A stretch of DNA of 63,453 nt, the filler included, from Parasitella parasitica NRRL 2501 (lineage: Eukaryota > Fungi > Mucoromycota), in NCBI GenBank assembly GCA_025201805.1. It is 9 parts of 9 records of this genome, joined end to end, with 100 filler letters (N's around TTAATTAATTAA, not from the genome) between each part and the next. Parts side by side here need not be neighbours in the genome. Positions count along the whole stretch, not along the records: positions 1 to 28,408 come from MU619445.1; 8 more parts are not named here. One strand, given 5' to 3'. The notes under the pieces were generated by a model. It did no database searches. It saw nothing but the letters and a program-made list of their open reading frames with translations, and was not told the DNA's origin. The position numbers and the translations under genes are program-made. Below, piece by piece: positions 1-63,453 of the stretch (position 1 is the first letter of the stretch; each line of letters starts with the position of its first letter).

Positions 1-33
<33 letters not shown>

Positions 34-660
34 AAGGTCTTAGTGCAATAGCCATTAATTTGTGTAAGAATTTATTTGATATTTGGTGATATCATAAAAT
101 TTATATTTTTTACCGAAAGTTTCTTATATAATGTTTCACTGTTAGTACGGGTATCTGTTGTAAATTATGAATATTCCTGAGATTTCTGCATTGCACAGGC
201 TCTAGATTATAGTAGACCCTTTGTTGTAGTTCATCACACCTTATGCTTAACCTAGGTTATATTAAGCTTCCTATTTTATTGTTGAAACTGTCAAATTCAC
301 TTGTAGTATTGGGTAAATGGAGTGTTCTTATGTTTATGAATATTGTATTATACGTTATTTTAGAATATCCCATAGTGCTTAGTGAGACTATATGATGATA
401 GCGACTCTTTTTGTAACCAAAAAAAAAAAAAGTATAATTTATTTATAAAGTACAATATGTGTTGAAACTATGATACATGGTGGATTATTTAAGCAGAATG
501 AAACATCTAGGAGAGTTTGGGTTATGATGTGTTTTCGCAAAAAAGGAACAAAATCTCTATGAGGCTGGAATCCATAGTTGATGTTTGTAATATGACGGAA
601 GTGTTGAACCCATTCATTTAGCACTACATCAGTCGATTTCGATTTGGGAGACTTCCATAT

Positions 661-1968
661 TTAGAAAGTGGGGATGTTGGTTCTCTCAGCCATGGGAGGA
701 TAGGTAGGTCCAACACGCTTAATAACGATGTTGGCCAGATAATGACCAGCTTGAACACAACGAGCGGGATCATTAATACCTTGAGCGTACAAGCCCATGA
801 AACCGCCGCAGAAACCATCACCAGCACCGTTAGTATCAACAATGTCACTCTCAGCAACCTTGATTACAGGATAAGTGTTAGAAGCATCACCGCCAGCAAC
901 GACGGTGGCTTCGGAACCTTGAGTAATGACAACAAGACGAGGATTTGCGTTACCCTTTTCGAGTTGAGACAGCTTCTTGGCGATTTCCTCGACATCTTTG
1001 GTATCCCAACCAGCTTGTTCTGAGTAAGTGCGAGCTTCATCTTCGTTACCGAAGAGGATATCAGTGTTTTTGATGATGGAATCAAGACGTTCCTTGTAAA
1101 ATTGAGACAAGAAAGGAGCACTCAAGTTTAAAGCAAAGGTCTTATTGTTATCGGAAGCATGTTGAGAAACCAAACGAGCAGATTCAAAGCCACCATCATG
1201 AGTAATGAAGAAGCTGCCCATGTAATAGTACTTGGCATCTTCAACAAGTTTCCAGTTCTCGGGCTTTTGAAGGAAAGAAGCTTGGAACTTTTCAGCAGCA
1301 GCCAAATTAGCAACAAGAGAACTATCATAAGGTTGTTAGTATCTTGTGCAGTCGAGAATAAATGACTATCTTTGGCAGAATAACAAGAAAATGTAGGCTA
1401 CATAACATCATATTCAGAGAGGGCAAGTAGAAACATGATCATACAATTGAGAAAACCCGAGTTGCGTATTGGGTAGACTCTCATCGAGAACTTAATCATC
1501 ATTACGTGTTGGAGGCAGCCCCCCTCTTTCTTACTTACTCCACCAAGACGCGTCAAATGTCAAAATATGGATGAAAAAAATGATTACTTACCGATTATTA
1601 TCAGTAATCAAAACAGCACAGGTACCAGTATCAGCTTTTTTCGTAATCTCATAGTTGGTATGCAAACCATCTGCCTCGGCGGCGGCTTTCATAGTTTTTC
1701 CAAATTCATCATCAGAGATACATCCCATGTAGGCAGTAGAATTTGGAGGCAAGAAGTATTGAGCGCCACGAGCAGTGTTTTGGGCAGCGCCACCAGCAAC
1801 ATACGCAACTTCGTACTTGTCAACGATTTCCTTATACAAAGGTTCATGAGAGGCGTTGGCCAAGATGGCATCATTTGCCTTGAGGTCATATCTGTCCATG
1901 AGCTCTTGACTGGGCTTACATTGAATATCCAACAAAGGATTTTCCATAGCGAGAAGTGTATAAGGCAT
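661..1968 (-). CDS. ADO1: Adenosine kinase (PfkB family); exons 1968-1592 and 1321-661
   Basis: ENPLLDI, AGGAAQNTARGAQ, TGTCAVLIT and DTNGAGDGFCGGF PfkB motifs. A GTAAGT...ACTAAC...TAG intron at 1591-1322 joins DNNR/SLVANL in frame. Confidence 0.96.
1409..1506 (-). ncRNA. Putative intronic box C/D snoRNA with an 18S rRNA guide
   Basis: Box C ATGATGA (1502-1496), box D CTGA (1417-1414), 4-bp terminal stem CGUA/UAUG. Guide ACTTGCCCTCT directly before box D is complementary to the conserved 18S sequence GGAGGGCAAGU. Lies in an unusually long 270-bp intron. Confidence 0.75.
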
Positions 1969-2590
1969 TTTGAGTGTTTATATTTGTTTTGAAACAGGTA
2001 AAAAGAAAAGCGGAAAAAAGGGCGACGACAAGGATTGATGCTACATCTTTATAAGTTGATTGAATCAAAAGGTGGGGTTCAGATTGAAAAAATTTTGCGT
2101 AAAATACTTGCATGTGAGTGATTGGCTGTGGAATCTTCGCGCAGACCTTTTTTACTCGCTCATCTCCTTTGATCTATGATTTACTTTAGTGCATCGTACT
2201 ACAGCAAGAACATTTTATCACATGGTCTTGTAGTAATTCTCGGTGAGAGACTATCTGGAATACGACAAAACACTGTTTTCAGCCCTTGAGGATATCTGAC
2301 TGTGTAAAGTACAGCTATAGAAGGCTCTTGACACTTATATTTTGGAGGTTGTCTTAGTCTACTAGTCTAATAAAACCTTATCAAAGACTATGACCCAATT
2401 AACTTCAAACGCAAATATGTAAAAAAGTTTTAGTTTCGTTGCAATGGAAATTCAAATTATAAATAGTAGAATATGATAAATGAGCAATGATAATAAGCTA
2501 AGTAATATAATAAAATAGCATATTAAAATAATAAATATGTGTAATATATATATATATATATATATGTGCGTATGTATATATAAGAAAGAG

Positions 2591-4453
2591 TTAACGAGAA
2601 GCAAACGATTTCGATACAAGAACAGTTCCAGACTCTTCTTGAAGCTTTCTTAAGTTGCATTGATCATCATCACCAAAAGTGCCACCACTCGCCGTCTTCT
2701 TACCATTACCCCCATTAGTTTTTGATTTAGACCAGTATTCAATGGCATCCAACATGTTCATGATTTTGGCTTCATTGCTGTTCAAGACATCTAAAATATA
2801 TAGTTTTGGGTCAATTAAAATCTTTGAAGGTTAAAAAAACAAAATGCTACCTCTGATAGTACAAGAACCATCGATTTCCACACCTTCAAGGTTCATGAAT
2901 TTGAATGCGGTGATCACACGGTCCATTCGCTGAGCATTTAGTGTCTGCCCATGCATCACAATAGGTCGCAAAACTTGCTTTTTCGTCAAATTTTCAAGAA
3001 ACTCCAACAAGATTTCACCAGAATTCAATTCTGACAGGCTTTTGATACTACCACGAATGTTAGCATTGATCCAGCCAATGCAAGCATCCTTTCTTGTAAG
3101 CGTTTTATCTTGTTCAGGTTGCACCGTGGTTACAACAGAGAAACGGGGCTTCCCTTTGACGCGATTAGACTCGATGACACTTGCGTGTTCAGGGTCGATT
3201 AAATCCTCATCTTCTTCAACAAAGTAGAATGCACTGCCATTTTTGGCTGTGATGTCACTGTTAGGCTGTTGCTGAAGGGATACTACTGACATGCTATGAC
3301 GACTGGAAGAGCTATGGCTACTTTCTGTGGCAGACCGTGTCAATGCTACTCCTCCTCCATGCGTGCTGTTAAAGCCTGAATCTTTTAATCGGCTGCGCTG
3401 ATCAACTGAGTACTCGGATGCATTATCAGGCAAAATGTGCTTTTGATCTATCGGCCGAGAACTCATGACTGAAGAGGCTCGAGATCCATTTACGGCCATA
3501 TTCTGTTGAAGAGAAAATTGCATCAAAGGCTGAGCTCGTTCGTCTAATACCATTGACGAGAAATGCTGATTCATGCTGTTGCGCACAGGATCGTTTTCAG
3601 CAGCGAATATAGTGGATGGCGGACGAGGGCGCATTTTACGAGCCACTTCTAAAGAGACGGTAGGAATTGTGCTAGATGACATGACTGGAGCTATTAAATA
3701 GAAAGACATGAATACATGAAAGCATTTTACAATTGTAGTCGAAACTTTACTGGCAAAATCTCGGACTATAGTTGCTTTCATCAGTGCTTTCAGCCAATCC
3801 TTCATGGGCTTTTCGAATTCAGTGTAGAAATAAAACGTTCTTTCTCGTTCATGATGGGCCATGAAGCAATATTTGCCTGGGTGGATGGATTCGTCTACTT
3901 CAATTCTGTATCCTTTCAAATTGATAATGCCTTTCATTCGCATAGCCTGTTTCTTTCTGGCAATTAACACATGCAGTCTAGCTTATAGAGCTACCCAGAA
4001 CATACCTTTGGATTCTTGAAATAGAATAAATTGTTCTCCTTAAGCACAAACCATCTCTTGTTCCAAGTCTTGTATTTATCGCCTTGCTTATATAGCCAGC
4101 CTTCCATATCAGGCGGGGCGGATGCATCGGACAATGAGAAAGTATCCTCTGATCTGAGAACACTGGGCGCATTTGCAGGCAATATATTCTGCAATTTATT
4201 GCCTGATGGTAATAATGATGATCTTATGAAACTGTACCGGCTCGACGTGGATGATCGTCCTTCTGGTAGTGGAACCTAATTAAAATGAATACCACGTGTG
4301 AGTCGTTTTAGTCACTCGTGCTTATAGTAACCATAATTTCATATATACAATACCTCCTGTGTCTTGATGTTGCCCGCTGTGCTACGTTTCCAGACTGTCG
4401 ACCCATTATTAATGTTGTTTGTATTGGTTGGTACAGCTTGGCGTTGCTTCAAG

Positions 4454-4486
<33 letters not shown>

Positions 4487-5632
4487 CTGTCATTACGATG
4501 GCTATTCTGAAGATGATTTACAGCTTGTTGTTTTGCTAGATTTGATAATTGAGGAGAAGATGCAAACGAATCCAAGTCTAGAGGAGCTGGAGGTCGAGGA
4601 GGAGGTGTAGCTTTTTGCTGCGCCAGCTGAGAATTCCTAATGACAGTGCTGTAATCCGATACTAAATCATCGTCAAGATATGGCTGGTGCTGCTTGTTAT
4701 TGTTATAGTATGATGAGAGCGCATTGTTGTTGCGACTACCGAGGTCTGGAAATGGTGAGGCAACCCGAGCCGGGATATTTTTATCTGGCACTGCAAGTGG
4801 AGATGTCGATGTGTGCCGCTACAGTGCATTGTTCAGTCAGTGAGAATAGCAGACAAAAGCCAGTAAGGCGCACTTACTCTTCTCTTTTTCATTTCTTGCC
4901 GAAGAGCATTGATGGCATTGTGGATTTTGAATCTTTTGCCAAAAGTAGGAACATCAATCTCTTTTAGCGAGTCCAGGGTCAATGCCAATAAAACGTCGCC
5001 ACTGATTTCCTGATCTGAGACAGTACCATTAGAAAAGCGCCCTATAAATTGCATATTGTAATGTGTACCTTTAAAGTTGTCTGCGAGCTGTTTGTCGAAT
5101 CCTATGCTTATTAACCATATCGATACTTGATTGGAAGTCCATTCCTCAGCCTTGGAGTTTAATAACGGATTTTCCAAGGACTCAATGACGGTTGAATGTA
5201 TGTTTTTCGAAGAGATGGAAGACATGCAGGACACAGAGCTTGTCATCTTCTTTTGCTGTGTGCTATTGATAGCCGTTGCTGGTGTTTTTACTTTCGGTGG
5301 AGAGTTTTTCGGTGAGTTTAATGCTGTCCAAGGTGGTTGTTTGGCAGTATATGCAATAGGAAATAGACCAGTTTGGCCACTTATATTTCGGCCCTAATGG
5401 CAAAGAGAGTTTTGTTTAGTAAGGTAAGAAAAAAAAAGCAAGGCCCCCTTGCTTGTTCTCTTTCTCTCTCTCTCTCTCTATGTCAACAATGTCTGTTTAC
5501 CTGCCACCAGCCGTCATTATAGCCCTCATCCTTCTCGAGAACAATGACCTGCTCCCCGACGTTTATCGAAATCTCATCCGTATTTTCAGCTTCGAACTTG
5601 TGGATTGTGTAGACTACTTGTTGCTCAGGCAT
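2591..5632 (-). CDS. Boi1/Boi2/Pob1-like polarity scaffold (SH3-SAM-PH) with a C-terminal CH-like domain; multi-exon
   Basis: The first exon, missed by the ORF track, reads MPEQQVVYTIHKFEAENTDEI...DGWWQ/GRNISGQTGLFP (SH3). SAM: WTSNQVSIWL...EISGDVLL...FGKRFKI. PH: EGWLYKQGDKYKTWNKRWFVL. CH-like: CIGWINANI...LNSGEILLEFLENL. Confidence 0.85.
4456..4485 (-). repeat. (CAG)10 coding polyQ microsatellite
   Basis: CTG x10 on the + strand; encodes the Q-run of the Boi-like protein. Confidence 0.9.
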
Positions 5633-6837
5633 ATTTCATAAAAATGCACTGCAGACAAGAAAATTTTTCGTGAAAGAGAGAGGAAACAGGAGTAAAGGGC
5701 GCTCAAGTGAATGGTTCATCATTGATCATGTTTCAATTAAATGCGGGTACCCAATTAGAGCGTCTAGTCTTACATGAGATTTCTAAAAACCCGACCCATT
5801 GCACGGTTCCTGTGCTACTTGCTGATCTGCAAACAGAAGGCTACTTGATCTCTCCAAATTGGATTTATATTAAATGATGCTTTTTAGCTTGATGGTCATT
5901 TTATTATCATATTTCGAATCACTCTGAGCCAAGTTTTTCTGATGCTGTGGCTTTTTCTTCTTGTTCTCCTTAGTATTCGGTCATGCAACCTCCGGGTCAA
6001 ACGCCATTATTACTCGATCAGGAGTTGTGAATAGTTATGCTTTAACGACGATGGCGTGTGTCGCACAAGAATACGGAAAGCTGTTATCGTTGGCTGCAGC
6101 ACATCGATCTTTTTGTACGAGTAGCGAGTTTTTTTTTTTTTCTTTTATCTTTGTGGCTAGATTGACAGTGGGCTAGATTTAGCAACTTGTTGCTTTCGTT
6201 CAGCAATGTAGGTAACATGTGAGCACAGATCTTTGTTTGTCAACGTAGTACCGGTTGTAGTTTGGGAGACAGGATCCGTGTGCAGGCTTGTGCTTTGTAG
6301 TGTAGGCGCTTTTCTCGAGAATTCGACTGGAGCTTCACAGTGCATGTAATCCCATCAGTTTTACCCTTCGTAGGAGGACTAACAAAGACATCGAAAGCAG
6401 CTCATTTTCGATGTTCGCATACCAATTTTTTTTATAAAGCTCGTCTACTGGATTAATGTTCATTAGCTCCAAGTGAAAGTGAAAGTGACCTGGGCTCATT
6501 GATTTCCTTCCTGATAATTATCCTCCATGCCCAACCTACACCTGGGCCATCTTTGATACATCTGCTGACATTTGCATGGCTTTGTGAGCTTCGGTAATAC
6601 CTTCCGCTAAAAAGTGGGCATTTAACATCTTTGTTCATAAGAAACACAAGCACTTGTGTACAGTGGCGTCCACTCTTTAAAAGAACCCCCACAAGTTATA
6701 GCTATCGCTAGAAAGATTACCCATGAATTTACAGCCTCGATGCTGATTAAAGCGAAAATTGATCAGTTTTTTCTTTTTTTATTTTCGACCAACCCCTACA
6801 TTTCAAACAAACAGCCCCAGGTTACAACAATATAATA

Positions 6838-7169
6838 ATGCCTGATCCATCAACAGAAAAAGTAAGTCGTCATTAATACATAGACAGACCTCCATACTGA
6901 ACATGCTTTTTAAAGGCTCCACACTGTCAGAAATTTGGTGAGATGAAAAGGCTGCTTTTTACGTGGTTTTTTTTTTAACACATTTTGCATGAAAAAAAGC
7001 TTGTGCCATTCAGAATTGCTTAGAAAAGAATGATTACCAAGAGTCCAAGTGTTCTAAAGAACTGGAAGCTCTGCATAGATGTTGCAGAGAATTGATAGCT
7101 TCAGGTGGAAAGAGCGTATGCTGCCCCGAGAAAAAATACAAGCAATCACAAATGAAGACGGATTCATAG
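6838..7169 (+). CDS. CMC4: Cx9C motif protein 4 (MTCP1 p8 family); 3 exons, absent from the ORF track
   Basis: Spliced reading PHCQKFACAIQNCLEKNDYQESKCSKELEALHRCC...KSVCCP; two short GT-AG introns. Confidence 0.85.
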
Positions 7170-7306
7170 TAGATTACTTCTCAAACAGTCGACAATAAAA
7201 GATAACAAATGGGACTGTCTGAGTCGAGACATTAGCTAACCACCTCTTCCATTTACGTCTTTTTCGGCCTTTTTTCCTTGTTAATCTCGTTTTTCTTTCT
7301 TTCAAT

Positions 7307-9017
7307 ATGGACACCAGCAGCATATATCAGCAACACTGTCATCATAAAGGCCCTTTCCCGACGGAGCTTTTGCTATCCATCTTTATACACCTCGATGGGA
7401 TAACACTAACATCTTGCAGTCAAGTCTGTCGTCAATGGGCTCAATTTATCGCCCATTACGACGAGCTCATCTGGCCCAATGCCTGTCTTCGAGACTTTGA
7501 AAAGACCGGCACCCGACGCTTTTGGTCGCTGCAGTTTCCAACCCCCAGGCTCTTCAAGAATCGTCGAACCTGGCAAGACATGTATAGAATTACAAGAAAT
7601 TGGTACACTGGTCAATGCGTAAAGGGATTCCATCCCAAATCCGTCGATGCTGCAACAATCAACACCTCGCCATGCACAGTGATTGGTGCTCCTCAAGAAC
7701 AAGGCATGTTTACCAACTTGACTTTGGCTAACGATGGTCGAGTTGTGAGAACAAATCCCAATTACCGCAATCCAGCAGGCTCTCAAAGTTTGGTAATTCA
7801 ATCACCACAAACAAAACAGCGGTTCTTTTTGGATACTGGTGCTGCAGCGAGCGATATACCCGGTTGGCCCGATGCTGCGAGTTCTCATTCAATTGTCTGT
7901 CACTATACTCAGCCGAATTCGAAATGGTTGGTCACAGGTGGCCTAAATGGCACAGTTGCCCTGTGGGATTTGGAAACAAAGGCGCTGATCAGGATGTGGC
8001 ATGGTCATCGTGGGCGAGTTTTATGTATTAGTATGAATGACGACGGTAAATTATACTACACACGTATATACATGAAATGTAAGCTCACTGTATATTTTGT
8101 ACTTAGTTGTAGTAAGTGGGGGCTCAGACAGCATGATTCGTGTTTGGGACCTTGATAAAAGCAAAAGTTCAACCAGCAATTCCGAATGGACAAATCACCA
8201 TCGACCGACACGACGAGGTATGATTGATATCTCTTCTTATTTATCTGGAAGAAGTGATTGGTATCAAGGCGTTGGAGAAATTGCTGTGAATGGACATCTA
8301 GTAGCTTGTGCTCCTGACGCATCTGGTCCTATTCTTGTGTTTTCCATTTTAACCGGTTCACTTGTGTATGAGTTGCGTGTACCTGAAGACGCAGGCCAGA
8401 CCTCAGAATGGGTTTCTGAGGATATTACTGCGTTTACCCGTCTCTGCCTTACACCTTTCTTCTTGCTTACAAAGGGAAAAGTCAGCAACGACAATAAAAC
8501 CAACAGACTTGTACCCTGCTATAATAATGTTGTGCAACAACGCAAGCAAAAGAATAAATCTGTGGGTTATGTCAAGAAATTAAGCGATAGTATCGACGAA
8601 GCCGATGGCGCAATACCGCCTGTTGCTCAAATGACACCTTACCAGCTTTACAAATATTACCAATCGATCAACAAGACGGGCAGTGATGCAGAGGAGGAAC
8701 AGCCAATGCCGTCGACAAGTGCATGTATTAACGTTTGGGATTTGCAGACAGGAAAAATTGTATATAGATTGCTGCCGACATTGGAAAAACCATATCAAAA
8801 TTACTCAATTACAGATGTAAGGCTAACGCCTGACTACTCAAAGGTGTTTGCATCCATTGAAGTACGGGGACAAAAGCATTACAAAGAAAGACTTTATTGC
8901 TGGGATTTCTCATTGAAATGCATGGAGCAGTCTCAAGAAAACTTTGATATTATAGAATTAGACAATATAGACCCTGTGTTGAGAAAAACTGGTAAATCCT
9001 GGGTCTGCTACATGTAG
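7307..9017 (+). CDS. F-box/WD40 repeat protein; intron 8046-8106
   Basis: F-box FPTELLLSIFIHLD...CSQVCRQW; WD40 repeats LVTGGLNGTVALWD, GHRGRVLCI, VVSGGSDSMIRVWD. Confidence 0.88.
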
Positions 9018-9201
9018 ATTTGATTAAATCCGTAAGAATAAAGCGGCTAATTTTGTATATTTATTACATCTTTCCTCCTGTTTATTGAAGTATAGACCGG
9101 TTCTTTTAGTTCACAATTTACTTGGCAAATAGAAATGCATATCTATAACGCATTTGATTTGTTCAACAATTGATTTAATCAATTTGTAATTTCTTCAGTG
9201 C

Positions 9202-9991
9202 NNNNNNNNNNNNNNNNNNNNNNNNNNNNNNNNNNNNNNNNNNNNNNNNNNNNNNNNNNNNNNNNNNNNNNNNNNNNNNNNNNNNNNNNNNNNNNNNNNN
9301 NNNNNNNNNNNNNNNNNNNNNNNNNNNNNNNNNNNNNNNNNNNNNNNNNNNNNNNNNNNNNNNNNNNNNNNNNNNNNNNNNNNNNNNNNNNNNNNNNNNN
9401 NNNNNNNNNNNNNNNNNNNNNNNNNNNNNNNNNNNNNNNNNNNNNNNNNNNNNNNNNNNNNNNNNNNNNNNNNNNNNNNNNNNNNNNNNNNNNNNNNNNN
9501 NNNNNNNNNNNNNNNNNNNNNNNNNNNNNNNNNNNNNNNNNNNNNNNNNNNNNNNNNNNNNNNNNNNNNNNNNNNNNNNNNNNNNNNNNNNNNNNNNNNN
9601 NNNNNNNNNNNNNNNNNNNNNNNNNNNNNNNNNNNNNNNNNNNNNNNNNNNNNNNNNNNNNNNNNNNNNNNNNNNNNNNNNNNNNNNNNNNNNNNNNNNN
9701 NNNNNNNNNNNNNNNNNNNNNNNNNNNNNNNNNNNNNNNNNNNNNNNNNNNNNNNNNNNNNNNNNNNNNNNNNNNNNNNNNNNNNNNNNNNNNNNNNNNN
9801 NNNNNNNNNNNNNNNNNNNNNNNNNNNNNNNNNNNNNNNNNNNNNNNNNNNNNNNNNNNNNNNNNNNNNNNNNNNNNNNNNNNNNNNNNNNNNNNNNNNN
9901 NNNNNNNNNNNNNNNNNNNNNNNNNNNNNNNNNNNNNNNNNNNNNNNNNNNNNNNNNNNNNNNNNNNNNNNNNNNNNNNNNNNNNNNNNNN
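9202..9991. other. Scaffold gap (N run)
   Basis: About 790 N with no linker motif. Confidence 0.99.
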
Positions 9992-9995
9992 ATGT

Positions 9996-11473
<1,478 letters not shown>

Positions 11474-12415
11474 ATTAATTTGAATTATTTGAGAGAAGGA
11501 AAAGAGAAATTGTATTATTTTGAATCTCGCTCCTCTCCTGCTTGTTTTGCTTTGTCAACATTCGGCTTATGCACGTGATACGGTATAACATGCTTTCTTG
11601 TGTTCCTGATGCTGATGGTGGCGTTCGCAACTTGTTTTAATAGCATCTGTGAAATGTAACCAAATTGGTTCTCTAAACCGAGCATGATATTTAGAGTGCA
11701 ACTTCTCTCGCTACTCAAATGAGCTCAAAAACAAATAATGAGTAATACAAAAGCATTTTAAACTAGAACAGAGAAAGTGAAAGAAAAGTCCATTATTTTG
11801 TTTGAACTTAATACGCAATAGTTTTTATTTATATTAATGATATTATATGATGAAGTTAATGAATTATTTGAATTACGTACCAAACAAATGAATAAAAGAA
11901 ATTTATTCCGTAATGAAGCTCTCCCAATCATTGGCGGTCAAAAAGCCTTCATCCAAATTTTTAATTTGTTGATCAATGCACTCCGTTATGCGACGTTCTT
12001 GCTCTTCAAGCTCTAATTTATCACTGGTATTTGATTCATGCGAGCATTCTGAACCAGGTGAATCTTCTCGAAAGAAGAGGATAATATTGGTAACGCCAAT
12101 TGGAGCTGCCAGATACTCCACAGCATCTTTCAAACATGCTTCAAATATAATCTCGAACTTCTTCAGATTAATGGCAATGTTCCTCTATTCATAGACCAAC
12201 AAAAGTTAGATCATTTTACCACAAACATAGTACACCTTCTGCCAAAATGATGTCTCAGGAAAAAAAAATTAAAGTGTCGCACTGTGTGCGGCTTTGATTC
12301 ATCCAATGAGTGGTGAAAAGATGAACCGGGTTCAACAACAAAATGAACCGCGTTCAACGAAAAAATGAACCGCGTTCAGTAAATCAATTAATCTGCTTTT
12401 TCATTCCAATATCTA

Positions 12416-12671
12416 ATGAGCATAACTCGTGATCAAGCTATTTGTAGCTTTTTTTTGTGAAGACTATAGCAAGGCAAATGCAGCAAGATTGTCTAAAAGG
12501 ATCGAAGAATTAGGCACTTTCGATGTGTGTTATGAAAATGATTGTAAGCGACCTGTTCTACTCAATGTCGCCGACATACGTTCTCAACCTTCAATTTTTA
12601 AAATTTACAAAACTTCGAATGAAGAAACATGCAATGGCAAAACGATGCCATCTAGTAGCTCGGCTAAATAA
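12416..12671 (+). CDS. Short ORF starting in the left TIR; paralogue of the N-terminus of the element's main gene (T8 frameshift near the start)
   Basis: MSITRDQAICSFF/CEDYSKANAARLSKRIEELG...PVLLNVADIRSQPSIFKIY; continues past the TIR boundary. Confidence 0.5.
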
Positions 12672-12773
12672 AACAACTTAAATTTTTGTCCGTATGCGAA
12701 CGATGTGAAAATTTCATTAAACATATACAATTATAAAAGATCAATAAAAATACAAGTTTAAATAGGATAATGT

Positions 12774-14122
12774 TTATGGTATAACAATAGGGCACAGTGA
12801 AGTTTTTAGACTTTTTTTGGATCTTTGAGTTGGTGCTGATCTACAATCAAAAGATGATAACACTGTTGGGTCATTCAACACAGCCTCTCTCTTGAATTTG
12901 TGGAATTTGTTGTCATCAAGTAATTTGTCAACGATAACTGTCTTTAATTTTTTGTGAATACTAACAAAGATGTGTTAGAAGTGTAACTAAAGCCGGTTTT
13001 TTTGTATGCAATTTAACTTACTTGAAAAAGCTTTGTATATCATTTATGTTTGTGGAAAGTCCTGGGAAGTCTATGGCTACAAGACAAATGTCTGTTTCAG
13101 ATGAATTGATATAAGAAAGCATCGCTAATAAAAATATTATTATTAGTCTTGTTGTTGATAATCATTCACAAGTTAACAAATACATTGGGTATCTCCATCT
13201 ACACCTATCAATTCATTCAGTAAATCAGTGTTGACATTCATATCTGTTGATTCGAATTCAGCGGCGGCCGAACAAGACCATGACACGAAGACCATCTCAC
13301 ATAGTGATCTTTCTTTCAAGCACTGCACCATGCTATTCAAAAGACTTTTTCTATTTTTGTCATTATTGTCGCCAATGGACTTCCTAGCGTAACCAATGAT
13401 GCTGCAATCTTGGTTTTTTAAAGAGCTAATGTAATTTTGATAGTGTGGAATAGATGTAGTGATGGATTTTATAATACCCTCTATCAATAGAGAATAAGTA
13501 ATGGTATTTCTGGGAAACTCCAATAGTTTGTCACCTCTAAATTCATTTTTCATTACATAAAGTTTCCTAAAGCGAAGATTCGATCCTCTACGCCTCTTCC
13601 TAGTATATGGCATATCAATAAAATCAACCTTTCTTTTAGAACACCAACTTGCAAATGCTATTTCAGACTTCTTGCTCATGCATTCAGCTTTTGAAATAAC
13701 TGATTCATAAACTTCTTTATTTTCAACTTCTTGAAGGGAATAGAGTGCTTCATTTTGAGGATTTGTAGTTTTGTAAACCACATTTAGAAACATGATTACT
13801 TGTCGTTCTGAAACTAAATTAAAATTTTAGTGTCAAAATATGAGGAATATCATGTATCTTTCAGTGTTTACCAAGTTCAGCTTCTGCTCCCGCTTTTTCC
13901 TCAAGGTCCACATCTGAGTATTCACTTAAATAACGTTTAAAAGTTGTAGGATCGTTCCGAATCACACTTAAATGCACCAGAACAGGTCGTTTACAATCAT
14001 TTTCATAACACACATCGAAAGTGCCTAATTCTTCGATCCTTTTAGACAATCTTGCTGCATTTGCCTTGCTATAGTCTTCACAAAAAAAAGCTACAAATAG
14101 CTTGATCACGAGTTATGCTCAT
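12774..14122 (-). CDS. Spliced serine-recombinase/resolvase-like protein; introns 13871-13814, 13183-13125, 13021-12961; one frameshift in a T8 run at ~14082-14089
   Basis: Three GT-AG introns join in frame. Contains IIGYARKS (Y-x-R-x-S nucleophile motif of serine recombinases), then a helix, VFVSWSCSA, GDTQSML and ICLVAIDFPGLST in resolvase-like spacing. Confidence 0.65.
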
Positions 14123-16447
14123 TAGATATTGGAATGAAAAAGCAGATTAATTGATTTACTGAACGCGGTTCATTTTTTCGTTGAACGCGGTTCATTTTTT
14201 CGTTGAACTCGGTTCATTTTTTCACCGCTCTTTGGATGAATCAAAGCCGCACACAGTGCGACGCTTTAATTTTTTTTCTTGCGACATCATTTTGGCAAAA
14301 GGTGTATATCAAATCTTGCTTGTAAGGAAAGCACGGTAAGAAGATAATGGGCAGCTTGTGGCAGGTGATTAAAGGGAGAGATGGGGATTGAAGCATTGGC
14401 CTTTCGGTAATGAATGATGTCACCAATTTCAGTCATCTTCGATCCGTATATTGTTAGTGTCAGTCCATGAAATGGCGTACTTGATACTTCGATATGATTT
14501 ATGTTGGACTTGTAAGGGATGATTGATTTCAGGTATAATAGTCGCTTTTCTCTGAGCTTGTTGCCTTTTTCAAAATCATTCTGTACGGCATCTGGAAAAG
14601 TGCTTTCGCACTTATCCTCGCACGTGAACATGTCTCCGTAGCCATGATTAAACAAGATTAAATCCACTTTGCAGTCTTTTTCCTTGTCATCAATCTTCTT
14701 CTTCTTTTTTTATACGCGTAGACCCTTGCTTTAGTTGCATTTCTCTTTTTGCCGTTGGTCCCATTCTGCCAATGTTCAGCCTAATTCTGTCTACGTTCTA
14801 TATAATCTGACTCAATATCATTCACCAGAATATATACAAGGTGGTTAATTCTTTGGTCGCGCTTCCTTCCCAAGTAAGTGATTCTAAGTTGGTTATGCAG
14901 GCTTTCCATGTAATTAATTATCTGTTCCCATTTTTGTGACATACAACATCATTATTACAATCAAAATCACATACATACACTCACCAATGTTTAGGGCGTT
15001 TATCTTTTAGATACAGGCTCTTCATGTACAGAAATATGGCTACTTTCGTAAATGAAGTTTGTTGTTGTATTCCCCCACATCATACTTTCAATCGGGTGAT
15101 TATTGCAGAACCGACTTGATATCTTACAAACATTAAAAAACAGGCTTTTGGAATATCGAATGATCTGTTTGTAAACAGGATAATCAGATCCAGTAACTGA
15201 GTGCCTTATTATAATAGTATACAAGATCCCTCCTTTGTTGATATTGTGACAGAATGAATGGCATCAAGACAAATACTCCTTGCAAGATAAGTATTTCATT
15301 TAAACAAGACAACAGGATTACTTGGTATGCATGAGTGTACCTTTACGGCCATGATCGTATCGCTCTCCTCTGCCTGCTTGCTCTGCAGATGCCTAATGGC
15401 TAGACCAGATAAACTGTCTGTATGATAGAGTAATGTCCCAGTTGTTGTTTCCAAATGTACCTTTACGGCTACGATCGTATCGCTCTCTTTGGTTAGGATT
15501 CCTGCACTGATGCCTATTAGTCTTGTGAGATTGTCTATGATTTCTAAAGATGAAAATTGTCTTTTGTAGAAAATGCCAGTTGTCTTGTTTATTTTACCAT
15601 TGTACTCTCATTACATATGACTAACTGTAAATTTTATAATAGAGTTTTTGCAGTCAATGCATCTGTACGGCTTTGACAAATTTGGCTATTCTTTATAGAG
15701 AATCTTTTAGGCTTCCTGCTGATCATGGCTCCGAAAATTATTTTCTTTGGTTTTACACTCTATTATAAGCTTCTTGCCTTAGCGTTATTAATACTTGAAA
15801 GCAATTCTCTTTTATTCGGCTCGATTTAATAAATATTTACAAGTGTTGAGCATTTATTTAACTTGGTTTTCTGTTCTTGTCGTTAAGATTCACAGGCTTT
15901 TAATCTTCTAGTGATTTGATGATGTTTTACAATGAGCTCTAGAGTATCTTGTCTGATATATGGATACTTTTGGTCATTTGTTGAGTCAAATTTGGAATGG
16001 AAATATTGAAACTTTTGAGTTGGGTGTAGATATAGTTGCTATAATCCTCATGGGTGAGCAGGGTTGTATCAAGGATACAATTGTGTTTTTTCTGTCCAGC
16101 AGATCCAGAGAATTCGTGTCGAGAGACCTGGTTATTCCTTTCATGAAATCAGAATCTTGAGCTGTTTTCAAGTAGAAAAATGAACTCAGGAAACTGATCT
16201 GATCTGCTTTTGGAGAACTGATCTATTCAGATCCATAAATCGTCCTGGATAGAAACTTTGGTTGAAGCCGTTTTGGGAACATTAAAATCCATATATGGGA
16301 TCAAAGCTCAGTTCAACTTCTACTTGAAAACAAAAAAATGGAATGGCGGTATCTAAGAAAATAATATAATTGGCCGTGGTATGCATAGTATCAGGGGATG
16401 ATATCTTGCTTTAAAGAAGTAATTTTGGTTTCCATTGTACAAAAATG

Positions 16448-16605
16448 TTTTTTTTAAATGAGTTTTATTTGTTGCACGTAAAGATGGACTTGCAGACCAT
16501 CAGAAGCGGTGCTCAACAATGTGAAAATATGGATAACGGTAATTATACTGAAACAAAAAAAGATAAAATAAATGTAAGATAATAGAGCGAGGAGAAGAGA
16601 GAAAT
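16448..16605 (-). mobile_element. Short 5'-truncated LINE insertion (3' UTR + poly(A) only)
   Basis: Highly similar to 16629-16791, beginning with a T-run on the + strand. Confidence 0.75.
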
Positions 16606-16628
16606 GGTAAGAGTGGTGATTGTCCAAA

Positions 16629-17183
16629 TTTTTTTTTTTTTTTAAATGAGTTTTATTTGTCGCACGTAAAGATGGACTTACAGACCATCAGAAGCGGTGC
16701 TCAACAATGTGAAAATATGGATAAGGATAATTATACTGAAAAGAAAAAGATAAAATAAAGCCAAGATAATAGCGCGAGGAGAAGAGGGAAAAGAATATAA
16801 AATGCATCTAAAACTGTGTCAATTACGCAGAAGATGAAAACAGAACATCTTCTGATTGCATTTTAAGAACTGAGTAGCGGAAGGATGAAAGGAGGGAATT
16901 GGATGTTAGAGGGGTTGCATCAAAGATAAACCGCCAATGAGCCTTCCATACTTCAGTAATGGCAGTGATGAGTAGTGGTGATGGTTTGAGGGAGGATTTG
17001 TTGGGGAGAACCTCGATCAAGTCGAAATTGAGTGAATACAGCGCGTCCATAATCATACGGAGGGTACAGCCTGGCCACAGGTATTCTAGGATCAATCGTT
17101 CCCAGAAATTTTGCTTTTCTCCGCAATAAAAGAAAAAATGGGCAGTAGATTCTATCGTTGTGAGGCAAAGGGCGCAGTGGGGA
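16629..17183 (-). mobile_element. 5'-truncated LINE (zf-RVT C-terminus, 3' UTR, poly(A)) with a 12-bp TSD
   Basis: CALCLTTIESTAHFFFYC..K..FW zinc finger; T15 tail at 16629-16643; TGATTGTCCAAA at both 16617-16628 and 17184-17195. Confidence 0.88.
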
Positions 17184-17748
17184 TGATTGTCCAAATGAAG
17201 TTTCTGGAAGAAGTTTCCTTTCCTGGTTTTGGACGCTTTTAATCTCCGCTAACAAAAAAAAAAGGTGCTTTATGAAGAAAGCATTAGCTTTCAGAAGATA
17301 TTGCTTCCCAATTCAAGATAAAAACATTTTAAACCTAATTCATTTAAATGTTTTGCTTCTTGGTTTTCCAGTGGTAGTACTTGCATATCTGTACCTGGCC
17401 TGACGATCTCACGCTCCGATTTTGAAAAATACTTTTCCGAAAAAAGTCAGAAAAGTCGCTACCTTCATCTGATGTCAACTTGAAGAGTACAAAAACTTGC
17501 TCTAAGCTATTCAAATATGTAATCCAAAGTTGCCTTATAGTCTAATTCATTACTTTGAATAACTTGTTTTGTGTTTGGGATCGTTTAACATTGTTTTCTT
17601 GCAGTTTTTGTGTTTTCTCTGACAATAATACACTGAAGTTCGCGTAGAGTAAAAAAAATAAAAAAAAAAAAATAACCATGGAATAAAAAATGACTACATT
17701 AAATAGGGGCACCATTAAGACAATCACCGAGAAGCAGGGGATAAAGTG

Positions 17749-18390
17749 TCAAATCTGTCCATGGAGATACTTGTAGGTAACCAAATTGAAAGTTTCCGAT
17801 GTTCTTGAAAAGAGTGCGTGTTCCCTTTTGATCGTATTCACCTTCGACCAAAATTGTTTGATGGGGTTCAAGTCTGGAGAGTACGATAGGAGATAAACGC
17901 AGTTGTAGCCACGTTTAGTAAGAGACAGTTCAAAGGTTTTTGATTGATGTATTGGTGCGTGTTTATCGTAACAAGATAGTAGCATTTAAATTCAAGGTGT
18001 TTTTTTCATGATGTCCATCGTATCCTATAAATACTTCAAACAATGGTTAGTTATTGCTCCTAAAGCCTTACCATGTTGTTGTTGTTGTTTTTTCCTTCTG
18101 CTGTAGCTGTTCCAGCATTAGGTTGTTGTTGTTTTTCGGATTGTTTGGCTGTTGATTTTTTGATCAAGTTACTACCAAATACCAAAAGCACATATTGTTG
18201 TTGTTGTTATTTTTGAAGTAGTGCACACTCCTACTTTGCAAAAGAACCCAATTCAAGGAGTATGACAGAATAAAATCAGCTGCAATGGTTGGTATGAAGG
18301 GACGTTCATCCAGAGATTACTAGCCGCAAGCATCTTGATTGTTGAGGTAGGTCGGAAAATAAAGAAGGGCAACATGGTGTTTAAATCATG
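17749..18390 (-). pseudogene. Degenerate Tc1/IS630 (DDE_3) transposase remnant
   Basis: DKHAPIH...RGYNCVYLLSYSPDLNPIKQFWSKV matches the DNAPIH...YSPELNPIE motif; frameshifts and stops upstream. Confidence 0.8.
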
Positions 18391-18479
18391 TCATTTCTCT
18401 TTCTTTGCAATCCTTTGCTCACCACTTTAAACTATCCAATCGTCGATACTGCCAGGCGCGTTATCGAACTTTTCTTCAA

Positions 18480-18728
18480 AAGTATTTCCAAGATGATACC
18501 AACACTAGTCTGTTAGCCTAACTCTAGCAATGGAATTTAGCTATCGCTATCTGTCCCTTTTGTGCCCAAGGTGTTGATACCTTGAGGCAGTTTATTGTTG
18601 ACTGTCCTGTCAAATGGCAATTATGGCTCTCTGTCCTCTCTACTTACTATTCCAACTATCCATTGACTTCAGAAATAATTTATGGCACCGTGCGCTACAT
18701 GCATTTCCCTAGCTTTATCAAGGGTTGA
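18480..18728 (+). mobile_element. LINE zf-RVT fragment
   Basis: CPFCAQGVDTLRQFIVDCPVKWQLW in one frame, bounded by stops. Confidence 0.6.
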
Positions 18729-19307
18729 TCGAAACACCTAAACAAGCGTATCTGGTAGGCTCTCACCCAGGATATACTTTGGAGGGCCATTATGACAGGT
18801 CAAAGGAATGATCTAATGATGGGATATGTATAGCTTTGAAGCTAATTGGTTTAGTCCTACTATTTGGCTATGAGTGTTGGTGCTGCTAATTGTAATTTGT
18901 ATTACTAGTACATGATTAATATGTATAATCTGATGTGAGAGATGAGTTAAAAGTATCAACGATAGAATAAAGGTGCCCATTTATTGGAATTGAGGAAGAT
19001 TAAAGTGGTATTGTTCAATTGGAGATGGAAGCTGTGGAAAAAAGTGCTAAAAAAGTCTCTTCTCTGTAGACATCTTGGGAGCATGTGCAAAGGTTGCATT
19101 ATAATTGATGCCTACATATCTGACGCATGCCACATGTATGGTGGTCGCTGTTGATGTCGAATCTAGTTAATTTTACTAGCTTCGTGACTATCCATCTTCC
19201 TTTTGCTAGCCCTTGAATAAAAAAAAGATTAAAGCTGCTTGAATTACTAATACGATGATCTTTTGTTTTCACATATCTAACTTCAGAGCAACATTTTGAA
19301 TATAAGA

Positions 19308-20170
19308 ATGAGTTTTCGCATCGTTTTATCTCAAATCAAGAGAGTCGGTGCTATCAGGGCCAACATGATTCCTCAAGCAATGAATTATGGACCCAAGAGA
19401 ACATTGTTGACCAAGAATTACATTTGGACAAATCGTTTGAAAGCACAGCAGGCAGGTTCTTTGTTAGGGCGCCAGCAAGGTAAATATATTTGAGCTTACA
19501 AAATCAGCATACTGGATGCATCTAAAACATTTTACTAGTTCGCACCATGTTCATTCAGACTGAGCAAACTCCCAATGACGATTCACTCAAATTTATTCCT
19601 GGTGTACCAGTATTAGGAAGTGGTTCAGCCGAATTCCTAGATGTTCGTTCGTCCATGAAATCACCTCTCGCCAAGCAACTGTTTCATATTGATGGCATCG
19701 CTGGAGTATTTTTCGGACCCGATTTTATCACAATCTCGAAAGAGGAAAGCGCCGAGTGGCAATTGATGAAGCCTGATATCTATGCAGCCATCATGGATCA
19801 TTTTGCTTCCGGTCAACCTATTGTATATAATGCTGAAGATTTGGCTGCCAATGACACTGCCATTCATCCAGACGATTCAGAGGAAGTTCAGATGATCAAA
19901 GAATTGCTGGATACCCGTATTCGTCCGTCCATTCAAGAAGATGGTGGGGATATTGAATACTGCGGTTTTGAAAATGGCATCGTCCTGCTCAAATTGAAGG
20001 GGAGCTGCAGAGGTTGTGATAGCTCTACGGTCACACTCAAGAATGGTATTGAAAACATGTTGATGCACTATATCCCTGAAGTCCAAGGTGTGGAGCAAGT
20101 AATTGATGAAAACGAAGAAATTGCACTCCAAGAATTTGACAAGCTTGAAAAGAAATTAGGAGAGAAATAG
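19308..20170 (+). CDS. NFU1: Mitochondrial Fe-S cluster scaffold NFU1; intron 19480-19538
   Basis: [47 protein letters not shown]; basic N-terminal presequence. Confidence 0.96.
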
Positions 20171-20202
20171 ATTTATGTATGATAATAAAAACAGATGATT
20201 CT

Positions 20203-20733
20203 TTATTCCTTTTCCAAGTTAATACTGTTGCCGAATTTAGCGTACAAGTCCTTCTTTAACTGCTTCATCTTTTCTTGAACAGTGTCAATTTGTAGCTTGA
20301 CATCTTCAAGTGCTAAACCAAGCTTTTCCGAATCTTTTTCAACTTTTTCAACTGCTTCTGATGGAGTGATATGTACAAAGGCATCGCCAACCTTGTATCT
20401 AACTGCCTCATCCTCGTCCGCTAACTCAAGCTCCATGGAAACATCATCCAAATACTCTTTTTCTTGCTAAATAGATTGCTATAAATATCTGCTCTCAATT
20501 ATCATCCACGCTCATGCTTACAAACCTTGAGTTTTTGATATTGATCCTCGAGATCATCAATTTTCGCATTATATTGACTAAATTCGTTGATGCGCTGTTG
20601 ATCGACCCAAGAGACCTCGACATCGCCTCCAGACTCCTCCTTTTCATTCAGCTAAGTTCGTTTATGTCAGCATCTACTCGGATTTTAATCAAAGCAATAT
20701 AGTAGAAGTGCATACCATTCTAATATTTGACAT
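20203..20733 (-). CDS. GIM3: Prefoldin subunit 4; 3 exons
   Basis: DVEVSWVDQQRINEFS, YKVGDAFVH, LKKDLYAKFGNSINLE. Confidence 0.93.
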
Positions 20734-20876
20734 CTCTATGGTATTATTTAGTTTATTTTTATAGAACAAGGGACGAAAGAAGTTGAGGAATAGGGTTACG
20801 CGCCTTTTATTAGCTTTGAAGATCAAGTAAAACGAAACAACTCTTTTTAAATAACCGCGTATCAAGCCACTGTTTC

Positions 20877-22842
20877 CTACAAGGTGGATAAAGGGGTAGT
20901 AACAGCTCTCTCTCTGACTTTAGCGAAGAAGCTGCATTTTGCCACAGTTAAAGTAAGGTATTGTCTCAGATTTCCGGCTTCGTCCATCTCTTTTTGGATA
21001 GGTTTTATATCGTAATACTTGAAAAAGTTGGCCAAAGCAAGACGCATTTCCTGCAGGGCGAAATTCTTGCCAATACAGTTTCTCGACCTAAGTGCAAAGA
21101 TTGTGTTAAGGCGGTTAGCATAAATCAGAGATTCAATTAATTCAAATTAGATAAATTACCCAGCACTGAATGTAAAGAAAGCGTCATGATCTAAAACTTG
21201 AGCATAATCTTCTTCGCCTGGAATCCATCTTTCAGGAATAAACTTTGAAGAGTTTGGCCAATATTCATCATTATGGTGAGCGTGATATATGTTACAAGTG
21301 ACAATAATCTATAAAAATAACCAGTATAAATAGCCATGCAAAGCCAGTAAACTGTGTACATACATCTTTTGGCAATGCCAACTGGCCTTTCAGAAGGATG
21401 TCTCTTTCGGTTCTTCGTTGCAATCCAACACCAGGCACTGGGTGAATTCGAAGTGTTTCTTGGATTACTGCATTTAAGTAAGGAAGCGATTTCAATTGCT
21501 CATTGTAGAACAGATCTGCCCCCTCCATAAAAGAAAGAGAGTCGACTTCCTCATAGACCTTGTTTAACTTGTCCGGATTACGAAGCAGCTCAATAAGAGC
21601 AAATCCAAGGGAATTACTGGTAGTATCTGATCCCGCGGTCAAATACAAAAAGACTTCTCTAATAAGATTTTTGGTGTTCATACGTTTCTCTGGATCAGGG
21701 TCGTCTTGCGTATCTACCAATGCTTGCAAAATATCATTTCTTCTAGTGCCGCTATTTTTACGCTTTTCATAAATGCCTTTGACAAACTACGTTAAACAGT
21801 TTAAGCTAAATAAGCTTCCAACAACAAATTTCTGCCCTACATCTATAATTTTTGGATTGGGTCCCTTGATGAAAATCTTGAAAATTGACGGGTATGCTGC
21901 AACATAAGCTGCGATTTTCATTCGAAGCATCACAAGCTTAGGGATAGGGTGCGTTCCATCTTCAAGCATGTGGAACGTTTCCCCAAATGCTGTTTCCCCA
22001 ATAATGTCCAATGCGGTGCATGACATTAGCCTCCATAAATCTACAGCTCCATAGCCTTCTTCATCAACAGTAGATTCGATAGATTTTCGCACTTGATCGA
22101 GCATTGACCTTGAGACATCCTTCATATAAGGCTCCAGTGAGCTGAGGTACTTGATCGAGAAGGCAGGGGCGGCCATCTTTCTCTATTTATACACACAGTA
22201 AGTAAACGCTGTGTGAGATTTCAATATACTTGCCTGCTTTTTATGAAACTGCCTATCGTCAGTGCTAAACAAGGTTTCACCACTTTCTAATATTGATGTT
22301 TGAGTAAACCAAGAGTCCATTAGTTGGGTGTACACTTACTCCTTAACATTGCATAAATAGGGCCCTTGGGCAAATCATCACGGATTAGTACCTGTTTTAT
22401 CATATCCTTATCTGCAACAGATATGCTGTTGGGTCCAGTGCGTACAATGGCTCCATGTATATCATGCAATCTCTTTAAACTAGCAAACCTGAAACATTTT
22501 CAGTCTGTGTATAAATCATGTATATATTTAGTATACTTTACAATGTTCCTGTCGGCCTGTCGTATATTGGGCTCGGTAAGCCCATAAATTTAGTGATAAA
22601 TGGGCCTGGTACTTTACTCAATGGGCCAAAGAATGCCACATAAAGTTTCTGAGTGCATTATCAGCATTCGCGGTTGTCGAAATCAACAGTATACATACCT
22701 GAATTCCGGAATAGACAATGTACGAAGCAGCCGCAATTTTACAAGCACTTTTAAGATACGCTTGGTTTTTAGAATAATGTTGGAGGATAGCTTGATAAAC
22801 CAAGCTTAAACGCTGTATCAATACACCATTTGAGCCACTCAT
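20877..22842 (-). CDS. Cytochrome P450; multi-exon
   Basis: AGSDTT (I helix), ETLR (ExxR), FIPERW, FSAG/SRNCIG heme motif split by an intron, N-terminal membrane anchor. Confidence 0.94.
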
Positions 22843-23984
22843 GATGTATGAAAGGATAGATTAAGAGAGTGGAAAGGAAAACAAAAAAAGCCTTCGAATA
22901 TAAGCGCTTTTTTTTCTTTTTTCTTAGCTTTGTTTGGTTGCACATGCACATACACTTTTGTTGATCTATCTGCAGGATTATGCATGATACAAAAGAAAAT
23001 ATATTAATCATGAATATGATGTCTTCAATTTTTAATTTCATGATTATAAATCTGTGCATCTAAAGATCAAGAAAGATCTGAACCGACTTACATGGTATTT
23101 AGATCCAAAAGAGGATATATAATGATCGAGAAACCAAAGAAATGTACAATGACTATGAATGTTTAGACGACACAATTACACAAAGACAAAGTGTTTGTAG
23201 TGTTCGCCAAAAAGAAAACATCGCCGTTGATATCTCGCGCACGCATTGTATATATTCGCCACAGGTTCATAGCTCTTGTCTTCTATTATGTCTGGACAAT
23301 TTTTATCAAGTAGCTACAAATCGACCCTATCCAGCATTTGGAAAAATCACTGACATCCCAAATACATTATCACTTATGATTTTCAATATATAACAGTATT
23401 ACCATTTTTGAGCAACATAAACATAGATTCATATCTACTATGTAACGTTCAATGCTCCTATTTACGAAATCTAGCATCAAATCTACATGAAAATTATCCC
23501 TTGATTGTCGTTTCAATAGAACTTGTGAACATCTTGGGATAATGAGACACATTACGACAGAGCAAGCTGTTCTTAATTCCACATTTTCAAATCTAATTCT
23601 GCCCCCTGCAAAACCAGTTTTGGGGTACCAGGTCTCTCCTAAATCGTTTCAAAGTGCGTTGCTGTCATAAAACAAGCAATTTTCAGTAACATGCAATCTA
23701 AATACTCAAGGTCTAGTCATGCACTACAAGTTTTTGCATTGAGATGTGTATGTAAATGTTTACACAAGCTTTTCATGGAAGCCAAAAATACCTACTTACC
23801 TTCCAGATGCTGTAGTAGTAGCAGATGTGCTGAACAGCACTACAGCTATTATTGTGATCTGCCAAACGTGTTTTTTGAAGCACGCAGAGGCGATAAGGGA
23901 GGCTTGTGGTGGTGGAATACGTTTATTAGAACACCGTTACAATTTTTCGTCAACAATGAGCTTCTTTTCCTTTATAAACCGCCT

Positions 23985-25476
23985 ATGGCCGAATCACCAC
24001 AAGCAACTCCTCGCACAATCAAATTGACGACGGTCAAAGGCACAACAGTTGATTGTAGAGAGTCTCCCTTTTTCGGTAAATGCCGAGATGTAGAGGATTT
24101 TGAAAAGCTCAACAGGGTTGGAGAGGGCACTTACGGTGTTGTATAGTATGTCGATGATGTGTTGTTTTCGTGGAAGTTGAATATTTGTTAACGCTTGGAT
24201 CGTAGCCGTGTAGTCGATAAAAAGACAAAGCAGATTGTTGCCTTGAAGAAAATCAGAATGGAAAAAGAAACAGATGGAATGCCAGTTTCCAGCCTGCGAG
24301 AAATTAGTATTTTGAAGCGAATGAAGCACCAGAACATCGTCAATGTTACAGACGTCGCCGTAGGCCCTCGTCTTGAATCCATCTTTTTGGTGATGGAGTA
24401 CTGTGAACAAGTAAATACAGGCATCAAACATTACACACTGTTTCCACTCTAATACTTAAATACTGCCATTTTTAGGATTTAGGAAGTTTACTAGACATGG
24501 TGTCTACACCGTACACTCCTTCCGAAAGTAAGGAAAACTCTATTAAGCCCATTGAATTGATGATAACAATTTTTACACTAGTCAAATGTCTGATGCTTCA
24601 GCTATTGAAAGGATTGGAGTATTGCCACAGTCATTCGATCATTCATAGAGACTTGAAAATGTCAAATTTACTGTTGACATCGTCCGGACTATTGAAAATA
24701 GGTAAGGTACCGCATTTCGTGACAAAGATGTAGCATTTACATGCCACTCTGTAGCTGATTTTGGCTTGGCGAGAACGTTGAGTCTTCCGGGCAAGCCGAT
24801 GACTCCCAATGTCGTTACATTATGGTACAGAGCACCTGAAGTATTATTCGGTGATTCCAATTACACAACCGTGATTGACCTGTGGTCAGCAGGATGTATC
24901 ATGGGCGAGCTAATGCAGCATAAGCCGTTGTTGCCAGGGAATACGGAGCAAGTGCAATTGGACTTGATTGTTAAATTATTGGGATCGCCAAACGAAACAA
25001 TTTGGCCTGGATTCCACAAATTGCCTTCAGCCAAATTGCTTGTATTACCAAAACAAAGGTAAGTTTGATCCACATATAATCGTATGTATAGAGAGAGAGA
25101 GAGTCTGGACTGATTATAGCGCGCTAGTTTCAGCAACATTAAGCAGGTCTTTCCGCGCTACAGCGAGAACACGCTTGCTTTGCTTGCTGGACTGTTGACC
25201 TATAACCCGAAATCGAGATTCAATGTCAAGCAGGCGTTGGCCCACCCGTACTTCCAAGAAGCACCCAGAGCTCAAGATCCATCGCTCTTACCCACCTATC
25301 CGGAGGTTAGGAATCAATTGGCTGAGAGAGAAAGGTAAATATGCTATATACAGATGTTCAATTAATGGGAGGGGGCGATGCTCACCATACGCCATAGTAA
25401 AAGACGTGCTCATGAAGAAGAAAGGAAAAAGAGAGCAATGAGAGATGACTATAATGCAGTTAGGAAGAGACGATAG
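23985..25476 (+). CDS. CDK10: Cyclin-dependent kinase 10-like (PISSLRE type); multi-exon
   Basis: [54 protein letters not shown]. Confidence 0.88.
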
Positions 25477-25903
25477 AACACCCTCTTACTGCTGCTACTC
25501 TATTTTATTTGTATATATTAAAAATTCTTGGGTGATTTGCATAATATCCTTGCTACTGGACAGCCGATCCTTTTAACGTGATGGCCTGTAATTAGCTTGT
25601 GAAATAGACGTTTGTATTGAAAATAGCAATCAAATGATGTTGTCATTAAATAGCAAGTATATATGTACATGTTCTTTTGATGAAGAAGGCATCATCCGTT
25701 GGATCTAACACAAGTGCTTTACAACATGACAAGATACAGTTGTACATCGGACATTGATTGATTGATTAAAATCTTTTACCGGTTTACTGCACTGTTTCAT
25801 TCATCGTCTTTCTTTCATTTTCTTGCGATAAGGAGCTTCCGCACACTACGGGCTCAGATATTCACATTTCTTACCAATTACATCAATCACATATACACAT
25901 ATA

Positions 25904-26646
25904 ATGGATCCAAATAGCTCTCTGAAAGAAGGGGAGATAAAGAAGAATGAGGATAATCTACCACCTATTCCAGTCGTAATGCGTCACCCATACATTGTCG
26001 CCTCTGTTCGACAATACCGCTCTGACGCACAAAATGAGCAGCTACAGCACCATATCGTGTCAGAATCATTCATCCCTATGGCTCCAAATCTTCTCAAGCC
26101 TCCTAGAAAACGACGACGGCCACCATTCTCATACTCATCTTTGATAGCACAAGCGATACTGGAGAGTGAAAATGAACGCATGACTTTACGAGATATATAC
26201 ACATGGATTGCTGCTAGATATCCTGCTTTATACAATGCTGAAGATACTGGCTGGCAGGTAAACTCAAGTTTGCATGGTTTGAATTAGATTTAATAGTTTC
26301 AATGTAGAATACGATACGGCACAATCTTTCTCTCAACAGATGCTTTAAAAAAGTACCCAAAACTGAATCTGCAGCAGATGCAAATCATAGAGGGAAAGGA
26401 GGCTACTGGACGATAGACCCAACTCATATGGGAAAGTTTAGAAATGGAGCATTTACAAAAGGAGCTTCTGCATTCATGAGAAAGAAACCAGCGGCAGCGC
26501 CCTCGCCGCCGTTAAACTTATTAGATACCTCTGTGCTCTCTGTAGTCAACAGCACAGTCAAACACAGCAAAGATGTAACCAATTCAACACCGCCATCAAA
26601 CAATGAGCCATGCCCTGCCATGCAAATTCAAAATTTGTTGAATTAA
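25904..26646 (+). CDS. Forkhead-box transcription factor; intron 26258-26308
   Basis: [14 protein letters not shown]...[10 protein letters not shown]...[19 protein letters not shown]...GKGGYWTID. Confidence 0.95.
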
Positions 26647-27393
26647 AAAAAAAAAAAAAAATTAGACAAACACATCAGTAATATTCCTCAACAAATCCTG
26701 CATCATCTTCTTATCATTCCGGGTACTCTTTAAATTGCTCATGTATTTTTTCGGTTCTCTATTCAGACAATCAAGCACAAACAACCAACACCCCTTATCA
26801 CTCGAATATGACTGATAACATGTAAATAAAACGTTTCACGACGATATATCTCGATTCAAGATGATGTGATATAAAACGACACATCTCAACAATCCATAAA
26901 ATATATATATATATGGTATTCTCTTCATCAAACAAAGAGAGAGCGACATGCAAGACAGATCTTATCTAGATTTGTAAATCGTGTTTCCCTGCGACCTCAT
27001 ATGAGATACATAAACAATTTAGCTGGATGTCAAATAATTGAAGCTTTGTAGTCATGGCAACTGGCAACTTTATCCACGCATTTTCGAAAATGGAAATTGC
27101 AGAGAACAAAGAGAATAAAAACCCTGCTGTAAATGGCCAATAGTTTGATAGAAAGCTAATGTATGCTCTTTATTTACCACACTGACTTACATGCTTTGTC
27201 TAAAATTTCATACTGGCCTGATCATCATAACAATATTTTGATCTTGGGTTCACAGTTTTTTTTTTTTTTTTCTTTTTTTTAAAAAAAAAATGTACGGCAT
27301 TTTCTAGCAATCCTTTTAAATTGAAAAGTCCAAGACAATAAAGATGTTTTTCCTGAAAGTCAGACGGTACGCTTATAGTGAGGCCAAATGTAT

Positions 27394-27484
27394 CCAATAA
27401 AATAGCTAGAAATAGTGTAATGAGCCAATAAAAATGCTAGAAATAGTGTAATGATCCAATAAGAGTGCTCGAAATAGTGTAACT
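27394..27484. repeat. Three ~30-bp tandem repeats (CCAATAAnAnnGCTnGAAATAGTGTAA)
   Basis: GAAATAGTGTAA recurs three times at ~30-bp period. Confidence 0.75.
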
Positions 27485-27672
27485 GATTATATATTAAAGT
27501 AAACACTGCAGAGTCTGAACATTCTGCCGGCTGTAAAGTAAACAATTCTGTTACCCCGTTAATTGATTGTACCTTTTTCGATTTGACATTTCTACATTTA
27601 AGTAAATTTTTCACTTGAAAGGCTTATTTTCTTTTCTCTTCTTTTCACAAACATATTATTATAAATTCAAGT

Positions 27673-28408
27673 ATGTCTTAAAAATTTAAGAAAACATTTT
27701 TAAACAATCTTGGATGTTCGACGAAGCAGTTACTGACTCAATTAATGAAATAAACTAGAAACAATGCCTTAAAACACACCTGCAAAGAAGGGCCGTCCGA
27801 CTGGTTCAAAAAGCAAGCATGGATCCAAGACTCCAGGTCCCAAACCGGCTCATTTAGTGAACCAGCCCCGATTAAGCTTCCCAGTTGCTGTTCAAGCAAC
27901 AAGAAACATTCTTGGGAGCGAAACACTATCTGCAGTGGACGCAGTGGCAGTAAACTTAAAACAGACTTTGAGTAATGAAAAAGATGCAGCAGAAAATATT
28001 GATGAGGTGAGCCATCTAGATTTTTTCAATGGTTATGATTTCCTAATGTAGTTTATCATAATAGATTGTCGAAGAAGAGACAATCCACAATAAAAAATAT
28101 CAAGTAATTAAAGACTTCGAAGGCCTCTCTGTCGACACTGAACACAACGCCATTTCCAAAAATAGCGAAAATGAGGTACTACACCAACTTATACCGTAGT
28201 ATGACTGAGTTAGCAACCTGATACATTGTTAATTTTAGGCTGACAAGAGTGTTGTCGACAATCAAGCTGAATTAATAAATGAAGGTGATCGATTTGAGAA
28301 TAACGAAGAAGCAATAGTCGATGAGCTTACTGAAGAGCAATTTCACTCGATTGAAAATCAAATCTCGGAGATTCCTGAAAATGGATGGCTTGACAAGTAT
28401 CTTGGGTC
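27673..28408 (+). pseudogene. Partial, degenerate acidic intron-containing ORF, probably TE-derived; cut by the contig end
   Basis: Short GT-AG introns linking Glu/Asp-rich segments, with stops in the 5' part. Confidence 0.3.
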
Positions 28409-28508
28409 NNNNNNNNNNNNNNNNNNNNNNNNNNNNNNNNNNNNNNNNNNNNTTAATTAATTAANNNNNNNNNNNNNNNNNNNNNNNNNNNNNNNNNNNN
28501 NNNNNNNN
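28409..28508. other. Artificial contig-join spacer (also at 30779-30878, 44807-44906, 47102-47201, 49354-49453, 51150-51249, 53773-53872, 60858-60957)
   Basis: Identical 44N-TTAATTAATTAA-44N blocks with stops in all six frames. Confidence 0.98.
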
Positions 28509-28531
28509 AAAAAAAAAAAAAAAAAAAAAAG

Positions 28532-30727
28532 GTCCGGCATGTGATATTTATCCATTCCTGCACTCATTGTAGTTGCATCATTTCACAGCTAGTCTATTCT
28601 TGTGGCGGTAGTGTTTTTGATGGTGGAAATGGAAGGTAATATAACAGCATGTTCACAGGCATGTAAACTAACTATCCGTCTCCAATCATTTCAGTATGAT
28701 GATCGAAGGTAAAAATCAAGCCCAACGAAATGTAAATAATGCAAATGGCTAACTTGTATAAATATGTAGTTGTCCCTTTTTTACATATCATGTAAGTTGT
28801 TGTACTTTATCCTTTTTTTTTCTCGACTGAAGAAAAAAAATGCATGCTTTTAGGGCAGAGAAAATTATATCCGTTGTCGGACAAGATAATCCATCTGTTG
28901 TTATACCGTCTACTATGGTTGCATTTGCGCTAAGCAGTATCATGACAGGCCTTGCATTTTTTTTACTAGGCGCATTGAAATTAGGCTCTTTGATCGGATT
29001 CTTTCCTAGACATATATTGGTGGGAACTATCGGTGGCGTAGGCTGGTTTCTCGTAGCAACTGGTATCGAAGTAGCCGGTCGACTGGACGAAAACTTGGTT
29101 TATACAATCCCAATGTTCAAAAAGATATTTTTAGATTTACATGTGTTTAGCCTTTGGTTCTCGGCATTAGCCGTGGCTATCTTGTTGCGGCTGATCCAAT
29201 ACCGCATCACATCTCCACTAGTTGTTCCTGCCTTCTTCATGACTCTTCCGCTTGCTTTTTACTTGATTGTATTCATCTGTGGACTGGACATCAACAATGT
29301 TCGCGAAGCTGGTTGGATATTTCCGCTGGTTGAAAGCAACCTTCCCTTTTGGCACTTTTACACTTATTATGATTTCACTCTGGTTGATTGGCGTGCTGTG
29401 GCAGAGACCATTCCGGCAATGTTGGCGTTAACTTTTTTCGGTAATGTTATATACTACCAATCCCGCAGTTTGTTGACAATTATTAATCATGATGGAAAGG
29501 TGTGTTGCATGTGCCCATCAATGTTCCTGCTTTAGGCGTGTCTACCAACAAGGATGATGTTAATGTAAACCGCGAATTGGTTGCACATGGTATCTCAAAC
29601 GCAGTTTCTGGTTTATTCGGCACTGTGCAGAGTAAGTACATCCTTTATACGGAAAGATACCGACGTGTTTATTTATTTGTTTATTTCGATTAGATTACCT
29701 CGTGTATACGAATTCATTGCTTTTCATTCGGTCTGGTGGTGACAGTAGGGTTGCAGGAATAATGTTGGCTGGTGCCACTGCCATTCTCTGGATGGTGGGC
29801 CCATGGATTGTTGGTTACATTCCAGTCATGGTGGTAGGAAGTTTGATTTTTCATCTTGGCCTTGACCTGTTAAAAGAAGCACTTTTTGACACTTGGAAAT
29901 CTGTACACTATCTTGAATATATTACTATATGTGTGATCATCGCCTGTATGGCAACCTTGGGTTTTGTTGAAGGTATCTTGGTGGGCATCATTATGGCATG
30001 TGTCTTCTTTGTTGTGCAAAATGCTCGCCGTAGTGAAGCTATCCGTGCTATTTACACTGGCCAATATATGCGATCCACTGTGCGTCGTTTGTATCGACAA
30101 GAACGCTTTCTCAAACAAGTTGGAGGCCAAATTCAAATTGTTATGCTGCAAGGTTATCTATTCTTTGGCACCATTGACCAAGTGGAGCGGGCTATTCGTG
30201 AAATGTTGGACGAACATGCATGGGACTTGCATCCTATTCGTTTCCTTATCTTGGATCTTCAACTTGTACAGGGTCTCGACTTCAGTGCTGCTGAAGCCTT
30301 TGTTCGTATCCGTCGTTTATTGCGTGCTCGCCAAGTTTATATGATTGTTTGCAACGTTGCTCGACGCTCTGATGAAGAAAAGGCGTTGATGAAAGCCGGC
30401 ATCTGGGTTAAGCAATCTCAGCAACAGGATCAAGGTGACTTGAAATGCTTTGAACATATCAATGATGCTATAGAATGGTGTGAGAACGTTTTGTTGACTA
30501 GTTATTTTGAAAAGAAGCCTAAACATCTTAAAAGTAAGTGCTCTACTGGTTTTTTTTACTGATTTTTTCATAACCCTGAACATTGACAATGTGTAGTATC
30601 TACACCGGCGGTCATTGTACCTGATTCTGCTATTGCAGAGCCATACAACTATTCGGATCGATTAGCATCCGCTGGATCTCCTCGCCATGATATTATTTCC
30701 AACGCTATTCATCACGTTTTCAGCGGT
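28532..30727 (+). CDS. SulP/SLC26-family transporter with STAS domain (yeast VSB1/YGR125W-like); partial at both ends
   Basis: GG/SMMIE/VVPFLHIM, FFPRHILVGTIGGVG, LHVPINVPAL, RELVAHGISN, LQGYLFFGT, GLDFSAAEAF, AIEWCEN. Confidence 0.9.
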
Positions 30728-31341
30728 AATTTGCGCTTTAATCAAAAACTACATACCGAAAAATTAACCTTCTTCTTTNNNNNNNNNNNNNNNNNNNNNN
30801 NNNNNNNNNNNNNNNNNNNNNNTTAATTAATTAANNNNNNNNNNNNNNNNNNNNNNNNNNNNNNNNNNNNNNNNNNNNAAACCAGGTGTGTTCCAATCAT
30901 ACTTATGCATAAGAATAGACTTTGCGTCTGAATTCGTGATAAAACGCTTGTTGACGGATACAAGTACGTTTACATCTAATCGATTGTTAACGGGAGGCAT
31001 TTTAATTACTATTTTTGGAAAAAAGTGAAGTTTCTTTGAAGGTAAATGCAGTGAAAGTTTATAAACAAAACAAATTCGAATCATTTAAAAAATATCTTTG
31101 TATGCAATAAACTTTGTACGCGTAGAGCGTAATTGTAAAAAATCAAACCCTCATCCATTCAAAAATCTTCATTTAGCATCGGCCCAACTGGGCTGAATCG
31201 GCCCAAATGGGCCGACCTAATCTATACTTGTTAATTAATAAAAGCTCTGCAATGCATACTCGGTGCTGTATAGCTCCCAACACCCTCAACTTGACAAAAA
31301 AATAAAAATAAAAAAACAAAAAAAAAAAAGGGATAAAATGT

Positions 31342-32483
31342 TTAATTGCCATCAAGCTTGTCTTCAGTCTACGGAAATGAGCTTCTCACTGGAAACGTGT
31401 GTGCCATTTGTTACGTTGAAAATAATGGCAGAAGAGCCTGCGGCTTGTCGCTGTCGCTTTACCTGTGGTGAGTCTACATCCACATCCATATGGTTATCAA
31501 GCAACAATTTTTCAAGCAGCAAGGTGGCTTCTTCATGGTTTTCTTGAGACAGATGTGCATAGTTCACACTTCCATCCCAATCCCCTGTCTTCAAGGCACG
31601 TCGGCTATTTGCAATGCTGGTATTTTCGTCAAACAAATGGCAATAGTCATTCTCACTAATGGGTAATGCATGCGTCTCTGTATTGCCATCTCCTGAAATT
31701 TCAAGCTGCTGACGCACGTCGGGATTGTTGGTGAGGAATGTCAAAATGTCGTGAGATGCCTCAGTTTTGGCCTTCTGTTTACTGCCACTTGTTCGCGCAT
31801 GAGAGAATAAAAGAGATTTTTCGTTGAGCTTGACAATGATGTTGACCTGCCACTTTTTGTTTGGTGCATCCAGATAGCTTATTTCCACAGTGCCATTTCC
31901 CGCCTGAGCCAGCTCATACAACATCTTGACAGGGTTGTTGTCTGGGCCATTGGGTACTTTGGCTTTCTTTGGAAACGCACTGTTCAGCTCGTTCTCCACA
32001 AAGAAGACGAACGCTTCCTCGATGAACTTTTGAACAGTCGCAATGCCGTAGAAATGATACAAGACGCTAAGATAGGAGGAAAAGATTAATTGAGGCCGCA
32101 GATTGAGGCTTTTTAGTACGCTACCCTAAAATCATCTCTATTCTTTCCTTTAGATACGTTGGTCTCACGTACTGATTGACCTGTATTTGCTTTCCAATCT
32201 GCTTGTACAGCTGCAGGGGAGCTCTGAATTTCTTTGCAAGCAGAGACAAGACACGGTTGTCATATCTTGAGTATCTTTGAGCCAATATCAAACTGATAGC
32301 AAACTGAAGTGCTGATTCTCCAATGTAGTCAAATTTGCTGGAAGCGATTTCCTGGTAACACCCTGTCAATATCTGCTTCAATGCAGGCAAGGCAAGAGAG
32401 ATGTCCAACATTCTTCCTCCATCGTCCGTGATTTTGGAAAATGTATTGTGTATATATTGTTCTAATTTATCAGTGTCAGTCAT
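31342..32483 (-). CDS. r3b2: Atypical RNase III with a dsRNA-binding domain, R3B2-like (Mucorales RNAi / non-canonical RNA degradation)
   Basis: N-terminus MTDTD...TFSKITD recalls Mucor R3B2. Degenerate RNase III signature SKFDYIGES; dsRBD NPVKMLYELAQ...SGSKQKAKTEASHDIL. Introns at ~32123-32067 and ~31414-31369. Confidence 0.8.
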
Positions 32484-33049
32484 TTTGGTTCATGGAAAAA
32501 AAAAAAGTAAAAATGTAACATTCGGGGTGCTTTTTTAGATTGTTGTTTTGGACGCTGCCCTAAATATCAAATTTTCAGGAGCTGATCGGATTTGAGCTTG
32601 ATTTGGCTGTGTAAATGTCATATAGTATACATGTACACTCTAATATATTATATATATTGACATAATGGAATTTTATTAATGGCACAATTTTCAGGCCATT
32701 CATTATAATAACTTGTCGAGACACACTCTCCACTTTGCAGAATAACGGCTAAACATTTTGAATAAGATACGACTCAACAAGGACAGCCGTCTGGGCGTCT
32801 TACACGATTAACAATGACAAAAGCCGCCCAAACTGGGAAAAGGTTGCATTTCTCACTCATGATAAGCAATTGGGATCGTTCCTCCACTTATTGAGGTTTA
32901 TCGATACGATTTTAGATGATTCCAAGATCACGCGTAGAGAGGGAGGGTATGGGTACAAGACAAATATATTGGCCTAAACAAGGTGGTGTGCCCAACACAA
33001 GGCCCAAAACCGTAAACAAACGAAAGGTACCTACGCGTGACGAAAGATC

Positions 33050-33656
33050 CGCTAGGCTGATTAAGAATACAAGGCCATCTACCTAATTACAATGGAAATG
33101 CAAATCTGAGTTTTCAGGTACATAGAGGTTTTTATTGGCGATTTGACATGCAACATTTCTAACCAAGTTCAAAACTTGAAAAAACAAGCAGATCATCATT
33201 AGCCAGTGTGTTACGAATAGAACCTTGGCCGTCATCAAAAGAATAGAAGGAAAATCAATGGGTAGAAGAGAGGATCAAACACGATGGTTTTAAAATGGCT
33301 CAAGTGTTGAAAGATATGATAGATTCCCTGCATGAATTAGCCCTTGTTGGCAAGTAAAAATCATAGACTTGTAGATACAAAGTGTACAATCGTATTACGT
33401 GACTCATCTGCCGGTTATGTCCGTAAAAGAGCTCTTTAATTTACCAGAGGAAGCAGACGATATATGTAATGTATTGTTGCCAATATTAATAGTTGTTTAC
33501 AAGTCCAGAGTAATGATAAAGGACACCCACAAGCTCGTCAAGCAAAAGCCAGTGGATATCGCCGATGATCTTGATCAGTACAAGACAAATCTTTCTAGTT
33601 TTACTAGTGAAGGATGTAAGAAAAGAAAAATAAGTGGTGATTCTACTGAACAATAA
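33050..33656 (+). pseudogene. Degenerate ORF remnant of unknown, probably repeat-family, origin
   Basis: Broken reading frames ending in ORF 33399-33656; no intact start. Confidence 0.25.
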
Positions 33657-33860
33657 CCTGATCACCATGAACAAATTGTGCCATCAATAAAATTTCATTG
33701 TGCCAATTTGAAAGTAAATTAGTGTGCTATATTGAGAAAGAGTGTACAAAACAAGAAAATAACAATAACAACAACCCCCCCCCTTTTTTTTTCCCCTTCT
33801 TATTCTTCTTCCCTTTAATAGTTCTCTCACCTCTTTTCTTCTTCATCATCTCTCTCCAAA

Positions 33861-36476
33861 ATGTCTTCTGTAAGAATTGAAGACTACTATTCTGATCAGG
33901 ATTCTCCCCCACCAATGATTGGACGACATGGTAATAACCAAAGAGCCACAAGCTCAAACACATCGTCCCCTTCTCGCTCATATCGTCCACAGCGTCAGCA
34001 GCAGCCACCCCCACCTCCATTGCTTCAAAAGCGACGACTTGGACAACCAAGACCATATTACCCGCCCTCAGATGATGATGATGATCTAACCGGCTCCGAG
34101 GAAGAGGACGATGAGCAAGAACTCTCAAGAGCTATGCATGGCTTTGGTTTCCAAACTCATCCTCCAGTGGCAAGACATCCCGGTAGCAGACCAGCATTCC
34201 ATAGATCTAGTAGCGACTATGGGTACTTTCCCCAAAACCATTACGAGTACAACCATGATTTCTCGCCTCATGGCCCGCCGATGCCGCCATATCTTTTGCA
34301 GAACTCTAGATATCATCCTCCTCCTCCACCTCCACCTCCACCGCTACCACCAGCCCAGTGGATGCCGTATCCGCCAATGATGCTAGATGACATGTCGCCC
34401 CATATGGGTCCTATATACCAACCACAGCCGTTTGTGCGTCGATCAGCCTCATCTCGGTCGTACAATAGACGTAATGATAGGCCCGCTATCAGTAGTAGAA
34501 GACAAGAAATGTACATGTCCCATGACGATGATAACGAACTAGAGGATGAGGACTTTTGCTACGATGACGATGATGAAAGCGATCAAGAAGTCTATCCACC
34601 AAGGAACCCACCGTTGTCGAGACAAAGCAGCACTGGCAGCAGTAATGGGCCAAGACCCTTTCTTCGCAAACGATCAAATTCTCTATCTGCAATGCCTCCA
34701 CATCCTCCTCCGTTTTTAATGGACTCTCCAAGAAGACAACACCCAGCAAACTATTTTTACCCTCCACATCAAAGAATGAACCCTGTTTTTCCCGGTGGTG
34801 TTCATTTTCCTCCTCCACGTATGGTCCACAGCGTGCCTTCCTCTCCTCAGCTATCTGCGAGTAGCTGCAGCGGTTCAGAAGACTATCCTCCACAACAACT
34901 GCCACCAAGACGTGCTTCGTTTAATGCTGCACCTCAGAGAAACACTCGTAATGCAAGAGTGGGTCGAAGTATGTCATTTAGCGGTGGATTTCCACCTCAT
35001 GCACCTGTCAATATGGCCCCTCCACCCCCAGCTGCTGGTGGTAGTGCTGGTGGCGCTGGTGGTAGTGGTAGTGGTGTTGCTGGTGCTACTGGCCCAATGC
35101 CACCCATGGTTCTTCATCCCCTTCCCCCACCAATGGCTCACCCCATGATGGAAAACAATAGTAGATCAAATTCCATATATGGCTTTCCCACTGGTGACCT
35201 GGGTGGTGATTTTTTCGACCAAATGACAAGTTTTAATCAAAAGCAACAATCAGCAACAGCTCCAGTCACTCCAATCGATAATCCAACATCTGCGAGCGCC
35301 AGTGCCTCTGGCGATATACCAATGAACCCGCAAATTTCACAACAATCACAGCATCCTCCTCCTGGAATTGCAGCCAACATGCAACAGCAGCATTCGCTCA
35401 ATATGCCGATGCCGCCCCCACCGCCTCCACAGCAAATGCATCCGTGGGTAAATGGCTTTCCAACATCCCCAGGAGACCCCAGCATGTTTGGTAATCAGCA
35501 AGGAATGATGCAGCAACATCTACCTCAAATGATGCTTCCTGCCATGTTCAATAACCCAATGATGAATCAAAATCCAATGATGGGTCAAGGTTCAATGTGG
35601 AATTTTATGCCAGAAATGATGCTTGGTCAAAGTGGGGCTCTCGGTGGCGACTTGCCTTTGCCTTTCATGTATTCAAGTGATCCAACTCTGATTGCACAAG
35701 CAATGGGCGTTCCAGTCGGTGGCGGCGGCCCTAGTTTTGGAATGGATGGAAACAACAACATGCACTCGCCTCGCATGAATATGAATGGAAATCCTAGCGA
35801 AGGACAAAATGGAAATAAAGGTAATGGCGGTCCTCCTCACGAAGAGGATATGATGAGAAGAGCTGCTGGTGGTAGTAGTGGGAAGGAACCTCCTCATGGA
35901 CAAGACACGATGATGCCAAATTTTGGTCAAGCTCCCCCTCCCAACGCTGCGCCTCCCATGCTTAAAAGAGGGTTATCCATGTTGGGTGGTTTATTCGGTG
36001 GTAATGGCAGTGGTGCAAATCGCCGTAGAGAAGATTTTCATGGAGGCGGTGGCCCCCCTCATCCTATGTTTGGTAGCTTTTCTGCGCCTATTCAGGCACA
36101 ATCGAAAAAAGAAGCAAAGTTGCAGAGACAATATGAAAAATTGGGTACTTTCTACTGCTGGCGAAGAATGGATATTCCCGATCAACCTTTCGAATCTTTC
36201 AGCATCAAGAATCAACACATCATCAAAAAGAAAATCAACAAACTTGGATTACAGGCACAATTTATGCTCAACAGCGACGAAAGACTACCTGGCATGATTA
36301 TGCTTAATTTACATCAAAATCGAGGCGGTTGTCTAATGAATATTGGTGGAGAAAAGGTTGTTGTCATGTTGCAAATTGAACAAAAGTCTTATGGAACAAG
36401 CAACTATATCTTTGGTGGAGGTGGTGGAGGTGGTGGAGGTGATGGACACCACCAGGCTCCTCTTGGACACTGGTAG
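33861..36476 (+). CDS. 871-aa intronless Pro/Met/Gln/Gly-rich low-complexity protein with a small globular, possibly WWE-like, C-terminal domain
   Basis: Long uninterrupted ORF; the C-terminal ~90 aa (FYCWRRMDIPDQPFESFSIKNQHIIKK...) is compositionally normal. Confidence 0.85.
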   Translation: MSSVRIEDYYSDQDSPPPMIGRHGNNQRATSSNTSSPSRSYRPQRQQQPPPPPLLQKRRLGQPRPYYPPSDDDDDLTGSEEEDDEQELSRAMHGFGFQTHPPVARHPGSRPAFHRSSSDYGYFPQNHYEYNHDFSPHGPPMPPYLLQNSRYHPPPPPPPPPLPPAQWMPYPPMMLDDMSPHMGPIYQPQPFVRRSASSRSYNRRNDRPAISSRRQEMYMSHDDDNELEDEDFCYDDDDESDQEVYPPRNPPLSRQSSTGSSNGPRPFLRKRSNSLSAMPPHPPPFLMDSPRRQHPANYFYPPHQRMNPVFPGGVHFPPPRMVHSVPSSPQLSASSCSGSEDYPPQQLPPRRASFNAAPQRNTRNARVGRSMSFSGGFPPHAPVNMAPPPPAAGGSAGGAGGSGSGVAGATGPMPPMVLHPLPPPMAHPMMENNSRSNSIYGFPTGDLGGDFFDQMTSFNQKQQSATAPVTPIDNPTSASASASGDIPMNPQISQQSQHPPPGIAANMQQQHSLNMPMPPPPPPQQMHPWVNGFPTSPGDPSMFGNQQGMMQQHLPQMMLPAMFNNPMMNQNPMMGQGSMWNFMPEMMLGQSGALGGDLPLPFMYSSDPTLIAQAMGVPVGGGGPSFGMDGNNNMHSPRMNMNGNPSEGQNGNKGNGGPPHEEDMMRRAAGGSSGKEPPHGQDTMMPNFGQAPPPNAAPPMLKRGLSMLGGLFGGNGSGANRRREDFHGGGGPPHPMFGSFSAPIQAQSKKEAKLQRQYEKLGTFYCWRRMDIPDQPFESFSIKNQHIIKKKINKLGLQAQFMLNSDERLPGMIMLNLHQNRGGCLMNIGGEKVVVMLQIEQKSYGTSNYIFGGGGGGGGGDGHHQAPLGHW

Positions 36477-36921
36477 TGCTGTATTCAGTCTGTAAAGAAA
36501 ACGTTTAAAAAAATATGTATTATCTTGTTCAATATCAATATCCCAAACCGTATATACTAAATAAAATTCACGAGACTCTTTTATTCCGCTGAATCTAACA
36601 AACCTTGGCATTATTAGCATACCTGGAGTTGATGATTCGAGAATTCAATCTCCTTGCCAAAGTCTGTAAAATTGTGTCAAGCACAAGAGGCATAAGTTAT
36701 ATTCCATAAGCTTTAGTAAATTACCCTTATTTAGTACCATATATTGCTGCGATAATCACAATAATGAATACTTTACTTTGCACACACTATAAGAATACAG
36801 TTGTTTATTTAAGAAAAAAAAAAAAAAAAACTGTTGTAATTTATGGATAAACCACACGAGGGGCATAATCATTATCTATTTTTTTTGGGTAAAAATATGT
36901 TTGTTGATTCTTTTTGATAAA

Positions 36922-37266
36922 CTAAAGAAAAGATGGTACGTTCATTCCTATCTCAAACGCGTGCTGCTTAAGATAGGTATACATTTTATATTGAAGAGCA
37001 AAAAGAGGAGAATCAGTTGGAGCCTCTGCCAAATAAGATTGAACATCAACGATCAAGTTCAAAAGACTATCATCCATGATGTCAATTTCTTGTTCTTGCT
37101 GTTCTTGCTGATAGTAATCTTGATACTCTGCTTCATTCACTGCTTCGACCATGACTTGGTCATATTCATTGAAATAATTCAGCTCTGATTGGTATTCATC
37201 AGCAGTGAATTGAGGCAATTCAGCTTGGTCATTCAAGATGACATTGTTAGTAAGGCTTATGGTCAT
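36922..37266 (-). CDS. Hypothetical acidic 114-aa protein
   Basis: ATG-initiated ORF with coding-like composition between AT-rich flanks. Confidence 0.65.
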   Translation of the reverse strand: MTISLTNNVILNDQAELPQFTADEYQSELNYFNEYDQVMVEAVNEAEYQDYYQQEQQEQEIDIMDDSLLNLIVDVQSYLAEAPTDSPLFALQYKMYTYLKQHAFEIGMNVPSFL

Positions 37267-37683
37267 TAGATATTTATAAACTGAAAACGAGAGTGTGCAA
37301 GTACTGATAAAAGTCTCCTGGTGTGTTTGTTGTTGAATACAAGGAGAGAGATATAATGATTGTAGATGTTTGATAAAGATGACTATTTTTTCTTTCTTTT
37401 TTTTTAACTGCCCAAATCAATTAAAAAAGCAAGAGAGAAAGATAGAGACTTTAACCAAAATAAAGAGAGACTTGTGAATAAAAGTTAAAGATTAAAAATA
37501 AAAATAAAAATGAGAGAGAAAGAGAACGAGAAGGGCGTATTCCAAAGGTTTATAAAGCACTAAAATAGCTGTTCTATAGTCATGGTAGTACTGAAATATA
37601 GCCCGTTAAAGGGGTATTAAACAAGAGGATTTCACGTGCGATATTGAATGATATTGTTATTGTTTATATTGTATATATTTACA

Positions 37684-38449
37684 TTAGAGATAATTAGATT
37701 TCATTGATGTTTTGGGCAAGTCACCCAAGCTGTTTAGCTGTTGGCCTAAACGAGTGGCATAAGCATTGACAATAGATGCACAATAGATCTGTATGAGATT
37801 TCCGAGAAACACGACCGTGCCACCTGCAATAAGGATTTGTTTGGTTGCTGTATGACAATCTTCTGGCTGCAGCAAACCCTGTTGGTCTGACGCCATTATA
37901 GTGCTGCTGTCAGTCAAATAATGTCGGCATCCGTCAATGATGCTGTTTTGATGCACCAGCAAGATAATCCAAATTGTGCTAGACGAAACCAGAAGCAATA
38001 TCACCACTATCCAATACAAGAAGCGAAATATATTTATCTTACTCCTATTTTGCTATTGGTGGCCTTCCACATTAGTACATGAAAACACAATCAATAATTA
38101 CATATATGATATACCGTAATGCCACCAATGACGCCAAATAACGAACCGGCTGTGTAAAGACCAACAACAGACATCAGACTCCAATACACAGCTGGGGCAG
38201 CTGATAGATCTTGCAATTTATAGACCACTTCTGTGTTGATGAATAATATGAAAGCTGTAGAGAGTGAATAAAGCTTACCTTGACGTTTTTCAAGCAGCCA
38301 TAGCAGAATGCCAAAACAAAAAGCCTATATATTCAATTGCTGTCAATATTATTTACTCGATATAAGCATGTGTTTATGAGCGTACAGAGGAGCTAGCAGC
38401 AATAGTAGTAACACTGGTTCTACAAAAAAAAGATGGCAAGAAGGTTCAT
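37684..38449 (-). CDS. Hypothetical ~4-TM membrane protein; multi-exon, apparent homopolymer frameshift in exon 1
   Basis: Hydrophobic exons (AFCFGILLWLL; VVGLYTAGSLFGVIGGI; YWIVVILLLV; ILIAGGTVVFLGNLIQIY) joined by GT-AG introns, with a paired-Cys loop. Confidence 0.65.
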
Positions 38450-39802
38450 TTGGTGACAGATCAGTATACGCTTCTTCACGACCACTTACCTCAGAGAAAT
38501 ACAAAAACAGTAATTGCTGAGCCCCATTGTTTTCATTGAGAAGCAAAGAGAGATAGAAGTGATAAATTCGGGATCAAAACATTTTATATTTCTGTAATAC
38601 AAAAGACAACCATTGTTAAACAAGCAAATTCAGTGTGTAACCATTCAACATTTCATTCTTGTTATACTCGCAACTTCTTTGTTATGTATGTTAGTCTAAT
38701 CGAAACCGAAAATAACAATATTACTATTTTTATATGCAGCAAAGTGAGGGTAAAATAACTAGCTTTACATACACCAAATTGTATTTGAGAAGCATCAAAC
38801 TTCTTTATCTCTGGACAAAAGCACTGCCAAAATGAAGTGGAATCATCCAATACCGTTGCAAGCTTTCATCTAATACACTCAAGGAACGTGAGCATATCCA
38901 GGTCGCCATACGCTGAAGCAATTAGTTATTTCGTTCAGCTTGCCAATGAAAGCCATGACTAATAAAAAGAGAATGCTGTTGAGTTTTACAAAGCTAACCT
39001 TGATTGTTCACCAATATTGACAATATATCACGTAGTTTGTAGTTTAGCGAGGTAATATATGATTTTTACAAGTAATTTCATAGTAGATTTTTGAAATGCT
39101 CTTCAATAGGAGCGTATTCAACCTGCAATAGAAAAGTCGAATATTTCATAAGTATTTAATATAGACCAAATTTCACTTAAATGGGTAATTAGTCAAACTG
39201 GGCTTGGCCAAACTGGCCCAAATTTCATTTCAACAAACTTATGCCTCAGTTGAACCGACTCAATTTGACTTGCACTGGTCCAAGAATTTGACTTTGGCTA
39301 GCCCAAATGCGACTTATCCTTCCGTTGAACTGTCTTAATTTGACTAAAGCTTTGCTTAATCTAGTCCGATTGTACGTAAACTGGCATAACTACACTTGCT
39401 ATCGTCCAAATGTGGTTTAACCAAATATTACAGTTAAGCTGGCTTAAGCGGGCTTAATTTCACTCTTAAGTTGGCCATTTGTATATTGTAAGTTTTGTAC
39501 AGTACGTGATTATGATTGTACTTTTGTACAAAGACCGTTGATTACTTGTGCATTTCTGTCATAGAAATAAAATATAGTGTACCTATATTAAAAGCATTTT
39601 AGCAGAATGCATCAGACACAGCCTCGATTTTGACTCCAAGCTTGCTGTATTGAGAGAAAATATTAACAAGATCAAGTATCGCAGACAAGTTCCAGCACAC
39701 TCGTTACAGTCACGAAGTTTAGGCTCTTTAAAATCACCTGTCAAAATAGGGGACCCCTCATCAAAACCAAAACAATTCATTTGCTTTTAATAACTCTATA
39801 CA

Positions 39803-40203
39803 ATGGACGATACACTCGAGCAAGTTCGTGAAAAATGTGCGCTTCAACTTGAAATGTATCAAAAATGCGTAGAAAATTATCCTCATTCATGGGATAAGAG
39901 CTGCATGCAGCAAAAGAAGTCGTTAACCAAATGCTCAGAAGACAAGTAAGTTTTCTACAAAGACAAACACGGGGATTTTAACCGAGATATCTTAGTGTTG
40001 GTATTTTGAAATTTGTTAAAGAACATTGCTCAATGCAAATCAATGCTTATGATAGATGTTTATCTGCAAATTCAGAAAAGCCTGATGAATGTGTTCAAGT
40101 GCTGAAGGAGCTTTATTTCTGCACAGAAGCAACTTCTCTAAGATATCGTGATCAAGAAAAGGAAAAACAAGAGGCATCTGCTGCTGCCATTGCCAAGCAG
40201 TAA
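39803..40203 (+). CDS. MIX14: Double twin-Cx9C mitochondrial IMS protein (MIX14/CHCHD5-like); 2 exons
   Basis: Four Cx9C motifs: CALQLEMYQKC, CMQQKKSLTKC, CSMQINAYDRC, CVQVLKELYFC. Confidence 0.82.
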
Positions 40204-40282
40204 TAGACTATGCAATAAATTATAAGGACTTGTACATACGCTTATTTTCTGCTGTTTATTGTGTCTATTACGGATGATGTGC

Positions 40283-40585
40283 TTAAACATGGATATCTTT
40301 CACACCGTTTTGCGTATATGTTTCGAACTGCTTTCTCCCTTTTCTAAGCATGTATTCAATTGTTGCAAATTCTGATTTTCGAATGTTGTGTTCTTTGAAC
40401 TCTTTTCGTATAAATGCATGAAATCGAGGCCTTGTCTCCTAAATGTAAAAACATGTCAGGAATATTGTTTATTATGGAAGATTTATAAACGTTACTGCAG
40501 GTTTCTGTCTTGCTGCTTTAAAGCATTGTCTATAAAAATTGATTACTTCGTTTTGCAACCCTGATCTCTTTAATGGTGATGGCAT
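40283..40585 (-). CDS. SDH6: Succinate dehydrogenase assembly factor 1 (LYR family); 2 exons, absent from the ORF track
   Basis: KRSGLQNEVINFYRQCFKAARQKP/ETRPRFHAFIRKEF...FATIEYMLRKGEKQ. Confidence 0.9.
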
Positions 40586-40889
40586 CTTTTTTGGTTATAA
40601 TTACAGGCGTTAAAAAAGAATGAGAATGGGGTCAATCTCATTTGAGATTTTGAACAGTGACGCTGTAATGACGCTAAAGAGGCTCAATCGCGGCCATTTA
40701 ATCCACAAGCATCAAACTCAAGCTACGAATATCATCATTTATTGTTAAATCAGCATCAAGTTTGTATCATTTGATAAGAACTCGTATTGAGGGTACTAAT
40801 TCTGGAGTTAGATGTAGACTCATGATAATAATAAGGGCGTAGTTGAATTAATTGGCCAAGAGCTTATACTCAAATCACTGTAATCGGAT

Positions 40890-42021
40890 TCATGTCGATA
40901 GCCTTACATGTCCATGTCCACGTCTCGGCGATGTTTCTTCCAACAACTAATCCACTAAAATTCAACTTATCCCAGCACGATCCCCAACACGATTACACCT
41001 CCAATACCACCTAAGCACCCTCCAATGATGGGTTTCTTATGTTGATTGAGATCGCCGCCCTGTGTTGCAGTATCTTTTTGCGCATCTTGATTTAAACTAG
41101 AAGACATTGTTGTTATGGGTTTAAATGTGGAGCAAGTCATTTTTTTTTGTAGTCGACGAACAGATCCTTGTTGAGGCTGTAATCAAAACAGTGGCAGATG
41201 AGGTTGAAGATGAAGAAGAGAATGTGGATTCAGAAAGAGTCATTGTTTCCGGTGCAAAAGTAGGACTAGTAGTAAGAGATTTAGTATCGTACGCCATATA
41301 TGTTTTTGAAGTTGTAAAAACTAGTATACATGGAGTCTGGCGTTTCGGACGTAACAGAAGCAATTCCATCAGATGTTGTAGTTGTAGCCGTAATAAAAGT
41401 GGTGGTCTTTGAATCTGATGTTAACGTTGTAAAATTATATAGTGCATCTGTGATTACAATTTTTTTTTAAACTCAAAACGTCATAAGTTGAGTTTTTGGA
41501 TATGTAACTGTGGTTGTTGAAAGTGCAGTTCCTTGATAAACAATATTGATTAGTTTATATAATTCTGAATGAATATCACATCCAAAAGAATACCACCTGT
41601 TATGCTCGTTGATGGGTTGTCCGCCAGCATCTTCATTATTTGTTGTGGCATTACCATCTACATCAGACGCCAAAAAAAAAAGTAAAAAAAAGTTAAAACT
41701 ACCACCATGTTGTTTCAGAGCCGCTCGATAAAGATATAACCACGCATGTCTCGAAAGAGATGTGTTGGAAACCAATGACAGCAAAAATCAGATATACATA
41801 CTACCATCCTCGTCTACTACAACAGTAGCTTCATTATCAAAGCCGCCGCCGTCGGTCAAAATAGTATCATCGGCATGACTGCCAGAAATTGAGTCGTCGC
41901 CATCTTTATCGCTGTCATCATATGCAATGGTTGTATCGTCTACGCTGCAGGTGCTATTCTCTTCGTTAGCATTTTGATCATCACGTTTGTTTTTTTCGTT
42001 TCTCAATGTTCTTAAGTGCAT
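40890..42021 (-). pseudogene. Degenerate Ser/Thr-rich single-pass membrane protein gene
   Basis: Acidic and S/T-rich fragments followed by a TM-like KPIIGGCLGGIGGVIVLGIVLG; in-frame stops and frameshifts. Confidence 0.4.
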
Positions 42022-42587
42022 AATAATTATGATAAGTTAGTAAGAAAGAAGAGCATTCAAATGCTTCTTTAGCATGAGGAGATGTTTCTTGTCAAAAGCG
42101 AGAGATCAAACTATTTAAATACATGCATCGAGTAGCCAACAAAAAACGAGTGAAAATAAGCAAGAAGCACATGTGAGATATATTCTTATGTATTGCATTT
42201 TCAGTTGCTTGATTAATTGTCATTTCAAAGGGGTATTGACCTGACTTAATTAATTTGATGGACTTTGTACAGTATTTCACCCTTAAATTTCATAACTATT
42301 TGCTTTTGCTTTAGTGAAATGTATAACCAAGCAAAAATCCCTAGAAAAACGGAAATAAAGCCAGAATTTTTTTGAATGATCAATTTCACAATGAATTCTA
42401 TACTTTATAGACTTTTATTTAATTATTGTTCAGGCAATGAATCAGAGAAAAAGGAAGATAAAAATTTAGGTAAATAAGAAATCGTTTATCGTTTATTATA
42501 TTTAAAATAGAGGGTTTATAAACTTTCTAAGAGCTGAGGGAGCTGATGTCAGGATAAACTTTTTAAAGGTGAGTTTTAGAAGATGTA

Positions 42588-42854
42588 TGTTGTGCCACTG
42601 TAAAAGGGTGCAGCGAAATGTTGTTTAAATGTTATATGAAAGAAGTAATAAAGGCTTTTTCTGAATAAAGCCAGATACAAAACTAAAACTTTTATTGACA
42701 TAAGATATGATCTCTATTTATACTAAAATATATCCCAATCAATGTTTATTCACATAACATCTGATGTTTGGCAAGAAATGTCAAACCTTATTAAATCACG
42801 GCATTCCCAGGAAAAACCTATTTGATGTATCAATTCTAAAACCGGATGTCAATA
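42588..42854 (-). mobile_element. Diverged LTR fragment related to the 43568/54251 solo-LTR family
   Basis: Same terminus TGTTGTGCCA and colinear blocks CCAGATACAAAACT, TTTATTGA, TCTATTTATA, TGTCAAAC, ACCTATTT. Confidence 0.6.
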
Positions 42855-44177
42855 CAGGGTGTTTCGAAATTATTCACGCACTTTTTGAAAAAAATTTCAA
42901 GCAGTTGAAAAAATAAAAATCAAGCACTAACTAAAAAAAATTTCAAGCATTAATAAAATAAAAATTCAAGCACAAAATGAATAAAAAATCATGCACAACG
43001 TTATTACGTTTACTTAACTTTTATTTTCCTAAGAATTTCTTAGTTACTTTCAGATGTCCACAATTTATTTTGGCGATGGTAGTGGGAAGTTAACTGGCTT
43101 TTGTAGATATTCAGTAGGGAAATTTGATGATTATTGTAATAAAAAGTGTAAAACAACAATAGGTACAATTTAATTCCCTCTTTATTTTTTGGAATAAGAT
43201 AACGTGCAAAGGTTAGACATTTCTACTCTATTTATATTCGTTGTTGTAAACGGTCTGTCTGTCAGTTATGCCGTAACTGTCAGTCAGGTTTTTCTGTATT
43301 TGATTTTACATAATCAAGTACGGTATTCTAATATCGATGTTTCTGACACATTTGTAAATAACATGCATGGACCAGTCCTTACATTGGTCTATGCGTTCCA
43401 AATGTGGTTTGTGGTTCGATTTCTTTTAGTTGGTTATCAATCGTTTATAAATGCTTCGCGGTTTCACCGCTAGATATTTAGGTAATCTGTTTATTAGCTT
43501 GATTTGGAATCTCTAAGGTAGTTCCGTAAGAGATGACATTCAATTACTTTTTGTGGGAAGTTCTATCTGTTGTGCCAGGTCTTGAAATTGAGCACAGCAG
43601 GTGATTGTATATGATATAAAAATATAAGAATGTAATAAAGACTTCGTTTACCAGATACAAAACTGTTGATTTATTGATTGACAAGAAGCTGTCTATTTAT
43701 ATTGGAATAAATCTATCTAAATCAATCTATAAAATACAATCAGGTCATGTTTGACATTTAATTGTCAAACAAGATTATAACACAGTAGTAGTCAGAGCAA
43801 GACCTATTTCTATATTTAATCAGCTAATCGTTATGAATGTGAATCATTCATCGATAAGTTGAGCTTCGCAATTTAGAGTAAGTAGAACCCAAATAGATGG
43901 TTTCTTATACAAGACATTCTATTGAATACTTCTATTTACTAGATAGAATAATCGATGCCATTTAACCTTAGATCCGATTAGGAACGGTTGCCATGACAAC
44001 TGAGTTGAAATAGTGGTAACCATGGTATTCTATGGATACAACACTATCACTTCAGCACAATTATTGCTTAAACAGAAAACCTATTTAATAAATTTTAATG
44101 TGCTTGATTTTTTTTCATTTTGTGCTTGAACTTTTATTTTATTAATGCTTGAAATTTTTTTTAGTTAGTGCTTGATT
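42855..44177. mobile_element. TIR DNA element (left end TA|CAGGGTG), right end truncated
   Basis: 42918-42997 is an inverted repeat of 44099-44177, built from repeated TCAAGCA motifs. Confidence 0.7.
43568..44043 (-). mobile_element. Solo LTR (476 bp) with 5-bp TSD CTATC
   Basis: TGTTG...CAACA ends; CTATC at 43563-43567 and 44044-44048; near-identical copy at 54251-54730. Confidence 0.93.
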
Positions 44178-44599
44178 CAAGACGTTTCCTGATCTGCCAT
44201 AATTATAGATAGGAGATCATGGCAATGTACTTCAATTGAAGATTGAAGATTGTCCAATGATGTGATGTGATACGCTTGTGTAAATTGGAGAATAAAGTCT
44301 CTGTTTCAAATCAAGAAGGTTATTCCTGTAAGTAACACAGATCTGAGCACCAGGATAAAGGTTAAGGCTCTGTCAGATCAAAGACGTGTAGCCCTTGCTG
44401 TATAACCTCATATCGTACCCTGTCAAGTAGATTGTCACTGTGAATTAGTCTTTTCAATTAGTAATCTAAATAAGTCGCCATAAATTTATGTAGTTGTAAA
44501 AAGTATAAATAGCAGATGCAATTTCGATCTTAAATAAAGTATCTTTAGTTTTCGTATCTCGTTAACCTTTGGTTTTTTTATTATCTTTTTGATCCAACA
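44178..44599 (+). mobile_element. Probable LTR fragment
   Basis: TATAAATA followed by AATAAA and a T-rich tract ending in CCAACA; 5' end unclear. Confidence 0.45.
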
Positions 44600-45699
44600 T
44601 TTCCGAAGCGGAAGCGAGTAATGTGATAAATGCTCTCAGAGCCACGCTTTATTTTTTATAAATATAATAATAACCAATAAAATCCCTTTCTTTCTTATAT
44701 CTTTCAAATCCTATAGCACTATGGCCTCCTGGATGTTCTCGGTGAACACAAATGTGCTCAAAAGGGAACATTATTAGGGTCATGGGAGCATTTATGTGCT
44801 TGTGAGNNNNNNNNNNNNNNNNNNNNNNNNNNNNNNNNNNNNNNNNNNNNTTAATTAATTAANNNNNNNNNNNNNNNNNNNNNNNNNNNNNNNNNNNNNN
44901 NNNNNNTTGGTGATGAATCAATCACTTATTCTATTTTTAGTGATTGTTTTTAAAGTTTAGTGATGAATAAACGTCTGATTGCAATTTCTTGAGCATAACG
45001 TCAATGGAAAATGGTTCGCGAAAAACTAAAAGGGAGTTCTAATTGAAGCTTACGATGTTTGAGTGATTGAGTTCTACATTTTATGTGTAAAATCTAATCA
45101 CTGGTGCTTATTTTGGACACCTAGTTGCTAAAGCATCACCAGTAGTTAGGATTTTATCACACAAGTTGGCCATGGTGTCTTGACTTGATGCTCAGACGTA
45201 GGGAACTTGGGAATTCTATTTTTCTTACGGCTGTGGTAGTTAAGCAAGTAGTCAACAGCTGGTAGCTTTAAAGAGCTGCCTGCTTCCTTTAATGCCATGA
45301 CAACCTTGATGACAAAGTATATGAGCTTGACATGAGAGAAATGGTGTTTGTAGCATATTTCTTTTTATTTTTGAAGCTCAGTAGGATATTGACAGTTGAT
45401 GTTTAATTTCTTGATGTTATTATGGTCGAATTGGTGGAAAGGGTTCAAAATATGGAATGAAAGGCTCTCAATTTGGATTTCATCTAATTAACAATAGCAA
45501 TAACAACATATATATCTTTCTTACGACAAACTCAACAAGAATAATGTCAACAAAATCATCTCTTCAATCACATTCTTTTATTTTATTTTATTTTATTTTA
45601 TTTTAATTCCTTATCATATTCAAGCATCTGCCGCACAGATTGCAACATTTTCTAGTTAGTCATTTAGTATAAATATCTCTTTCAATTGCAAGATTCTAA

Positions 45700-46711
45700 T
45701 AAAGAAGTAACATTCGATTCTTATATTTTTTTTTGCTTATTGGTTTCATTTGACAAGACAGCATTTGGTGTTAAATCCTGTGTTGCTTTATTATTTGTAA
45801 GTTACATGATGATAACAGAGAGGATCAACTGGATGATGTTTATTAACATAGCTCTAATTCATTTCGTAATTTTTAGCTTGTTAATTACATCTGAATCCAT
45901 AATCTCTCAAGTTAAAAGATTACCACCTGATCAAACCGATCATATCGCGAACAGTTCTCCAATATCCGTTTCAAGCTTTATCTTTTCCTCCGATATTAAT
46001 TGAGCAACCATCAAAGAAAGCAATCAAAACGAGTTCGAGCATGTTTCTAAAAGGGTCACAAACGTTCTTAATACCAGCTTCTTCTTCAAGATCATTGTGC
46101 AAAGCTTCAGGGATAGAACTATCGATGAAGTGATTCATATTAAAATCAGCAAGAGAACCATCATTACAATTAAAATTCAATAAGGCTTGCATTCGAGAAA
46201 GAATATCAGGATAATCATTGTCATTGGAAAGGTTTGGATTGACTTCTTCAGTCTCTTCCTCAGGAACAGAACTATCATCAGGAAAGTAGTAATCAAATAT
46301 CTGGTGAATAGTTTCTTCTTCTGAATGAGGGCTGAAATTTTGATAGCTTAGTTAGTATGTGAAATTAAACTTCTGCCCTACATGTCCTACTTACTTTGTT
46401 TCATATACTTTGTTTCTTGAATCTTCTTCACTTGAGTATTCTTGAATTGAGCAAAATTGAGCTTCATGATGGTTATTGTTCAGGGCGTTAGGATAATTAT
46501 AGATAGAAGAACTTTGAGAAGCTTCACTAGCAGTATTGGGTTTGTTCCTTTGAAGGATGCCGGTAAGATCGTGCTCCTTGTTTTGCTGCAAATGCTTTCT
46601 TAGGCTGTCAAAGCTGGCATACGACTTCTTGCAAAGCTCACAGGTAGTTTCTGTGTTCGCTTCCTTACTGAAGTTAATTCTTGTGATATGTTTCTTGTAG
46701 TTATTTCCCAT
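45700..46711 (-). pseudogene. C2H2 zinc-finger N-terminal gene, degenerate downstream (likely transposon-associated)
   Basis: CELCKKSYASFDSLRKHLQQNKEH; intron near 46395-46348; later frames break. Confidence 0.5.
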
Positions 46712-47201
46712 ATAATTATTATATATTTTATAAGCGGAGGAGAAAAAGATACTTTTGTTCTAAGTACTTTTTATATTTTTTTTTCTGCATGAATTTTGCC
46801 TTCACGGAGCCTCATTTCTGGGAAACGGTATAAAAGGGCATTTTTTTCCTGGCATCAAGCTTTCTTTTTTTTCCTTTTTTCTTATTGTTTCAGTAAAAAT
46901 GCAAAGCAAAGTAAGTTGGAAACAATTTTATTTTCTAAAGGTTTTTTGGAAAGATGATGTGATAATAGTCCAAAGTGTTTAAATCATTTTGTTTTTAAAA
47001 TATAGTATTAATATCATTGTATCTAATTCTCTAATCGTATCCGTATGGATCATAAGCAAAGCTAGACATTCTCTTGGCTTGGTCTCTTCGTGACAATTAA
47101 ANNNNNNNNNNNNNNNNNNNNNNNNNNNNNNNNNNNNNNNNNNNNTTAATTAATTAANNNNNNNNNNNNNNNNNNNNNNNNNNNNNNNNNNNNNNNNNNN
47201 N

Positions 47202-48571
47202 TGTTTAAATAAAGATTCACAAAATGCATGCCATGAGACCTGTTTAGCGCGGCGTAGGGCCTGTTTGAATTGTTGATGAGCTTGTTGATGCTGTTGCCAA
47301 AAATACGCCTTGTCGAGGGAACGTGGACAATGACGGTATCGGCGATACATCGATTCGCGATGATCTGCTAGCCGTTGAAGATCAGGCGTCCAGAACTTTT
47401 TCCAGTTAGATGAGCGCTGTGTCTGGCGCGTGGCCGAGGCATCAAGGGCATCGTAAATGCATTGATTCAGCTGGCTGTTGAGGGAGTCAATGGGAGGCAT
47501 GGTAGCAGGAGGGGAATTGACAAGGGCGATCAATTTCGCCAACAGAGGCGCCGACAAAGATTCAAACTTTTGAACATATAGGTTGTGGATGTCCAGTTCC
47601 TGCAGGCGAGAGAGCTTCCAGAGAAGCCGAGGTGAGGAAGTCACTTGTCGAGGAGGGGCAGCGTCAACAGAGTGATAGTCAAAAGACAACGACATCAGTT
47701 TATGGTCAGATCCCAGGGACAAGTCAGAGCAAATACTAATTTTTGGGGATGAAAGAGATGAAGATGAGGTACCCAGAGAGGCAGAAGACAATGACGCTAC
47801 ATTTGTGATGTAGTAATCGACAATGCTACTTACATTCTGCCCACGACGACGATCCTCGAGAGTAGGTGTGCCGTGGGCTAATTGACAGTTCAAAATGTTT
47901 AAATCGTTGTCGGCACAGTATTCTTGTAGAAGATTGCCTCGAGAGTTTGTCGCATAGTCACCCACAAAGCTACCCATACGAGCATTCAGATCGCCACAGA
48001 TGATAGTATCATGATCCAGCGGGATCGCGTTCAAGATGGTAGAGACATCAGCCGTATATAAACCATTCTGCTCCGGAGGGATGTAGAGACAGATGAGCCG
48101 TAGCTCACGTCCCAGTTGAATCCCTAAGGCAAAATCATGCAAGGCAGGCGGCAAAGGCGTTTGAAACGCAGTAAGAGGACAGGAGGGATGGACCAGACAA
48201 GACACCCCCCTAGAACCTCGTCCACCACCAGCGACAGTGATCCCAGGCAAGTGGAATTGCTGCCATGTGGTAGGGATACGGATTGGAAGACGATGGAGCC
48301 ATGTCTCCGTGATAAAGAGGACCGAGAAGGATTGACAATAACGGAGGACATCATCAATTGTGGTGTCTCGAAGACCACGAGCGTTCCAGAGACCAATTGT
48401 GAGTGGAGTAAGGGAGGCGCTATTAATGACGGTGGCCGTAAGGCCGGGAGGAGTTGTAGGATTATTATGAAGGAAAGTATTAGTATAAGTAGTAGTATTA
48501 GTAGGAGTAGTAGTAGCAGCAATGTTGGGGGACGTGGTTAGGTTATAATGACTGAGTGTGGGCTCAATCAT
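47202..48571 (-). CDS. LINE ORF2 N-terminus: APE endonuclease (truncated by contig end)
   Basis: IGLWNARGL, LFITETW, IICGDLNAR, SIVDY, GSDH. Confidence 0.93.
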
Positions 48572-49332
48572 TATAACATTTCCACCTCGGTGTCGTCATC
48601 CATGGTAGCATCAGCATCCCGAGGCCTACGGAAGCCGAAGAGACCTTCCTCAGGAGCCAAAGCTTCAATGTCCTCAGAGGTGACATAGCCTTCAGTTTGA
48701 AAAAAGGCAGCAACGGAAGCAAAGAGGCGAGGACGGCGAGAGGCAAGATAGCGCAGCGACTGCGTACAGCGCTTGATGTGCAGCTCAAAAGCGATGTCTT
48801 CCCGCTCAGTGGTAGACAGCGCATGGTACTTTGGGTCTGCCACATGTTGAGGGTCAACTGGATCAAACTTATCCAGGACAGCAACTTTGCTCTTGGCCAG
48901 CAGGTCCAAGAGAGTATCCTTGTATTGGACATGGATCAGGATACCGATGACATTGCGAGCAGGGAAGGTAACATCAATGATGCGGGATGCCTCGGCTCCG
49001 ATCAGATGCAGGTTACGACGAACTTCGGTGCGGGTAAAGCGGCGAGAACGGTTGATATAGACGCTGTGGTAGCCTTTGGGGCCCTCAGCTTGGGCATTGA
49101 AGCCGCGGGTGATGGCGGCACGATGTTTTTCGGTAACATCAGAAGGGTTTTTGACCTTGTTTGATTTGGGCTTCTTTTGGACAACTTCTGTCCAAGTGGA
49201 GACGCTGGGTGCTGCCCTGCTGGGTTGCGCTTGCTGATTGGGTACAGAAGTGGTTGGGTTGCGTTTGACAGCGGAGGGGGAAGCAGTAAGATCGGCAATC
49301 TGTTTACGAAGACTGGCATTTTCTTGGGTCAA
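48571..49332 (-). CDS. LINE ORF1 (partial at 5' end)
   Basis: Coiled-coil start, TWTEVVQKK, RRFTRTEVRRNL..IIDVTFPARNVIGILIH; its TAA overlaps the ORF2 ATG. Confidence 0.8.
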   Translation of the reverse strand: MTQENASLRKQIADLTASPSAVKRNPTTSVPNQQAQPSRAAPSVSTWTEVVQKKPKSNKVKNPSDVTEKHRAAITRGFNAQAEGPKGYHSVYINRSRRFTRTEVRRNLHLIGAEASRIIDVTFPARNVIGILIHVQYKDTLLDLLAKSKVAVLDKFDPVDPQHVADPKYHALSTTEREDIAFELHIKRCTQSLRYLASRRPRLFASVAAFFQTEGYVTSEDIEALAPEEGLFGFRRPRDADATMDDDTEVEML

Positions 49333-49453
49333 AGAAAAATTTTTGTTTTTCAGNNNNNNNNNNNNNNNNNNNNNNNNNNNNNNNNNNNNNNNNNNNNTTA
49401 ATTAATTAANNNNNNNNNNNNNNNNNNNNNNNNNNNNNNNNNNNNNNNNNNNN

Positions 49454-51141
49454 ACAGCATATTTATTGTAAAATAAATTAAGGTCAACTGACCCCACACG
49501 AGAAACAGAAGAAGAAACGTGTCCAAGCTGGACAACACCAGCGACAGGCTTGAACGTCGAGATTGACTGCCCTCCTAAAAACGTAAAGAATTCATTAGTA
49601 ATGCAACTAAAAGTAGCTCCACTATCAACCAAGCCAAAGCACAATACATTTTGCACCACAATAGGAACACAAATGCAATTGGTTTTCATAGCTGGAGCCG
49701 CACTAAATCTTACGTCAAACTTACAATCCTGAGCGTTCAAAGCCGTCAAGGCAGCGGCATCATCCCTAACCGACACCATGGCCATGTCGGTTACGAGGGT
49801 AGATGCCCTGCCCTCCAGGTCACCCAGACCTTCAACATCTTCCATTGGCTCATCGAGAGCCAACGCAGAGGAAACATTATCCTCGTCAGAGGACAACAAA
49901 ACATTGTCCGCACTAGCAGACAAAACGCTAGGGCGAGCCCCAGCAGCAGCAGACAGAACAGCGAGGTTGACTGTTCTGTCAACAGAAGAGACAGAAGAAG
50001 AAGAAGGAGAAGAAGAAGAAGCCGAGGACAACACACGCAATACCTTAGCAGGCCCCTTGGATCTGATGCCCGTCTCGCAAACATGTTGGCGAGACCAGTT
50101 GTTGGAATTGCATTTCCAACAACGTTTGCCCGTTGGTCTGCCCTCAGAAACAGACGAACCAGAGCCACCAGAGCCACCAGAACCTCCAGGAGCCCACTTG
50201 GACTTCTTGCTGTCCTGACCATAATCGGCATCGCTTTGATGGCGCCTGCCGTCTTCTTCGAAGCCACGCTTACGGTTTTTCAAACCGTTAGGAACCAGAG
50301 TACCGTTCTTGGTATCCACGGAATGTGCGATACGGCGCAGAACATTGACCATGTACTCTGGGTCATAGAACTTTTTCTCAGGCACCTGAGACATTGACAC
50401 CGAAACAACATCACGGAAGGAAACAGGAAAGGCATCAAAGAGCACCGTGCAAACAACGTACGGGTCTTTGACCTCCGCCTTGACCTGGAGTTTCTTGAAT
50501 CTCTCCAAGAAAGAGTCCACGTCCTCATCGTTGCGGATACAACAGTTAAGGAAAGCACGAATCCGGGGCAAACGAAGCTGCTCTCTGGGGACCCCAAACC
50601 GCAGCACCATGGCAGCTTTCACCACCTCCCAAGTCAACGTTTCACCATACGTTTGTTTTTCGAAATCGTGAAGCCATTCACGGAGTGTGGCACCGAGACA
50701 ACGAGGCAACAAGCGAGACCAATGGACATCAAAGTCCAAACCATGGCTTTGAAGAACGTCTTCAAAACGCAACAAACAGGCATCCAGATCCGCAAAAACA
50801 GTTAACTTACTGTCCGAGACAGTACCTTCCCATTGGAAATAGGGCAAACCACCCGGAACCAAGAACATGCTGCCACCAGCAACAGAAGAACCAGCAGAAG
50901 AAGACACAGGAACAGACAAGACAGGACCAGTCAAGCCAACCAGCTCACGCAGCTCCTTGAGCCTAGCAGTCTTGACCTTGAAATCCTCCACCCAAGGATC
51001 AACCTCGGCAGCAGGCGTGCTACCAGCAGTAGCAATCTTGACAGCCAAAGTATTAAGCTCTGTTTGAAGAGCAGCAAGAGCTTCATCGAAACCCATAGAA
51101 ACATGAGAAGCAGAACCAGATTGAGAAGTAGGAGTAGACAT
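49454..51141 (-). mobile_element. LTR retrotransposon (Ty3/Gypsy-like) gag-protease ORF, partial
   Basis: Capsid-like region (TWEVVKAAMVLRFG...DVDSFLERF), knuckle CWKC...HVC, aspartic protease LVDSGAT. Confidence 0.85.
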
Positions 51142-51249
51142 AGTAAAAANNNNNNNNNNNNNNNNNNNNNNNNNNNNNNNNNNNNNNNNNNNNTTAATTA
51201 ATTAANNNNNNNNNNNNNNNNNNNNNNNNNNNNNNNNNNNNNNNNNNNN

Positions 51250-53417
51250 TCCATGATATTCAAGTGTTTTTGGGTCTTACCAATTTCTATCGTCGGTTCA
51301 TCAAGAACTACTCGAAAATCTGCATTCCCCTCACGGCTCTATTAAAGAAAGATACCCCATATGTCTGGTCTCCCGAAGCTGCCACCGCGTTTAATGCACT
51401 CAAGACTGCTATTGTTTCAGACCCTGTCCTCCGCCATTATGATCCCAAGTTACCATGTCTTATTGAGACCGACGCCTCCGATTTTGCTTTAGGTGCTGTA
51501 TGCAGTCAAGTAGATTCATTCGATATTCCGCATCCCATCGCTTTTTTCTCTCGCAAGTTACTACCTGCCGAGCAAAATTATCAAATCTACGACAAGGAGC
51601 TTTTAGCTATCATTGCTGCATTCAAACACTGGCGCCCTTACTTAGAATTCTCTCATGAACCAACAATTGTTCTTACAGACCACAAAAATTTAGAATATTT
51701 CACGACCACGCGTAGTCTTAGCCGCCGACAAGTCCGTTGGGCTGAAATTCTGTCTGATTACAACTTTGTAATACATTATCGACCTGGCAAACACAACGGC
51801 GCAGCTGATGCTTTGTCCCGCCGAGACAAACCCGTTAAAGAGGGAGGTGAGCCCCTCAGTAGAACCTCCATGACACTTATTGATCCCAAGAAATTTATAT
51901 TAAATACCATGACTCAAGTACCATTGCAACCCGAAGTTGACAACATCAAGAACAAAATTAGTGAAGAACTACCTAATGACTCATTCTTTGGTCAGTATTG
52001 GAAGCTAGCCAAACTCACGCCTGATAGTCCCGACTTACCTAGTAACTACACCGTAAACGAAAACATTCTCTTTCATGATGGTCGAATTTGTGTGCCTGAC
52101 AATCAAGACATTAAGAAGAAAATTTTAGAAGAATGCCATGATTCCCCCACCGCTGGACATTTTGGAATTTCGAAAACCTACGACCAAGTATCTAGAAACT
52201 ATTATTGGCCAAGTCTTCGGAAGTACATCAAGGATTACGTTCTCGGTTGTGACACGTGCGCACGCAACAAGAATCATCACCACAAGCCTTACGGATTGTT
52301 GTCCAGTCTGCCGATTCCTGATGCACCATGGACCTCTATCTCTGTAGACTTTATCACACAGCTACCTCCATCCAATAACTATACTGCAATCTGCGTCTTT
52401 GTGGACCGTTTCTCCAAAATGGCACTATTTGCCCCTACACACAATCAAGTTGATGCCGAAGGCACTGTCAAACTGTTTTTTAATCATGTATTCTGCTTAT
52501 TTGGTCTCCCCCAAGATATTGTATCAGATCGGGGTGTCACTTTCACTTCCAAGTTTACACAAGCCATTCTCAAAAGTCTCAATGTCAAACAGAAGTTATC
52601 AACTGCTTTCCACCCCCAAACAGATGGACAAACTGAGCGTGTAAACTCTACACTGGAACAATACCTTAGATGTTATATCAACCATCAACAATCCGATTGG
52701 AGTGATCACTTACCAATGGCCCAATTCGCATACAACAACGCTAAGCACTCATCCACTGATAACACACCATTTTTTGCGGTTTATGGATACCATCCACGTC
52801 TCTCTGTCATCTTGCCACGAACTAATAAAGATATCACGCCTGCAGACCAACGAATTACCCAGCTACACAACCTCCATGATGAAATGAACTTTCATATTGC
52901 CCACGCTCAAGAAAACCATGCCAAGTTTTACAACAAAAAGGTCTCTCAAGGTCCCAAGTTTAATATTGGAGATAAGGTCTGGCTCTCATCCAAAAACATC
53001 AAGTCGCAACGCCCTACTGCGAAACTCGACTACAAACGTTTGGGTCCTTTTAAAGTCATTTCAAAAGTCGGCTCTCGATCTTACAAACTGGAATTACCCT
53101 CTACCATGCGCATTCACCCCGTTTTTCATGTTAATTTACTCGAACCACACCAAGCAGACCCAATCCCTGGTCGTCCACCTCAGCCAATGCCACCTATAGT
53201 CGTGAATGACCATTTAGAGTATGAAGTTGAGGACATCATTGATTCTCGCATCAAAAGAAACCAGTTACAGTACTTTGTCCATTGGCGAGGTTATACTACC
53301 ATGGACCGCACTTGGGAATCAGCCAAAAATCTTAGAAATTCTCAGGAGCTCATCAAGAAATTCCACGCCAAGTATCCACATCGTCCACATCCTAGTCATC
53401 ACGGAGCTCGACCGTAA
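51250..53417 (+). mobile_element. Chromovirus (Ty3/Gypsy) pol 3' part: RT thumb, RNase H, integrase, chromodomain
   Basis: FLGLTNFYRRFI, ETDASDFALGA, YDKELLAI, HHCC zinc finger, VDFIT/SDRG/QTDGQTERVN, GPF motif, chromodomain YEVEDIIDSR...YFVHWRGY...TWE; ORF intact. Confidence 0.97.
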
Positions 53418-53772
53418 AGAGGGAGGTCATGTCATGAACCATGCTCAAGTATCTCAAGTATCTCCCAAGTATCTCCCAAGTATCTCAAGTATCTCAAGTA
53501 TCTCAGTAACTCACGTCATCAAGTAACTCACGTCATCAAGTAACTCACGCCATCAAGTAACTCACGTCATCAAGTCTAGAACATCTGAAGTTTAGGTTAA
53601 CCCATAAACCTATTTATAGTCTGTCGGCACCTAACTCCGTGTCTCACCATGATAAGGATTAGTCATTGAGATTACTAATCCTTCCTCACGTAATAATGAC
53701 TAAGCAACGTTTCCCATGCTAATGTCGCGGACATGATGTCCGCACTCATGTCTCCAAAAAGTATAAATAGTC
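53415..53772 (+). mobile_element. Polypurine tract and 3' LTR (starts TGTCATG at 53430; cut by contig end)
   Basis: AAAGAGGGAGG just before TG; internal tandem repeats; TATAAATA near the end. Confidence 0.85.
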
Positions 53773-54250
53773 NNNNNNNNNNNNNNNNNNNNNNNNNNNN
53801 NNNNNNNNNNNNNNNNTTAATTAATTAANNNNNNNNNNNNNNNNNNNNNNNNNNNNNNNNNNNNNNNNNNNNTTAGCCTCACAAAAATGTCCAAAACAAT
53901 TCAAAAAAGTGGGCGGAGTTTTCAAAAATTCGGTAAATTGGGAGTGGAAGCACAGTACTGTAATCTAGTATAAAAAGATGGCATTTTCTTATCAATAAAG
54001 TCATTAGTTTTTGTGTCTGATTTTATTTTCATAAAGCTATACATTTTTTTTGAGCAGATCATATTTATATATCCTCTGCGCATAACATCTTTATGTCATC
54101 AATTGTCATTGCCAATGATACCGTTGTCTTGCAAGTGTCTCGAGCATTCGACTTTGCGGTTTGAGCCGTCATTTTTATGTAGACTATGCTTAATACCCTC
54201 TGTTTATCCCTTTTTCTATGAATATATCCTCTACCTCTGTCTGTCTATAG

Positions 54251-54730
54251 TGTTGTGCCAGGTCTTGAAATTGAGCACAGCAGGTGATTGTATATGATAT
54301 AAAAATACAAGAATGTAATAAAGACTTTGTTTACCAGATACAAAACTATTGATTTATTGATTGACAAGAAGCTGTCTATTTATATTAGAATAAATCTATC
54401 TAAATCAATCTATAAAATACAATCAGGTCATGTTTGACATTTAATTGTCAAACAAGATTATAACACAGTAGTAGTCAGAGCAAGACCTATTTCTATATTT
54501 AATCAGCTAATCGTTATGAATGCGAATCATTCATCGATAAGTTGAGCTTCGCAATTTAGAATAAGTAGAACCCAAATAGATGGTTTCTTATACAAGACAT
54601 TCTATTGAATACTTCTATTTACTAGATAGAATAATCGATGTATGCCATTTAACCTTAGATCCGATTAGGAACGGTTGCCATGACAGCTGAGTTGAAATAG
54701 TGGTAACCATGGTATTCTATGTATACAACA
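54251..54730 (-). mobile_element. Solo LTR (480 bp) with 5-bp TSD TATAG
   Basis: TGTTG...CAACA; TATAG at 54246-54250 and 54731-54735; near-identical to 43568-44043. Confidence 0.93.
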
Positions 54731-55076
54731 TATAGCCATTTTATTTCGATGATTTTAATTAATTAAAAAAAAACGTTATTACTCGGCTCGCAACAACTTT
54801 TTTTTTTACATTTTTCATGATTTTAATGTATTGATTTCTCAACAATTTAGTGATTTCATGATATACTCTAAAAAAACAAAATATAAAGCTTGGTAACTTA
54901 CCTGATCGATGCTTCCCTGATTGCATTATTGGCTTTTGATGATGTCATTGGTCACCAATATATAGACACTTTGTTTCGACATTTTTCCCAATACTTGTAA
55001 GAATGCAAAAAAAACCCTTTGAAGTGACTTTTATCCACACTTTTACAGGCTTCCATAATTCTTTTTGATAAAGTGT

Positions 55077-58000
55077 ATGGCTTCCTCCGCTAATAAAACA
55101 AAAGGCACCTTTAAGGGCCCGATATCATATCAACAAAACAAAAAATCATGGTCTGAAGTGATTGCTGGTGGCTCACACATGAACTCGAGCGTCATGTCTG
55201 CCTCATCAACCCCCCAGCCCTTAGGTGAACTTGATCAACTCACCTCCAGCGCTGCTAGCCCCACTCCTGTTGATCACTTTATGAGCAAAATCACTCGCCC
55301 CTTCTTGACAGGAACCTTAGTCAATTCTATTGTCATTGACATCACCTCCGTTCAGGACAACAACAAGGAATTCATTCAAGGACTTGGCAACATACTGCCA
55401 GGGCTCCACCCATTTGTATGCAGTGTCTGATAGAATTCTGAAGGATAACAACCGGTTATACGCCGAAATAGTGGTCTCGTCGAAGACCCTTCATTTCAAT
55501 TGAAAAATTTTAATGAGCCATTTATGGCTTATCCTTCACTTTCCCCCTCCGCCAGTATTGTCAAGTTGTCTTTGACCAGATTACCTGGTGAATAAGGTAG
55601 CGAGGATGGCCTGATCAAACTCCGTGCAGACATACACTCCAACCTGCATCCTTTTGGTAACTTGATCGACTGTGGTTTCGTTACCGGTGCTAGTGGCATT
55701 TACGCTGGTGGTGGATATGCTGTATTATCTGTCGATAAAGACACACATAAGCCATTGGAACACTCTTTGAACTGGGCTTACCACCCTCTTGACTACTCCT
55801 CTCCTCAAGATGGCACCTTGTTGACTGAGCGAGACCATGTCCTAGCCTTTGCTACATGGGCTTCCATGCCTCCATTCTGCAAATATTGCCACTCAATGGA
55901 CCATGCATTGCTCAATTGCGAACTTCGTAAGAAGAAACTCACTTGCGGCCTTTGTCATAAGCCTGGACACCACCAACGTGGATGTCCTCGTCGCAATGAG
56001 GCATCTACCAAATCTGGGAAGAAACGTAAAGTTTCTTCGGGTCAACAGAAAAAAGAGATTCTTAAATCATCTTCCACTTCTTCCTCGCCGAATCAGACGG
56101 CCGTTCCTCAGGCTGTTACTACTGCACACGCTGCTGATGACCCCAGAGCTAATGCCAAAGTAAAAGCTGCTGGTGACCCCAGAGCTACTGATAAGCCCCC
56201 AGCTGCCGTTAACCACCACAAAACTAATGATAAAACCCTAGCTGTCGTTGATGCTAAAGCTGTTGTCGGTGCTACTAACGCTTCGACACTTTTTTCTCAT
56301 CATCGTAACACTAGGTCCTCCTCTGGCTCCTTACCTGAGGTGGTTACACCTGCACCATCTTTTCCTGATGTTTGTAAACATTGTAACTTGCCTGGTCATA
56401 AACGGACCTCTCACAATGCTTGTTTGAAGAATCCAAAGAATCTTCAACAACAACGCCAAAAGGCCGAAGATGAGGATATCGAATTTCCTGAATTCTCTAC
56501 CGACAAAGCTACTGAAATTTTATCTGACGATGATGAATCTGGTTCTGCTCCTATGCAGGATTAATCTTATTTTTCTTTAAAAAAAAAAAAAAACTAACTA
56601 AGGAAAAATGAGTTTATTGGATCCTATTTCTAATATCGATACAATTGATTCATCTAAAACTACGGCAAATTATACTCAACCATCTCTGAACCCCCCGGAC
56701 ACCTCCTCTTTTGTTAAACTGAACATTGGATCTCTCAACTATCGAGGCCTGACCAAGACAGTAGCTACATTCACTCGTTCTCAGTTTATACGTTATTTAA
56801 GGACTCGTTCTCTTGATTTACTTGCACTTCAAGAAACGCACGCCTCCTCGTCTTCCATACAAGATATGTTCCGCTCACAATTTCAGGCCAATTCCAGCAT
56901 CTGATCTCCACATTGTGGGCTGGTTTTTTTTTCTTCTGATATTTCCATAACAAACTCTGTCGTTAGCATCTGCGAGCGGATCATATCGGCAACGATATCG
57001 CATTCTTTTGACGCATTTGAACCGTTTTCTATAACGGTCGTGTATTTTCCAGCCTCTAGATCTGAACGATTCAGCTTCTTGTCCAATATCCTCACTGACT
57101 TGAACTCGGTGCTTTCTTCGTCTCCTTCACGATCGATCATTTTGGGTGATTTTAATTATACCTATTCAAATGTATCTTCGTCTCGGACTCGTCAGGCTCC
57201 TCAAGTTTGATTAAAATATATTGAAGAACATTTTCTCAACGGTGTCACCCCGCCTGAAAATCCTTCTGTCGGTTTTCGCCTATTAATTGAAGGTTGAATC
57301 TCATCTCAATTTTAATATTGACACTGACATTCAAATAGAATTGTATAAAGACTTTTAGAAACCAGGACCAGAGCAATCCTGGCTTCCTTTTCAATCTTTA
57401 ATAAAGACCCTACGTTCTCCGTGATACAATCGCTTGTAGTCTCTTTATTTAATTGTCTTTGGAAATAATCGTTATTCATATAACTCTCACCTTCTTCTGT
57501 TACTTTCCAGCGAGGACCTTCTCAATCCTGCATTGATTATATTATGTTGTCATATGATTTGACTTCGTCAGTCGCCTTTGATCATTGTCATACAGTACAT
57601 CGTACAAACAACCTGCCTGGTCGGATCACTTTTTGATCTCCTCACAATTACGGTTATATCCCTTTTCGGATGATTCATCTGCTTCCTCAGTTGATAAAGG
57701 TTTATGGAGAGCTCACCCTCACCTCGCTCGTATCCCTCTTTTTAAAAAACAGCTATATAAAGCTCTCTCTAAACGTCTTGGCACATTCGATGTACAGTAT
57801 CTTTAACAGCTGCTCAGAAATATGGGAACAACAGTTGAAACTAACCCTTGCTCATGTTGCAAAGTCGTTTTCTAGACGTCAGACATACACCTTGTCGCGT
57901 GCTGAAGACCTCCTTCACAAAAAGCGCTCAGGTTTGACCCAAAAGTTAAACGCGGATCTCTCTCTTCATCCAGTCCTGGACCCACAATTGAAAATTGTCG

Positions 58001-58190
58001 AGGCCCAACTAGCTTCACTGCAATTGTACCACGTTGATACCTTGGCATTACGCTCTGACATTGGTTGGCGTGAACAGCCAGGGCGAGACAGCGGCCGGCT
58101 TTTTGAAACGTTCTATACACTCGAGAGCCTCCAAGAAGCTGATTCCACCGTTGATTCATCCCACTCAGTAGTTGTAGTGCATAATCGTAT
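55077..58190 (+). mobile_element. Degenerate LINE: ORF1 with CCHC knuckles (55077-56564) and ORF2 APE endonuclease (56608-~58190)
   Basis: CKYCHSMDHALLNC, CGLCHKPGHHQRGC; IGSLNYRGL, LALQETH, ILGDFN, SCIDY, WSDH; multiple stops and frameshifts. Confidence 0.9.
57267..57489 (+). mobile_element. Short solo LTR (223 bp) with 5-bp TSD CCTTC, inserted in LINE ORF2
   Basis: TG...CA ends; CCTTC at 57262-57266 and 57490-57494; TATAAA and AATAAA inside. Confidence 0.85.
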
Positions 58191-58911
58191 CTAGCTGCAC
58201 TGCAAGAAGAAAAATGAGATGCACGGCATTAATGATGATAAACATGATGCTTTTCTTTTCGAAATGTTTATCCATTTTATCTTCTCGTCAAAAAAAATAT
58301 TCTCTACGTTTATTCCATTAAAACATTCCAAAATTAAGTTGACAACCTACTTCACCCCCAAAATCATAGGAAACAAACAGAGAGGATTTATTTCAGTTGA
58401 CATGAGTTTTTAATCATCATTAAAAATAGTAAAACTATGGATGTGATCAACATATTGATGTCATAGATTGTTTGGTCGACTTCATGCGTTTCTTGTATCT
58501 ACTCAGGATATAAGGTGTTTTTGCTGTGAAACTAAAACATCAAAAATTGCAAGAGCAAAAACATTTGGGATAGGAAAAAGCCTAATAACGTAAATATATA
58601 GTTCGATACAGAATTTAAAGCCTGACAAAAAACATCTAACAAAAATATGCAACGTAATACTTTTTATTTTGCAGATATTAGCGCAAGTTGCAATGGCAAC
58701 ATATTTCTGAGCTCGAATTTATCATTGTGAATATAGGCCTTTAGCAGTGAAGCACCTATTTGAATTGAGGAGCAAAGCATGAACTTCATAAACGATATCG
58801 TTAAATGTTTTTATATACATCAGTAGCCAAGATGCTTTAAATTATGACTTGAAAAGCTATTTTTATGTAGCTTTATGTTTTGGTTAAAATAATTGCCGCC
58901 TAATCATGACC

Positions 58912-60706
58912 ATTACCTTTTTCCCCGCTTAAAAGCATAATCTACAATCTCTGATATCTTTACAAACTATTAAGCGATATAGAAACAACCTTCAGCTAAA
59001 ATATTCTTTTTTTGCAGCATTCTACAACATATCCAAGTTTTATGCATCTATGGTCACTTTTCAACTTTAGGTCAACCTTCAGGATCATTTTTAGGTATGG
59101 ATTTGGGGTCCAACCCAACTATACATCCAAAAACTGGCTTATAACTGTATCTCACTACGTTTTCAGATTTTCGATATCTATCTTTGCTGTCAAGATATTC
59201 CCAAAACCAAATTTTGCAGATTTTCAAAATTTCACAGCATATGGTTCTATAACAAGTACCAAATTTTGCAATTAAATCATGTTTCAGTTCTTAAGTAAAG
59301 TAGTAGGGCACGTTTCAGTACACCTACTGATAATAAACATGTCGTTGTGTAGCTTGAATTCGTCAAGCTTGAGCTAGTTTTGTCTTTTTACGTTAAACTT
59401 TGTCCCCCTTTTTCTCAACAAACCACTATGATAACTTGGCCTAAGTAATTACTAAAATATTTTTAAAACTTGGTTCTCTCCTATTTGTATTAGTGTTAGA
59501 TAGATACGTCGAAAAAATATTTTTTCAAAGGTTTTTAGCAGAGGCTTCATTTATTTTCATACCTTTCAAAGCAAAAAATGGTATTTAAAAATACAGGATA
59601 TGTCAATACAACAGTGAGCTAAAAGAATAGCTACGGAATGGTTTTTGTTTGGTCAAAAAATACAAATTTTTGGGCGAGAAAATCTCGAAAAACGGAATTG
59701 ATTTTTACCCTTTTGAATGGCTTCATTTTGGGCCTGTAAACATAGGGCCGAAAAATTGTAGGTTCATTTTGTTCGAGACTAGATTTTAATTTTTGACAGA
59801 TATAATAGAGCTACAGAAGTGAACAAGATATTGATGTGTAGGCATTGAGGTGATGGTTTGTTTGGTCAACTTTATTGAGCTGAATATTCTCAACGTATGC
59901 TCGATTTTACTCAAAAACTATCAAAAAAGGCGTTTTTTGAATATTTACAAATTGGTATTAAGAAAAGGTGTTTCTATAGCGTTGTAATCTATATGGTTAA
60001 ATGCAGAATTTTTTTTTTTGTCATAAAACACTTAGTACGCATATTCGATATACCTATTGCGTTTATGAGATATTTAGCAATGAACTATACGAAAAAAAGC
60101 TCGAAACTGGTTTAGGTCAAATGTAAACACAGTGCTGAGATTCAATCTACAGCCTCTTTTTTTTTTTTTTCGCTGTAAATGAGTGCAACAACTATTTTCA
60201 ATTGAAGAGCAAAGTATAGTTCTAATAGGTACCATGCGTATGTATCCATATGAATCGATAGCTGATATACGGCATAATATGGGCTAAAAAACCATTTTTG
60301 TATACCTTTATTTTTGGATGAAATAAACACCAGCAAATCTGAAATATTACCTCTTTTCCTGCTTAAACACATAACTTGCAATCACTGATGTCTTTGCAAA
60401 CTAGTAAGCGATGGAGACACAATTTTCAGCCAAAATATTTCCCGTATGAACTATTCTACAATATATTCAATTCTCAAACATTTCTGACCATGATTCGGAT
60501 TCTGCGATGTTTGGACCCCAAACCTCATATTCGATTTTCAATTTTCAACTTCGGGGCAATCTTTAGGGTCATTTTTAGGTACGATTTTGGGGTCCAAGGC
60601 AAGTATACATCCAAGTAATAGTACAATAACTGTACGTCACCACGCTCTCTGAATGCCAATATCTATCTTAGTTGTCGAGATACTGCCAAAACAAGATTTT
60701 GCAGAT
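58912..60706. repeat. Diverged direct repeat pair (58912-59221 vs 60346-60706) in non-coding AT-rich DNA
   Basis: Shared colinear blocks such as TCATTTTTAGGTA, TTTGGGGTCCAA, TATACATCCAA, ATATCTATCTT, ATTTTGCAGAT. Confidence 0.75.
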
Positions 60707-60957
60707 ATATTTTATAGCAAGCTATACGGATAATGATTAAGCAAGATTAGGCTTTGGTATACAGTAAATAGAGAAGATATTATTCAGAAAGTTTTTATCA
60801 CGTTAAAATAACACAGTTACACAACATTTTGCTCTGCGCTTTACTGTATATGGGGAANNNNNNNNNNNNNNNNNNNNNNNNNNNNNNNNNNNNNNNNNNN
60901 NTTAATTAATTAANNNNNNNNNNNNNNNNNNNNNNNNNNNNNNNNNNNNNNNNNNNN

Positions 60958-61845
60958 TATAGTATAAATCTGTATTGCACATCTTATTATCTGTGCGCAT
61001 ATGTAGTTTATATCAATTTAAGGTAATAACTGAATGAATCTAGAAGTGGAATGCAGATCATCATAGTGAATGTATTTCACAAATGTACTGTTCCAAGTTT
61101 TTGCAGTTGTCCAGTTTGAGCTTTTTCAGGCTTGAGATAGCATCTCGCTTTTGTTGTTCGGCCGAAATATTGTATTTGGCCTTCAACTTCTCAGTGAAGT
61201 TGTCCCAATTCAAATGAGGTTCATCTTGTATGAGTTGACAAGTCCAACCAGCCATGCCCGTAGACATCTGGGGTTTAATCAAGCGGTACCAGTGTGCATA
61301 TTCAAATCCAATTGATACTGTTCCAGCACATTTTTGAAATTGAGGAGACAGTCATCAAGAGTACGACGCACTAAAGGTTGATTGTTCATTTTGTGTCCCT
61401 TCCACTGGATTAATGGCAGGTTGGGAGGAACAACAAAGGTGTTGCCAGTATCACTAGCCTTGTTGTTACAAACGGAAGCAAAATCCTTGAACAAGAGATC
61501 ATAATTTGCTTCACCCTCTTTCAACAGCTTCCTAAGAGTCTTACTTTTCTCTTGGAGAGCATCGTTGAGAGGATGCTGCATTGCCAATTTCGCAGCTCTG
61601 CACAGCTTAGACTGGAGCTTGGCTATCTTCTGCAAGAGCTCCTCTTGGTGCTTCTTGCTCAAGGGTTCGAAATGATCATCATCGTTGAGATCTAATTCGC
61701 TACTATCAGGCATGATAGTAGCGCGATCGGAAAGAGCGTCTTCGCTCAATTCCCGGTCTCTTTCAGCTAATTCCTCACGCAGAGCGTTTACATCGCTCGA
61801 TGCAATTTTATTAACCGTTGCCTGTCTTGGAGACAGAGCAACTTG
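60958..61845 (-). pseudogene. Degenerate Gypsy-like gag related to 49454-51141
   Basis: FVVPPNLPLIQWKG...LDDCLLNFKNVLEQYQLD parallels FLVPGGLPYFQWEG...LDACLLRFEDVLQSHGLD; frameshifted. Confidence 0.75.
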
Positions 61846-63052
61846 NNNNNNNNNNGGTACCTTTTATTATAAGGTTTATTACACAATATAATTTGAGGGG
61901 TCTCTTCTGAGGGTAATTATAGACTGTGATTTCTAGTTTAATAAACTGTATGAACCTGATAATTTTTACCAATTGCAGTTGTTGGTAAAAATGAGAGAAG
62001 GGTAGATAACAGCGAGGAGGGTGAGATTTATATGCGTATGATGGTGGTAGTTCGCACCAGATATTAGCAGTAGACTTTCTTTTAATGTCAACGTCTAGTA
62101 CTGTATACGTGGCGCTAATCCCTAAGGATACCCCCTATATACCACAACTTTAGTAATTCGTAAAAACACCATTATTTTATTATATAAGATTATATAAGAT
62201 TTTCTTCTTTTTCAAAGGTGACTTTCACCAAAAAAAATTAACTTTCATCTTTTTGAATGCGAAATCCTGTATATAGTCTTATCCAGTCTATATTAATAGT
62301 ACATGTCTGAGTGTATATCAATTGGTATTCATCTTAGCATATATCGGTATATGTAGCATGTCTATAACATATCATAAGCATATCTATAGAATTACACATA
62401 TTGTACAAGTCAGCAGTACATGATGTATCTGTAGCTAGTATCATGGATATAAGTATATGTCTTGTAGTGCGTATCTAGAAACTGGGAATACGCATCTGAA
62501 GCATAGATCTTATATAGCATAAGCTCGTNNNNNNNNNNTATACACATTCATTACACTAGGGTTCTACTGTCTAGCTGCATAATGTAAATCATGACTACCC
62601 ATGATTTACTGTAAGACCCTGGGACTGATCTGAGATCCTGATGTGAGACTTTGCCATGTTATTGATATATAAGACTTATCTGACCCCATTAAGCCGAGGA
62701 CATGCCCGAGGACTCCTGCTTAAAAGTGTCCCGATGACAATAAATAACTCCTACAAATAAGGCTATTTAATTGGCCATGATCCATCTTTACTGTCCTGAG
62801 TGTGTTTGTTGTGAGTGTTTGTTTAATTTTTGGCATTTTGTGATTCAAAGTATACATTTCACATTCAAGCTATTAGATATAAGACAAACCTTTGAGTAAG
62901 ACATCCTTGACACATTTTTTTTACTGTAATACGCCGGTTTTGACTTAAAAACATACTTAAGTTCCATCTTCGAATATAAATACTGCTGAAGTACACATAA
63001 AAGTTTAAATATATAGTACCTAAAATTTTAATTATCTCAGTAACAAGCAAAA

Positions 63053-63453
63053 ATGTATGATCCCAAAAACACGATTCCCCAATTCCATCCTTCCGGAAAT
63101 GCTGAAATGGATTTAAGAATGAGAGCATCTCAACAACGAATCCATCAAGCAAGACGAGATCATAGACCCAAGAATACCGCAAACACTTATGAGGGTATGC
63201 AACAAGAATTTCTAGCTTTTTGTGATCGAAATTTTGGGTTAGAAGATCCCACAAGGCATACTGTTACTGGATCCAAGGTTGCGTTTTACATCGAAAAAGA
63301 GGTATTAACAAAACTATAAGCATTTGTTTAATGTCTAATGGTTTTCTTTCACCACAGCTTTCTCAACGCAAGAAATTAAGACTTAAGCATGGCGAAGATC
63401 CCAATGCAACTCTCAGTGCAAATACAATTGAGATCCATCTTGCAGCAATTGTC
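63053..63453 (+). CDS. Crypton/Ndc10-like tyrosine-recombinase family protein, N-terminal part; intron 63302-63357
   Basis: RPKNTANTYEGMQQEFLAFC...VTGSKVAFYIEKE/...LSANTIEIHLAAIV matches the core-binding domain pattern of fungal Cryptons; catalytic domain lies outside the window. Confidence 0.7.

Follow-up and report, generated by a model that had tools for sequence, protein, structure and literature searches.

The inserted element at positions 12233-14304 (2072 bp) of the window, the 63,453-nucleotide joined stretch of Parasitella parasitica DNA analysed here, is probably a non-autonomous member of a Tc1/mariner (DDE_3) family which carries a passenger gene. The passenger belongs to a large, undescribed and Mucorales-wide protein family, for which two independent structure predictions support a serine-recombinase-like fold of the C-terminal domain. 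As a transposon, the element is proposed to be an ordinary derivative of Tc1/mariner that is mobilised in trans. The passenger family, with its predicted winged helix and serine-recombinase-type fold, its serine motif and its iteron-bearing repeats, is the valuable part. The element is composed of the following features:

12231-12232, no strand: left copy of the TA target-site duplication (single TA at the empty site in X24 and X8)
12233-12559, plus strand: left terminal inverted repeat, 327 bp, 96-97% complementary to 13979-14304
12233-12281, plus strand: Tc1/mariner-type terminal part of about 49 bp, left (alignment with DDE_3 element ends)
12288-12308, plus strand: 21-bp CCAAT-containing motif (genome search), with a mirror copy at 14230-14250
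12318-12383, plus strand: three 22-bp subterminal direct repeats (iterons) of the left arm, repeat family D2
12429-12671, plus strand: 80-aa open frame of the left arm, repeating part of the N-terminal domain in inverted orientation
13979-14304, minus strand: right terminal inverted repeat, 326 bp (repeat comparison)
14158-14223, minus strand: three 22-bp subterminal direct repeats (iterons) of the right arm, upstream of the gene, repeat family D1
14256-14304, minus strand: Tc1/mariner-type terminal part of about 49 bp, right (alignment with DDE_3 element ends)
14305-14306, no strand: right copy of the TA target-site duplication (single TA at the empty site; sequence)

The inverted repeats of about 327 bp and the flanking TA dinucleotides, both announced in an earlier sequence-only reading of this DNA, are present, and the element indeed holds no DDE gene. 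Uninterrupted sites were found in X24, another strain under the same species label, and in X8, a second organism. Contigs of both fuse position 12229 directly to 14304, and the 2074 absent bases correspond to 2072 + 2, so that the empty site carries one TA. This single TA in both sites indicates a true insertion with TA duplication, the product typical of the Tc1/mariner superfamily. Of the two roles that had been offered for the TA, target-site duplication is thus borne out, and a 2-bp crossover core is compatible as well; a serine recombinase acting on a TA core would give identical TA junctions and an identical empty site, which counts against the passenger explanation. The full element occurs once in the P. 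parasitica genome, and this single-copy state counts against it too.

Within the right inverted repeat lie the iterons together with the gene's 5' leader and first ~48 codons. In the left arm, protein similarity of the 80-aa frame continues past the 96% repeat, and no RNA contigs were present over 12392-12763 in X7. Insertion of the passenger into the centre of a palindromic MITE was also considered and dropped, as one arm matches both inverted ends by definition.

The outer ~49 bp at both ends belong to a terminal family which was found 30 times in the Parasitella genome. The terminal 22-mer has 30 genome occurrences, every one after TA, and none in the reversed control; the left terminal part, which is shared with DDE_3 elements, carries two GTCGCA-type motifs. 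TA followed by CACCTTTTGCCAAAATGATGTCGCA... bounds Tc1/mariner DDE_3 elements in the same genome. Three of them (C8, C65 and C5), which are mutually 98.7-99.8% identical and have ends closely related to those in the window, contain a 439-aa open reading frame matching DDE_3 (PF13358, E 3e-28). In these intact copies 2 of the first 22 terminal bases differ from the window's ends. A further element (C43:109744-111373) matches the window's ends over the first 22 bases and contains a broken DDE_3 gene and an HTH. Since this sole DDE_3 copy matching all 22 bases is broken, an active DDE_3 partner today is a candidate only. The same ends also bound other cargo (C106 and C115) and, at C31, a 33%-identical paralog of the window gene. 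The terminal repeats are thus shared with DD(E/D)-encoding elements (C8, C43), the very observation which the sequence-only reading had named as refuting a recombinase-driven transposon.

Mobility of the element would be best explained by a DDE_3 transposase acting in trans. The element would have retained just the outer ~49 bp of the Tc1/mariner family at each end and would have inserted into a TA, duplicating it, after being cut and pasted by the transposase of autonomous relatives in the same genome. Inside these ends lies a passenger unit made up of one gene and a second, inverted set of that gene's iterons, promoter region and first ~48 codons. Binding of the iterons by the winged helix is probable. 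The Tc1-like part is symmetric about the passenger unit, which simple capture leaves unexplained and which counts against this explanation. A close precedent is given by Mariner elements with Fanzor1, which are non-autonomous passenger carriers (Bao and Jurka, 2013, PMC3627910). They likewise show TA duplication, ends in common with DDE relatives, no transposase of their own and a non-DDE gene inside. The window element differs from them by a passenger with a winged helix and a serine-recombinase fold instead of TnpB/Fanzor, by the passenger's own long inverted repeat with iterons, and by a Tc1 part of only ~49 bp.

The passenger gene lies on the minus strand, as had been proposed, with the motif IIGYARKS encoded at 13400-13377 (Ser codon 13379-13377). 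It is transcribed and spliced: an RNA contig without mismatches spans 14118 down to 12818 in five exons (14118-13872, 13813-13535, 13480-13184, 13124-13022 and 12960-12818). These are separated by introns of 58, 54, 59 and 61 nt, all GT..AG, instead of the three introns of the sequence-only reading, which, like the public gene model P0005, took the 54-nt intron as coding because it is in frame. The exons are:

13872-14122, minus strand: exon 1, encoding a small N-terminal domain (RNA contig joint)
13535-13813, minus strand: exon 2, winged-helix domain (RNA contig joints; fold of the homologous part)
13184-13480, minus strand: exon 3, long helix, strand 1 with IIGYARKS, helix A and strand 2 (RNA contig; model)
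13022-13124, minus strand: exon 4, strand 3 and DFPGLSTN (13071-13048) at the position of the resolvase D-R-L-x-R (model)
12774-12960, minus strand: exon 5, conserved FDCR....QRSK tail, stop codon at 12776-12774 (alignment; RNA contig)

The gene span had been given as 14122-12774. Its stop codon holds, but a T-run near 14082 contains one T too many, which puts the ATG at 14122-14120 out of frame; the copies in X24, X8 and X13 do not have this T. In exon 3 of the window copy, T replaces the near-invariant R of the family's 'RD'. With a frameshifted start and an R-to-T change at a near-invariant site, the window copy looks degenerate. Protein searches for this gene were based on exon pieces and on model P0005.

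Clustered at 50% identity, the family falls into at least 890 groups, and all named members are Mucorales 'hypothetical proteins'. Its proteins of ~355 residues are predicted to consist of a small N-terminal domain, a winged helix, a long helix and a C-terminal domain of serine-recombinase fold. Their conserved residues include the R of 'RD', an R at the end of helix A and an FxCR....RSK tail. Among 44 diverse members the G, Y and R of the motif are invariant and K and S are at least 90% conserved (Y-x-R-K-S). The Parasitella genome holds at least 16 paralogs. A Backusella copy is 87.7% identical across gene and introns, without the Tc1 ends and without the repeat. From this copy, and from paralogs with other ends, it follows that the gene family is independent of Tc1/mariner ends. 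Eukaryotic serine recombinases have been reported only as IS607-type elements, in a few protists and giant viruses (PMC3627910; literature searched), and the literature searched did not link them to Mucorales.

The claim that the helix and strand spacing after IIGYARKS is resolvase-like agrees with an AlphaFold2 model (pLDDT 80.3, pTM 0.73), in which the order of helices and strands is that of resolvases. In an exhaustive structural search with this model, rows 1-13 (Z 8.6-6.1) and row 15 were serine-recombinase catalytic domains, with gamma-delta resolvase as top match (Z 8.6, rmsd 3.2, 103 of 115 residues). An independent ESM Atlas model retrieved PF00239 clusters in 8 of 9 rows (TM 0.52-0.64). 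The Y-x-R-x-S motif lies in model strand 51-59 at the end of strand 1, the position of the nucleophile in resolvases. A winged-helix domain is predicted upstream of the catalytic domain (residues ~87-176, pLDDT 92); winged-helix domains made up most of the rows listed for this middle domain, including an RFX DNA-binding domain (Z 5.6). The model places a helix of over 30 residues ahead of strand 1; strand 5 is followed only by short helices (182-192), and in the tail the pLDDT falls below 50. A Foldseek comparison with the PDB, also suggested by the sequence-only reading, was run with the catalytic and the winged-helix models, and nothing reached E 1e-3 with either.

Sequence comparison gave no significant match. 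PF00239 had no matches in the whole Parasitella genome, Pfam scans of exon pieces and public homologues and an NCBIfam scan returned no credible family, and a Pfam scan of the 44 members matched PF00239 in one of them (E 0.12). With hhalign, 13 columns around the serine motif were aligned between the family and Gin or PinE (probability 6%). When the family profile was searched against the PDB, the only natural sequences retrieved were small serine recombinases, at non-significant E values of 0.08-0.8 and with alignments beginning at residue 2-3. The family alignment used (A2) excludes last-exon fragments. The second half of the HMMER register to gamma-delta resolvase conflicts with the predicted strand order and was not used for residue mapping.

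Serine recombinases carry a D-R-L-x-R motif which holds Arg68 and Arg71 of gamma-delta resolvase, and they need these two arginines. Both are absent in every family member seen, as judged by a mapping that relies on structural-element order and on aligned ranges. The earlier caveat about this motif thus holds family-wide: an arginine-free D-[FY]-A-G-L-[ST]-T-N stands in its place. The long E helix of serine recombinases serves tetramer formation and subunit rotation. Compared with the small serine recombinases (gamma-delta, Tn3 resolvase, Gin/Pin; PF00239), the family shares the predicted five-strand alpha/beta core (Z 8.6, 7.8) and Y-x-R-x-S at the end of strand 1. It differs by F/Y and L at the R68 and R71 equivalents, by Ser at the D36 equivalent, by the apparent lack, in the model, of a C-terminal HTH and of the long E helix, and by being encoded by eukaryotic genes with introns. 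The proposed serine-recombinase identity is accordingly upheld by the predicted fold and by the placement of Y-x-R-x-S, but not by the D-R-L-x-R arginines or by a significant sequence match. Present-day DNA cleavage or recombination by the family through its serine is rather doubtful, given the loss of two catalytic arginines and, apparently, of the long E helix.

A catalytically dead DNA-binding regulator or repeat-binding factor that has kept a recombinase-derived fold is a serious possibility, though short of even chances. The inverted repeat would then have arisen as a side effect of faulty Tc1/mariner repair, or would supply antisense RNA. The loss of the two needed arginines in all members and the lack of any significant sequence model argue for it, as does the other cargo at C106, which sits on the same ends and also has inverted repeats of 0.7-1.2 kb extending into its gene. 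Against it, both the Y, R, K and S around the nucleophile and the D-x-A-G-L-[ST]-T-N motif are near-invariant among members of 30-45% identity, as would be expected of a conserved active site and not of a mere scaffold.

The sequence-only reading had proposed the recombinase-like protein as the element's own transposase, representing a new transposon class, with TA as a 2-bp crossover core. The predicted fold and the conserved Y-x-R-K-S are consistent with it, and so are a domain order like that of IS607 TnpA, the iterons in the ends, and a TA at both junctions with one in the empty site. This role is nonetheless unsupported and very improbable: the outermost ends belong to DDE_3 Tc1/mariner elements, only 2 of the at least 16 paralogs carry these ends, the D-R-L-x-R arginines are absent in all members seen, the window copy has no in-frame start and the PF00239 search of the genome was empty. 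The best fit is given by the alternative stated there, a non-autonomous Tc1/mariner-like element with cargo.

As in IS607 TnpA (IS1535 TnpA, PDB 6dgb; structural match Z 5.9), the predicted DNA-binding domain is N-terminal to the catalytic domain in a small protein with a serine motif, and repeated motifs lie near the ends; at the level of domain order, an N-terminal HTH followed by a C-terminal catalytic domain is thus predicted. IS607 elements have no inverted ends and no target duplication (PMC3627910), unlike the window element with its 327-bp inverted ends and TA duplication. The window gene also has no D-R-L-x-R and no TnpB partner, and its DNA-binding domain is closest to RFX-type winged helices.

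The inverted repeats around other family members bear on a further reading, namely a compound element in which gene and own inverted repeats form a mobile or invertible unit run by the recombinase-like protein. At the window and at C31 such a unit would be embedded between Tc1/mariner ends, and both systems could act. Enclosure of homologues by terminal repeats had been named as a check; long inverted repeats were seen around family genes repeatedly, and window-type ends occur on only 2 of the at least 16 paralogs. Diverged paralogs and Hesseltinella have long inverted repeats that take in iterons and the first 45-65 codons, which favours the compound reading, as do near-identical family copies at the separate loci C3 and C37, the copies in two other organisms, X8 and X13, at 96-97% identity to the window copy, the 88% identity with Backusella counting introns, and the invariant G, Y and R. 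Many of the paralog loci contain runs of N, and some repeat arms scored as '100%' are N aligned against N. The 21-bp CCAAT motif (6 genome matches, none in the control) coincides with the extreme tip of the C15 (L032) paralog's inverted repeat and, in the window, is found immediately inward of the Tc1 part; standing ~110 bp upstream of the ATG, it may be a mere promoter element. Against the compound reading, units without Tc1 ends yielded neither an empty site nor a defined crossover, and no inverted repeats were found around the Backusella, Phycomyces and Halteromyces genes. The ends of the different paralogs have neither sequence nor flank in common, and the family has lost the catalytic arginines and apparently the long E helix. 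On balance the compound reading is improbable, less so than a transposase role of the protein at the Tc1 ends.

In Hin-type invertible segments the invertase gene lies between inverted repeats. The window's recombinase-like gene is similarly flanked, but its repeats extend over hundreds of bp and take in the 5' end of the gene itself; no orientation variants were seen. A broader proposal, also unlikely but given slightly more weight than the compound element, is that the Mucorales family consists of eukaryotic, intron-bearing, serine-recombinase-derived enzymes with IS607-like domain order. These would still act on their own iteron-bearing repeats (by inversion, excision or transposition) through an active site reorganised to work in the absence of the D-R-L-x-R arginines, and some units would also hitch-hike on Tc1/mariner ends, spreading between genera.

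If active, the family would represent a recombination system of a new kind in eukaryotes, with possible use in genome engineering; if inactive, it would exemplify a recombinase fold reused for DNA binding. In the Backusella copy the right-arm iteron region is 84% conserved. The 88% identity between Parasitella and Backusella, introns included, bears on horizontal transfer by Parasitella, a fusion parasite of other Mucorales.

The element at window positions 12233-14304 was characterized by its ends and by its insertion site. Genome-wide searches were done in the 32.8-Mb assembly of Parasitella, in which this piece of the window corresponds to contig C209. The element is flanked by TA on both sides and bounded by the following pair of arms:

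12233-12559 and 13979-14304, inverted ends of 326/327 bp, 96-97% alike

Each arm includes three 22-bp direct repeats and the first coding stretch of the gene carried by the element. In one contig each of two public sequencing runs, X24 (labelled as the same species) and X8 (a second organism), position 12229 was joined to 14304. The joint skips 2074 bases, with an ambiguity of 3 bases, i.e. the 2072-bp element and one TA. Therefore, this is a genuine insertion which duplicated a TA, with a single-TA empty site in both runs. The inverted ends and flanking TA proposed by the sequence-only reading were confirmed. The entire element is present in one copy in the genome, and its terminal ~50 bp are repeated elsewhere.

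The terminal 22-mer TACACCTTYTGCCAAAAYGATG was found 30 times in the genome with at most two mismatches, against no occurrence for the reversed control. At all examined ends but two (the right end of the C43 element and one solo match with two mismatches), CACC was preceded by TA. Elements bounded by paired ends measure 1.6-5.2 kb and include the following:

C8:358037-359736 (locus L054, 501-2200), C65:170057-171756 and C5:209329-210979, DDE_3 element of 1.7 kb with 156-bp inverted ends, TA-flanked
C43:109744-111373, broken DDE_3 and HTH element, ends matching those of the window element over the first 22 bases
C106:86513-91696 (locus L020, 499-5682), 5.2-kb element with other cargo, same terminal 22-mer, arms of 663 and 509 bp
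C115:98186-101281 (locus L052, 501-3596), 3.1-kb element with other cargo, same terminal 22-mer

The 1.7-kb element harbours an intact 439-aa ORF matching PF13358 (DDE_3, E 3e-28) and displaying the motifs MDNAPIH and PYSPELNPIE, typical of Tc1-like transposases. It looks recently active, because its three copies are 98.7-99.8% identical to each other and each is TA-flanked. Alignment of the ends of the window element with related Tc1/mariner ends revealed that the first ~49 bp are common to the window element and the autonomous element, which diverge thereafter. The shared part contains two GTCGCA-type repeats; in the autonomous element, repeats of this type occupy the whole of the 156-bp ends. 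A 3.7-kb element on C31 with the same ends carries a paralog of the window gene which is only ~33% identical. The C106 element carries an ORF with a C2H2 zinc finger together with repeated ORFs, and the 5' part of this cargo lies inside both arms. No Pfam match was obtained for the 436-aa ORF of the C115 element.

Such a pattern is that of a Tc1/mariner family with non-autonomous, cargo-bearing derivatives, and the window element is probably an ordinary member of the latter. It had been proposed that the element represents a transposon class driven by its own serine recombinase. This is not supported here, since the same ends, named beforehand as the evidence that would speak against it, bound the DDE_3-encoding elements of C8, C65 and C5 and the broken one of C43. 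Serine recombinases of eukaryotes have been described in IS607-type elements, which have neither inverted ends nor duplications and come from a few protists and from giant viruses, and Mariner elements with Fanzor1 passengers are known, Mucor and Rhizopus included (PMC3627910). No link between serine recombinases and Mucorales transposons was found in the open-access literature.

Expression of the window gene was seen in X7, probably an RNA run (the type was guessed by the tool). A 1092-nt contig of X7 matched the minus strand in five blocks with 0 mismatches (14118-13872, 13813-13535, 13480-13184, 13124-13022 and 12960-12818), separated by GT..AG gaps of 58, 54, 59 and 61 nt. Therefore, the gene is expressed and has four introns, instead of the three claimed previously. 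Being in frame, the 54-nt intron was taken as coding both by the sequence-only reading and by P0005, the public protein model ('hypothetical protein BD408DRAFT_356353 [Parasitella parasitica]', 100% identity over the aligned part); the 18 residues it encodes are absent from homologues. The positions of the exon ends imply that exon 1 and all later exons share one reading frame, which closes with the stop at 12774. The ATG at 14122 lies in a different frame with a stop after 14 codons, and the point of the frame break is read through as MNITRDQAICRFFCEDYS in homologues. At 14082, one T fewer is present in the copies of X24, X8 and a further public run, X13. Besides this frameshifted start, the window copy displays Thr in place of the Arg of 'RD' that is present in at least 90% of members, Pro in DFPGL, and 13 extra residues beyond the usual ...RSK end. 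Even if the gene family is functional, the window copy probably is not.

Two further features were noted in and beside the element:

12429-12671 (+), 80-aa open frame in the left arm copying the N-terminal domain
14496-15100 (+), expressed host gene immediately to the right of the insertion, containing a GT..AG intron of 121 nt (14874-14994)

Protein similarity of the former continues past the boundary of the 96% repeat, as in paralog L029, and no RNA contig covered it in X7. The latter is represented by a highly covered RNA contig.

Protein searches were done with exon pieces of the window gene and database proteins. None of the sequence models recognised the protein (Pfam and NCBIfam scans; PF00239 against the genome). 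A profile of the C-terminal domain against PDB retrieved the gamma-delta and Tn3 resolvases, aligned from resolvase residue 2-3, with E values of only 0.08-0.8, next to designed proteins and a small number of weak matches without relation to them (RadA, 65-kDa virulence protein). With hhalign, only the serine motif was aligned to Gin and PinE. Among 44 members (27-77% identity to the first sequence), G, Y and R of G-Y-x-R-K-S show no variation, and conservation of K and S is at least 90%.

Structure prediction is clearer than sequence search on the identity of the protein. The AlphaFold2 model of P0005 (pLDDT 80.3, pTM 0.73) shows the order strand-helix-strand, insert, strand-helix-strand-strand. 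Exhaustive comparison with 48,161 PDB representatives placed serine-recombinase catalytic domains at ranks 1-13 and 15: gamma-delta (Z 8.6, rmsd 3.2, 103 aligned), TP901-1 (8.1), Tn3 (7.8), Sin (7.7), phiC31 (7.3), Bxb1 (6.8), TnpX (6.5) and IS1535 TnpA (5.9). For rank 7 (3lhk), the title gives no more than 'putative DNA binding protein'. Model residues 50-194 were aligned to chain residues 1-116. These Z values alone are middling, and for the predicted fold the weight is carried by one small family clustering at the top. The alignment-free model of the same protein from ESM Atlas matched PF00239 clusters in 8 of 9 rows (TM 0.52-0.64), and the AlphaFold2 model searched against ESM Atlas in 5 of 10. 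A second model, of the N-terminal 200 residues, had a pLDDT of 92; its residues ~87-176 matched winged-helix DNA-binding domains, which make up most of the listed rows (RFX, Z 5.6 and 5.4). As in IS607 TnpA, the DNA-binding domain precedes the catalytic one. The serine-recombinase likeness proposed previously thus stands in part: the predicted fold and G-Y-x-R-K-S, located at the end of strand 1, agree with it, but no sequence model matches, and after strand 3, at the position of the resolvase D-R-L-x-R, members of the family carry D-[FY]-A-G-L-[ST]-T-N, in which both arginines are absent. Strand 5 is followed by short helices only, a long helix being found before strand 1 instead.

The passenger genes form a genuine family, large and undescribed, whose proteins have a serine-recombinase-like core. 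The family profile retrieved 890 clusters at 50% identity (E <= 1e-3), or 515 at E <= 1e-10. Named members are all Mucorales 'hypothetical protein' entries, from Phycomyces, Hesseltinella, Halteromyces, Rhizopus, Absidia, Lichtheimia, Cunninghamella, Dichotomocladium, Mucor, Backusella, Mycotypha, Gilbertella and Thamnidium. In the Parasitella genome, tblastn detected at least 16 diverged paralogs (30-48% identity). Many of these have their first 45-65 codons duplicated in inverted orientation, 1.4-2 kb apart, with short-iteron arrays (subterminal direct repeats) in the repeats that differ from paralog to paralog. The tips of these repeats lack the Tc1-type motif. A 21-bp motif containing CCAAT lies at the extreme tip of the C15 repeat, and in the window 5 bp inside the Tc1 part. 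Hesseltinella copies have inverted repeats of 400-620 bp with 22-bp tandem units, and none were found around the Phycomyces, Halteromyces and Backusella copies. In H. vesiculosa, the ~620-bp repeats around one family member (L063, 2353-2969 and 5089-5705) have as outer part an array of 22-bp tandem units running past the detected arm. The C3 paralog has a near-identical copy at C37:210585-215329 (L037), with a ~3 kb interruption that consists in part of N; a '1154-aa open frame' there proved to be an artefact of the N run.

Across genera, the window gene was compared with a locus of Backusella circina (L051, 5901-7322), which shares 87.7% nucleotide identity with window 14216-12800 over exons and introns. 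Parasitella, a fusion parasite of other Mucorales, and Backusella belong to different families, and such identity suggests horizontal transfer. Introns are 87-93% and exons 87-89% identical, and third codon positions differ 1.75 times as often as first and second ones, which points to a recent transfer with only modest constraint. The internal part was also found on separate contigs of two other organisms, C and D (runs X8 and X13), at 96-97% identity. The orthologous site is empty in organism C, and therefore its copy lies at another locus.
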